Shown: one piece after another, positions 1 to 64,000 of the stretch
Layout: each line of letters begins with the position of its first letter
Position numbering within the stretch: the first letter of the stretch is position 1
IMG/VR virus record: IMGVR_UViG_3300010399_000005
Location: 1-64,000 of that record
Origin: a virus
Direction: 5' to 3' (one strand)
DNA: 64,000 nt
Translations under genes and position numbers: made by a program
The notes under the pieces: generated by a model
Told to the model about the DNA's origin: nothing
Seen by the model: only the letters and a program-made list of their open reading frames with translations
The model's database searches: none

Positions 1-423
1 ACCGGGATAGTCGTCTGGGACAACACCCAGCGCCAGATCATGGATCAGTTCGCGGGTACTCCCTACGACTCACTCGCGTACATCTCATCGCTGTTGTGTG
101 CGTGGGTGGTCGACATGAAGCTACGACCCATCATCGTCTGCGAGCGGTTCGACCTCTCGGCCGATACACTACGTAAGAACACGGGTGAGAACCTCGATGA
201 CGTCATTCACGTCGTGGGTGCGTTGTGGTACGTCACTCAAGCATATCAGGTCGAGTATCACAAGGTCGCTCGAGCGGACTCTAAGAACTTCGCGAAGGAC
301 GCGCGGCTTAAGCACCACGGACTCTGGCTCGGCTCGCGACACACACGTGATGCACTTCGCGTCGTGATGACGTGGCTCGCCCAGAAGGACAACTCGTTCG
401 CTCGTGAGTACTGGGCCAACTGA
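1..423 (+). CDS. RuvC-like Holliday junction resolvase (5'-truncated by window edge)
   Basis: Frame is open from base 1 (TGIVVWD...). Contains IVCERF and a C-terminal HTRDALR motif typical of actinophage RuvC-like proteins. Confidence 0.65.
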   Translation, partial: TGIVVWDNTQRQIMDQFAGTPYDSLAYISSLLCAWVVDMKLRPIIVCERFDLSADTLRKNTGENLDDVIHVVGALWYVTQAYQVEYHKVARADSKNFAKDARLKHHGLWLGSRHTRDALRVVMTWLAQKDNSFAREYWAN

Positions 424-449
424 TCAAACACATATGAGATGAGGAACCC

Positions 450-785
450 ATGAAGACCAAGCAGCACCTTCACGAGTATCCGTGTCGTGGTACGCTCCAC
501 TGGATGGAGCACGTGCCGTGTCCGGCCGACTTCGTGATGCCCAACTCGGACTACTGGCGCGGTGCCGATGACGTCCTACACTACCGCTGTGACCGCTGTG
601 GCACCGAGCGTCACATCGCACTGGACTACCTCGGTGAGATCCTCGCCGACAAGTACGATCACCGTCCCGCGGGATACAGTCTCCCCCGCGGTGAGGCACC
701 TCGACGTCGTCAGGTTCGCCTGTGGCTGCTCGAGGAGTCACGTAATACGACGAGAAAGACGCGTCGTCTGAAGGCGGTGAAGTGA
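450..785 (+). CDS. hypothetical protein, putative Zn-binding
   Basis: GAGGA SD before ATG; CRGTLH and CDRC motifs; stop overlaps next start (GTGA). Confidence 0.6.
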   Translation: MKTKQHLHEYPCRGTLHWMEHVPCPADFVMPNSDYWRGADDVLHYRCDRCGTERHIALDYLGEILADKYDHRPAGYSLPRGEAPRRRQVRLWLLEESRNTTRKTRRLKAVK

Positions 786-1030
786 ACGCACGATGGCGTG
801 GCTGGGCGAGCGCGCCAGGAGCGACGGACACCGACCTCGAACATGCGCGTGCTGCGATCTCACTCTTACGTCAGCTCGTGGAGCACGGTCTGACGGTGAC
901 ACGAGAAGACACTGACAGCGGCAGTCCCGAGCTTGAGACGGATGGTCTACATGACGGTTGGTGGCCGGTCACCGAGGTCGAAGCACAGCTGATCGAGATA
1001 CTGCAGAAGGAGGCAAGTGGCTCAAGCTGA
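782..1030 (+). CDS. hypothetical protein
   Basis: Overlap-coupled to both neighbours. Confidence 0.55.
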   Translation: MNARWRGWASAPGATDTDLEHARAAISLLRQLVEHGLTVTREDTDSGSPELETDGLHDGWWPVTEVEAQLIEILQKEASGSS

Positions 1031-2846
1031 GCGTGTCGCCGATCAGATCGTAGTCAAGGCCGACTGGACCGAGAAAGACCTCGCATCCCAGGTACCCGGG
1101 CTGAACTACCAAGCACGTCAGGATCACTGGACGGGTCCACTGACGTGGGGTGTGTTCGTCGCGCTGTGCGGTGTCTTCAGCGGTACGCGACCTGACGGCA
1201 CGGTCATGTTAACACTTGGTCCCGAGCTCTATGCTTGGTATCACGGACGCTGGGACTGGTACTCACAGGCCATCGAGCGACGTGAGTGGCTTGAAGACTC
1301 ATGGTCACTCGATCTTGATGACCGTCTCTACGGCTTTCAGGAGGCGAGTGTTGGGTATCACGTTATGGTACACCGAGGTACGATCGGCTCACTCGACTGT
1401 TCAGAGATGGGTACGGGCAAGTCGTGCGTGACTCTCTCATCACTTCGTCACTGGCATCAGTCCGACGAGACCGCTCTTCCAGCACTGATCATCTGTCCTA
1501 ACTCGGTGAAGCACGTCTGGAAGCATGAAGCCGAGCTGTGGTTTCCCAAGGCTACCTCTTATGTGCTCGAGGGTGGCGTGGCGAAACGACGTAAGCAGCT
1601 CGATGAAGCACTGCTTGATCCCACCGCTCTAGTGATCGTGAACTATGAAGCAGTGAAGCTTCACTCGCGTCTCGCTCCCTATGGTCCCGTTCGACTTCTC
1701 CGTTGTCGTGAGTGTGGTGGAGCACGTGACTCAGATCTGACTGCTTCACGCTGTCACGTGCACCCCAAGGAACTCCAGCGGTTCAAGTTCAAGTCGGTAG
1801 TCGTTGATGAAGCGCACCGCATGAAGGATCCTAAGAGCCAACAGACACGTGCGTGCTGGGCTGTGCAGCACCAGCCGTCGGTCGAGCATCGCATAGCGTT
1901 GACGGGCACACCGATCGCCAACAACGTCGGTGACATCTGGTCACTGATGCACGGTCTCGCACCACAGGACTTCCCCACGAGGACGAAGTTTCTCGATCGC
2001 TACGCTCTCATGTCGTGGAACCATATGGCGACGCTCGACGTCGTCGGCGTTCGACCAGACACACGTGGTGAGTTCGACCAGATCGTCGTGCCACGCTTCC
2101 GACGAGTGCTCAAGGAGCAGGTGCTCACACAGCTTCCACCGAAGGTGTATGAGATGCGTGAAGCACCGCTCACTCCGACGCAGCTCAAGCTCTATCGTCA
2201 GATGGAAGATGAGTTGATGGTCGTGCTTGAAGATGGTGACGTACTCGTCGCTCCCACGAACCTCGTGAAGGCGACTCGTCTGGTGCAGTTCGCATCGGCC
2301 AGCTGCACGATCACCGAGGATGGGCAGCTCCGACTCGCCGCACCCAGCGCCAAGCTCGACGTTCTCGAAGAGATTCTCGCTGAGATTGGTTCACGACAGG
2401 TCGCCGTCTGTGCACTCTCACGACAGCTGATCGAGCTCGCCGCCGAACGACTCATGAAGCTCGGTGTGTCTCATCGTCAGGTCACGGGTCGCGTACCTGA
2501 GTACCAGCGTGCGGACAACATCACCGACTTCCAAGAGGGTCGAGCACAGGTCATGCTCTTCACTGTCGGAGCCGGTGGCACGGGCATCACACTCACTGCG
2601 GCCGACACTCTCGTGAAACTCCAGCGCTCATGGTCGATGGTGGAAGACATGCAAGCAGAGGATCGCGTGCACCGCATCGGCTCAGAGCGCCACTCTTCGA
2701 TCACCGTGATCGACATCATCGCACCTGGTACGATCGAAGTTCGCCAGCGACAACGACTGCGAGAGAAGCGCGAACAGCTTGAAGAGGTTGTTCACGACCG
2801 TGAACAACTCATGAAGACACCTGTGACACTATCGGAGGTAGACTGA
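1017..2846 (+). CDS. SNF2-family (DEAH) helicase
   Basis: EMGTGKS Walker A, LIICP, VVVDEAH, LTGTP, GGTGITLT and QAEDRVHRIG motifs. Confidence 0.93.
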   Translation: MAQAERVADQIVVKADWTEKDLASQVPGLNYQARQDHWTGPLTWGVFVALCGVFSGTRPDGTVMLTLGPELYAWYHGRWDWYSQAIERREWLEDSWSLDLDDRLYGFQEASVGYHVMVHRGTIGSLDCSEMGTGKSCVTLSSLRHWHQSDETALPALIICPNSVKHVWKHEAELWFPKATSYVLEGGVAKRRKQLDEALLDPTALVIVNYEAVKLHSRLAPYGPVRLLRCRECGGARDSDLTASRCHVHPKELQRFKFKSVVVDEAHRMKDPKSQQTRACWAVQHQPSVEHRIALTGTPIANNVGDIWSLMHGLAPQDFPTRTKFLDRYALMSWNHMATLDVVGVRPDTRGEFDQIVVPRFRRVLKEQVLTQLPPKVYEMREAPLTPTQLKLYRQMEDELMVVLEDGDVLVAPTNLVKATRLVQFASASCTITEDGQLRLAAPSAKLDVLEEILAEIGSRQVAVCALSRQLIELAAERLMKLGVSHRQVTGRVPEYQRADNITDFQEGRAQVMLFTVGAGGTGITLTAADTLVKLQRSWSMVEDMQAEDRVHRIGSERHSSITVIDIIAPGTIEVRQRQRLREKREQLEEVVHDREQLMKTPVTLSEVD

Positions 2847-2965
2847 TGTTCGTCGCACTCGCACTCGTCGACAGCTGGCCCGACGCGTTCGTCCTGGTCG
2901 TGGCTCTCATCTTGATCGCGGCCATAGCACTTAAGTACATCGACTATCTTGATGAGGATGAGTAA
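2846..2965 (+). CDS. small membrane protein (39 aa)
   Basis: TGATG coupling; MFVALALVDSWPDAFVLVVALILIAAIALKYIDYLDEDE has one hydrophobic helix. Confidence 0.55.
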   Translation: MFVALALVDSWPDAFVLVVALILIAAIALKYIDYLDEDE

Positions 2966-2974
2966 GGAGATCTC

Positions 2975-4480
2975 TTGACCGACTTCACCGGCGCGGACGT
3001 GCTCGCTACGCGCAAAGCACTGAAGCTGAGCCGCGAGAAGTTCTCCGCGCAGTGCGGACTCACTCCGGCCAAGCTCCACAACATCGAGACCGGGAAGCGT
3101 GACATGCGTCCCGAAGAACGTGAGGCACTCCGACCTCTCATGAGTGGTAACGGCCAAGCGCCGGTGCCCACTCCTGCACAAGCGGTGCAGTCGTTCACCA
3201 CAGCTCTTACGAGCAGACTAGTCGACGTCACGGTCCTACCGTTCGACGACGACCTCGAGACGCTCTGGCTCACGAATCTCGAGGAACCCACGTATGCATC
3301 CTCGCGTGAAGAGCACAGCGCTCTCCTCGCTCAACCTGAGGTGCAATCCGCAATCGCTGAGGAACACGAGCGCGCGGCTCGACTCTCAGACCTCATGAGT
3401 CGTCTTTCACCCAGCTCGACCGAGGCAGCCTCCGTGCTTCAAGGAGTCGTCGTTCCAGAGGTCGAGGAGCCCGAGCTCATCGGTGTTCAGGGACTTCACC
3501 ACAACGGTCTTCGACGACTGACGAACTCCGAGGTGCAGACCTTCAAACACTGTCGCCGCAAGTGGTGGTTCACGTGGTACCGAGGTCTGACACCGAAGGG
3601 AACACCACTCACAGGACCTCTCGCCATCGGCACTCGGGTTCACGAGGCGCTCGCCGAGTGGTATGTGCCCGACTGGAAGGGTGTCGATCCTCGTGAAGCA
3701 CTCGAGAAGTTACTCCTTCGAGATGAGTCCGCACTCGTCTCTCAGCTCACGGACGTCGATGCTGACATCGCGGTCACCAAGCTCGCCGACTTTAAGAGGG
3801 AAGCCGACCTCGCGCGTGCGATGCTTGACGGTTACGTCCAGTGGCTGCAAGAGACGGGCGCCGACCAGGGGTACATCGTCATCGCTCCTGAGCGCACGCT
3901 GACCGCGCTTCTCGAGACGCCACTGGACGCTCCAAACATCGAGCTCACCGGTACCGTCGACGCCGACCTACGACGTGAACATGATCACGCAGTGCTGTTC
4001 ATGGACCATAAGACGTGTGGTTCGATCGGCCAGCTCACACGTATGCTCGTGTGGGATGAGCAGATGTTGATGTACCGTGTGCTTGAGGACGCGAACCGGA
4101 ACGACGGTGAGCCCTGGGTCGAGGGTGCGCTCTACAACATGCTTCGTAAGGTGAAGCGTGGTGTGACCGCTAAGCCTCCGTTCTATGAGCGTGTGGAAGT
4201 TCGACACAACGACCACCAAGTGCAGAACTTCAAGAAGCGCCTGATCGGTGAGGCGCTGCAGATCGGTCAGGTCGAGCGCTCCCTCTCCGACGGTGCCGAT
4301 CCTCAGTACGTCGTGTATCCTTCACCGAGCCAACGGTGCTTGTGGGGCTGCGAGTTCAACACCGTGTGCCCGATGATGGATGATGGGTCTCGTGCTGAAG
4401 ACTTCATCCAAGAACACTACGTGGCTATCAACCCACTGCGACGCTACGACGATCGTCAAGCAACGAACCTGGTAGAGTAG
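2975..4480 (+). CDS. N-terminal XRE-HTH fused to PD-(D/E)xK Cas4/RecB-like exonuclease
   Basis: HTH (RKALKLSREKFS...LHNIETG). Nuclease motifs SEVQTFKHCRRKW, GTRVHEAL, GTVD, DHKT and Q-x-x-x-Y; C-terminal Cys cluster CLWGCEFNTVC. Confidence 0.85.
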   Translation: MTDFTGADVLATRKALKLSREKFSAQCGLTPAKLHNIETGKRDMRPEEREALRPLMSGNGQAPVPTPAQAVQSFTTALTSRLVDVTVLPFDDDLETLWLTNLEEPTYASSREEHSALLAQPEVQSAIAEEHERAARLSDLMSRLSPSSTEAASVLQGVVVPEVEEPELIGVQGLHHNGLRRLTNSEVQTFKHCRRKWWFTWYRGLTPKGTPLTGPLAIGTRVHEALAEWYVPDWKGVDPREALEKLLLRDESALVSQLTDVDADIAVTKLADFKREADLARAMLDGYVQWLQETGADQGYIVIAPERTLTALLETPLDAPNIELTGTVDADLRREHDHAVLFMDHKTCGSIGQLTRMLVWDEQMLMYRVLEDANRNDGEPWVEGALYNMLRKVKRGVTAKPPFYERVEVRHNDHQVQNFKKRLIGEALQIGQVERSLSDGADPQYVVYPSPSQRCLWGCEFNTVCPMMDDGSRAEDFIQEHYVAINPLRRYDDRQATNLVE

Positions 4481-4508
4481 TCTGACGACCTCCGGAGGCA
4501 CCCCACCT

Positions 4509-5291
4509 GTGACAGTCCCTCTTTCGCTTCTCGTTCACGCGTACAGTAAGGTCGGTAAGACCACGCTCGCGGGAACGTGTCCACCACCTGTCTTGATCTT
4601 CGATGCTGAGGGTCGTACACGGTTTCTTCCAAGTGCTCGATCGGTCACGGCGATGTACGGCCGACCGGTGAGACTCACGACGTGGGTACCCAACGGTCCA
4701 CCACCTCTTTACGACGGTACGTGGGACATCTGCGTCGTGCAGTGCAACGACTGGATCACCGTCGAGCAGGCCTACCAGTGGCTCACCCAGGGGCAGCACC
4801 ACTTCCAGTCACTGGTGCTCGACTCGATCACCGAGCTCCAGCGACGCTGTCGTGAGGCGCTTAAGGGCTCGGAAGCACTCCGCATCCAGGACTGGGGGCT
4901 TCTTCTCGATCGCATGTCTCGCATCATCCGAGGCCTACGTGATCTTACACTTCATCCCACACGTCCGCTCGCCGTCGTGATGTTCATCGCTGAGACGAAG
5001 CAGGACCAGAGTGGTAAGTGGAAGCCCAACATGCAGGGGCAGATCATCACCGCTCTCCCCTACTGGATGGACGTCACGGGTTACCTCTACAAGGAGAACA
5101 CAGCGGACGTGAACGGGCAACCTACGGGACCCGAGGTTCGCAAGCTTCTCATCTCGCAACACCCGCTCTTCGAGGCAGGTGAGGCGGTGCAGGGCGTCCT
5201 CGGTGACGTCATCAACGAACCCAACGTCTATGTGATGCATCAGACGTTGAACGCGGCCTTCGGGCTCAACACGAACGGAGAGTCAGCTTGA
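4509..5291 (+). CDS. AAA ATPase, Sak4-like recombinase
   Basis: Walker A (AYSKVGKTT), DAEG, VLDSITE; lies between exonuclease and SSB. Confidence 0.8.
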   Translation: MTVPLSLLVHAYSKVGKTTLAGTCPPPVLIFDAEGRTRFLPSARSVTAMYGRPVRLTTWVPNGPPPLYDGTWDICVVQCNDWITVEQAYQWLTQGQHHFQSLVLDSITELQRRCREALKGSEALRIQDWGLLLDRMSRIIRGLRDLTLHPTRPLAVVMFIAETKQDQSGKWKPNMQGQIITALPYWMDVTGYLYKENTADVNGQPTGPEVRKLLISQHPLFEAGEAVQGVLGDVINEPNVYVMHQTLNAAFGLNTNGESA

Positions 5292-6157
5292 CAGTGATCA
5301 ACTTTCAGTCTGCGCTGCAGCAGGCGCAGACGGTCAGCTTCCAGCCGCTGCCCGATGGGACGTATGATCTCGTCGTCATCGAGGCGAAGCCGACCGAGAG
5401 CTCGACGCAGAAGCCCATGATCCGGGTGAAGTACCGTGTCGAGACCGGACCGAGCGCCGGCAAGACCGTGTTCAACCAGTACACGTTCACGAGCGACAAC
5501 CCCACGGCACTCGCCATCTTCTTCCGGCACATGTCGTTCCACGGACTCGACGCCGACTTCTTCATGCAGAACCCGCCGTGGGAGCAGGTGGCGGCGACGC
5601 TGATGGGTCGTCGTGTGCGTGTCGAGCTCGGAACTCGTATGTGGCAGGGTGAACCTCGCAACGAGGTGAACCGTGTCATGCCGCCTGACGCTCAGACCGC
5701 AGGGCAGGTCGGCCCGGCCGGACCGCAGCAGCTGGGAGCTGCCCCTGTCGCCGCGCCGCAACTGATGCAGGCTCCCGCGGCTCCCATGCCTCAAGCACCG
5801 GTACAGCCGCCCACCGTCGCACCTGCGCCGGTGCAGCCGCCGCAGCCACAAGCTCCCATGCAGCAGCCACCGCAGATGCCGGCGCCGCAGATGCCGCAGT
5901 ACCAGGCACCCGCTCCGGTGGGTCCGCCTCCAGCGCCTACGCCCAGTGCTCCTCCCGGCTGGTCCCAGACTCCTGACGGTCAGTGGGTGCAGTCGACGAC
6001 CCCGGCAGCTCCGCTTGAGCAGCCGCAGCCGGCCCCTCAAGCTCCTGTCGGGCCTCCGCCGCAGCAGTTCGAGCAGCCCTATCCCCAGGCTCCGACCCAG
6101 GCACCGGCGTCCACTGAGCAGGGTCCGGTTCCGCCTCCTCCGCCTGTCCCCAGCTGA
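5288..6157 (+). CDS. single-stranded DNA-binding protein (DUF669-like) with long Pro/Gln-rich tail
   Basis: FQPLPDGTY...RNEV OB-fold pattern; position in the exo-Sak4-SSB module. Confidence 0.75.
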   Translation: MTVINFQSALQQAQTVSFQPLPDGTYDLVVIEAKPTESSTQKPMIRVKYRVETGPSAGKTVFNQYTFTSDNPTALAIFFRHMSFHGLDADFFMQNPPWEQVAATLMGRRVRVELGTRMWQGEPRNEVNRVMPPDAQTAGQVGPAGPQQLGAAPVAAPQLMQAPAAPMPQAPVQPPTVAPAPVQPPQPQAPMQQPPQMPAPQMPQYQAPAPVGPPPAPTPSAPPGWSQTPDGQWVQSTTPAAPLEQPQPAPQAPVGPPPQQFEQPYPQAPTQAPASTEQGPVPPPPPVPS

Positions 6158-6161
6158 GACG

Positions 6162-6617
6162 ATGTCGAAGGAAGAACTGCATAGTCAACTTGATACTTGG
6201 TCATCAAGATGGTTGATGGTATGTATCATACATACGATGATTGACATGGAGCTTATCACTGAACTTCGCTGTCAACATCCCGAGTGCAAGTTCGACTATG
6301 CAGACTTCGACTTCACTTACGTAAACGCCGCAGGAGACCAATGCGGCAACAAGCATGGTCCTGTCCTTGATCACGTCATTCCACGACACAAAGGTGGACC
6401 ACACCGAATTGAGAATCTGCGTCTTGTGCACCGAGGTTGTAACTCAATGTGGCGGAAGGGATTAAGAGGTTTCACTCATACGCCTGAGACTCGTGCCAAG
6501 CTAAGTACCTCGGTGAAGAAAGCACATCAAGACGGTAAGCTGAAAAGCATCTACACACCCGAACGTGATGCTAAGATACGTGCAACAAACATCGCAAGTG
6601 GATTGTGGAAATCATGA
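6162..6617 (+). CDS. HNH homing endonuclease with NUMOD3-like C-terminus
   Basis: DHVIPRHKGG...NLRLVHRGCN HNH motif; HTPETRAKLS; visibly lower GC than flanks. Confidence 0.85.
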   Translation: MSKEELHSQLDTWSSRWLMVCIIHTMIDMELITELRCQHPECKFDYADFDFTYVNAAGDQCGNKHGPVLDHVIPRHKGGPHRIENLRLVHRGCNSMWRKGLRGFTHTPETRAKLSTSVKKAHQDGKLKSIYTPERDAKIRATNIASGLWKS

Positions 6618-7939
6618 GAGTGGGATATGCTAAATTAGGTCGCTCCATGCCTCTGGACCCGAGTGGCTGGGGAGTGGTCGGTGGTGATGATGAACCACCG
6701 CTGCTTCTTAAGACGCTCGCCCAGACATACCCACACGTCGAGTGGGTGATCGTGGGACGGAACTCAGGTGAGAAGCCGGCAGACGTCGGTCTACCTGAGA
6801 ACGTCACCAACCCCTGGGTCGAGCTCAGGGACGTCGTTGCGACCGAGCTTCGTGGTGCCAAGACCGCACAAGCTAAGATCGACACATATGATCGACTCAC
6901 GCTTCAGCTCTTCCGAGAGCTCGATGGTCTCGTGGTCTGGACGGGCCAGCACGGGACGTCAAACTCACCCATCCCCAAGGTAGGCTCCGGCTGGGATGAT
7001 CTCACTCAACCACAAGAGGCGTTTCTTAACTATGCCTCATATGTGATCCGAGGCATCAACGCGTTCAGGTATCAAGACCCACTGAACCGCGAAGAGATCT
7101 GGCTCTGTCCCGACCCACGTAACTACATCAAGTGTCGTGATCTCCTCTATCCACCACGTCATCCTGTGCTTGGGCAGTTCGACTTCGAGCGAGCCGATAA
7201 GCACGAGCGCTACTCGGACACACGAACACCAGAGGCGTGTGGGTTCAGTGACGTAGCGAGACAGCTCGACGGTCACACGTGGTCGGGACGACACAAGTAT
7301 GTGTACTCACAGCTTGAGATCTGTGGGATTCTCCCTGAACACGTGCAAGCATGGTACTACGAAGACTTCCCACAACGCCAGCGATTCGGTCTCTTCATCA
7401 ACGAGGCTCGTTCATATGTGAAGGACAACCGACTCGACGCACTGGTCGACTACGTGCTGCCACTGCAGCCGAACTTCATCCACGGTAAGTGGAGCCCAAA
7501 GTCGCAAGAGACGATCATCGCACTCGGTGGACCGATCATCGAACCCGCACCGGCATCCGCTTACTACGATCTCTTACGCAGTGTAAAGTGTACACTCACC
7601 ACTCCGTCCAGTGGCTCAGGGTGGGCGACGACGAAGCCGTGGCAGGCGTTCGCAACCGGCACCGTCTGCTTCTTTCACCCTAAGTATGACACACAGGGAC
7701 ACATCATTCCCACGCTCGATCATCTCGTCTCTTCTGGAACTGAGGTTGATGATGAGCTCGTTCACCTCGCACAGTGGCTTCGTGTGGAGAATCCCGAGCA
7801 GCTCGCGAAGAGAGTTGAGGCCGTGTCATCGAGCCCCGAGACGTGGGCGTGGTTGGCAGCGGCCCAACGGCGGTTGTACGATCGTGCATGTAGTGAGAGG
7901 CGCATCATCAGGATGATAGGAGAAAGACTGAAGATATGA
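6614..7939 (+). CDS. putative GT-B glycosyltransferase (possibly DNA-modifying)
   Basis: N-terminal beta strand followed by GGDDE; C-terminal TTKPWQAFATGTVCFF resembles a GT-B donor-binding segment; sugar-enzyme neighbours. Confidence 0.55.
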   Translation: MRVGYAKLGRSMPLDPSGWGVVGGDDEPPLLLKTLAQTYPHVEWVIVGRNSGEKPADVGLPENVTNPWVELRDVVATELRGAKTAQAKIDTYDRLTLQLFRELDGLVVWTGQHGTSNSPIPKVGSGWDDLTQPQEAFLNYASYVIRGINAFRYQDPLNREEIWLCPDPRNYIKCRDLLYPPRHPVLGQFDFERADKHERYSDTRTPEACGFSDVARQLDGHTWSGRHKYVYSQLEICGILPEHVQAWYYEDFPQRQRFGLFINEARSYVKDNRLDALVDYVLPLQPNFIHGKWSPKSQETIIALGGPIIEPAPASAYYDLLRSVKCTLTTPSSGSGWATTKPWQAFATGTVCFFHPKYDTQGHIIPTLDHLVSSGTEVDDELVHLAQWLRVENPEQLAKRVEAVSSSPETWAWLAAAQRRLYDRACSERRIIRMIGERLKI

Positions 7940-9021
7940 TCACAGCGAAGAACAGACGATCCATCAAGAAGATCGCGGTCGTGACGACTACGATCCACAC
8001 GCCGACGTTGCTCTCAGCGTATGTGCTTGATCGGCAGACCGACTCCTCCTCTCCTCTTGGGCAGGTCGAGCTTGACATCATCGTGTCGGGAGACGTCTCG
8101 ACTCCACCTGAGGCTCGCGAGTACGTCGAGAAGCTCGGAGGAACGTACCTCGGAGTCGATGATGCGGCGACGACGCGTTGGAAGACACATCGACAAGTCG
8201 GCACCTACTCGATCCAGCGGCGTAACATTGCCACTCTTCACGCTCTCGCCATCGGTGCTGACGTCATCATCACTGTTGATGACGACAATGAGCCGCACTA
8301 CCGATACCTTCACCGAATCATCGATGAGTTCCAGCCGGGTATGCGTCGGCTGTTGTCGGCGCCCGACGGTCTGTGGAACCCCGGTTCACTTCTCACACCG
8401 CCGACGTGGCAGCGCGGCTTCCCACTCGATAGACGACGCGACTCGCTCAACTTCACCAGCGAATCGAAGTGGCTCGACAATGTCGGTGTGGTCCAGGGAC
8501 TCACCACCGGTGACCCCGACGTCGACGCCGTCGAGCGGATCGTGAACAACCCCACATGTGACACGATCGTGGTCGATGAGAACGTTGTGCTCGACTACGG
8601 ACTGTGGGCGCCGTTCAACACGCAGAACACGGCGATCACCCGGGAACTCGCACCACTGCTGCAGTGCATGGTGCACGTGGGTCGCTATGATGACATTCTC
8701 GCGTCGTACATCGCACGTGCGGTCATGGACGTCGCTCGGTGGCGGGTCAGCTACGGACACCCGTTGACGCACTCGGTGCGCAACGAGCACAACCTCGTGA
8801 AGGACCTCGAGCAGGAACTTCTCGGCTACAAGATCCTTCCGAAGTTCATCACACGACTGCGTGAGGCGGACATCACAGCCGACGCTCCTATCCTCGATCA
8901 GTACGTCGATGCGTTCGATGTTGTGTCGGGCCTACTGTCTATGCACACGAGTGAGGCGACTGATGCCTGGATTACTGACGTTGAGACAGCGCTCGAGGAG
9001 GGCGACAGTGACTGGACGTAG
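7936..9021 (+). CDS. RGP/STELLO-like GT-A protein (possible NDP-sugar mutase or glycosyltransferase)
   Basis: VVTTTI, GDVSTP, RRNIA, VDDDN, RGFP, GDPDVDA, PFNTQNT and GRYDDI motifs. Confidence 0.75.
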   Translation: MITAKNRRSIKKIAVVTTTIHTPTLLSAYVLDRQTDSSSPLGQVELDIIVSGDVSTPPEAREYVEKLGGTYLGVDDAATTRWKTHRQVGTYSIQRRNIATLHALAIGADVIITVDDDNEPHYRYLHRIIDEFQPGMRRLLSAPDGLWNPGSLLTPPTWQRGFPLDRRRDSLNFTSESKWLDNVGVVQGLTTGDPDVDAVERIVNNPTCDTIVVDENVVLDYGLWAPFNTQNTAITRELAPLLQCMVHVGRYDDILASYIARAVMDVARWRVSYGHPLTHSVRNEHNLVKDLEQELLGYKILPKFITRLREADITADAPILDQYVDAFDVVSGLLSMHTSEATDAWITDVETALEEGDSDWT

Positions 9022-10057
9022 GGTTCTCGTCACCGGAGCCGGAGGCTTCATCGGCGGCCACCTCGTTGGTCGACTACTCGACGATGGTGAGAAGGTCGTT
9101 GCGGTCGACATCAAGCCACTTGGACAGTGGCACCAGGTTCAGGTAGCCGGCGCTGACATCTCTGATCGCTTCCAGCACCTCGAGGCTGACATCACAAACG
9201 TTCCCGACTTCAACGCCGGTGATCCGTCGTATCTTCAACGTCTAGGTGACTATCACTTCGATGAGGTGTACTCACTCGCCGCTGACATGGGCGGCATGGG
9301 CTTCATCGAAACGCACAAGCTAAGCTGCATGCTCACGGTACTCACGACGACGAACGTTCTTCGTGCCGCTGACGCGTTCGACTGGAAGCGTGTGATCTAC
9401 GCCTCGTCGGCGTGTGTCTATCCAGTGTACATCCAGAATGATGAGCGCAACCTCGCAGTGGACTTCGTCGCGCTCTCGGAGGATGAGGCCTACCCTGCCG
9501 ATCCCGAGGATGGGTACGGCTGGGAGAAGCTCTTCGGTGAGAGGATGCACCGACACTTCAGTGAGGATCGTAATATTGAGACTCGGGTCGCTCGACTTCA
9601 CAACGTGTACGGTCCGTATGGAACGTGGCAGGGTGGTCGTGAGAAGGCACCAGCGGCACTGTGTCGGAAGATCGCGACCGCTAAGCTGACCAACGCTCCA
9701 GCCATCGAGGTCTGGGGCGACGGCACACAGCTCAGATCGTTCTGCTACGTCTCAGATGCGGTCGAGGGCCTGCTGCAGATCGGCCGTGGACACTACCCCG
9801 ACCCGCTCAACCTGGGCAGCTCGGAGGTCATCAGCGTTGAGAACCTCGCGCTGCTGATCGCGAACGTCGCCGACTACCCAGTCGACCTTGTGTACGTGAA
9901 GGGACCGCTTGGTGTGCGAGGTCGGTCCAGTGACAACACGCTCATCAGGAACGTACTCGACTGGGAGCCTAAGACGTCACTCATCGACGGCATCACCGAG
10001 ACGTACCAGTGGGTCGAGGAACAGGTCCGCCTCGAGCTGGAGATGGCCGGTGAGTGA
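9008..10057 (+). CDS. NAD-dependent epimerase, GDP-mannose 3,5-epimerase-like
   Basis: TGAGGFIG, AADMGGMGFI, SSACVYP, YGWEK, GGREKAPAA and WGDGTQLRSF motifs. Confidence 0.88.
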   Translation: MTGRRVLVTGAGGFIGGHLVGRLLDDGEKVVAVDIKPLGQWHQVQVAGADISDRFQHLEADITNVPDFNAGDPSYLQRLGDYHFDEVYSLAADMGGMGFIETHKLSCMLTVLTTTNVLRAADAFDWKRVIYASSACVYPVYIQNDERNLAVDFVALSEDEAYPADPEDGYGWEKLFGERMHRHFSEDRNIETRVARLHNVYGPYGTWQGGREKAPAALCRKIATAKLTNAPAIEVWGDGTQLRSFCYVSDAVEGLLQIGRGHYPDPLNLGSSEVISVENLALLIANVADYPVDLVYVKGPLGVRGRSSDNTLIRNVLDWEPKTSLIDGITETYQWVEEQVRLELEMAGE

Positions 10058-17638: not shown

Positions 17639-18707
17639 CTGACCTTCGCGCGTCGAGCGTTCACTCGTTGAGTGACCTCATGCGCCAGCTGCCACGTCTC
17701 GGCCCAGTGCCACGCGTGTTCCTCGAAAGTCAGCAGTCGAGCGATCGACCGTGCTGCTTCACTCGTTTCCTGCCACGCCGAGTCATCAGTGAGAAAGCGC
17801 TTCAGTGCCTTGACCCAGGACCGTGTCCGTTGGTCAACTAGGACACCAGCCTCGGGGCACAAGTTGTGCAGCACTCGGTACTCGCCGATGTCCGACGCTA
17901 CCCAGGGGCACCCGACGGATGCGAGCTCCAGAGGCTTGAGATACGACTTGCCTCGATTGAACCTCGAGTCCGCGAGGGGTGCGGCTCCAACATCGAGGTT
18001 GAGTAGTCCTTGCGACCAATACTGGAACTCGACGCGTCCTGTGGCTCGAGGATCCTCAGGTAGACCGAGTGCCTTACCCATCCCCTCTGGGTAGCCCACC
18101 ACTAGGAAGTTGTCGCGTAGCTGCTGGACCGCACCTGCGAGAATGGGTACGTCATCGGGATGCGAGTGCACGGCGCCTGGCCAGCCCCAGATACGTTCAT
18201 CTCTCAGTGGCCGTTCAAGCTCGGTGAACCGACGCGGTACGCAGTTCCGCAGCACACGCGAACGCTCCTTACCGAAGCGTGTCTGAAGCTCAGGGGTGGA
18301 CACCGTGACCAGCGTCGCGAGACGACACGCACGTTGAGCGTGATGCCAGTTGTTCTTAGGGGAACGAGCTGGATGAAGCATGGCGAACGCGGCGTTGTCT
18401 GGATGGATGCACGTGAGGTCATCATCCATGTCGACGACGACTGTCTTACCCTCGTTGATCAAGTGCTCCATGAGCTGGACGAGGAAGACGTTCGTAGGCC
18501 TCTGAAAGACGTAGACATCTGCGTCGCGCCCTACCTGTACTGACCGCAACCGGTCACCGTCGCGGATGGCGAACAGGCCTGAGGGGTCACCTGGCATGAC
18601 GATCTCAACGTCGTACCCCTGTCGCTGCAGCTCCTGTGCTGGCCAGATCAGTCGGTAATGTCCTATCCGCAGCCCCACGCGTCAGCTGGAAACACGCAAG
18701 TCTTCAT
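17635..18707 (-). CDS. GT-B (family 4-like) glycosyltransferase, interrupted by a 5-nt TAGGA insert at 18661-18665
   Basis: ATG at 18707 gives MKTCVFPADAWGCG-stop; the +2 frame continues HYRLIWP...VFQRP...DMDDD...VTVST...FNRGKSYLKPLE. Removing 5 nt restores GCGHYR. Confidence 0.85.
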
Positions 18708-18739
18708 TTGGCATCACCCATGATACATGGATCCTTTCG

Positions 18740-19351
18740 TCAAAGTGTCGTGAATGTGATGTCGTGAAACAGCACCGGCTCGGTGTCACCCATCTCGACA
18801 TTGCCGGCCATCGTCACACCGACGTACGTGTGTCCACCAAGCACGTTGAGCGCGGGCATCGTGATTCGGTTCTGTGGTCGGTATCCTACCGGGAGCGTGA
18901 AGATGACAATGTTCGTACCTGAGACACGATCGGCCGTACCACGTAAAGACACCATGTGTCCATCACGACGGAACATGACCTGTGGTGCCTGGTCCTGGCC
19001 AGGTCCCGTGGTACCACTCAGGTGGGTCCACCCAGTGTTGAACGGCACCTGCTGCTGGTTGCCTACGATGTGCCAAGGATCGTGCCTAGGTATGCCGATG
19101 ATGAGTGCTTGGTGTGGAGGGGCGAAGAGCACCGTGACACGTTCACCAACGTTCACGACGAGCTGCGTCACATCATGTGCGCGGATGATGGTGGAGTCAG
19201 CGTCGAGCTGTACCTGGTGAATGAAGTACGTCGTGTCAACCTCGGTGACTGTACCGTGAATGACCTCCGAGATGGACGTCTCGGCGAGTGCGCGCTGGAC
19301 TGCAACCTGCGAGGCCGTCTTCACCAACATCATATCATGTGTCGTTACCAC
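18740..19351 (-). CDS. minor tail protein (spike or receptor-binding-like)
   Basis: N-terminal GTVT OB-like segment; C-terminal VSLRG...IFTLPVGYRP tail-fibre motif. Confidence 0.7.
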   Translation of the reverse strand: MVTTHDMMLVKTASQVAVQRALAETSISEVIHGTVTEVDTTYFIHQVQLDADSTIIRAHDVTQLVVNVGERVTVLFAPPHQALIIGIPRHDPWHIVGNQQQVPFNTGWTHLSGTTGPGQDQAPQVMFRRDGHMVSLRGTADRVSGTNIVIFTLPVGYRPQNRITMPALNVLGGHTYVGVTMAGNVEMGDTEPVLFHDITFTTL

Positions 19352-20451
19352 TACAAGTGCTCCATGTCACGGTCATACGTACGTCGTATGGTGTGCTGCA
19401 TGTTCGAGCCGTCGACACACTCCATAGTCCACGTCATCTCGAGGAAGCGGTCTCCCTCAAAGTCCACGACGTTGAAGTGATCGTGTCGCGGGTCAGGCGG
19501 GCCTGAGAACTCAACGGTCTCGAAGGGAAACCTCCAGCCACGACACAGCGACCTTGCGGCGAAGTCCGCGTCCTGCTGTGTCGCGATCCCCTGCATCTGC
19601 TCGACGTGTGAGACGACGAAGCCTCGGTTCTCGATTGAGTGTGGTGCTTCAGGTGGGATGTCACAGATCCCATAGACCGGAAGATCGGTGGCTCCGTTGT
19701 TGATGACGATGAAACGGTTTGGTAGCTCGAGGATGTTGGTCGACCTTGTGACCGTTCCTCTGAACGTTCGAAGACCCGCCGGGTAAGACAGCACATCACC
19801 GGCAGCCGCTGTGAAGGGATCAGGCATCGGTCCAAGCTGACCTACACCCACGTTGTCGAAGTAGAGGTCGTGAAAGCCGATCATCATCGCCAGCTCGTTG
19901 ATGACGCGAAGCCGTGATGTGCCGATCTTCCAGGACAGCGCCTCAGCCTGTGGTGTGATGACCGCTGGCGACGTCTGCATGTTGAACTCGATGGGAATCT
20001 CTGAGAGCAGACCGTAGATCGCGTCGGTGATGACGGTGCCCGGTGGATACGAGACCGAGTGATCAAGCTCTTGATCGACGATGAGAAGTTGATCAACTAG
20101 ACCGCACTCACCGACGGTAAGTTCCACGCCGTTCATCGCCGTGATGCGATGTCGTGAGACGTCAGCGAATCGAAAGAGTCCTAGTGGCCACTCGGTCTTA
20201 TCACTCAAGATCATAAAGACACGGACGCTCCAGCGCACCGCGTTGATCTCATCGATCTCATTGGGCAGCACGCTAAAGTTCTGCATCGTTCGCTTGATGC
20301 TTCGTGAGATGTCGACCGTGATACTAGGTGGGGAGTCACGATCCATCAGCTCAAGCGTACCAAGTGGTTCACTACCGTCGTAGAGGTCGAAGCGCCACGA
20401 CGATGCACGGTAGTTCGTCTCGAGGTCGAGAAGTGGGTTCGTCATCGTCAT
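19351..20451 (-). CDS. minor tail/hub protein
   Basis: WPLGLF, LYFDNVG, PNRFIV and PDPRHD motifs; second gene after tape measure. Confidence 0.7.
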   Translation of the reverse strand: MTMTNPLLDLETNYRASSWRFDLYDGSEPLGTLELMDRDSPPSITVDISRSIKRTMQNFSVLPNEIDEINAVRWSVRVFMILSDKTEWPLGLFRFADVSRHRITAMNGVELTVGECGLVDQLLIVDQELDHSVSYPPGTVITDAIYGLLSEIPIEFNMQTSPAVITPQAEALSWKIGTSRLRVINELAMMIGFHDLYFDNVGVGQLGPMPDPFTAAAGDVLSYPAGLRTFRGTVTRSTNILELPNRFIVINNGATDLPVYGICDIPPEAPHSIENRGFVVSHVEQMQGIATQQDADFAARSLCRGWRFPFETVEFSGPPDPRHDHFNVVDFEGDRFLEMTWTMECVDGSNMQHTIRRTYDRDMEHL

Positions 20452-23027
20452 GCTGCGACACTTCCCGCGTTCTCGGCGGTGACGACTGGTGTCGTGACCT
20501 CGGTGACGACGATGTCACCGGTCCAGATATCACCCACATATGGGTCGTGGAAGTTCGTGAACGTCGGTACCTGCACACCGGCGTACCAGCGGTTACCACA
20601 GGTGTCACGTACGACGAGACCCACCGTGGATCGACAGATCTCATGAAGTCTGTGCATCACATCGATGCAGGGCTTTACCGGAGTGCACAGTGCTTGTATG
20701 AGAAGCTTACGCTTGAAGCGCAGGCCCAACTGCTCGAGAGGTCGGAACGCGACGAGACCATCACGACCGTACACCTGACGATATACGTGCTGGTCCGAGT
20801 CCAACACCTCCCACTCCCGCTCGATGGGAAGCGTCGCACCGTACGTCTCGGGGAAGGCGACGTTCAGCGTCGGATCGAGTGGAGCGGTGATGATGAGATC
20901 TGCTCCCGTCGGTGCTTGTGACGTCACGCAGACCGTCTCCACGAAGTCCGACAGCGCGCCGTCGATCCTCTTCTGTCGCACTCGATAGCAGACCTGTGTA
21001 CCGTAGACCATCGACCAGTCATCCCAGCACGTAGGCGCACCGGTGACCGCTGCTCCGGTGACAGTCACACTGCCTGTCGGCGTGATGAACGCCACGCTGA
21101 CCCAGTCGTTGTCCATCACGGCCATCTCGCGCCGCTGGACCTCATAGTACACGAAGGTATCTTGAGTGAGCTTGGTGGCAGACCAGCACACGTGGTTGTA
21201 TGTGATGCCTCGCACTAGGCAGTCCGTGAGCTCGGTGTTACATGGGTCACATGCACCACCCGACACAAGCTGTGTGAGCGTACTCACCGACGCACCGGTG
21301 ACCGCTGCGACCTCCGAGATGAGCATGACCTGGAGGTCACCACGCCGGAAGTTAGCGGGATCGTGAAGCTGCAGTGAGCTGCCGTTTGGGAACCGATAGG
21401 TCAGTCCCTGTCCAACACCGGCGGCGGTCTGATCGGAACCCGTAGGCGCGATGTTCGTCGACGCCAACGCACCGATGCGCCAGGGGTTGCCAGGGTTAGT
21501 ACCGTCGTCGGTGAGAGCGATCGTGTCATCCAGGACGTACTCGACGGTGCTTGCGGTCGCATCAGCGATGTCGACCGATGTTCCCAAGTCGACGAGCACC
21601 GAGTGGTACTCATCACCCCAGATGTCATTACCCACCTTAGGTGAGTCGTCCCAGAGAGACTCGGTGATGAGCGCCGGGCCGGCGATGGTCGTACCGACGT
21701 TGTTCTTCAGTGTGACACTCACCGTCTTAGGATCGGTGGGTGTTCCCGTGCCACGAAGTAGTGCGACGTTGGTGCGCACATATCGGTACTTGGTTGTGCC
21801 CGTCACTAGAGCGAACGTGTGCTTTGCTCGACTCACCGTGTTGGATGACTTAAGCGGTCGCACACCCGAGTACGTCGTGAGGTACGGTTCGGTGTCGAGT
21901 GACTCGGTCGAAGCAACGCTCTGGAAGAAGCGGATCGCTGGAAGACCCTGCTGCCTGACGTCCAGAGCGGTGGGAACACCGAAACTCGTCCCGAATGAGG
22001 TGTCCTTCTTCGCGGTGTACAGGTCCCAGTCGAGAAAGGTGTAGTGCACCGGAGTGATGCCATCGACCTTCATGTCATTGAGTGCGGTCAGGTCATACCG
22101 CGAACCAGGTGAGATGTAGTCATCCTGTGCACACGGTGCTCTGACGACCGCGACGTACTCGACACCTGCAGTGACGGGAACTGGGTTGGCAGTCCCAGGC
22201 ACGAAAAAGCTTCCGGTGTGCCAGAGGTACGGTGCCGTGGGAACGATGATCCCAACACCGGCGCGTCGCTCGGTGATGTAGTCGACGTGTAGGTTCAACC
22301 AGTCGAAGATGTTTGGTTGCGTGTCGACCGCACGCAGACGCAGGCGTCGACTGCCCACGCTCGACGCGAACTGTCTGATGAGCGTAGGAGTCCACAGTGA
22401 CCACGCGTTCGGTGAGAAGTGATCGATGTACGCTTCAGCGATGTGCATGGTCTGCGTGCCTGAGTAGCCGCTTGGGAACAAGCGCTGCCACAGGACACCA
22501 CCATCATTGTCGATCCGATCCACCCACGTCTGTCTGTAGAAGAAGGTGTCGATGCCCAGAGCCAGCACGTGTGCCGTGAGTGGGAACGTGTTTGCGGTGG
22601 ACATCTGAACCGTGACCTGTGCGGGGTTAGGTCCAGACTGAAAGAGGGCGAGTCCATCATTGGGAAAGTCGAGCTCATCATTCTCAGGAGTGGTGAACGA
22701 CTCATCGACGACGTCCGAGTTCGCGGTCATCACAACGGTGAAGCTCGCGCTCTGGATCGGTCCTGGGTCGAAGCCTGATACAGGAATGAGCTCGATGAGC
22801 CAAGGACGACGCTGGTTCACGTAACCAGGAGCACCGAAGATTAGTGGGTTGTTAGTCTGCGCTCCTGAGAAGACCGACACCTGTGACACAGTGCCCGACT
22901 GCTGCGCACGAAAGCGCAGCACCCACATGTCCTGGTTGGTCGCGATGACGTTGTTACTCGCACCTACACCTTGAAACTCGATGCCGATCGTGTCAGGTGA
23001 GTGTGGGTTCCATGAAGAACGTGGCAC
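20448..23027 (-). CDS. large minor tail protein
   Basis: Directly follows tape measure; beta-rich; Fn3-like YEVQRR...YRVR segment. Confidence 0.65.
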   Translation of the reverse strand: MPRSSWNPHSPDTIGIEFQGVGASNNVIATNQDMWVLRFRAQQSGTVSQVSVFSGAQTNNPLIFGAPGYVNQRRPWLIELIPVSGFDPGPIQSASFTVVMTANSDVVDESFTTPENDELDFPNDGLALFQSGPNPAQVTVQMSTANTFPLTAHVLALGIDTFFYRQTWVDRIDNDGGVLWQRLFPSGYSGTQTMHIAEAYIDHFSPNAWSLWTPTLIRQFASSVGSRRLRLRAVDTQPNIFDWLNLHVDYITERRAGVGIIVPTAPYLWHTGSFFVPGTANPVPVTAGVEYVAVVRAPCAQDDYISPGSRYDLTALNDMKVDGITPVHYTFLDWDLYTAKKDTSFGTSFGVPTALDVRQQGLPAIRFFQSVASTESLDTEPYLTTYSGVRPLKSSNTVSRAKHTFALVTGTTKYRYVRTNVALLRGTGTPTDPKTVSVTLKNNVGTTIAGPALITESLWDDSPKVGNDIWGDEYHSVLVDLGTSVDIADATASTVEYVLDDTIALTDDGTNPGNPWRIGALASTNIAPTGSDQTAAGVGQGLTYRFPNGSSLQLHDPANFRRGDLQVMLISEVAAVTGASVSTLTQLVSGGACDPCNTELTDCLVRGITYNHVCWSATKLTQDTFVYYEVQRREMAVMDNDWVSVAFITPTGSVTVTGAAVTGAPTCWDDWSMVYGTQVCYRVRQKRIDGALSDFVETVCVTSQAPTGADLIITAPLDPTLNVAFPETYGATLPIEREWEVLDSDQHVYRQVYGRDGLVAFRPLEQLGLRFKRKLLIQALCTPVKPCIDVMHRLHEICRSTVGLVVRDTCGNRWYAGVQVPTFTNFHDPYVGDIWTGDIVVTEVTTPVVTAENAGSVAA

Positions 23028-26000
23028 CTAGATCGTCCTCACTGTAAGTGTAAGTGCTCGTCGTCTCAACGTCGCCTCGACACTGTCGGTGAACGCATCA
23101 GCGGCGGCCTGAGCTTCAGCGTTGGAGACCGCTCCGGCGAACTGCACGTGAACGTTCTCGATCGTGATCCCACCAAGAACGGCCTGTGTCGCTGCAGCCA
23201 CTGTAGCCGACGAACCTGTAGTGCCGTTACTTGACACACTTGAGGGCTGACTGATGAGATCGAGCAGTCCTGACTTCGCGGCCAGTGCGGCGGCACGACG
23301 ACGATCATCCAAGGGGATGACGACCTCGGGAGAGTGTAGGACCGCGAACGTGTCCTTGTCGATGATCCCACCACCGGCAAAACCGGGAATGCTCGGGAAG
23401 CTCGGGAGTGAGATGTGTGGAATGCTGTTCAACGTTGCGATGAAGTTATTCACCTTTCCGATCGCGTTGTTGATCATTCCAGCGACGATGCCAAATGCTT
23501 GTCCTACACTATGAACGATGCCCTCAACAAACTCAAGTGCACCACCTAGTGCATGCGCGACATCACCGAGTGTTTGGAACACTGACGAAGCAAAGCGTAT
23601 GTTAAATGCGAGAAAGTCTGCTGCAGCTGACACACCATCAGCTGCGTTTCGAAGACCAAAGAGAGTGAGCTGAAGTGCGAATGTGATCGGAATCATCAAG
23701 TTCGAGATGACATCGTGATTGTTCTTAATCGTATTCGCAAGACTTAGAAACGATGGTGCGATCACCGAAGAGATTACAGCTGCAAGTGGTAGAAACACGT
23801 TGTTCATCAAGTCCTTGACAACAGGACTTAGTTCACTCGTGATGACAATCCAAACATTATGAAGTTCATTCTTAAGATTAGTAAGTGCCGGAACAACTGA
23901 TGTGTTCCAAGTGTTAACGATTGGATCCCAGACATTAATGCGTAGATCATCAATCGCAGGCTTTAGTGTGTTAGTGATCTCAGTTGATGTATCGTGAAGT
24001 ATGTTCTTAGCTTGAGTAAGTGCGCTGTTACCACGTGTTTCGAGCAAACCAATGAAAGGTTCAAGTGTATTAATCCTAAAGTCATCCCAGGCAGGCTTTA
24101 GTACGTTTGTGATCACTGCTGCGATGCCACCGAACACGAAGTCTCTAAGATCAACGAGTCTAGGTATCAGGTTAAACGCAATGAGATCGTGAACAGGCTG
24201 GATGACATTCAAACGAAGATCATCCCACACCGGCTTAAACACATTCGTGATCGTATCTGCGATCGGACCAAGCTTGTCGTGTATGAGCTGAAACGCTGTC
24301 GCGATCAGTGCGAGTGGGCTCGCGACCGGTGCGAGGAACGAGAGCAAATTCGCAAATGCTGTGACGATGAACGAAAGAGCGGTGGCGATCGCAAGAAGTA
24401 CTGGAGCGCCAATATCTCTTACGAAGATCGTCGTCAGTTGAAGTAGTGGAGGTATGATCGGCAAGACAGCGATGACGAGATCTGCGAACGCGATGGCAAG
24501 TGCAGCGAGTGCGGTAGCGAGCTCAGGCAAGACCGGGGCGATAGCCTCCATGACCACGATGAACTCATCAGCGAACAGACCGATAATCTCCACGAGAATC
24601 GGTGAGAGACGCTTTAGGATCTCAAGAAGTGCACCACCCAAGATCTCAGCGACCTGCGTGATCGCTGGTCCCAGAGTTGTGGCGAACGCATCCGCGATCC
24701 GCTCGATCACTGGTGCGAGTACCTCAATGAGCTGGATAGCTACACCGGCCACGGCATCAAGAAACGGCGTCAACGCCTTAACGACCGTACCTATGATCTT
24801 GGCTAGGGGTGGTAGAAGGACCTCAACGAGGCGTGCAATGATCTCGAGAAACGGCTCAAGTGCGTGAACGAGTGGCGGGATGACCTGACCCAGTGCCTTG
24901 AAGATTGCACCGACTCCCGCCGCCAGAGGTTCGATAGCAGGCTGCAACTCACGGATACCCTCACCAAACCCCCTGAAGAAGTCGGCGATCGCCGGTCCCA
25001 GGACGTTGATGATCGGAATGAGCGCAGCGAGAAGTGACTGAGCGATGTCTGAGATAGCAGGTGCGACCAACTTCAGCGTATCACCAATGACCGTCGTGAG
25101 AGGCGTCAACAGCGTCTTCACTTGGTCGACCAGGGGGAGGAACGCATCAGTCAGCGCGAGAGAGATGGTGTCCTTGAACGTTGAGAACAGACCAAGCAGT
25201 GTCTGTGACTGTGCAGCCATCGCACCAGCCGCGCCGGGGAACTCTTTCATACCCTTCAGCAGTGCTTGAACTGCCTTGTCCGCGGGTATGAGGCCATCAC
25301 TGACCTGCTGCTGAAGTGCTTGGGTCGAGATACCCAGACCCTTAGCCATCGCTTCAAAGACCGGGAAACCTGGGAGTGCTTCACCGATCTGCAGTAGCTC
25401 TTCGGTGGAAGCCTTTCCCTTCGATGCCATCTGAGAGAAAGCGAGGATGACACGATCGATGGCCTCAGGTGGTGCACCCAGCACAGCAGTGAGGTCACCG
25501 ACCGTACTGATCGTCGGGATGATCTGGTCACGTGTGATCTTCAGTGCACCGGCCGTCGCGAGCAGTGACTTGGCGTTGTTCGCCAGGCCAGCGAACTCAA
25601 ACGGCGTCGTCGCAGCGAACTGCTGCATCTCGCGAATGAACTTGTCAGCTTCCTCAGCAGAACCTAGGAGAGCCTTGAAGCTGACCTGTGTCTGCTCAAG
25701 TGATGCCGCAGTCTTCAGACCAAAGCCAACGGCTGCGGCCGCACCAGTTGCGAGTGCACCGCCTACGAGTAGTGCACCTGTCTTAAGAAAGCCAAGTGCA
25801 GCGCTTGCGCGACCTGAACCCTCACTTACGTTCTCACCGACCGCATCACCAGCGACCCTAGACTCGGCCTCCAGTCGCCCGAACGCATCCGCACCGCCGA
25901 TACTCCGTAGCGACCGGTCGGCCGAGTTCGCCGCCTCCTTGAAGGCACGCTCGATGCCCTCACCTACGCGACGTGCTTCGTCATCGATGCTACCGAGTGC

Positions 26001-26102
26001 GCGTACCAGGCCCAGGATCGAGGCAAGTGCGCCTTCAGTGTGAGCGGTTACCTCGACGAATGCCGAGGCAATGGGACCACTCGAACCACCGATGAAGCTC
26101 AC
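23028..26102 (-). CDS. tape measure protein
   Basis: LEQTQVSFKALLGS..FAATTPFE tape-measure domain; amphipathic repeats; FAGGGII...EVVIPL C-terminus; follows tail chaperones. Confidence 0.95.
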   Translation of the reverse strand: MSFIGGSSGPIASAFVEVTAHTEGALASILGLVRALGSIDDEARRVGEGIERAFKEAANSADRSLRSIGGADAFGRLEAESRVAGDAVGENVSEGSGRASAALGFLKTGALLVGGALATGAAAAVGFGLKTAASLEQTQVSFKALLGSAEEADKFIREMQQFAATTPFEFAGLANNAKSLLATAGALKITRDQIIPTISTVGDLTAVLGAPPEAIDRVILAFSQMASKGKASTEELLQIGEALPGFPVFEAMAKGLGISTQALQQQVSDGLIPADKAVQALLKGMKEFPGAAGAMAAQSQTLLGLFSTFKDTISLALTDAFLPLVDQVKTLLTPLTTVIGDTLKLVAPAISDIAQSLLAALIPIINVLGPAIADFFRGFGEGIRELQPAIEPLAAGVGAIFKALGQVIPPLVHALEPFLEIIARLVEVLLPPLAKIIGTVVKALTPFLDAVAGVAIQLIEVLAPVIERIADAFATTLGPAITQVAEILGGALLEILKRLSPILVEIIGLFADEFIVVMEAIAPVLPELATALAALAIAFADLVIAVLPIIPPLLQLTTIFVRDIGAPVLLAIATALSFIVTAFANLLSFLAPVASPLALIATAFQLIHDKLGPIADTITNVFKPVWDDLRLNVIQPVHDLIAFNLIPRLVDLRDFVFGGIAAVITNVLKPAWDDFRINTLEPFIGLLETRGNSALTQAKNILHDTSTEITNTLKPAIDDLRINVWDPIVNTWNTSVVPALTNLKNELHNVWIVITSELSPVVKDLMNNVFLPLAAVISSVIAPSFLSLANTIKNNHDVISNLMIPITFALQLTLFGLRNAADGVSAAADFLAFNIRFASSVFQTLGDVAHALGGALEFVEGIVHSVGQAFGIVAGMINNAIGKVNNFIATLNSIPHISLPSFPSIPGFAGGGIIDKDTFAVLHSPEVVIPLDDRRRAAALAAKSGLLDLISQPSSVSSNGTTGSSATVAAATQAVLGGITIENVHVQFAGAVSNAEAQAAADAFTDSVEATLRRRALTLTVRTI

Positions 26103-26440
26103 TGTGTCGCTCCTATGACGAAGCCGTAGTCACGTGCTGCTTGCATACTCGACTCGGCGGCCGCCGCGTCGCCCTTCCACCACGGGGGAGGTTTCTTACG
26201 CTTCGGTTGAGGCTTCTCCACCTCGACCTCCCTCGCTCTCGCTTCCATGTTCGCCAGCTGCGCCTCGAACTCATCCCTCTCTTCACGTGTCTTCCCTTCG
26301 ATGATCACGAAGTAGATGAGGTTGAGCAGGCGACGAAGTGGCAGCTCTAAGGGGTCAACTCCTCGCGCTGCACACCAACCGTCGAACTCGTTCCACCGTC
26401 GTCGTGCCCATTCGTAGAGGAGGACGACGGTGAGGTAGGG
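26099..26440 (-). CDS. tail assembly chaperone, frameshifted C-terminal (T) segment
   Basis: The -1 frame is open from CCC TAC at 26440 through WNEFDGWCAARGVDPLELPLRRLLNLIYF to 26099. Confidence 0.7.
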   Translation of the reverse strand, partial: PYLTVVLLYEWARRRWNEFDGWCAARGVDPLELPLRRLLNLIYFVIIEGKTREERDEFEAQLANMEARAREVEVEKPQPKRKKPPPWWKGDAAAAESSMQAARDYGFVIGATQ

Positions 26441-26826
26441 CGTCCGGTGTACTGCTCGACGAGGTACTTCCAGATCTCGATGGCCTGAAGCAAGGTGATA
26501 GGATTCACCTTGTCCTTTAGACGCTCGGCAAAGCGCTCGGCTGACTTGGGCAGAAGCAGTTCATCCAGCATAGCCATGATCTGCCCGATGTACTTGTTCG
26601 CTCCACTGGCGATGGACCGTGCTCGCTCGAAGTCCTCCGGCGTCGCGGTCGCCGGGTCAAGATCACCAACACTCATGCCCTCGAGCGTCATCACACCCAT
26701 GGTGTTCATCAGCTCAACGGCCTGCATCGTCATCTCGGCGCTCAGCTCGGGAATCGCCTCGAACGTATCACCGTCGGCCTTGAACCGGATCGGCTCGAGC
26801 TTGAGCGGTCGACTAAAGTCTTTCAT
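26347..26826 (-). CDS. tail assembly chaperone (G)
   Basis: Ends YTGRPTSPSSSS; lies upstream of tape measure. Confidence 0.8.
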   Translation of the reverse strand: MKDFSRPLKLEPIRFKADGDTFEAIPELSAEMTMQAVELMNTMGVMTLEGMSVGDLDPATATPEDFERARSIASGANKYIGQIMAMLDELLLPKSAERFAERLKDKVNPITLLQAIEIWKYLVEQYTGRPTSPSSSSTNGHDDGGTSSTVGVQREELTP

Positions 26827-27119
26827 CGTACCTCCTGAAGGGCAGGTCGTAGGTATGGACGAGCGCGCATGCGACGAGTCCCAAGTTCAACGAACCGTGC
26901 GTAGTTGACGTTTGAGCCGATACGTACCGTCAGACCAGCGGTGCTCTGACGCGGTGCCGACGACTGAATGGATGACCGTAGTCTACCTGTGTCGACCGGG
27001 CAGTGCTGCTTCGCACTGGACTGTACGTTCACACCAAGCTTGAATACGCGTTGACCGATCGGACCACCAGGTGACCTAAGCAGTGTGTTGATCACACCAG
27101 TGTGCACGGTGACGCTCAC
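26823..27119 (-). CDS. HK97 gp10-like neck/tail completion protein
   Basis: PVDTGRLRSSI, YARFVELGT and RPYLRPAL motifs. Confidence 0.88.
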   Translation of the reverse strand: MSVTVHTGVINTLLRSPGGPIGQRVFKLGVNVQSSAKQHCPVDTGRLRSSIQSSAPRQSTAGLTVRIGSNVNYARFVELGTRRMRARPYLRPALQEVR

Positions 27120-27667
27120 AGTCCCACCGTCGCACAGTCGTGACAGTTCATCAAGCCCATAAAGACTCGCAGCGTCGATCCGGCGCAGCCGCCCTCGGGT
27201 CCGATGGTCGGATGCTCATCTAGCACCCAGCGGTAGTTGAACCCGGCGACCCCACCGAGTGTGTCTTGGTTCTGCAGACAGCAGCGCACAGCCTCACGCA
27301 CGATGAGCTGGTCGGTGAACGTCGTGTACGCGGCCGCACTGAGCTGCTCACACGACGGTGCGTGATCGATGTCGCCGACAGGTACACATCGAATGATGGA
27401 CACCGCGAAGACGACGACCTCATAGGGTGCATCACAGACATTCGCAGTCGCATCAGGTTGTGGAAACGTTCTCGACGCGTACACATTCTCAATGTGCACA
27501 GTGAGCTGTCCACCGTTAGGTCCTCCACAACAGTTGGAGAACTCGATCTCATTACCAGGAACGACACACCGTCGACTTGGGCACCCGTTCTCACTCGACT
27601 GAAGTGCCGCACAGACACAGTCCAGCAACACCTGTGCTACATCAAAAGAACGACGGATCGGATTCAC
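27116..27667 (-). CDS. tail terminator-like virion protein (Cys-rich)
   Basis: Position in neck module; GPEGGCAG motif. Confidence 0.55.
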   Translation of the reverse strand: MNPIRRSFDVAQVLLDCVCAALQSSENGCPSRRCVVPGNEIEFSNCCGGPNGGQLTVHIENVYASRTFPQPDATANVCDAPYEVVVFAVSIIRCVPVGDIDHAPSCEQLSAAAYTTFTDQLIVREAVRCCLQNQDTLGGVAGFNYRWVLDEHPTIGPEGGCAGSTLRVFMGLMNCHDCATVGL

Positions 27668-27695
27668 ACAAGACTCCTCCAGTCGATTCTAGCCC

Positions 27696-30314
27696 TCAGA
27701 CAGTGTGCACATCGATGAGACGAATCTCGTCATGCTGCACGGTGATGATCGCATCTCGTGTGTCACCACTGGCCATCGCGACTGGATTCATCATCGTCCC
27801 ATCGATGTCAAGTACGGCGTAAGTCGGTGCACTTACAGTGATCAGACCAACCAGTGGTACGCGCATCGCCTGCGTCACCGTGATGAGATCAAGTGTGATC
27901 GACACGGTAGGTCGTGGACCCGCGGGACCGGTGACCGTCGCAGTTCCCGTGATGATCGTCGTGACGACGAGATCACCGCCGGTGTCCTGTGTCGTACCGG
28001 CCGTTCCCACGAGCGTCACAGTGGTGAGAACAGCTCCGTCGATCACGTGAACGACGTTCGCCGACCCGAACGTGGTGGCGATCGTCGTCGTCTGACTCGA
28101 CCCAGCGCGTGAGACGAAAGCAGCACCGAGTGTCGTGACGGTCTCGGTCAGTGATCCAGCGATCGAGGTACCTACAGCACCAGTGATCGTCGTCGTCACG
28201 CTGAGGTTGCCACCAGTGTTGCGATCCACGACAGCAGCACCGGATGTGGTGGCGTTGACGCTTAGACTGCCAGCAGCTGCTCGAGTGACGGTGGCCGTAC
28301 CCGTAATGGTAGTCGTCGTGAGGTGAGTACCCGAGACAGCGACACCAACACTTACACTACCTGAAGTAAGAGCTGTGACGCCCCGAAAGCCACCACTTTC
28401 AGTGATGAGACCACTGTCACCCGTGATGAGAGCGGCGACCGACAAGTCACCGGCGGCTTGTCCTGGTGCGAGAACGTTCGCTGTGCCAGCGATCGTGACG
28501 GTCACCGGTGTGGTGCTTGAGACAGCCCACGCGATAGAAGCGATGCCAAGCGTTATCACGGTGGTGACGGCTGTGCCACCGGCGGCTTGTGCAGCGGTCA
28601 CTGCACCGGTGCTCGTAACGGTGATCGACGTCGTACCGCCGACACTCACACCAAGCGTCGCGGCTCCGATCGCAGTCGCGGTCACTGCTAGGTTACCGGC
28701 CGTAGGACGAACGACAGCAGCGGTCCCGGTGATCGTCGTAGTCACGGCCAGGGTACCACTGGTGGCCCTGTCGACGGCCGCAACGCCGGCGATAGTGGCT
28801 ACCGCAGTCGTGGTACCCGCGACGTCGCGGGGGATGCTAGTCGTTCCCGTGATCGTGGCAGTCGCGGTCAGCGAACCACTCGCTGCTAGGAGTACAGCCA
28901 CGACTCCCGTGGTCGTGGCGTTCGTCACCAGTGAGCCGGTGACGCCCATCGATGCGTTGACCGCACCGGTGATCGTGGCGGTCACTCCGAGTGAGCCACC
29001 CGAGCCGTTAGTGGCGAACGCCGTACCCGTAAGTGTCACGGTTGTGGTGAGCGTCCCATCAACCGGACGTGTGACCGCTGCCACACCTGACAGGTTCGCA
29101 GTGATACTCTGCAATCCATCGACGGTGTGAGTCACGACCGCGACACCCGTCGCAGAAGCTGTGACTACCGTGGTACCCGAGACGGCCCACACGACGTTGG
29201 CCGTACCCGTCAGCGTCGCAGTCGTAGGTCGTGTACCACTGGTAGATGTGACGTACGATGCAGCGCCCGCGATCGTTGCAGTGATCGTACACGTTCCTGC
29301 CGCTGCACGTGAGACGACTGCGGCACCTGCGATGGTAGCAGTCGTCGTGGTCGTACCGGCTGCGGCTCGTGAGACAGTCGCAGCACCGACGATGGTGGCG
29401 GTCGTTGGACGAGTACCGTCGACCGTCAGTGTCGCAGCGGTCGTACCCTTAAGTGACGGTGCTCCCGCTGTGTTCTTAAGATACGAACCTCCACCAGCGT
29501 ATCCCTTAAGTAGGAACAGGCTGCCAGCACCACCACCACCAAGACCCGGGACGAGTCCCGCTCCAGTGCCAGTCTCGGTGATGACGAGCGATCCATCGAT
29601 CTCAACGGGTGGAAACTCACGAAGACGGACCATGACCGCTGGTCCAGCACCCGAGGTACCTACCGAGTACGTCGCTGTCCAGACGGGTGCAGCCGCTGCT
29701 GTACCCGTAGCACAGAGCGCGTGGTTCGTGTTCCCACCGATGTCATTACCAGTGGTTGTTCTTGGGTTCTGGTCGCCCGCTGCGACGATACCTGAGAACG
29801 TCGCTGATGTCGCAGTCAGAGCTGAAGCCGAGACCGTACGAGCAAGATCAGTTGGCCACGAGCACCCGAAGAGAAGCATGTCCCCGGCAGTGATGCCCGG
29901 GTTCGTCGTCATCGTCGCTGACCAGGTCGTGTTCGCGGTTGCGTCGATCCCCGATGCGAACACAACGGCCACATCTTGTCCAGCGGCGTGGGTGCACCGA
30001 TACATGACGCCCCACGAGCTGTTACCTGATGTGATCGTTACCGTCTCGTTACCAGTGAGAGCAGACGGTGCCTTACGAAAGAAGACTGCGATCTTAGTGG
30101 AACCTGTGTCGACACCCTGTGCCACTGAACCATCAGTGAGCGTGCCCATCAGCGTCCAGCCTGAGGGCGTGACGATCGTCGCGTTGAACGGCTTTGTCGC
30201 GACAAACATGACGAGCCAGTCGTCCGTCGCGATGCTCGCTGGATACGGCACGAGCATCAGCGTCGCTGACGCTGTCGACAGAGACACCGTTGAAGAGGCA
30301 ACCGCGATGGTCAC
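27696..30314 (-). CDS. large Thr/Ala/Gly/Val-rich repeat virion (fibre-like) protein
   Basis: N-terminal globular domain (DDWLVMFV..TPSGWT) followed by many roughly 22-aa repeats of the type TATIAGAAxVxRxAxG. Confidence 0.7.
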   Translation of the reverse strand: MTIAVASSTVSLSTASATLMLVPYPASIATDDWLVMFVATKPFNATIVTPSGWTLMGTLTDGSVAQGVDTGSTKIAVFFRKAPSALTGNETVTITSGNSSWGVMYRCTHAAGQDVAVVFASGIDATANTTWSATMTTNPGITAGDMLLFGCSWPTDLARTVSASALTATSATFSGIVAAGDQNPRTTTGNDIGGNTNHALCATGTAAAAPVWTATYSVGTSGAGPAVMVRLREFPPVEIDGSLVITETGTGAGLVPGLGGGGAGSLFLLKGYAGGGSYLKNTAGAPSLKGTTAATLTVDGTRPTTATIVGAATVSRAAAGTTTTTATIAGAAVVSRAAAGTCTITATIAGAASYVTSTSGTRPTTATLTGTANVVWAVSGTTVVTASATGVAVVTHTVDGLQSITANLSGVAAVTRPVDGTLTTTVTLTGTAFATNGSGGSLGVTATITGAVNASMGVTGSLVTNATTTGVVAVLLAASGSLTATATITGTTSIPRDVAGTTTAVATIAGVAAVDRATSGTLAVTTTITGTAAVVRPTAGNLAVTATAIGAATLGVSVGGTTSITVTSTGAVTAAQAAGGTAVTTVITLGIASIAWAVSSTTPVTVTIAGTANVLAPGQAAGDLSVAALITGDSGLITESGGFRGVTALTSGSVSVGVAVSGTHLTTTTITGTATVTRAAAGSLSVNATTSGAAVVDRNTGGNLSVTTTITGAVGTSIAGSLTETVTTLGAAFVSRAGSSQTTTIATTFGSANVVHVIDGAVLTTVTLVGTAGTTQDTGGDLVVTTIITGTATVTGPAGPRPTVSITLDLITVTQAMRVPLVGLITVSAPTYAVLDIDGTMMNPVAMASGDTRDAIITVQHDEIRLIDVHTV

Positions 30315-30335
30315 CGGCTGCCTCCTTTCGTCAGG

Positions 30336-31271
30336 TCAGTACCATGGCCGTGGTGTAGCGATGCGCGTAGCGGTGTCGTGGATGTCAGGAGTCACATTCG
30401 CTGGAGCTGCATCGAAGAAACCTGATGGTGTGGATAGGATCGAGAGTGCGGCATTCGTCCGAGTCTCGCCGCCCTTCTGCCGCATGTAACCGGGTGTGGC
30501 CGAGACAGCAGTGATGTTGCAGTTTGCGGTACCGACCGAGTAGTCAATGAGGAAACTGTCGATTGAGTTACCGATGCCGTCCATGTCGATGTGACGTACG
30601 TGCCACTCGGGCGACCACGGCCACTCCGTGAAGATGTCGCCGGGATAGCCCGCATCTTCGAACGGCTCCGTGAAGAACGAGTTAAGCGCCATCGGTTTCG
30701 ACGTCGCCGGGGACTTGATCAGCACGTCATGAAAGTCAAAGGGAATGGATCCAGCGGTGAGGTCCTGCACCTGACAGCGGTACGCGACTTCATCAGTCTG
30801 CTGGTCGGTCGCAACATAAGGAGGTACCTGCCCACTTCCACCGTAGATCTCATTTGCAACGTAGTCTTGCTTCGGCGACTTGAACACACGGAACCGATAC
30901 CAGTGGTTGTAGAACCACGTGTAGCCGAATGAGACACCCGCGTTGATGTCGATGAAGACATCATCAGTGAGCATCGGTCCGGATCGAAACGTCGCACCGC
31001 CACCGATGGTGTCATCGTACACGCCCCAGTTGATCATGCCCTTGTAGACGATGTCCGGGTGGTTGTATGCCTGCAGACCGATGTGACCACCGCCGACACC
31101 TACGTCAGCGTCATTGTAGAAGTCGATCTGAAACGCCCAGAAGCACAGGAACATGCCACCACTAAAGTCGCCGGGAGGCGCCATCACAGGCCCACTGGTG
31201 ACCCGCATGTCGAAACCGATCTCATCAACACGAGGTCTCTTACTCGCGGATGGAAAGCAGTAGATCGCCAT
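30336..31271 (-). CDS. beta-sandwich/lectin-like virion-associated protein
   Basis: FWAFQIDF...GGHIGLQ...INWG, aromatic-rich; lies in the fibre cluster. Confidence 0.5.
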   Translation of the reverse strand: MAIYCFPSASKRPRVDEIGFDMRVTSGPVMAPPGDFSGGMFLCFWAFQIDFYNDADVGVGGGHIGLQAYNHPDIVYKGMINWGVYDDTIGGGATFRSGPMLTDDVFIDINAGVSFGYTWFYNHWYRFRVFKSPKQDYVANEIYGGSGQVPPYVATDQQTDEVAYRCQVQDLTAGSIPFDFHDVLIKSPATSKPMALNSFFTEPFEDAGYPGDIFTEWPWSPEWHVRHIDMDGIGNSIDSFLIDYSVGTANCNITAVSATPGYMRQKGGETRTNAALSILSTPSGFFDAAPANVTPDIHDTATRIATPRPWY

Positions 31272-32698
31272 TAGGCGGCGACCTCACACCCCGCACGGTG
31301 AAACGACATGCCGCGTATGGCAGTCGTGGTAGTAGCGATCCCACACACTGCCCGCATCCAGTTCGTCTGCCCGGGCATGTTCGAAGTCACATTGATCAGT
31401 GAACCGGAGTCGAGTGCATCGGTACGGTTGATGACGTGACCGAACGCGTATCCACCAGATGGTCTGCAGTAGACGTAGAAGTCAAAGACCTTGGAGGTGG
31501 CAAACGCGATGCCACTGTCCATCGTCGTTTCCGTGGTGCCGTTCTTGGACGTCAAGAGGAAGTTGCCAGAGCCGTTCGTGATGCGGAACCCATGCCGATG
31601 CCCGGCGGGGTCGGCGGTAGCGAGCGAGGTGGCCGCGGTCTGGTCGGTGAGGCCTGCAAAGAACAGCGTGGAGCCATACCCATTAGCGTGATCGAACACG
31701 ACACGACAGTGAAAGTAGTAACCGCACCAAGGTTGAACGTTGTCGCCACGTACGTATCGCAGGTCGGTGGTAGACACGAACGCTGCGTTGCCTGACGTCG
31801 TGGAAGTGTTCATCGACTGCCGCACACCGAGTGTTGTCGTGCTCGTCGGTGTGGACCAAGTCGATGCGGTGTTCGTTGACGGAACCTCGGTGGTGTTCGT
31901 GGGAGCGGTCGTGCCGGTGCCCGGGTGCACGCGCCAGACCATCGCGGGGCCCGTGATCTCATCACCATACGGCAGCCACCGGTCGACCGACTCGATGGTC
32001 GGGACCGGTCGGTAGCCCAGCCACCGAGCGTACATGTGGATGTAGAGGTCACCGCTCGGTGTCGGCGGGTTGCTGACCGACTGGCCGGGCATGATGATGT
32101 AGCCGTCGCCCGAGGACGTGCCCAGTGTGAATGCACCAAGCACCGCCGGCGGGTCCGAGCCGGACGGCGCGTGTGTGTCGCCGTGGTCGGTCGATGCATA
32201 CTCACCAGAGTGTAGGTGATCACCACGAGCTGCCGTCGTCGACGTCGTTCCGTACGGTGCTTGATAGTCGACGAGCAGACGCTTATCAACGATGTTGCCC
32301 GCGGTGATCGACGTCGCTGAGGTCGGGATGACAACAGCACACAACACGGTACGTGACGCTGGAATCGTAGGAAACTCAGGCTGTGCCGCTGCGGTGCCGG
32401 CCACGACCGACAGTGCACCGGCGTTGTCAGCGACGACGAGATCAATGCGTGGGTTCGATCCCGACGCTGCACCTGGTGTGACGGTGGCTCCTGTGACCGC
32501 TACCGCTGTCTTCGACCCGACGTGCACCGAGCCGGACGCGACCGCTACTCCAAGCGTTACACCTGAGCTTGCAGGTGTGCACGCACATCCCGATGCGACA
32601 CCGTAACCGAGGAATCCAGCACTCCAGATCTCGAAGTCCTTGGAGTCCGGTGCGGCTTGAATGGGGAACGATGCCCCCGACGCGTTTGGGATGCCCAC
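31271..32698 (-). CDS. tail fibre-like protein
   Basis: GVASG...NPRIDLVV...GTAAAQPEFP N-terminal module; ARGDHLH repeat; C-terminal lectin-like domain. Confidence 0.7.
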   Translation of the reverse strand: MGIPNASGASFPIQAAPDSKDFEIWSAGFLGYGVASGCACTPASSGVTLGVAVASGSVHVGSKTAVAVTGATVTPGAASGSNPRIDLVVADNAGALSVVAGTAAAQPEFPTIPASRTVLCAVVIPTSATSITAGNIVDKRLLVDYQAPYGTTSTTAARGDHLHSGEYASTDHGDTHAPSGSDPPAVLGAFTLGTSSGDGYIIMPGQSVSNPPTPSGDLYIHMYARWLGYRPVPTIESVDRWLPYGDEITGPAMVWRVHPGTGTTAPTNTTEVPSTNTASTWSTPTSTTTLGVRQSMNTSTTSGNAAFVSTTDLRYVRGDNVQPWCGYYFHCRVVFDHANGYGSTLFFAGLTDQTAATSLATADPAGHRHGFRITNGSGNFLLTSKNGTTETTMDSGIAFATSKVFDFYVYCRPSGGYAFGHVINRTDALDSGSLINVTSNMPGQTNWMRAVCGIATTTTAIRGMSFHRAGCEVAA

Positions 32699-32711
32699 AA
32701 GTTAGTCCGGT

Positions 32712-33122
32712 TCAAGCTGCAATGGGAGTGAACGCGATGCTGTGCGACGTCATGTTGAGTGTGTCGCCGTTGGTGATCGCCTTCGGAGTGGTGAGAGCGA
32801 ATGAGTACAAGAAGTTTCCTGCGGTCAGGTTGTCCCACACAGACACGTGTGAGATCGTCTCGGAGCCCGACGCCCAAGACGCCCAGGACGGAAGCGTCGC
32901 TTGGATAGCCTTCGAGCCAGCCGAGGCAGCGGCCCACGCGATGATCACACGCGTCGTGTTCGCCGATGCGGCAGTCGTACCAGCCGCACCCGGGTCAGCG
33001 GTGTGAAGCTTCATATACGTGTTCGTCGGCGCGGTGAACGCCGTGGCACCGAGCATGTCGAGCCACTTATTCGCCAGTGTCGTGGCGGCCAGTCCTACGG
33101 TCACGTCTGTTCCTTTCGACAA
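32712..33122 (-). CDS. virion structural (fibre-associated) protein
   Basis: LHTADPG, ETISHVSVWD..TAGNFL and GDTL motifs. Confidence 0.7.
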   Translation of the reverse strand: MSKGTDVTVGLAATTLANKWLDMLGATAFTAPTNTYMKLHTADPGAAGTTAASANTTRVIIAWAAASAGSKAIQATLPSWASWASGSETISHVSVWDNLTAGNFLYSFALTTPKAITNGDTLNMTSHSIAFTPIAA

Positions 33123-33301
33123 GCCAGCTCATCGAGCACGGCCAGGATCTCGGGTGGTACATCACCCTGGTTAGCGTCGGCGGTGATCGTGGCCGCGAGA
33201 TCGATGAACTGACTAAGTGGACCCTTGACCACCTCGCCATCACCTTCGATCTTCATCTCCATGAGTTGACCGTCGAGCGTAAACACTTTCGTCTGAGTCA
33301 T
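33101..33301 (-). CDS. hypothetical protein
   Basis: In late operon. Confidence 0.5.
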   Translation of the reverse strand: MTQTKVFTLDGQLMEMKIEGDGEVVKGPLSQFIDLAATITADANQGDVPPEILAVLDELACRKEQT

Positions 33302-33304
33302 ACG

Positions 33305-33646
33305 TTAAACTCCAAGTTGATGTCGACCTGAGTCGAGTATGAAGTCACCCTTCACCCAGGTCCGTGTCTCTCCACCTGCGATACGATCGAGTTCCCAGTG
33401 ACCCGTAAAGCTACTAGCCCAGGGTGGTACCAGCCCAGTCGTGTTAAGCGTGAGAATGACCGGTGAGCTATTCGGTGGGGTGACGACGAATGACGCGGTA
33501 GGAGTGTCCTGACAGAGGCTGTCCCAAAGCGTTCCGACCCACGTCCCACTCTCATATGTAGTGGGAACGTTGATCTCGATGACGATGGTGTCACCAGGCT
33601 CACCAAAGACGTTCACCGTAGGAGCGAGAAGATCGACGGTACTCAT
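33305..33646 (-). CDS. virion protein (BppU N-terminal-like)
   Basis: GDT...WELD...RTWVKG pattern. Confidence 0.55.
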   Translation of the reverse strand: MSTVDLLAPTVNVFGEPGDTIVIEINVPTTYESGTWVGTLWDSLCQDTPTASFVVTPPNSSPVILTLNTTGLVPPWASSFTGHWELDRIAGGETRTWVKGDFILDSGRHQLGV

Positions 33647-34395
33647 GAGTTCACCGGTGGTATCAGCACATCAGGTGAGTACACTCGAGCTCGATCGAGC
33701 AGACCCTTAGGGTTGAAGGTCTTGATGAAGAGGTCGGGTATCGTCAACCCAGTGAGTCCGGTAGAGTCACGCTGCATCGTCACACCACGTCGTGACACCG
33801 ATGCGACCTTGAACGGAAGCGCGCACTCTTCGCCACACATCTGCTTCATGATCTCAACGCCCAGGATCCCAACGGCGAGCTTACCGAGATCGGGAAGCTC
33901 GGGTCCAAACGCTGCTGTGACAGACCAGGCACCAAGCCCGCTCGTGACACTCCAGTCCTGACACATCGGCCACTCGGCGCCGACGCGCACCAGGCGCACA
34001 CCGTCGTAGAAGGCCCAGCCACTGGTAGGTAGTGACACACCGTCGATGACGACGCCTGACACACGAGCAAAGTCAGGTAGGACGACCTCACTTGAGGTCG
34101 TGCAACCACAGGGCCCGGTGCAGATACCACACGCGACGTTCAGCCACTGCCCATCAAGCAGTGTGGGGTGAGGCCAGCCTGTGCCACCGACGTCACGGTC
34201 AGACTGTGGCATACAGTCACTCCGACACGGACGAACGGTCACAGGACAGTTCTGGAACCGCCGCCCCGTGGCTTCCCAGAGCAGTTCAGATGCGGCTAGG
34301 AAGGCGGCACCCGTGACCACTGGTGAGTAGCCACAGATGTCCGAACACAGAGTGGCGGGCCAAGCTTCGCACAAGTTCTCGTACGTGCTGACCAC
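33643..34395 (-). CDS. head-to-tail adaptor
   Basis: ASELLWEATGRRF, VRPC, WPMCQD, CALP..VASVSRRGV motifs. Confidence 0.7.
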   Translation of the reverse strand: MVSTYENLCEAWPATLCSDICGYSPVVTGAAFLAASELLWEATGRRFQNCPVTVRPCRSDCMPQSDRDVGGTGWPHPTLLDGQWLNVACGICTGPCGCTTSSEVVLPDFARVSGVVIDGVSLPTSGWAFYDGVRLVRVGAEWPMCQDWSVTSGLGAWSVTAAFGPELPDLGKLAVGILGVEIMKQMCGEECALPFKVASVSRRGVTMQRDSTGLTGLTIPDLFIKTFNPKGLLDRARVYSPDVLIPPVNS

Positions 34396-34405
34396 CTCCT
34401 CCGTG

Positions 34406-35071
34406 TTAGAGAGTCACAGCACCACAACCGGTCAGCGCCGGCAGCGGTAGCGCGGCGATGTTGAAGCCGTAGTGCGCACCCACTGGCACCGCACTGATCC
34501 AGTCAGGAGCGGCTCCTGGACCTGTCCCCCAGAGTGGGTTGGCTCCCTGGGTCTTCGCGGAGATCTCCCAGTCGAGTACGTCATCCTCGATGGTGAAGTC
34601 ATTGAAGCGACCAGCGAAGAGGTTAGGCCACACCCAGTACACAGCGCGTGCCACAGACGTCGAACCACACGCCTGTCCCGACACCGCCTGCCAGACCTCC
34701 AGGCTGAAGTGCTGCGTCACGGTACCTTCAGTGACCCAGAAGCCCGTGCCCGTCGCAGGTGCACCGGTGACGATGACCGAAGAACCCGTCATGAGGTTGA
34801 CCATGTCCGGGTCGATCTGACAGAACTGAATGGTGAGCTGCGAGCGGGTGAACTGGTCGGGACCAACGTCGTTCACGCAGAAGTTGCCTGCGGCGTTGCG
34901 GAGCTGGTACTCGGTACCGTCCTCGTACTCCTGCGAGGCCTCGACCTTGACGAAGCCATCCGTGACGATCTGCGAACCAGCGCCCGTGACCGGCACGCCG
35001 CAAGCGTCGAGCTTAATGACGCGCATGCGCGTCCCCTGGATGGGAGCTGCACAGAGAGCGGGTGCGGTCAT
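34406..35071 (-). CDS. major tail (tube) protein
   Basis: GTRMRVIKLDACG, NAAGNFCV, FCQIDPD and FSLEVW motifs; strongly biased codon usage. Confidence 0.8.
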   Translation of the reverse strand: MTAPALCAAPIQGTRMRVIKLDACGVPVTGAGSQIVTDGFVKVEASQEYEDGTEYQLRNAAGNFCVNDVGPDQFTRSQLTIQFCQIDPDMVNLMTGSSVIVTGAPATGTGFWVTEGTVTQHFSLEVWQAVSGQACGSTSVARAVYWVWPNLFAGRFNDFTIEDDVLDWEISAKTQGANPLWGTGPGAAPDWISAVPVGAHYGFNIAALPLPALTGCGAVTL

Positions 35072-35084
35072 GGCTTAACCTCTC

Positions 35085-35972
35085 CTACGCGTTGAATGCA
35101 TCGGGGACCTGACCACCGATCTTGATCTGGATCGCCAGATGACAACAGTCCCAGTCGATCACATATGTTCTTTCAGCGACGAGCACGATGTCGTTCTTCG
35201 CTCGGTCGACCATCTCGGAGTTGTTCGTGGCCGACATCTCGATGGGACCACGACGAAGCTGGATGGCTCCAGTCGCGTACACCCAGCGGGTTCCGGGTCC
35301 AGGCGCTGTCCCATCCGGTGCCGTCCCGGGATACCCATTACCCGACACCACGATGTGACCTGAGGGCGAGCGAAGACGAGTGCCGTCGTGGCGGAGTAGA
35401 CCGTACGCTTCCCAGTGCGTGACGACACTGTTCGGCGCGTGGATGACTCCCTCAGAACCGTAGCACCAGCCGAGAGCTTCCTCGAGTCGAGCGAGTCCTT
35501 CCACCGCATCTACGACAGCACCACCCGTTACGAGAACCGTCGCAGCGGTCTGCAGGATGGTGCCATCAACGTCGGTGACTTGCGCGTTCGCAGCAAGGTG
35601 AGGGGTGGTGCCAAGCGCCCCCGTCCAGAACTCGCGTTCAACGGCTCGCGCCTCACCGTATGTCAGTGCGTTCTGCGCGATCGTACGAGCCTCATCAAGG
35701 TAACCGATGGGGCTACACACGGGAAGGCTGTACACGGTGAACGGAGATGCACCTCGAACCTGAAGTGCATCGGTACGAATCTTATCTCCGGTACCCGTGA
35801 CCGCACAGCTTGCGGTCGTGACGATGCCTGGCGAGCAGGTCTCGACCTCGATGCGGACGCCCATCTGCCAGTGGGGGTCGACGTCCGTCGGTTGCTGAAC
35901 TGCAGTGATCAAGCCGTAGGGAGACGTGACACGCGTCGGTCCACCGACCAACGGTCGAGCAGATGGAATCAC
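35085..35972 (-). CDS. capsid-associated (decoration/minor head) protein
   Basis: Directly after capsid gene; PFTVY, EARAVEREFW, GYPG and AERTYV motifs. Confidence 0.6.
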   Translation of the reverse strand: MIPSARPLVGGPTRVTSPYGLITAVQQPTDVDPHWQMGVRIEVETCSPGIVTTASCAVTGTGDKIRTDALQVRGASPFTVYSLPVCSPIGYLDEARTIAQNALTYGEARAVEREFWTGALGTTPHLAANAQVTDVDGTILQTAATVLVTGGAVVDAVEGLARLEEALGWCYGSEGVIHAPNSVVTHWEAYGLLRHDGTRLRSPSGHIVVSGNGYPGTAPDGTAPGPGTRWVYATGAIQLRRGPIEMSATNNSEMVDRAKNDIVLVAERTYVIDWDCCHLAIQIKIGGQVPDAFNA

Positions 35973-36006
35973 GTGTCACGCTCCCTTCGGTTGATCAGTG
36001 ACCAGG

Positions 36007-37707
36007 TCAGACCAGGTTGCAGGTCAGGCTGGCCGGCCCGGTGGCGCCGTTCACGCAGAAGTTGACCGTGACCAGTCGGGACTCGTGCCCGATTCTCGCG
36101 GTGAGCTTGCACTCTTCGGTCCAGGCCGCGGTGTGGTCGTTCTTCGCGTTGAGCGTGGAGTCCCGCACAACGCCGAGGTTGAGGTCGAGGCCCATGCCCA
36201 CGACCCAGGTGCCCGCGGCGTAGATGAGGAACTGCACGTTCTCCGGCCAGGACGCACGTGGCGTGGTCTGCCCGAGGAAGTCGCCCGAACCGAGCTGCCA
36301 GTCACTGACGAACTGGACTCGAACGTGTCGCTCATCGAACCACGCGCCGATCATGGCGTCCGTGACGGCCAGCAGGTCCATGCCGGTTCGCTTCGAGAGG
36401 TCGGAGCGGATCGCCTCCTTGGACCAGCGGGGTAGCACGACCTCGAGCACCTCGTTGTCGCACATCCGATACTTCTCACGATAGTCGGCGGCCTGAAGGC
36501 CAACCGCTCCGAGGAGCCCGGTGGCGATCGGCACGTCGGTGCCGGTAACCGCGACGGAGGTGGAGCCTGCGACGATGTCAGCGATGATCCGCTGGTTCAT
36601 CACGTGCTCATGAGCGTTCATCACGAGCCGCAGGTAGTTCTGGATGAGCTCGGGGTACGCGCTCTCCGTGAGGTTACCAGCGGTGACGCAGAGACCGTGA
36701 CACGCGAGCCGCAGCTCGTTGAAGGTCGGGCACGGTACACGGACGCACGGCTTGGTGCCGGTGCCGGTGACGGCGGCGATGTCGTCGTTCTCGGTCCAGA
36801 GCCAGATGTTGCTCAGCACGTCGGCGATCGTCGGCGACGTCGGCCAGCGGATACCACCGCGCGTAACGCCCACGGTCGGGACGTCGAGCATCCCATCATC
36901 GCAGGCGATGTTGAAGAAGTCGTAAATGATCGTGCTGGGAGCGCACCAGCCGCCAGCAGCGACGAGGTTCTTCGGGTCGGCTGCCCGGTGCATGACGTCC
37001 CAGATCTGGGCCGGAGCGGCCTCACGATCCAGGACGATGTCGTACTCCTTGCGGACCGTGGCGACCGTGATGTTGCCCGAGGGAATGGCGAGCGTCTTGG
37101 CCCGACGGTGCATCGCGTCGGTGAGCACCTCGAGCGTCTCGAGTCGCCGGCCGGCCGCGTACATCGGCACGTCAGGAGCGGTGACGATCTGCGCCTGGGC
37201 GGCCATCGAGCTGACGCCCGGGTCCGGAGCTCGGCGAGCCACCTCGCTAAGCGGAACGTTGAGGCGCTTCCGCTTCACGACCAGAGCACCTGTGCCTCGG
37301 ATCGGACCGGCGGCGGTGACCTGCGAGGGCTCGTCCATGATGGACTCGACCTCAGCCGGCTCGGGATCAGGCTCGGGCTCGGGATCAGGATCAGGCGGCT
37401 CGGTCGCAACGGTCTCGGAGCGAACGCCCATCTGCTCGAGCACGGAGTCGAGCTCGGCGGCCTCGGCAGCCAGCCGCTCGTTCTCCTCATCCCGACGGTT
37501 CGTCTCGCTCTTGACCCGCTCGATGGCGGCTGTGATCGTCCGGAGCTCGGCGAGCTTGACCTCCGATAGGTTGCCGTCGCCTCGCACAGTGTCGAAGGTC
37601 CGGAGCAACTCGGAGCCCAGGGTCTCCAGGTCCGCGTCGGTCATGCTCGTCATGTCCTCGGGGACGACCAGGTTCTCATCGCCTCCCGGGTGGGTTTCAG
37701 GATCCAT
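36007..37707 (-). CDS. major capsid protein with N-terminal scaffold-like coiled coil
   Basis: Acidic coiled coil and PEPD linker, then LVAAGGWCAPS, RGGI, KPC and LGVVRDSTLN motifs; GAGGAAG SD before ATG at 37707. Confidence 0.9.
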   Translation of the reverse strand: MDPETHPGGDENLVVPEDMTSMTDADLETLGSELLRTFDTVRGDGNLSEVKLAELRTITAAIERVKSETNRRDEENERLAAEAAELDSVLEQMGVRSETVATEPPDPDPEPEPDPEPAEVESIMDEPSQVTAAGPIRGTGALVVKRKRLNVPLSEVARRAPDPGVSSMAAQAQIVTAPDVPMYAAGRRLETLEVLTDAMHRRAKTLAIPSGNITVATVRKEYDIVLDREAAPAQIWDVMHRAADPKNLVAAGGWCAPSTIIYDFFNIACDDGMLDVPTVGVTRGGIRWPTSPTIADVLSNIWLWTENDDIAAVTGTGTKPCVRVPCPTFNELRLACHGLCVTAGNLTESAYPELIQNYLRLVMNAHEHVMNQRIIADIVAGSTSVAVTGTDVPIATGLLGAVGLQAADYREKYRMCDNEVLEVVLPRWSKEAIRSDLSKRTGMDLLAVTDAMIGAWFDERHVRVQFVSDWQLGSGDFLGQTTPRASWPENVQFLIYAAGTWVVGMGLDLNLGVVRDSTLNAKNDHTAAWTEECKLTARIGHESRLVTVNFCVNGATGPASLTCNLV

Positions 37708-37724
37708 CAGCTTCCTCACGTGGT

Positions 37725-37846
37725 GATCGGTGTCTGCACCGTCCGATCCCTCGAGCCGTGAGGTTCACCTCAGCTCCCCAGGGGGCTACGCCTCGCCTGG
37801 GCTGTCGCGGCTGGATCCCGCCGCGCCGGCGCTCAACGCCGGGCTC
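37725..37846 (-). promoter_or_regulatory. multibranch structured 5' leader of the major capsid gene
   Basis: GAGCC/GGCTC closes four hairpins; a further GATCGG/CCGATC hairpin lies before the SD; TATACAGT -10-like element at about 37854-37861. Confidence 0.55.
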
Positions 37847-37952
37847 TTGGTCGACTGTATAGCACACGCGAGAGGTACTTTCAACACCTTGGGCCGAATC
37901 GTGACACGGGCTGGTGGCACGGTAGGTTTCCGAAAGAATCTTCCCTGAACTG

Positions 37953-37981
37953 TTGACTCAGACGATAAGTGTTGATACAAT
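37953..37981 (+). promoter_or_regulatory. sigma70-type early promoter 1
   Basis: TTGACT-17 bp-TACAAT. Confidence 0.85.
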
Positions 37982-38034
37982 GTTCTTAGAAGGTCGATCG
38001 AGCCCCGAGGACCTTCTTACGACAAGGAGTTCAA

Positions 38035-38586
38035 GTGCGACAGATGACCCCTAAGCAGTACGCGTTCATCGTCAAGCTGAGCCGCGAGCGGGACTACCCG
38101 ATCGCCGGCCAGTCCCCCGAGGAAGCGATGATCATCGCCCGCCACGAGGACGCCCTGGGTGGCGTCAACTCGGTCTCGACCGTCGAGGCCAGTCGGGTGA
38201 TCGACTGGCTGCTCTCGCAGCCGCGGCTGGTGACACCGAACAGCCCGAGCGACTGGAAGCTCGTCCCGGGAGTGTATGTGCTCCCCGACGGCCGCGTGGT
38301 GCAGGGCAAGTCGAACAAGGCCGGGACGAACGTCTACTCCCTCCTGTGGGTGGAGACGAACGCGGACCGCCTGAACGACGAGGGCGAGCACGTCCGCGGT
38401 GAGTGGCAGTACGCTCCGGAGCTCAAGGCTCTGGTCCGTCCCGAGCACAAGATGACCCTGGAGCAGGCACGGACCTTCACCCTCCGCTACGGCCAGTGTG
38501 CACGGTGCTGCCGCAAGCTCAAGGCCGCCCAGTCGGTCGAGGAGGGCATCGGCCCGGTGTGCCGGAAGTACTTCAGCCTGGTGTGA
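38035..38586 (+). CDS. DUF6011-like Zn-finger protein
   Basis: GQCARCCRKL...SVEEGIGPVC; AAGGAG SD. Confidence 0.75.
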   Translation: MRQMTPKQYAFIVKLSRERDYPIAGQSPEEAMIIARHEDALGGVNSVSTVEASRVIDWLLSQPRLVTPNSPSDWKLVPGVYVLPDGRVVQGKSNKAGTNVYSLLWVETNADRLNDEGEHVRGEWQYAPELKALVRPEHKMTLEQARTFTLRYGQCARCCRKLKAAQSVEEGIGPVCRKYFSLV

Positions 38587-38606
38587 ACCTCGTGGTGTGG
38601 TTCTTC
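38585..38606 (+). repeat. 22-bp direct repeat, copy 1 (GAACCTCGTGGTGTGGTTCTTC)
   Basis: Identical copy at 39676-39697. Confidence 0.85.
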
Positions 38607-38633
38607 GAAGGGTGAACCAAGGAGGAGGTGAAC

Positions 38634-38690
38634 ATGAAGCGTGCATGGAAGTGGCTGCTGCTGCGGCTCAACGCTCCTGCGAACTGGTGA
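38634..38690 (+). CDS. 18-aa peptide MKRAWKWLLLRLNAPANW
   Basis: Very strong SD AAGGAGGAGGTG directly upstream. Confidence 0.45.
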   Translation: MKRAWKWLLLRLNAPANW

Positions 38691-38773
38691 GGGCCTGTGG
38701 TGGGCTCGAAGGGTGCTGGTGTAACCTTTGACTTTGATCGCCACGTAAATACGACGCACAGAAGAGGTATGAC

Positions 38774-39202
38774 ATGGAAGCAGCAGCCGCCTGCAAGATC
38801 ATCAACGACGACCTGGTGTTCCAGCCCGACTGGGACATCACGGCGAAGGACAACACCCATCGCTTCGAGGACTGCGTCACCGTGCACATGGAGTTCTTCG
38901 CGTACGACAGCTCGCGGGAGCACTTCACGAAGGGCACGGTGCACCTCTACCCGACGCGCATCCACGTCGAGTCCAGCGTCCAGGTCGCCGACTGCCACAC
39001 ACCCGAGGACCTCATGTTCAAGATCCTCGAGCTGATCCTGCGGACCTACGAGCACGAGGCACGCGAGTTCCTGCGCCTCAAGTCCAAGTCCATGGCTGCA
39101 CCGTTCCACCCGCACAAGCCGGACACGATGCTGGCCTACGCGGAGCGGACTGGCCGTGGTGCGGCGGGTCTGGTGCACGACCTGACGTACGGCCTGGGCT
39201 GA
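38774..39202 (+). CDS. hypothetical protein
   Basis: GAGGT SD; HEAREFL...PFHPH motif. Confidence 0.65.
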   Translation: MEAAAACKIINDDLVFQPDWDITAKDNTHRFEDCVTVHMEFFAYDSSREHFTKGTVHLYPTRIHVESSVQVADCHTPEDLMFKILELILRTYEHEAREFLRLKSKSMAAPFHPHKPDTMLAYAERTGRGAAGLVHDLTYGLG

Positions 39203-39258
39203 CCAGTGGGGGTGGTGAGCTCGAAGAGTGTTGGTGGTCAACACTTGAGACGAGGAGG

Positions 39259-39450
39259 ATGAGTATGAAGGTACATAAGATGAACCCGGTCGCCAAGGTG
39301 ATCGTCGGTGGGATCATGACACTCGGTGGTTGTGCGCTTGACATCGCGTGTGAGCTGGGTGCGTTCACGAACGGTCACGAGCATCCCAGCCCCCTGGACT
39401 ACCCCGACGTGGTCACCGAGCAGCCGATCCCCGATGGGTTCTTCGCATGA
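39259..39450 (+). CDS. small membrane or lipoprotein
   Basis: GAGGAGG SD; hydrophobic segment ending LGGC. Confidence 0.5.
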   Translation: MSMKVHKMNPVAKVIVGGIMTLGGCALDIACELGAFTNGHEHPSPLDYPDVVTEQPIPDGFFA

Positions 39451-39593
39451 CTCACAAGACGAAGGTCACCATCGCGGGAACGTTCATGCTCGCCGCATGC
39501 GCCATCGGCACGGGGTGTGCACGACTGGTCAAGGGCGGGGAGCCCGAGCCGGTGAGAACATCGATCGAGCGCGACTTCGTGGAGTACCCATGA
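39447..39593 (+). CDS. small membrane or lipoprotein, similar to the preceding gene
   Basis: MTHKTKVTIAGTFMLAACAIGTGC; ATGA coupling. Confidence 0.5.
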   Translation: MTHKTKVTIAGTFMLAACAIGTGCARLVKGGEPEPVRTSIERDFVEYP

Positions 39594-39675
39594 ACGTGAA
39601 CGCCCTCTGCTCGATCGCGCCGATCGTGCTCGTGCTCGTGCTGACCCTCATCGACAACATCCGACAGACGACCTA

Positions 39676-39697
39676 GAACCTCGTGGTGTGGTTCTTC
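39676..39697 (+). repeat. 22-bp direct repeat, copy 2
   Basis: Identical to 38585-38606. Confidence 0.85.
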
Positions 39698-39727
39698 CGG
39701 TAGTGAGAAATCTTCACGGAAATCGGT

Positions 39728-39756
39728 TTGACTCCCGTGGAGAATGTTGATACAAT
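39728..39756 (+). promoter_or_regulatory. sigma70-type early promoter 2
   Basis: TTGACT-17 bp-TACAAT. Confidence 0.85.
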
Positions 39757-39787
39757 GTACCTAGCAAATGAATCGGAGGCAAGTGAG

Positions 39788-39925
39788 ATGAAGCGGTGGA
39801 TCTACCGCATGCTGAAGTTCTCGAACGACGTCAACGCCGTCAGACGAGGACGAGTAGGTCGACGAGTCGCACGCCGCGCATACGGCAAAGCGACCGGACG
39901 ACTCGCACGTAAGCTCTTTCGATGA
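39788..39925 (+). CDS. small Arg-rich basic protein
   Basis: GGAGG SD; MKRWIYRMLK...RRGRVGRRVARR. Confidence 0.6.
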   Translation: MKRWIYRMLKFSNDVNAVRRGRVGRRVARRAYGKATGRLARKLFR

Positions 39926-40236
39926 CACAAGGAGAAGGTAAGATGATCCTTACCGATCACGATGAGATGGGTCACTTCGACCGACTGACCGAGGTGCTTC
40001 CGTTCCACCTCGCCGACGCGGTGGCCACCTGGTCACGCAAACGAATCACGGATGCGGACCACGACATGACGGTGCTCAATCGTCAACGTGGCTACCCAGT
40101 ACGGGTCGTCATGAAGCGACTGGCGGCGCATCGCGTGGGTCGTAGCCTCGGCACGATCGCGGCCGTCGCCAACATGATCGACACGATGCGGACCATGCTC
40201 CCGACCGAGCGTCAGCTCTTGGAGACGCTCCAATGA
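39922..40236 (+). CDS. hypothetical protein
   Basis: Coupled ORF. Confidence 0.55.
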   Translation: MTQGEGKMILTDHDEMGHFDRLTEVLPFHLADAVATWSRKRITDADHDMTVLNRQRGYPVRVVMKRLAAHRVGRSLGTIAAVANMIDTMRTMLPTERQLLETLQ

Positions 40237-40396
40237 TCACGGCTGCGGACGTCGACCTCCGGGACGGTGACACGTTCATCCGAGGTAACCGACGGTATAA
40301 GATACTCACGGCGTACGACGTTCGACCCGGCCGCATCGCGATCCTGATGCGCTGCGGCGCGGTCATCGAGCTCGATCCAGCGACGTTGGTCGACGC

Positions 40397-40615
40397 ATGA
40401 CTGATGAGCAGCACCCTTATCACCGTCGATCTCCAAGTGAGCAGCGTGAACATATGGAGCAGCTCCAGCGAGACATCGACGCGTATCACGCACGACGTGC
40501 AGAAGAGCAGGAGCGCCGTCGAGCTGAGGTGCGAAAGCGGAATGATGAACGACGCGAAGCGGAACGACGAGGCAAGGTTCGATCACGCTGGCTTCGCTCA
40601 CGGAAGAGGAGATGA
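40397..40615 (+). CDS. charged coiled-coil hypothetical protein
   Basis: ATGA coupling with a 55-aa ORF at 40233-40400. Confidence 0.45.
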   Translation: MTDEQHPYHRRSPSEQREHMEQLQRDIDAYHARRAEEQERRRAEVRKRNDERREAERRGKVRSRWLRSRKRR

Positions 40616-40619
40616 GATC

Positions 40620-41057
40620 ATGAGTGATGACATCGACATCAAAGACGTGCTCACCACATACGACAACGCACTGAAACGAATAGGACACGAAGACAACCTC
40701 TACGGCTTCGTCCTCGAGCACGGGCAGGAGTACGATGCGATGTGTCTTCCCGATGACATCCCGAAGATGGAACGAGGAGAATGCTTCCAGAACGCGCTCA
40801 CCATCGCCGACGATGATGAGCTCGTCTACGTGGAAGGCTACGCGCTTAGGCCCACCCTCGGTATGCTCTTTCACCACGCGTGGTGCGTGACACCGGAAGA
40901 CGACGTGGTCGACCCGACCTGGGATCGTCCAGAGGAGTGCCAGTACTTCGGCATCGGCTTCCAGGGTCAGTGGGTGCACGACCTAGGCTACACGGGACTC
41001 GCTCTCGAGTCGTACGCACTGCACCTTCAGGCCGAGGCTGAGAGGGAGCAGTCATGA
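40620..41057 (+). CDS. hypothetical protein with papain/transglutaminase-like Cys-His-Asp pattern
   Basis: GECFQNA...YVEGYA...HHAW...VVDPTW. Confidence 0.6.
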   Translation: MSDDIDIKDVLTTYDNALKRIGHEDNLYGFVLEHGQEYDAMCLPDDIPKMERGECFQNALTIADDDELVYVEGYALRPTLGMLFHHAWCVTPEDDVVDPTWDRPEECQYFGIGFQGQWVHDLGYTGLALESYALHLQAEAEREQS

Positions 41058-41189
41058 TGTGGCAGGTGCTCGCTGGCGTCGCGGGTCCGGCGGGCTTGTC
41101 GTGTTCTGGTGGCAGGATCGCCACGTGGAACGTGACACCGACCGGTGACACGGTGCTCCGAAGATTCTCGAGAAATCTTTCATCAGAGT

Positions 41190-41218
41190 TTGACTCTGAT
41201 GACAAGTTATGATAGAAT
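41190..41218 (+). promoter_or_regulatory. sigma70-type early promoter 3
   Basis: TTGACT-17 bp-TAGAAT, followed by TTCTTAGAAGGTtGATCGAG as at promoter 1. Confidence 0.85.
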
Positions 41219-41582
41219 ATTCTTAGAAGGTTGATCGAGGCCAAGGAGGCCAGCTGTGACGAAGAATGAGAAGCCCCACATGACCGACGCGAGTGCGATT
41301 CACGCGGCTTTCCAGAACGCTCCGGTCGTCTATGACTTCGACCGCGATGAGTCCGACATGTGTGAGGCTCTCACTCCCGGGTGTCCCGTCAACCACAGCA
41401 AGTCGCCACGTAACGCGGGCTGTGAGACCTGGTGATGGTTCCACTCGTCGATCACCTGGGCGATCGGCTTCGCCGCGCCCTCCAGTTCAAGCTAGGCCGT
41501 GAGGCTTACGAGGCCGGAGTGGTAATCCACACCGGAGCCGACCTCACCAACTTCGCACTACGACAAGCACAGGAGAAGTGAG

Positions 41583-41894
41583 ATGCCCTCACCACTTTAT
41601 GATAAGCCCATCTACAAGGAAGCTCGGCGTGCGGGATACGGTCCCATGGCCGCCCTCGACATCGCGAGGGAAACTTCGTTCGATCCCACCAACCGCGAGC
41701 TCGCCGAGGCGATCTACGACTGTGGCCGTGCACTCCAGCACGACACGATGCTCAGCCTCATCCAGCGCGTGGCCGCCTGGGGGCCCGAGGAGCTGAACTC
41801 CATCGACCCCAACGTCACGTCACGTCAGGTCACCGAACGCGATCAGCTCTGCATCATCGCCGAGCTGGCCAACATCATGTGTGACGAGTACTGA
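41583..41894 (+). CDS. hypothetical protein
   Basis: AGGAG SD. Confidence 0.55.
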   Translation: MPSPLYDKPIYKEARRAGYGPMAALDIARETSFDPTNRELAEAIYDCGRALQHDTMLSLIQRVAAWGPEELNSIDPNVTSRQVTERDQLCIIAELANIMCDEY

Positions 41895-41910
41895 GACAAG
41901 GACAAGTGAG

Positions 41911-42369
41911 ATGACTGACACACCCACTCCCGACACCGTGCTCGCTGACGGCACCCTCGCCGAGGTGAAGCTGCTCGCCCGACCCTACCCCGAGCGGAAG
42001 TACTACCGTGGTGGCTCCTACTGGGCCAACTCACCACGTGACTTCGAGAAGGCCACGCGGGTGTACGTCGACGAGGTCGGGGAGAGCGTCCTGGAGAACC
42101 TTCGTGACCGCACTGGTCGACCGGTGAAGGCCTACCGCGCGGCCGTCGTCGAGGCTCTTAAGCACGCCGGCCTCGGTGATCACCGACTGGCGTGGTCACG
42201 CACGGCCGGCTGCTCCTGCGGCTGCTCCCCCGGCTTCATCCTGCGGAGCGCGGATGGCAAGCGCTCCGTGCGTCACGAGGTCGATCACCGACCGGTCGAC
42301 ATCTACGTGAAGGTCGACAAGGGCAGCCTCGGTGCCTCGATCGCACGGGACATCAACATCATCCTGTGA
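41911..42369 (+). CDS. hypothetical protein with GCSCGCSPGF motif
   Basis: WSRTAGCSCGCSPGFI. Confidence 0.65.
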   Translation: MTDTPTPDTVLADGTLAEVKLLARPYPERKYYRGGSYWANSPRDFEKATRVYVDEVGESVLENLRDRTGRPVKAYRAAVVEALKHAGLGDHRLAWSRTAGCSCGCSPGFILRSADGKRSVRHEVDHRPVDIYVKVDKGSLGASIARDINIIL

Positions 42370-42407
42370 AGGTTGTAGTGTGAGGTCCACGTGGTACAGT
42401 GTAAGCT

Positions 42408-42761
42408 ATGAATAAGATCCTCATAGCTGCGCTGTGTCTCGTGGGCCTCACGCTCGCGTGTACGCCTCCGCGTGGCAACAACTCGGGGGCAACCTCCCCC
42501 GCACCTGTGGTCGCTGATGAGATCGAGCCGGAGATCACACTCGCCGAGTACGACCAGATCCAGAGCGGCATGACCTACGAGCAAGTGAAGGACATCGTCG
42601 GTGTCGCCGGTGAGGTCACGAGCGGTTACGACGCCCAGCCCGGCTACGAGCAGTACAGCACCAAGTCCTACACCTTCAAGGGCTGGTACGCCGGAGCCAA
42701 CGCGGTCATCATGTTCCAGGGTGGCCGCGTGCAGAATAAGTTCCAGTTCAGCCTGCGGTGA
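42408..42761 (+). CDS. lipoprotein, BLIP/DUF3862-like (possible superinfection exclusion)
   Basis: Signal peptide ending LTLAC; ITLAEYDQIQSGMTYEQVKDIVG; TACAGT 7 nt before ATG suggests a leaderless transcript. Confidence 0.7.
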   Translation: MNKILIAALCLVGLTLACTPPRGNNSGATSPAPVVADEIEPEITLAEYDQIQSGMTYEQVKDIVGVAGEVTSGYDAQPGYEQYSTKSYTFKGWYAGANAVIMFQGGRVQNKFQFSLR

Positions 42762-43328
42762 TCACCAGCGGTCAGGCAGTCCAGACGTGTTGTGTGAATC
42801 GTGATGCCACAACCATGTCACCTCGTTGACGTGATGGAACTTCGCACCTAGGTTCGACACCTGCATCCAGAAGTTGAAGTCTTCCCCACTGCACCCCACC
42901 CCGGTCAACGGCGGTGGGAAGTGACACTCTTGGGCCAGCTCGTTGCGCACGAGCGCGGTGATGGGGAAGGTGTGAGGTGTCGCGTGGTTCCACTGGATCC
43001 CGCGGTTGCAGGCGATCGGGTCACTCCCGCCGATCACGTTGAACCAGGGCCAGATCACATCTGCGCCCGTCGCCAGCTGCTCCCTGACCAGTACCTCCAG
43101 GTGACATGGCAGGAGCTCATCGTCGTCATCTACGAACGCGAGCCACTCGGTCTGGACCTGACGCATGGCCCGGGTTCTCGTCGGTCCAGCGCCTTCCTTG
43201 GTGTGGTCAAAGGCTACCGCAACCGCCGACGCCGGGTGCGACTGAGCGGCGACAGATGCGAGTAGTCGAGACAGCAGCGGAGCGCGTGGTGGGATCGATG
43301 GCGTGACAGTCGTGATCTCAAGCGACAC
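42762..43328 (-). CDS. GT-A family 2 glycosyltransferase
   Basis: TPSIPPR, AFVDDDDE, GEDFNFW motifs. Confidence 0.85.
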   Translation of the reverse strand: MSLEITTVTPSIPPRAPLLSRLLASVAAQSHPASAVAVAFDHTKEGAGPTRTRAMRQVQTEWLAFVDDDDELLPCHLEVLVREQLATGADVIWPWFNVIGGSDPIACNRGIQWNHATPHTFPITALVRNELAQECHFPPPLTGVGCSGEDFNFWMQVSNLGAKFHHVNEVTWLWHHDSHNTSGLPDRW

Positions 43329-43653
43329 CCTTGATCTCCCGACGTAGTGCTTCTTCATACACGCTAGTGACGTGCTCAGCGTGTGACCTACCGAGCTCAC
43401 TCCAGCCACAACCACAAGCACTCGTCGATGTGCGCCAGTGGTAGACGAGCGTTGAGACGAGCAGCTCGTGCTCACGTGTTGACAGCGTAGCTGACGAGGG
43501 CTGCTCCAGTGTTTCACGTAGCACATCCGCGCTTGCGTGAAGGTTACGCCACAAGGTCTTACGGACAGCGTCGTCGCCCTCGGCCCAACCGTCACTCATA
43601 CGACCCGCTGCATACACGAGTTGCCAGGCCTGCGCGATCACATCAGGTGACAC
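43318..43653 (-). CDS. hypothetical protein
   Basis: Overlap-coupled; H..CGCG..H motif. Confidence 0.5.
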   Translation of the reverse strand: MSPDVIAQAWQLVYAAGRMSDGWAEGDDAVRKTLWRNLHASADVLRETLEQPSSATLSTREHELLVSTLVYHWRTSTSACGCGWSELGRSHAEHVTSVYEEALRREIKGVA

Positions 43654-44299
43654 GATCTGCTTCCTTCCACGACCGTCCAGCGGTCGAGCCTCCGTGATGG
43701 TAGCACCGCCACGTGCGCTCCGGATGATGAACGAACTTCGCACCTACGTCGAGTAGGCGTAGGTGGCCACCCCAGTCCTCACAGTCTGACCTGGGCCACT
43801 CGGGTGTACCCGGCTGTGGGTAGCCTCCCGACCGCTCGAGGAGAGGACGACGAACGACCGTAGTGATCGGGATGAAGGGGTATTTACGGAAGTGCAGCTC
43901 CTGCTCACGACCCCACTCCACGCCCAGGGGATGCACGAGCTCGCCGTTGTTCATGGTGGCCAGTGGATCGGGTCGGTCTGGTGTCGCCTCATCCCAGCCC
44001 ACGAGCTCGAACCACGAGTAGACCAGACCGGCCTGCTTCTCGATGAGTGTGTTCACGCACGCCTCAAGGTGATGCGGTAGGAACTCATCATCATCATCGA
44101 GGAACGCGACGAGCTCGGTCTCGGCCGTCCGCCACGCCGTGTTGCGTGTAGGTGCTGCACCAAGACCGTGCTCATCCAGCACTACGACCACTTCATCTGG
44201 TGCGAGCGTCTGCTTCTCGATCGAGCGGATCGCCCGATCGAGAAGCTGCTCGCGACCCGGGATGGTCGGGACGCAGACCGCAACGGTAGGTCGAATCAA
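43643..44299 (-). CDS. GT-A family 2 glycosyltransferase
   Basis: VPTIPGR, AFLDDDDE, CEDWG motifs. Confidence 0.85.
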   Translation of the reverse strand: MIRPTVAVCVPTIPGREQLLDRAIRSIEKQTLAPDEVVVVLDEHGLGAAPTRNTAWRTAETELVAFLDDDDEFLPHHLEACVNTLIEKQAGLVYSWFELVGWDEATPDRPDPLATMNNGELVHPLGVEWGREQELHFRKYPFIPITTVVRRPLLERSGGYPQPGTPEWPRSDCEDWGGHLRLLDVGAKFVHHPERTWRCYHHGGSTAGRSWKEADRVT

Positions 44300-44435
44300 A
44301 TCACACCCAACTTTATCGAGTGTTTCCACCAGATAAGATGCTCGAGCAACTCTTCAGGCCTCACATTAAATCTGTCGGCGGTGACCACGATCGCTCGAGT
44401 AAGTTCATCTGATCGTGTAAGCTCGATCTTCGTCG

Positions 44436-44759
44436 TCAACCGACGCCCATCTCGGCGGTTCCCCGAGCTCCCGGTGCGACGCCGTTCCCCACAGGCTTCC
44501 AGACGCCGAAGTACGTGGCAACGTGCCACGTGAACGTCGTGACGAAGAGAATCACGATGTCCTGTAGGATGAACTCCCCGTGTGCGAGTGTGATCGCATC
44601 GATGACGGCGATCGCCGCAGTGATGAGCACCGCGATGAACGCCTTCGTGCCGGGGTGAGCCTGAAGCTTGGTGACGATTCCGGTCAGCACCGGAGACAGC
44701 GTGCCACCCAAGAGCGCCACGATCCAAGCAGCGAGCTCGATCCTCGTACTAAAGTCCAC
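44436..44759 (-). CDS. holin-like membrane protein
   Basis: Three hydrophobic helices; YFGVWKP; AAGGAGG SD. Confidence 0.6.
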   Translation of the reverse strand: MDFSTRIELAAWIVALLGGTLSPVLTGIVTKLQAHPGTKAFIAVLITAAIAVIDAITLAHGEFILQDIVILFVTTFTWHVATYFGVWKPVGNGVAPGARGTAEMGVG

Positions 44760-44959
44760 ATCATCCTCCTTGTGTAGGGCGGTGGATGAAGAACATCGTA
44801 CCACACTTCACTGCTTATCGGTTGAATCCCGTCTCGTGATGATCCAGAGGAAGATCGCGAAGATATCACACGCAGTCACGAAGAGCGTGAACTTCAAGAA
44901 CATGTCCGCCACACTGCAGACCGCGTACTCCGCCGACACCTCAACCTCATCCTTACTTC

Positions 44960-45604
44960 TTAGTGAGAACTCGTCCACAAGTGGTGATCTCGACCCGCGG
45001 CTTCGATGGTCCAGGGGCACTGATGCGAGGTGGTAGACACGTGATGCTCGACGCCGAGTCCCTGTAGGACTCCGATCAGCCAGCCGGCCGCGGTGGTCTT
45101 CCACAACAGGTCATCATCGCCGTACCAGATCTCATACGCGCCGACGTCCTGCCAGGCTTCAGGACGAGCCGCGAACGCCCAGTTGGAGAACTCGCGACGA
45201 TTGCCGGCCTGGTGACTGACCGCCGTCACTGCGAACGGCGGCGAGTTGACCGCTGAGTAGCCCGAGACACCCATCAGGCCGTAGTCTGGATGTCCGTCCA
45301 GCGCGTCGTGCAATGAGATCTCAAAGCCATCTGGTACGATGATGTCATCGTTCAGTACGAGAAGATACGCATCCTGCTCACGCGCTCGGTGCGCAGCCTC
45401 GTTCCACTCATCGTAGATGGACTTCCCGGGACGATGATATACGTACACGTTGACGTGCGCTTCCCGGACTCCGACGTGTTCGGGAACATCGTCGGAGTTG
45501 ACGTAGAGCTCCACGACATCGATGCGATCTCGTAGGTATTCGACGAGACCGTCAAGGTCACGTGATAGACCGATCGTGGGGATGCACGCGTGAAGCTTAG
45601 GCAC
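44960..45604 (-). CDS. GT-A family 2 glycosyltransferase
   Basis: IPT, WNEA, VLNDDI and WYGDDDL motifs. Confidence 0.8.
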   Translation of the reverse strand: MPKLHACIPTIGLSRDLDGLVEYLRDRIDVVELYVNSDDVPEHVGVREAHVNVYVYHRPGKSIYDEWNEAAHRAREQDAYLLVLNDDIIVPDGFEISLHDALDGHPDYGLMGVSGYSAVNSPPFAVTAVSHQAGNRREFSNWAFAARPEAWQDVGAYEIWYGDDDLLWKTTAAGWLIGVLQGLGVEHHVSTTSHQCPWTIEAAGRDHHLWTSSH

Positions 45605-45785
45605 ATCAAGCTACTCATCTAGATGGGTGACATCTTCACGAGGTATCATGATGGTCGTCCCATCGGGGAACTCCACCGGGACGCGGTCCGAGACCACGCC
45701 GTCGTGCTCGAAGGCTTCGACCCGAACACGATCACCACTCATGAAGTAGCGGTGACCGTCGATCTCAAGCACTACCTTAGCCATG

Positions 45786-46469
45786 TCACGTCCCATCAAG
45801 ATGAGGGTGTAGGGTTACGAAGTCGTTGACGAGCAGTTCACCCGGTAGGTTGATCGGTGAGTCACCGGCCTGTCGCCAGACGAAGGGTTGTGACACTTGA
45901 TCTTGATTCGTCCAGCGCACCTGCTCCTCGAGCCACCTACGTGCGATGTGCTCACGACGAACTGACCAGTGGGGGTACACGATAAAGCCCGTCGCCCAGA
46001 GACCCCAGTGATCGGGATGCCCGAGCTTACGGTAGTGCTGGGCCTGGGCTTCGATGGGTTGCGTGTAGTACTTGGGAAGTGTCGCTGAGAACTCTGCCTC
46101 GGTGAAGACACAGTCACGAGCTGGATGCCTGAACTGCCACGTGATCTCGGCAGCGATGTCAGGGTGAACGACATCTAGGAGACGTGTCACCGCACACTCA
46201 TCCTTGAGGATGAACGACCCATCCATCCAGATCACGTATGCGTCAGTTCCGGTCCACTCCCACGGTTGAACCTTCGGTACCTTCGCCGCGAGCCGTGGAT
46301 GTGTCAGGTCCGAACGAGGCTGACACACGACCTGCCAGGTGTCGGTGCTTGTGAGGTGGGGGTTGTCAGTGACGCACGTGAATGACACGTCAACCCCGAC
46401 CTGGGCCGGCTGTTCCTTCAGTGCATCATAGTCACCAAAGATACCAGTGATGATATGAACTCGCGTCAC
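45786..46469 (-). CDS. glycosyltransferase (DUF616/TOD1-MUCI70-like)
   Basis: TGIFGDYD, CVTD, WMDGS, HPARDCVFTEA and QDQVS motifs. Confidence 0.75.
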   Translation of the reverse strand: MTRVHIITGIFGDYDALKEQPAQVGVDVSFTCVTDNPHLTSTDTWQVVCQPRSDLTHPRLAAKVPKVQPWEWTGTDAYVIWMDGSFILKDECAVTRLLDVVHPDIAAEITWQFRHPARDCVFTEAEFSATLPKYYTQPIEAQAQHYRKLGHPDHWGLWATGFIVYPHWSVRREHIARRWLEEQVRWTNQDQVSQPFVWRQAGDSPINLPGELLVNDFVTLHPHLDGT

Positions 46470-46638
46470 TTAGAGTCAAGCTCCGTGGTCGGTAGCCAGC
46501 GTGCTCCGATCAAACGACCGAAGTTCTGTGCATCAGCACCTAGCAGCAGTACTTTTCCGATCTCGGTAGCATCATCGCGAATCGACGTAATGAAGTACTC
46601 ATCCGAGACATCGATGATAAGCTGAAGTCGTCTCACAC

Positions 46639-47487
46639 TTACACCGCGACAGTGTAGGGTGGCCGGTAGCTCTTCACGGCCTCGACGAACCGATCGTGGT
46701 CGAAGACTGGGTGCCAGCCGTGAAGCAGGTCCCAGCCTTGACCGTGCGCGACGTCCTTCTCGGTGGACCGAGTGCGCTCACCCTTACGACGCGGTAGATG
46801 CTGGATGCGCGATCGCCCACCGGTGATCTGGATGATGTCACGTGCGACCGACAAGACGTCCTGCACGTAACCCGTCCCGGCGTCGAAGACCTGACCGTCA
46901 CCGAACTTCATCGCGGCGACCAGCACTCGAGCGACGTCATCGACGTGCACGAGATCAACGTGTAGTGAACCAGATCCCCAGATGGAGAGAGGTTCACCGA
47001 GCCAACCCGCCGTCGAGAACGAAGGGACGATCTTCTGAGGGTGATCTCCGCCGTACGCCTGACCTGGTCCGTACGCGTTGTAGGCTCGCACGTAGCTGAC
47101 CCTGAGGTCACCACTGTGTCGGTAAGCTTCGCTGGTGTCCATCGCACAAGCCTTCGTCGCGGCGTAGAGCGAGGGGTTCACCCGAGGCATCGTGATCTGC
47201 GTGAGACCCACGCCGTACTTCACACATGCGGTCGTGACGTGAAGACTACCCAGCACATTGACCTCGAACGCACGCTCCGCTTGATCCAGCAGTTCGTGTG
47301 TGCCGAGTAGACCAGCGAGGTGGATGACGTGATCGACATCGGCGACCGACTCGTAGACATCATCACGCACCGTGACGTCGAGTCCACCAGACCGATCGAA
47401 CGACAGCGGCTCGTGTCCCTCAACGCGAAGGCGTTCAGTGGTGGCACGACCGATCCAGCCACTGCCACCTGTGATGAGGACTTTCAC
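46639..47487 (-). CDS. NAD-dependent epimerase/dehydratase
   Basis: ITGGSGWIG, HLAG, YAATK and YNAYGPGQ motifs. Confidence 0.88.
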   Translation of the reverse strand: MKVLITGGSGWIGRATTERLRVEGHEPLSFDRSGGLDVTVRDDVYESVADVDHVIHLAGLLGTHELLDQAERAFEVNVLGSLHVTTACVKYGVGLTQITMPRVNPSLYAATKACAMDTSEAYRHSGDLRVSYVRAYNAYGPGQAYGGDHPQKIVPSFSTAGWLGEPLSIWGSGSLHVDLVHVDDVARVLVAAMKFGDGQVFDAGTGYVQDVLSVARDIIQITGGRSRIQHLPRRKGERTRSTEKDVAHGQGWDLLHGWHPVFDHDRFVEAVKSYRPPYTVAV

Positions 47488-48026
47488 ATCCAGACCTCCG
47501 TGAGTCCGTGGTTGTGTAGAAACACACCGTGAACCTTCTCACCCAGGAGCTCGTTCACGGCCATCCGCACTGGGTACGGAGGCTCAGTGCCGGGCACGTG
47601 ATGCTCGAACCTCTCGACGTTCGTGTCGTGAAAGATCATTACACCACCGGGACGCACCCGTGGTGCATACGCGATGATCTCACGCTTCGTCAACTCATAC
47701 CGATGATCGGTGTCGACAAGAACGCAGTCTACCTGAGTGGGCAGCTCTTCGAGTACGTGTGGATCGAGGTCATCACCCTGGATGAACGTCCACCGGTTCG
47801 GAGGGATACCGTTCCACAGTCGTGCGACGTCGACGGACCACAGGTGTCCATCAGTGTGCTCAAGTGCGTGAAGAAGTGCAACGGTCGACGTACCAAAGCG
47901 AACACCCAACTCGATGACTGACTTCGCCTTGAGCTCGATGACACGCTGCACCAGGTGCTCGAGATGTTCGTTGATGTCCGAGGGTGTGGCGAGCGCAGCT
48001 TGATAGAAGTCGTGATAAGTACTCAT
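47484..48026 (-). CDS. class I SAM-dependent methyltransferase
   Basis: IELGVRFGTS, WSVD, VDTDHRY and PGGVMIFHD motifs. Confidence 0.85.
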   Translation of the reverse strand: MSTYHDFYQAALATPSDINEHLEHLVQRVIELKAKSVIELGVRFGTSTVALLHALEHTDGHLWSVDVARLWNGIPPNRWTFIQGDDLDPHVLEELPTQVDCVLVDTDHRYELTKREIIAYAPRVRPGGVMIFHDTNVERFEHHVPGTEPPYPVRMAVNELLGEKVHGVFLHNHGLTEVWM

Positions 48027-48194
48027 TCGACCTGTGGCATCACGAGTGCCCGCACCTTGTTACGAACGACGATCTCGATTCGCCGTTCACTACCGTCGGA
48101 TGCCGTGTCGCAGATGATGATCTCAGACTCGGCGATCTTACCATCAGACACCGCCTCTACCAGAGAGTAGAGAGCGATCATAGGATCCGTCACG

Positions 48195-48389
48195 TCACGC
48201 CGTCGTCGTGGTCATAGTGCCGTTGACGTTCTCACGGTGGATCGCGGCGAGTCCGTAGTCGGAGAACTCCTTCACATTCCCCTCGGGGTCCGTGATGATG
48301 TACTTCGGCTTCAGTGCACCGGCGGCCACCGCTGCAGCCTGCTGCTGCGTCACCACCTGTCGAGCTTGACCACAGGTACCACAAGCCAT
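48195..48389 (-). CDS. small MACGTCG-type protein
   Basis: AAGGAG SD; MACGTCG N-terminus of the kind often found after phage head proteases. Confidence 0.55.
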   Translation of the reverse strand: MACGTCGQARQVVTQQQAAAVAAGALKPKYIITDPEGNVKEFSDYGLAAIHRENVNGTMTTTTA

Positions 48390-48435
48390 CGCATTCTCCT
48401 TCGGCTCGAGCGTCGTACGACGATCGTACCAGGTC

Positions 48436-50619
48436 TTACTCCTCCGGCGGAAGAACCGTAGCGTTCTGATCCATGTTCCATGGATGATGCACAGTCTCAT
48501 TCACAAAGTTCTTATAACCCTTCACTTCGAAGGGAACAGTACTCGTGTAGACGGTGCCCATATCAGTCTTCTTATCATAAGTACCGAGGTTCGCTTCACC
48601 GTCACCCGTGTCAACATGCGTCTTACCGTTGCTCTCACGCGTCTTAAGACTAATGCCACGATCTTTCCCAACACTCTCAATGGCAGCACCATGCGACTTA
48701 CCATCCTTAACGAGGTCAGCCGCATTCTTACTCGCTGACAACCTACCATCAGGATGCGCCTTATCGTAATCACCGCGCTTCTTGAAGATCATCATTTGAG
48801 CACTCTCAGAACCGTGACCCTGATGTCCACCGGGTGGACCCTGGATACCACGCTTCTTAGTGCCTGCGCCACCACCGTCACCACCACCGCCGCCACCACC
48901 GCCAGTGGACTTCGCTCCACCAGACTTAGCTCTTGCAGAGGAACCGCCTCTACCCTTTGTGTACTGGTTATTACCGTTACCGATAAACGTCTCGGCTGCA
49001 ACACTCGCCTCAACTCGGCGGATCACCAGGGTGCCCGGGGGATAGGGCTGGGTAGACGCTTCAACGCGCTCCTCGGTGGCGACGCCAGCGGCAACCAGCG
49101 CGGTCCAGGGGCCCTCTTCGGTGGAGGCCGCAACGCGCATCCTCGGGATCGGGAATCCCGGCACGTTCACCCCCAGCACAGCGACGAGACGAAGCTTCCC
49201 GGCGATGACTCGCCAGTCACCCGACAGCGACGCGCCTCGCAGTTCACGAAGCCGCTCTTCATCGACGTTCGGCCGGACCGCACCCGCGACCCAGATGCCG
49301 TGTGCGTCCTCACCAACGTTGATGTCACACGCGGCCAGACCGGTGTTGTCGTAGTGAGCGGCGGCCGGCACGGCGCCCAGTGTGGTTGAGGCGTGACCAG
49401 TACCGAACGTGATCGTGCCAACCGCGACGCTCTCATCCTCCCTGGTGCGAAGCTCGTGACGAAGGAAGTAAGCGTGATCACGTTCCTTCGGTGGTGTGAT
49501 GCAGCGATTGGGAAAGGTCGTGTGGCACGTTCCCCAGAGAGCGAGGTGCCCGAACACCTGACCGTCATCGGTGATGGTGAACGGTGTTGCTTGTGGGAGC
49601 TTCGGGTCGGTGAACCAGTCGCTAGGTGGGTAGACCGGAACTCCCGCCGAGGTCAACGCATCACGGTCCTGCACGATGTTCTCCGGGTCGCTCTCGTACG
49701 GTTCGGTCCCATCATCGATGAGAGCGAGTGGATCACCTGCCGCCGCCAGTGGCACCGACAGCGCCTCATCTTCATCGATGAGTTGCAGTCGTCCCTCCAC
49801 CAGTGCGGGAAGTCGACACATCGTCACACCACGAATGCGACCACCGTGAAACACCCTCTTCTCAGGTGCACCGAGAATGAACTTTGGAACAGTGCCGTCG
49901 CCGACATCGGTGGGAGCGTCATCCAGGGTCTCATCGGGAAAGACGAGCTCGACCTTCTGCACCGAGTCGATGTCGGCCGACAAGCCACCAGCGTAGCCAC
50001 CCTTCGTCAGGCGGACCACCTCACGGCCGTTGTCCGAACCGAGGTCGAGGACTCCCCACGCGTGGATGTCCGCTGTGCCATCGTCCTTGTGAACTCGCTC
50101 GATGTGGTTCACACGACCAACCGTCACAGCCTCCTCGTGCTGTGGGAGATCCTTCGGCTGCCAGCTCAGGAGGATCAAGCTGGTCGTAGGATCCTCCCAC
50201 GTCAGGGAGTCGACGGCGAACTCACGACCATCCCCGGTCTCACTGCCCTCGGTGAGGATGATCCCGTGCCAGGGCTTGATGGGTAGGAGTTCATCGGTAT
50301 CCGCGGTCTCGATGGCGTACGTCTGCCACTTAGGTACGCACTTACCCTTCACCATCTTGTGGTCTGAAGAGCACGGCTGGTTCTCCTTCAGCCGCTTATC
50401 CGGCGACGTCCCAGGGGAGGGATCACCACCGAGCTTCTCGACGATGCCCACGCCTAGGGAGAGGAGCGACTCGGCCTGTGCATAGAGCGCCGCGACCTGT
50501 CGATCAGCTGCCTCCTCGGTGGGATGACACCCAGCGACTTCATCGTCGGCGTCCCTCACCACCGCCCAGGGTCGCGAGGAAGGACAGTCTTCACGGTTCT
50601 GCTCGACGTGCCAGGGCAC
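48436..50619 (-). CDS. capsid maturation protease-like protein with extra N- and C-terminal domains
   Basis: ETGDGREF, VGRV, GLSAD, GHLALWGTCH, GIWVAG, SGDWR and VNVPGFP motifs; C-terminal Lys/Gly-rich extension. Confidence 0.75.
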   Translation of the reverse strand: MPWHVEQNREDCPSSRPWAVVRDADDEVAGCHPTEEAADRQVAALYAQAESLLSLGVGIVEKLGGDPSPGTSPDKRLKENQPCSSDHKMVKGKCVPKWQTYAIETADTDELLPIKPWHGIILTEGSETGDGREFAVDSLTWEDPTTSLILLSWQPKDLPQHEEAVTVGRVNHIERVHKDDGTADIHAWGVLDLGSDNGREVVRLTKGGYAGGLSADIDSVQKVELVFPDETLDDAPTDVGDGTVPKFILGAPEKRVFHGGRIRGVTMCRLPALVEGRLQLIDEDEALSVPLAAAGDPLALIDDGTEPYESDPENIVQDRDALTSAGVPVYPPSDWFTDPKLPQATPFTITDDGQVFGHLALWGTCHTTFPNRCITPPKERDHAYFLRHELRTREDESVAVGTITFGTGHASTTLGAVPAAAHYDNTGLAACDINVGEDAHGIWVAGAVRPNVDEERLRELRGASLSGDWRVIAGKLRLVAVLGVNVPGFPIPRMRVAASTEEGPWTALVAAGVATEERVEASTQPYPPGTLVIRRVEASVAAETFIGNGNNQYTKGRGGSSARAKSGGAKSTGGGGGGGGDGGGAGTKKRGIQGPPGGHQGHGSESAQMMIFKKRGDYDKAHPDGRLSASKNAADLVKDGKSHGAAIESVGKDRGISLKTRESNGKTHVDTGDGEANLGTYDKKTDMGTVYTSTVPFEVKGYKNFVNETVHHPWNMDQNATVLPPEE

Positions 50620-50673
50620 TGGATACCTCCACGGTCGGTGGTAGCACTATATACCACCTAGGAGAGGTCTCGA

Positions 50674-50814
50674 CTAGTGCTCCTCGTCGTCCTCCGCCTC
50701 GGCGGCGAGACGGTCGATCTCATCATCGAGTTCCTTGCGTCGCTTATCTTCCTCCTCCGGCGTCCCACTCACACGGAAGTCGAAGTCACTGATGCGTTCC
50801 TCAGCTGAAGCCAT
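50674..50814 (-). CDS. small acidic protein (46 aa)
   Basis: MASAEERISDFDFRVSG...; directly follows the MuF-ART gene. Confidence 0.45.
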   Translation of the reverse strand: MASAEERISDFDFRVSGTPEEEDKRRKELDDEIDRLAAEAEDDEEH

Positions 50815-50834
50815 GCTTCCATTCTATCGTCAGT

Positions 50835-52979
50835 TCACAGCATATCGAACTCGTGAACACCGTTCTCATTACGACCTATGAACTTCAACTGGGTACCACG
50901 TGGGAAGATCAACTCCTTCTCACTCTCGGTACCGGCGATCATCTTCTTCCCCTTCGGGACGTTGATGTGCATCAACACACCACCCGTTCCGCCGTAGTCG
51001 AGTCCCGCAAAGTTCTTAGCAGTGTATGTGCTCGTCGTGGTCGACATGAAGCCATCTTCAGTGATCGTCGTACCAGGCTTGAGTGCCCTAAGCTTGTTCC
51101 CAAGACCACTCTTCACACCGCGTTGCACCATCATCGGAGCGCTGTTCGTCGTACCGATCACGTCGAACGACTTATCGAGACCCTTCACATGCAACGCGTA
51201 ACCCGAGCTTAGACTACGCTCTCGCAGCCCGGTGTTGATGGGATGGTAGCCACTACCTGTGTAAGATGAGTGAGCTTGAACGATGTGGTTCTCTTCATCA
51301 GTTCGACGCTCATAGGGCTTCTTCTTAATGATGTCCCGGTTCTTCGCGACACGGTCACGTACGATGTCGGCGTTCTTCTGCCGTGCTGTCTTTGAGAGCT
51401 TGCTACCGGTAGACGTAGTCTTTCCAACTTCGCCACCACTCGCCTTGTTGATTCGCTTCGACGCTTTAACCTTGACGTAGTACGCCTTCTTGGTGTACTC
51501 CGTCGAGCTGATCTCGCCACTCTTAAGCTTGGCGTTGAGGTCGGAGTACTCCTTCGTCTCGGCCTCGTTGAACTGATGAGGTCCAACCTCACTCGGCTTA
51601 AGAAGCTTCTTCTTACGCTCCACTGAAGCCCAAGGAGCAGTACCGCTTCCGGTCTTCTTAAGTACATCCTTATGATATGTGACCGGTCCGTACTTCGTCT
51701 CGACGACGAGGTAGTCACCGTCTTCACGGATAACCTTACCCTTACTACCGGCGGCCGAGGTGACCTCATCACCCACCTTGATCTTCCCGGTGTCCCCACC
51801 GACTGAAGACTTCGGTTCCTTTACCTCTGAGGTCTTCTTAGTCGTACCGCCCGCCTTCGCACCGTTCGCTTTGTTGATGCGCTTGGCGGCCTTCACCTTG
51901 ACGTAGTAGGACTTATACTTGAACTCTTTCTCAGAGATGGCGCCACTCGCGTACTGTTGAGCGATGTCATTGAACTCATTGAACTCTTCGTCATTGAAGT
52001 GCTGCCCACCGATCGCACTCGGCTTGATCGGCTTCTTACCCTCACCTCCGCTTGCCTCACTTCCACCAGAGGATCCACCTCCTCCCTTAGGTGCGAAACG
52101 TCCGTGGTTGTCACGAACGTAACGGTCCCCACCCTTGACGAACGTCTCGACAGCAGCACTCGATCTAAGTGATATGTCTTCATACTCCCAGGTCACCGTG
52201 CAGCGACAGTTCACACGGTTGGCGGCCGACGCATCGGGATCACCGGGGTAGCTGAGCTTCTCACCACCCACTCGAAAGTCGCCGAAGAAGTCCACGACCT
52301 GACCGTCGGCAGCACGGTGAGAGACCCTCGTGCGTGAGTCATGCGTTGAGAGCCAGACCTTGCGCTGTGGTGCGTTGGGTCCTAAGAGCAGGAGCTGCTG
52401 GTAGGCTCCGGCGTTGGACGCCCCGATGACCTCGGTCCGTGCGATGGTCCGAGCACGAGTGTCCGTCGTGCCCAGGACCTCCTTGACGCGCAACGAGAGC
52501 TGTGGAATCGACTCACCCAGCTGCATACCCTGGATCAGCTCATCCCGAGTCTTCTTCCACATGTCATCGCCGACGCCGACGAGTTGGTTCTCGACCTGCG
52601 TGAGGAAGTGCTGAGCTTGAGGATGTGAAAGGTCGAAGAGCACTGGAGCCTGGACCGAGATCTCGTGTAGGACACGGTCCGCTGAGAGACGCATCACATC
52701 TTCCAGCTCGGGTATGATCGTCTTCTTCACCTCGGCTCGCCACGCTCTCTCAATGAGCACGAGTTGATCCAGTGAGAGAGTCGTGGGAAGGATCGGTGAG
52801 ATGGGCGTCGAAGGTGGAGTGTAGGGCGGAGGAGGTCCCGACTCAGGTGCAGCGTCGGCAGCGGTAAGTGTAGTAAGCTCCTTGATCTTCCGCTCAATCT
52901 CAGCGAGCCGACGATCCTCGACCTCACGTGAATCGGCGACACGAAACGCTTCATCAATGAAGCGTGTGGGTACACTCAC
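50835..52979 (-). CDS. MuF-like minor head protein with C-terminal ADP-ribosyltransferase domain
   Basis: RARTIARTE, KVWLSTHDSRTRVSH, YPGDP, NCRC (MuF); YTGSGY..IN..LR, VQRG, FMSTT and ESEKELIFPRG (R-S-E ART). Confidence 0.88.
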   Translation of the reverse strand: MSVPTRFIDEAFRVADSREVEDRRLAEIERKIKELTTLTAADAAPESGPPPPYTPPSTPISPILPTTLSLDQLVLIERAWRAEVKKTIIPELEDVMRLSADRVLHEISVQAPVLFDLSHPQAQHFLTQVENQLVGVGDDMWKKTRDELIQGMQLGESIPQLSLRVKEVLGTTDTRARTIARTEVIGASNAGAYQQLLLLGPNAPQRKVWLSTHDSRTRVSHRAADGQVVDFFGDFRVGGEKLSYPGDPDASAANRVNCRCTVTWEYEDISLRSSAAVETFVKGGDRYVRDNHGRFAPKGGGGSSGGSEASGGEGKKPIKPSAIGGQHFNDEEFNEFNDIAQQYASGAISEKEFKYKSYYVKVKAAKRINKANGAKAGGTTKKTSEVKEPKSSVGGDTGKIKVGDEVTSAAGSKGKVIREDGDYLVVETKYGPVTYHKDVLKKTGSGTAPWASVERKKKLLKPSEVGPHQFNEAETKEYSDLNAKLKSGEISSTEYTKKAYYVKVKASKRINKASGGEVGKTTSTGSKLSKTARQKNADIVRDRVAKNRDIIKKKPYERRTDEENHIVQAHSSYTGSGYHPINTGLRERSLSSGYALHVKGLDKSFDVIGTTNSAPMMVQRGVKSGLGNKLRALKPGTTITEDGFMSTTTSTYTAKNFAGLDYGGTGGVLMHINVPKGKKMIAGTESEKELIFPRGTQLKFIGRNENGVHEFDML

Positions 52980-53662
52980 GTGATCACCTCAGCATCGAAG
53001 ACCTCAGCACCGAGCGCTGTCTCGGTCGATCTTCCCGTGATCTTATAGCGAGTGCCGCGGTTGAGGATGAGCTCTCCTTGTTGCTCCATACCACCAACGA
53101 CAGGTGTCCCCGCTGGCACCTTGATCTTAAGCCTCACATTACCGAACTCGAAGCCGTTCGCCGACGTCGACATGTACCCATCTTCTACGAGCTCGGTCCC
53201 GGTGCTCGTGTTGAGTCCCGAGTGTCGTTGAAGACTACGTGTAACGGTGACGTCACTGGTGGATCGCACGCTCGAGTGACTGAACACTTGATCCATACCC
53301 TTGATGGCCTCGGCCGAGTTCGCATCCATCTCACGTAAACCACGAAGAGAGCGATTCATCCCCTCGTAACCACCACCCATGTACTGCAGTCGAGCCATCT
53401 TACCCTCGGGCGTCGCCGTCTCATTGAAGTGTGCCTGTGCTTCAGCGTGTAGGTCTTCCGCACTCGACGCATCGACGCTCTTTACACTACCGTGACCGTG
53501 AGTACGCTGGTCGTGATGAGCACCTAGGTGAAGAGTCTCGATGCTCGCAGTCAGAGCCTCAGTCGTACCAGCCTTGATAGCACGTCGTAGCGCTCGAGCG
53601 ACGAGTGCGTCGAAGTGCTCGACAAGTAGATCAAGCTCTTCCTCGCTAAGAACAATCGGCAC
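52976..53662 (-). CDS. ADP-ribosyltransferase (VIP2-like) domain protein
   Basis: YMGGGYEGMNRSLR, VTRS, YMSTS and QQGELILNRG motifs. Confidence 0.8.
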   Translation of the reverse strand: MPIVLSEEELDLLVEHFDALVARALRRAIKAGTTEALTASIETLHLGAHHDQRTHGHGSVKSVDASSAEDLHAEAQAHFNETATPEGKMARLQYMGGGYEGMNRSLRGLREMDANSAEAIKGMDQVFSHSSVRSTSDVTVTRSLQRHSGLNTSTGTELVEDGYMSTSANGFEFGNVRLKIKVPAGTPVVGGMEQQGELILNRGTRYKITGRSTETALGAEVFDAEVIT

Positions 53663-55460
53663 AGTCCACCGTGCCTCTTACGAGCCGTTCCAGGGTCCCA
53701 CGGTCGTACTCCACCCCTTCATTCAACATCGTCCGACAGTAGCTCCCAAGCTCACGCACGGTCAGCACTGGGTCCAGGCCGATGTCACCTAGCGTCGCGA
53801 GTGCAAGACGAAAGACTCCCTCAAGTGGGTCGACCTTAGCCGAACCCTTCATACGGTTCCTCGCCACCTCAAGAGCTCGCTTCACATGTCCCTCAAGCAC
53901 GAGCACACGTGCACGGTCGATCGTCAGCTGCTCGGGAGGTTCATCATCAACAGACGTCGGCTTCGGCGGTGGACCCTCACCGGTATCATCGGTAGGAGGA
54001 GGCTCAGGTGCACCCTCACCCGACACACTCGGACTGGTGACTGTGATCGGCGTCGGTGTGACCTCGGGAAGCGTGATACCCAGGCCCTTGAGTGCGGCGG
54101 CCGCGAGTGTGGAGTCACTGACGAGCTTACGAAACGCCCAGGCCGCGAGCTCTTCATCGTCAGGAGCGTCGGACTCGGCGAACCCGAGAACACGCCGAGT
54201 CGAGTCGCCGCCTAGCTCACCTCGATCATAGAGGTCGAGAGCGGGCTTCGACTGGTCGGGCTTCGCTGACATCGCACTGGTGTCGGCCCAGAGAACGATG
54301 TCCTCGGTATCTTCACCCTGTGCCTTGAGCACCGGTGTGAGGTAGTTGCGCGTGAGATCGCCAGTGATGAGCTCGAGCAGTGGTTCGGCGTGGACGTTGA
54401 TCGCGTCCTCACTGATCTGCCACGCGTTCCAGTGCGTGAGGTCGCCCATGCCCATGATGACCTCGGGTGGCACATCCAGCGCCGTGGCCACGCGCTTCTG
54501 CGCCGATTCTCGCATCTCCAGGATACGATCGGACAGCTCCGTCGACCAGTTCACCAGCTTGAACTTGTCGACGTGCTCAGCGGGCACCTCAACGGGTATC
54601 GGAACGATCTGTGCCGCAGTTCCTGGCTGTCGAACGGCCGTCATCATGACGTTCAGCACTTCGGTGATGAAGGGGTGCTGTCCCTGTGTCTCAGTCGGAG
54701 CGGTCGGAAACCGAGCCTCTGTGGGGAACACGAGTAGACCTGCACCGGCGAGCCTCGACACAAGGGTGGCGTCGATGTACTGGTTGATGCGGCGTAGCTC
54801 GCGGAGCGCACCGATGGCCGCGTGTGTCGGGCTGTCAGGCTTCCAGAACCAGCGCTGGTGGGGTCGCCAGAACTTGACGACCATCGTGTCCTCAGGTGGA
54901 AGAGTCTTCCACGCACCCTCATCATACTGAAGCTCATAGACCGGGGGTGAGTTCGGAGTGGCTGGGTTCTTAAGACGTAGGACGTCTTGGCTTACGACTC
55001 GCCACTGGTCGTCGGCGTTGTCGGTGTCGGGCGTGATGTCAGCCAGGCCGCTTGAACCGAGTAGGTACCCGACGCCCGGGACGGACAGCTGCACCACGAA
55101 TGAGCGCAGTAGTTGTGACTGTCCCTCGACTCCACCAGCGAGCGCTTCGACGGCGTCGACCGCCGGGCCGCTCTCCAGAGGCTCAGGCTCCGTGTCACCA
55201 CTGACAACCTTTGCAGCGCGAAGCCTCGCCTTGCTGATGAGGTTTGAGAGCCAAGTGACACCGAACTTCAACCCCTCTCCGTCGGGTCCGTCATAGAAGT
55301 CCCAAGCTTCACTCTGCCAGTTGTCACGGCTGCGAGCTGGGTCGTCCATCCGAGTGCCGGGCAAGACTCGTGACGCCGCGACGAGTGCACCCGAGTGCAT
55401 CACAACGTTCGAGTCGTCGGGTCCAGGAAGTACCACCACTTGTGCTTCAGAGCGGTCCAC
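53646..55460 (-). CDS. portal protein
   Basis: WQSEAWDFY, WRPH, SRLAGAG, LDVPPE and HWNAW motifs; follows terminase. Confidence 0.85.
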   Translation of the reverse strand: MDRSEAQVVVLPGPDDSNVVMHSGALVAASRVLPGTRMDDPARSRDNWQSEAWDFYDGPDGEGLKFGVTWLSNLISKARLRAAKVVSGDTEPEPLESGPAVDAVEALAGGVEGQSQLLRSFVVQLSVPGVGYLLGSSGLADITPDTDNADDQWRVVSQDVLRLKNPATPNSPPVYELQYDEGAWKTLPPEDTMVVKFWRPHQRWFWKPDSPTHAAIGALRELRRINQYIDATLVSRLAGAGLLVFPTEARFPTAPTETQGQHPFITEVLNVMMTAVRQPGTAAQIVPIPVEVPAEHVDKFKLVNWSTELSDRILEMRESAQKRVATALDVPPEVIMGMGDLTHWNAWQISEDAINVHAEPLLELITGDLTRNYLTPVLKAQGEDTEDIVLWADTSAMSAKPDQSKPALDLYDRGELGGDSTRRVLGFAESDAPDDEELAAWAFRKLVSDSTLAAAALKGLGITLPEVTPTPITVTSPSVSGEGAPEPPPTDDTGEGPPPKPTSVDDEPPEQLTIDRARVLVLEGHVKRALEVARNRMKGSAKVDPLEGVFRLALATLGDIGLDPVLTVRELGSYCRTMLNEGVEYDRGTLERLVRGTVDCADCS

Positions 55461-55791
55461 GTGTCTTGTCCTCGAAGTCCTTCTGGAGATTCGTCTTAAT
55501 CCAGAACACCAGGTTGACGAGCTCCCCTGTGAGTCCAGCCACAAGAGCGGCCGCTGGCACGAGCAGTACCGGTACTGAGAGACGAACGTCTAGAAGTCGA
55601 GCACCGATCACGCTGACTAGTGAGACCCAGAAGCCGGTACACCACCAGCACGTCAGGAGGTACATCATCGAGCCACCGTCTCTCGCCCAGTGCATCAGAC
55701 GACTACGCGTCCAGTCGATGGGTGGAAACTCAGATGCGACGACGAGGTAAGTGAGGTACGTGACCGCCAGTACGACGAGTAGCTCATTCAC
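55447..55791 (-). CDS. membrane protein (DUF1360-like)
   Basis: LLTCWWCTGFWV motif; hydrophobic. Confidence 0.65.
   Translation of the reverse strand: MNELLVVLAVTYLTYLVVASEFPPIDWTRSRLMHWARDGGSMMYLLTCWWCTGFWVSLVSVIGARLLDVRLSVPVLLVPAAALVAGLTGELVNLVFWIKTNLQKDFEDKTRGPL

Positions 55792-64000: not shown

What the first reader, a model, noticed from the sequence alone, without database searches (positions are those of the whole stretch)
18655..18707. Perfectly matched GGA-UA-GGA hop site hides the true N-terminus of the tail-operon glycosyltransferase
Seen: ATG at 18707 encodes MKTCVFPADAWGCG, then UAG. GGA (18668-18666) is repeated 5 nt later as GGA (18663-18661), overlapping the stop. The ORF-finder start at 18678 (MGLRIGHYR) lacks the first beta strand and the GCG loop. 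Established: GGA followed by UAG is the T4 gene 60 take-off context. Inference: this is the cleanest test case for hopping. No HNH is adjacent, so the mechanism does not depend on a neighbouring homing nuclease.
Basis: partly seen in the sequence, partly recalled or inferred. Interest (0 to 1): 0.82.

Follow-up and report, generated by a model that had tools for sequence, protein, structure and literature searches.

The report
Five-base stop-hop gap in phage glycosyltransferase
A soil phage's tail-operon sugar-transferase gene is split after codon 14 by five extra bases that start with a stop codon, and comparison with about 160 related genes suggests that ribosomes hop over the gap and that such gaps arise as protection against selfish DNA-cutting enzymes.

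Summary
On the minus strand, ATG 18707 opens 14 codons that end GGA-UAG. The rest of a GT-B glycosyltransferase continues 5 nt downstream in the +2 frame, after a second GGA. Of the 119 other listed homologues, 110 have this N-terminus uninterrupted. A second assembly at about 50x depth and a variant protein from another contig carry the same insert.

Eight of about 160 distinct related alleles are also frame-broken, all between codons 8 and 16. Four of the eight have a stop directly after the last conserved codon, and most have a cognate landing codon. Four sit directly behind an HNH homing-endonuclease gene, versus 1 of about 151 intact alleles.

Best reading (about 0.5): a homing-endonuclease-resistance insert, orphaned in this genome, decoded by a +5 stop-hop of peptidyl-tRNA-Gly. 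A C5-methyltransferase in the same window has the same kind of 5-nt insert, here with an HNH gene alongside. No protein or RNA data exist, so hopping is inferred.

Closest known systems are T4 gene 60/MobA and the phiHau3 terminase. This scan has recorded such cassettes before on other DNA (32 findings in at least 23 genomes). I reached this reading before seeing those notes.

The parts
18713..18719 (-). Strong Shine-Dalgarno GGGTGAT, 5 nt upstream of the ATG
   Evidence: One search shows the sequence. In one search the motif GGGTGAT or GAGGTGAT lies within 30 nt of the start in 7 of 8 broken alleles versus 4 of 116 intact alleles (Fisher p = 3.4e-8).
18666..18707 (-). ORF1: ATG plus 13 codons, the true N-terminus of the glycosyltransferase (strand 1, the PAD..WG loop and the start of helix 1)
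   Evidence: Searches show the homologues' N-termini. One search gives the model of the intact homologue.
18666..18668 (-). Take-off codon GGA (Gly14)
   Evidence: It aligns with the Gly of GCG in homologues.
18663..18665 (-). In-frame UAG directly after the take-off codon
18661..18665 (-). The 5 extra bases (TAGGA as written; the placement can slide within 18661-18668 because of the GGA repeat)
   Evidence: The relative G001/L001 reads GGA TGT GGT TAT TAC uninterrupted. One search gives a query gap of 0.
18661..18663 (-). Landing codon GGA, identical to the take-off codon, 5 nt downstream
17635..18660 (-). ORF2: resumes at CAT (His15) and runs to the stop at 17637-17635; this is the rest of the GT-B glycosyltransferase
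   Evidence: One search lists the ORF. Pfam Glyco_trans_1_4 scores 28.9 bits against a cut-off of 27. PHROG 7162 glycosyltransferase has E = 1e-26. There are 558 homologues.
18676..18678 (-). GTG that ORF finders take as the start; it has no SD before it and is probably not the real start
   Evidence: The IMG call on the same contig starts even later (P0122, 320 aa).
10637..11125 (+). HNH homing-endonuclease gene that overlaps the start of the C5-methyltransferase; part of the second case in the same window
   Evidence: Pfam NUMOD3 at 1.6e-7 and HNH at 7e-4 on 10631-11109. PHROG HNH and homing-endonuclease families. It is absent from relative G001. GC3 is 0.377 against 0.65 for the neighbouring genes.
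11338..11351 (+). Second break: TGC TCT TAG CT GGG inside motif IV (GNPPCS|GFS) of the C5-methyltransferase. It has 5 extra bases, a UAG after the take-off UCU, and a landing GCU that matches at 2 of 3 positions
   Evidence: Pfam DNA_methylase hits the downstream part at 1.3e-12 over profile positions 81-319. GC3 changes from 0.408 to 0.668 at the insert. None of 15 IMG/VR relatives is broken there.

Best explanation
The glycosyltransferase gene at the end of the tail operon carries a real 5-nt insert between Gly14 and His15, at the N-cap of its first helix.

Inferred mechanism: ribosomes start at ATG 18707 behind a strong SD and translate 14 codons. They then pause with peptidyl-tRNA-Gly on GGA in the P site and UAG in the A site. 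A fraction of them uncouple, slide 5 nt and re-pair on the identical GGA. They resume at CAT, which gives the canonical ..GCG-HYR.. enzyme without an extra residue. The remaining ribosomes terminate.

Inferred origin: the insert lies in the 25-bp stretch (gene nt 24-48) that free-standing HNH homing endonucleases use as their junction and target in related phages. An insert there would make the DNA refractory to cutting while recoding keeps the enzyme. In this genome the nuclease is absent at the glycosyltransferase (an orphan insert), but one is present at the methyltransferase, which has the same kind of insert.

Shown: the insert, the homologues' N-terminus, the clustering of breaks, the stops, the matched codons and the endonuclease association. 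Inferred: the hop, its efficiency, and protection from cutting.
For: 1. The homologues' N-termini are uninterrupted in 110 of the 119 other listed homologues and in the syntenic relative G001.

2. I held 204 related loci, about 160 of them distinct alleles. Eight are frame-broken between codons 8 and 16:
- L012: TAT|TAGGTAT|CGG
- L051: GGT|TGAGGGC|CAC
- L117: GCT|TAACGCC|GAT
- L111: TTT|T|AGG
- L156: TGT|TTAGT|GGA
- L119 and L178: TTT|C|
- L127: 7 nt
Only one locus (L160) is broken elsewhere.

3. Statistics without the window: stop right after take-off in 4 of 8 alleles (p = 2.9e-4); landing codon read by the same tRNA in 3 of 5 multi-base inserts (p = 2.9e-4); position, 8 of 10 breaks in the first 17 codons (p = 1.3e-9).

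4. An HNH gene lies directly upstream in 4 of 8 broken alleles versus 1 of about 151 intact alleles (Fisher p = 1.3e-5).

5. L111 and L044 are 99.4-99.9% identical except for a 515-nt cassette. The cassette comprises a remnant of the gene's 5' end, an HNH_3+AP2 ORF, an SD and a recoded N-terminus. Eight of the 12 differences in 1,899 nt lie in gene nt 12-50 and end at the insert.

6. A strong SD accompanies 7 of 8 broken alleles versus 4 of 116 intact alleles, and it is present in the window.

7. The same genome has the HNH + methyltransferase case, with a composition break at the insert.

8. Precedents in print:
- T4 gene 60 uses GGA-UAG, and its insert protects against MobA (passages).
- The phiHau3 terminase has 10-nt and 7-nt gaps, with a junction peptide seen by mass spectrometry in E. 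coli (passages).
- Synthetic stop-hops, with +5 and +6 named in the title of Weiss 1987 (reference list only).
Against: There are no protein, ribosome-profiling or RNA data for any of these alleles.

No RNA structure stands out. The folding z-scores of six 116-121-nt stretches run from -0.41 to +1.26.

The nascent chain is only 14 residues long, far shorter than the 46 residues that act in T4.

No endonuclease gene or gene remnant is present at this locus, so the link to homing is by analogy with relatives.

The methyltransferase landing codon matches at only 2 of 3 positions, and L127 has no stop and no clear landing codon.

Three of the eight other alleles are single-base changes in T runs, which could be sequencing errors or plain mutations.

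The enzyme may be dispensable, so a dead allele could persist for a while.

The loci came from ranked searches. The A1 search kept 80 of 305, which favours genes that are whole apart from their very start. The P0046 search kept all 73 confirmed loci.

Shared strong SDs could reflect common descent of cassette leaders rather than selection for expression.
Confidence: 0.5

Rival explanations
1. The insert simply inactivates the gene. It would be a recent scar, from imprecise repair after endonuclease attack or from a random mutation, in a dispensable accessory gene, with no productive recoding.
For: No expression data exist. None of 15 methyltransferase relatives shares that gene's break, so that case at least is young. 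L111 differs from an intact twin by under 1%, so some of these events are recent. One relative (L160) is broken mid-gene without any hop signature.
Against: Random inactivation would not place 8 of 10 breaks in 5% of the gene, put a stop right after the last conserved codon in 4 of 8 alleles, or give cognate landing codons. The cassettes carry a complete new start, SD and N-terminus, which is pointless for a dead gene. A strong SD accompanies 7 of 8 broken alleles. The downstream 341 codons are intact here and in the variant P0121.
Confidence: 0.27
2. An N-terminally truncated enzyme is made from GTG 18678, or by re-initiation after the 14-codon leader. The upstream piece would then act only as a short coupling ORF.
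For: GTG 18678 is in the downstream frame, 13 nt before the stop. Gene callers chose it or a later ATG.
Against: No SD precedes the GTG. The product would lack strand 1 and the loop that carries the nearly invariant D9, C13 and G14. These lie in a core region modelled at pLDDT 97. The reading also does not explain the matched codons.
Confidence: 0.1
3. Recoding occurs but is not a hop. It would be a +2 shift that decodes the second GGA as an extra Gly, or a -1 shift that adds Ile-Gly.
For: Both would restore the frame. Only mass spectrometry can tell them apart.
Against: The spacing of exactly one residue between GCG and [YF]R holds in 100 of 108 distinct N-termini. In the 7-nt alleles a +1 shift would add two residues, whereas a hop restores the canonical spacing in every stop-type allele. 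A -1 re-pairing of tRNA-Gly on CGG is not cognate.
Confidence: 0.08
4. Sequencing or assembly artefact.
For: The record is a metagenome assembly. The only full holder is probably the same sample.
Against: A second assembler gives the identical sequence at depth about 50, with no variants listed. The variant protein P0121 from another contig shows the same shifted reading. Five bases that are not in a homopolymer are not a typical error.
Confidence: 0.03

Closest known systems
Phage T4 gene 60 translational bypass carried by the MobA homing-endonuclease element (PMC5462505 introduction passage; bioRxiv 10.1101/2022.08.31.505936 passages; PMC5009743 passages)
   Same: Take-off GGA followed by UAG, and a matched GGA landing codon. 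The insert sits in a conserved coding stretch. In relatives the insert arrives with an HNH-type endonuclease, a remnant of the target and a recoded copy of the displaced coding segment, like the 'HomR' of the MobA element. The proposed role is protection of the DNA from the nuclease.
   Different: The gap is 5 nt (1-7 nt in relatives) rather than 50 nt, or 20 nt in the shortest clade reported. The nascent peptide is not long, and no take-off hairpin was detected. The gene, endonuclease families and hosts (Actinomycetota phages) are unrelated. In this window no endonuclease is adjacent. Efficiency is unknown.
Streptomyces phage phiHau3 terminase and the StrepC.1 and S. catenulae prophages: frame-breaking 10-nt and 7-nt inserts bypassed at UUA (PMC10732093 passages; Smith 2013 seen only as a reference)
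   Same: Actinobacterial phages, short gaps that break the frame, a slow-to-decode codon in the A site, a landing codon, and flanks that abut in insert-free relatives. A Trp-Gly-containing nascent peptide precedes take-off: KGWG there (PMC5009743 passage) and AWGCG here. Relative L156 has UUA in the A site.
   Different: Here the A-site codon is a stop (UAG), the gap is 5 nt, and the gene is a glycosyltransferase. The published explanation is a bldA-linked regulatory sensor, not endonuclease immunity. Only 3 of 100 terminase genes carried inserts there.
Synthetic 'stop-hops' in E. coli (Weiss et al. 1987; described in PMC5009743 passages; the title listing +5 and +6 was seen in a reference list)
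   Same: [quoted passage not shown]
   Different: Those are engineered, low-level events. The review passage I read says that no natural in-frame stop-hop is known. This would be a natural, recurrent, out-of-frame case.
prfB (RF2) +1 frameshift at a shifty stop (PMC10732093 discussion passage)
   Same: A stop in the A site and P-site tRNA slippage to a cognate overlapping codon. This applies to relative L111 (TTT TAG G).
   Different: The window's event re-pairs on a non-overlapping codon, 5 nt on. No SD lies at the fixed short distance before the stop.
Bypass elements ('byps') in Magnusiomyces capitatus mitochondria (mentioned in PMC5009743 and PMC10732093 passages)
   Same: Many short inserts in coding regions that are corrected during translation.
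   Different: A mitochondrial system with longer inserts. My figure of 27-55 nt for their length is recalled, not seen in a call. No endonuclease link was seen in the passages I read.

Membership tests
T4 gene 60-type programmed bypass | Matched take-off and landing codons | tested here: met
   GGA at 18668-18666 and GGA at 18663-18661.
T4 gene 60-type programmed bypass | Stop codon directly 3' of the take-off codon | tested here: met
   UAG at 18665-18663. PMC5462505 states that gene 60 has GGA followed by UAG.
T4 gene 60-type programmed bypass | Take-off stem-loop and flanking mRNA structures | tested here: not met
   The fold of 18600-18720(-) has z = 0.03. A 10-bp hairpin lies upstream, but the fold is no better than shuffles.
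T4 gene 60-type programmed bypass | Nascent-peptide signal of about 46 residues | tested here: not met
   Only 14 residues are made before take-off. Whether they act as a signal cannot be tested here.
T4 gene 60-type programmed bypass | Sequence homology to the MobA/gene 60 cassette | tested here: not met
   The host gene is different (GT-B glycosyltransferase). The endonucleases in relatives are HNH_3+AP2 and phrog_3377.
T4 gene 60-type programmed bypass | Trans-frame protein demonstrated | not testable with these tools
   No RNA holder was listed and no proteomics is available.
phiHau3-type short-gap bypass in actinophages | Frame-breaking short insert whose flanks abut in relatives | tested here: met
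phiHau3-type short-gap bypass in actinophages | UUA (bldA codon) in the A site | tested here: not met
   The window has UAG. Only relative L156 has TTA. TTA is rare in this genome, at 0.89 per 1,000 codons.
Homing-endonuclease cassette with target-site immunity | Endonuclease gene adjacent to the altered target | tested here: not met
   There is none within the neighbouring genes of the glycosyltransferase and no gene remnant. The feature is met for the methyltransferase in the same window and for relatives L012, L111, L119 and L127.
Homing-endonuclease cassette with target-site immunity | Insert blocks cleavage | not testable with these tools
   This needs a cleavage assay.
GT-B (GT4-like) glycosyltransferase | Family profile match and two-Rossmann fold | tested here: met
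   Pfam PF13692 scores 28.9 bits against a cut-off of 27. The model of the intact homologue has pLDDT 95.9. Its best Foldseek matches are MshA, PimA and BshA, with E = 1e-14 to 1e-12.

The most novel reading that the evidence does not exclude
Actinobacterial phages carry a widespread, natural class of very short (1-7 nt) 'stop-hop' and shifty-stop coding gaps. These gaps are created and spread by free-standing HNH homing endonucleases as target-site immunity. They can persist as orphans after the nuclease is gone, as in this glycosyltransferase. They also occur in unrelated genes of one genome, here a C5-methyltransferase. Ribosomes would then decode 8 nt as one glycine in a wild phage, which is the long-predicted natural counterpart of synthetic stop-hops. 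The phiHau3 terminase gaps might have the same origin.
Probability: 0.45. Interest if true: 0.82.

Novelty: new variant of a known kind. Interest (0 to 1): 0.7.

Why it matters
Productive translational bypassing is known from very few natural systems: T4 gene 60 and its homologues, yeast mitochondria, and the candidate phiHau3 terminase. If confirmed, this would be a minimal case: 5 nt, no detectable structure and a 14-residue nascent chain. It is easy to move into a reporter and would define the least a ribosome needs in order to hop.

It would also generalise the gene 60/MobA logic, in which recoding lets a selfish nuclease alter a conserved coding target without killing the gene, to other nucleases, genes and hosts.

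On the practical side, gene callers mis-start or split such genes. The same gene is called at 347 aa and at 320 aa in public collections. A cluster of short stop-containing inserts in a conserved motif could also be used to map homing-endonuclease target sites.

Tried and rejected
I therefore never saw the DNA of P0009, P0018, P0046 and P0121, and their inserts are inferred from the frame-shifted protein starts only.
- Megablast of the locus against the phage collection found nothing. tblastn found only distant Arthrobacter and Streptomyces phage glycosyltransferases.
- The metagenome scan with P0018 returned only relatives of 32-35% identity, not its own contig. I therefore could not test whether the 7-nt insert has persisted across 76% protein divergence.
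- A codon-score scan of the genome for stop + matched-codon pairs was swamped by ordinary gene junctions. A list of in-frame stops in tblastn matches was swamped by shadow frames. The homology scan against relative G001 flagged 7 pairs in the window's genome. Two are real breaks (methyltransferase, glycosyltransferase). The rest I read as shadow frames or junctions. One of these, at 52961-53180, I judged only's junction sequence.
- RNA folding gave no signal. Rfam found no family in the window. ARAGORN found no tRNA in the window.
- No RNA holder was listed. The runs were contigs only, so I could not look for within-sample variants.
- X2 gave a 151-nt piece at depth 2 whose loose end reads through Gly-His uninterrupted. 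It is too short and too thin to lean on.
- I considered tandem duplication as the source of the GGA repeat. The window's 10 bases would fit a 5-nt duplication plus one change, but the 7-nt inserts do not fit a duplication (my reading).
- I did not open the supplements of PMC10732093, which hold the Hau3 take-off and landing details.
- I did not use complex prediction, the protein-atlas search or the search of protein representatives.
Full report
**What is there.** The window is the first 64 kb of an 81,641-bp virus record with terminal repeats, rated complete. It has 59% G+C. One search shows the following on the minus strand:
- a strong Shine-Dalgarno sequence, GGGTGAT (18719-18713);
- ATG at 18707 and 13 further codons, giving MKTCVFPADAWGCG;
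- the last of these codons, GGA (18668-18666), followed by TAG (18665-18663);
- a second GGA (18663-18661), which shares its first G with TAG;
- CAT TAC CGA from 18660 onward.

The ORF finder reports 17635..18678 starting at a GTG (MGLRIGHYR..). That ORF is a glycosyltransferase: Pfam Glyco_trans_1_4 scores 28.9 bits against a cut-off of 27, and PHROG 7162 has E = 1e-26. It lies last in a tail module. The tape-measure gene is at 23031-26129 (Pfam TMP_3). It is followed by a tail protein and a minor tail protein.

**The upstream piece is the true N-terminus.** The protein search found 558 homologues, of which 120 were listed. Of the 119 other than the window's own, 110 carry the uninterrupted motif [P]AD..GCG.[YF]R within the first 45 residues, and one more (P0084) has it in a form my pattern missed. 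The closest intact one (70% identity) begins MKVVVFPADAWGCGHYRLIWPA.

A syntenic relative of about 70% nucleotide identity, G001, reads TGG GGA TGT GGT TAT TAC without interruption. When its ORF is laid on the window, one residue aligns to both GGA codons with no query gap. The window therefore has exactly five extra bases.

An AlphaFold model of the intact homologue has mean pLDDT 95.9. It places a strand at residues 3-6 and a helix at 13-27, and its fold matches MshA, PimA and BshA. The break therefore sits at the N-cap of helix 1. A protein started at GTG 18678 would lack strand 1 and the loop with the nearly invariant D9, C13 and G14.

**The insert is real.** A Logan contig of 81,548 nt at word depth about 50 holds 17600-19400 with no difference. 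It is probably the same sample, so this checks the assembly and is not an independent sighting. The protein cluster of the window's gene holds a second sequence, P0121, from a 2,943-nt contig. It differs at 5 residues and begins VGLRIGHYR, which is the same frame-shifted reading. I could not see its DNA.

**The break recurs in relatives, and only in this stretch.** I collected 204 loci with relatives of the gene:
- 80 of 305 from IMG/VR with an alignment query;
- all 73 confirmed loci with query P0046;
- one each with P0018 and P0009;
- 49 from species genomes.

These amount to 159 distinct 300-nt cores, or about 160 alleles. Eight alleles are frame-broken, all between codons 8 and 16:

| Locus | Break (take-off \| insert \| next) | Insert | 0-frame codon after take-off | Re-pairing |
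|---|---|---|---|---|
| L012 | TAT\|TAGGTAT\|CGG | 7 nt | TAG | TAT to TAT |
| L051 | GGT\|TGAGGGC\|CAC | 7 nt | TGA | GGT to GGC |
| L117 | GCT\|TAACGCC\|GAT | 7 nt | TAA | GCT to GCC |
| L111 | TTT\|T\|AGG | 1 nt (+1) | TAG | TTT to TTT |
| L156 | TGT\|TTAGT\|GGA | 5 nt | TTA (rare Leu codon) | TGT to AGT, 2 of 3 |
| L119, L178 | TTT\|C\|.. | 1 nt (+1) | sense codon, no stop | TTT to TTC |
| L127 | placement ambiguous | 7 nt | no stop | no clear landing codon |

One further locus, L160, has two frameshifts in mid-gene with no such signature. My first pass missed it because tblastn read through it. Three loci carry an intein in the FNxxK|S motif.

Leaving the window out, one search gives these figures:
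- an in-frame stop directly after the last conserved codon in 4 of 8 alleles (p = 2.9e-4 at 3/64 per allele);
- a landing triplet read by the same tRNA in 3 of 5 multi-base inserts (p = 2.9e-4 at 2/64);
- 8 of 10 breaks within the first 17 of about 350 codons (p = 1.3e-9).

Two caveats apply. The alignment search kept only the best 80 of 305, which favours genes broken at the very start. The single-base cases lie in T runs, where errors and mutations are common.

**Link to homing endonucleases.** L111 and L044 are 99.4-99.9% identical in their flanks. L111, however, holds about 515 extra bases in front of the gene. These comprise, in order:
- the old start codon fused to a degenerate copy of the ..FR.IWP stretch;
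- a 160-residue ORF with HNH_3 and AP2 domains (Pfam);
- a strong SD;
- a fresh copy of the gene's first 50 nt.

Of the 12 differences in 1,899 aligned bases, 8 lie at gene positions 12-50. They are third-position changes plus the extra T, and the sequences are almost identical after the insert.

L012 has the same nuclease family, preceded by a remnant MRVRVYPADP*GCG. L065 has the nuclease and a remnant, but its gene is in frame. L119 and L127 have another nuclease family directly upstream (phrog_3377 HNH endonuclease, E = 5e-40 and 1e-51; no Pfam hit), and L127 keeps a remnant MRVRVYPA. L178 keeps a remnant 116 nt upstream but no nuclease.

Searching the four nucleases against all 204 loci and both genomes found them only in these five alleles. 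That is 4 of 8 broken alleles against 1 of about 151 intact alleles (Fisher p = 1.3e-5). All the breaks fall within gene nt 24-48, a span the size of a homing-endonuclease site.

**A second case in the same window.** In the C5-methyltransferase (start at 11113), motif IV reads GGT AAC CCC CCG TGC TCT TAG CT GGG TTC. G001 and 14 of the 15 IMG/VR relatives read GNPPCSGFS or close variants without a break, and the fifteenth (L233) did not align at the motif. The part downstream of the insert matches Pfam DNA_methylase profile positions 81-319. An HNH gene (10637-11125; NUMOD3 and HNH) overlaps the methyltransferase start and is absent from G001. GC3 is 0.377 in the HNH gene and 0.408 in the methyltransferase up to the insert. 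It is 0.668 after the insert and 0.652 in the neighbouring gene. The nuclease evidently came with its own copy of the gene's 5' part, ending at the insert. The landing codon matches at only 2 of 3 positions.

**How it most likely works.** The shown facts are listed above. The inference is that the insert makes the DNA refractory to a nuclease that recognises the conserved GCGHYR-coding stretch. The inference continues that the enzyme is still made because peptidyl-tRNA-Gly, paused on GGA with UAG in the A site, re-pairs on the first cognate triplet downstream, which is the GGA at +5. This is the only route that restores the canonical spacing: one residue between GCG and [YF]R in 100 of 108 distinct N-termini.

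Broken alleles go with a strong SD, in 7 of 8 against 4 of 116 intact alleles. This fits selection for output from an inefficient step, or an effect of ribosome load (PMC6815119, abstract only). It could also be shared cassette ancestry.

At the window's glycosyltransferase there is no nuclease and no remnant. The insert is therefore an orphan. It may have been kept after loss of the nuclease, acquired by recombination, or selected as resistance against nucleases of co-infecting phages.

**Comparison with what is known.**
- T4 gene 60 takes off from GGA followed by UAG and lands on GGA after 50 nt (PMC5462505, introduction passage). Its insert protects against the MobA nuclease, whose element carries a recoded copy of the displaced coding stretch (bioRxiv 10.1101/2022.08.31.505936 passages; PMC5009743 passage).
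- Streptomyces phage phiHau3 and two prophages have 10-nt and 7-nt frame-breaking gaps after UUA in the terminase gene. A junction peptide was seen in E. coli once UUA was replaced by UAA (PMC10732093 passages).
- Stop-hops are described from synthetic constructs, and the review passage states that no natural in-frame stop-hop is known (PMC5009743).
- Two searches for this combination in print found nothing relevant. The four terms bypassing, glycosyltransferase, homing endonuclease and phage gave 4 papers, none on this. The stop-hop and ribosome-hopping terms from 2016 on gave 36 papers, 25 of them listed by title, none on phage glycosyltransferases.

Hosts of related prophages are Streptomyces, Micromonospora, Actinoplanes, Blastococcus and relatives.

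**Earlier notes of this scan.** After I had reached the nuclease reading, a word look-up showed 32 findings in at least 23 genomes. Eight follow-up reports among them describe endonuclease cassettes with short hops in phage glycosyltransferases. They agree with my reading but are not independent evidence. New here are the orphan state of the insert and the methyltransferase case in the same genome.

**Verdict.** The hidden N-terminus is established. Hopping is the best-supported reading (about 0.5) but remains unproven. The finding is a new variant of a known kind.

Noticed in passing
window 10637-11351 (+): An HNH homing-endonuclease gene overlaps the start of a C5-methyltransferase. The methyltransferase's motif IV is split by 5 bases (TCT TAG CT GGG). 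GC3 jumps from about 0.4 to about 0.67 exactly at the insert. Relative G001 lacks both the nuclease and the insert.
   Followed up: yes
L156:2238-2330, L158:2202-2300, L162:1743-1840: Three related glycosyltransferase genes carry an intein-like insertion (CVDSSMRICTHRG..) right after the conserved FNxxK. L156 has both this insertion and a 5-nt N-terminal insert. The gene family appears to be a frequent target of selfish elements.
   Followed up: no
L005:7140-7175 (G001 27140-27175): In relative G001, a gene that is intact in the window (37990-38583) is frame-shifted by one extra base at GCC AAA G ACG. This is an A-run, so it could be an error, a mutation or a +1 slip site.
   Followed up: partly
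L160:1455-2520: A related glycosyltransferase with two compensating frameshifts about 450 nt apart (near codons 67 and 215), without stops or matched codons at the junctions. It may be a pseudogene or an assembly problem.
   Followed up: partly
G000:C1:72224-72301 (outside the window): ARAGORN's only hit in the whole genome is a poor tRNA-like element called Gly(acc), with mismatched stems. I found no link to the GGA hop.
   Followed up: no
L012 and L023 (both on IMGVR_UViG_3300036859_000312): One phage contig carries two paralogous glycosyltransferases of this family. One has the nuclease cassette and the 7-nt insert, and the other is intact.
   Followed up: no
window 18713-18719 (-) and the starts of L012, L051, L111, L117, L119, L127, L156: Broken alleles almost always have an unusually strong SD (GGGTGAT or GAGGTGAT): 7 of 8 against 4 of 116 intact alleles.
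   Followed up: yes
window 18537-18657, run X2: A 151-nt piece at depth 2 from a lake-water run is 97% identical over 121 nt. It then reads Trp-Gly-Cys-Gly-His-Tyr without the insert, with three synonymous changes next to the site.
   Followed up: partly
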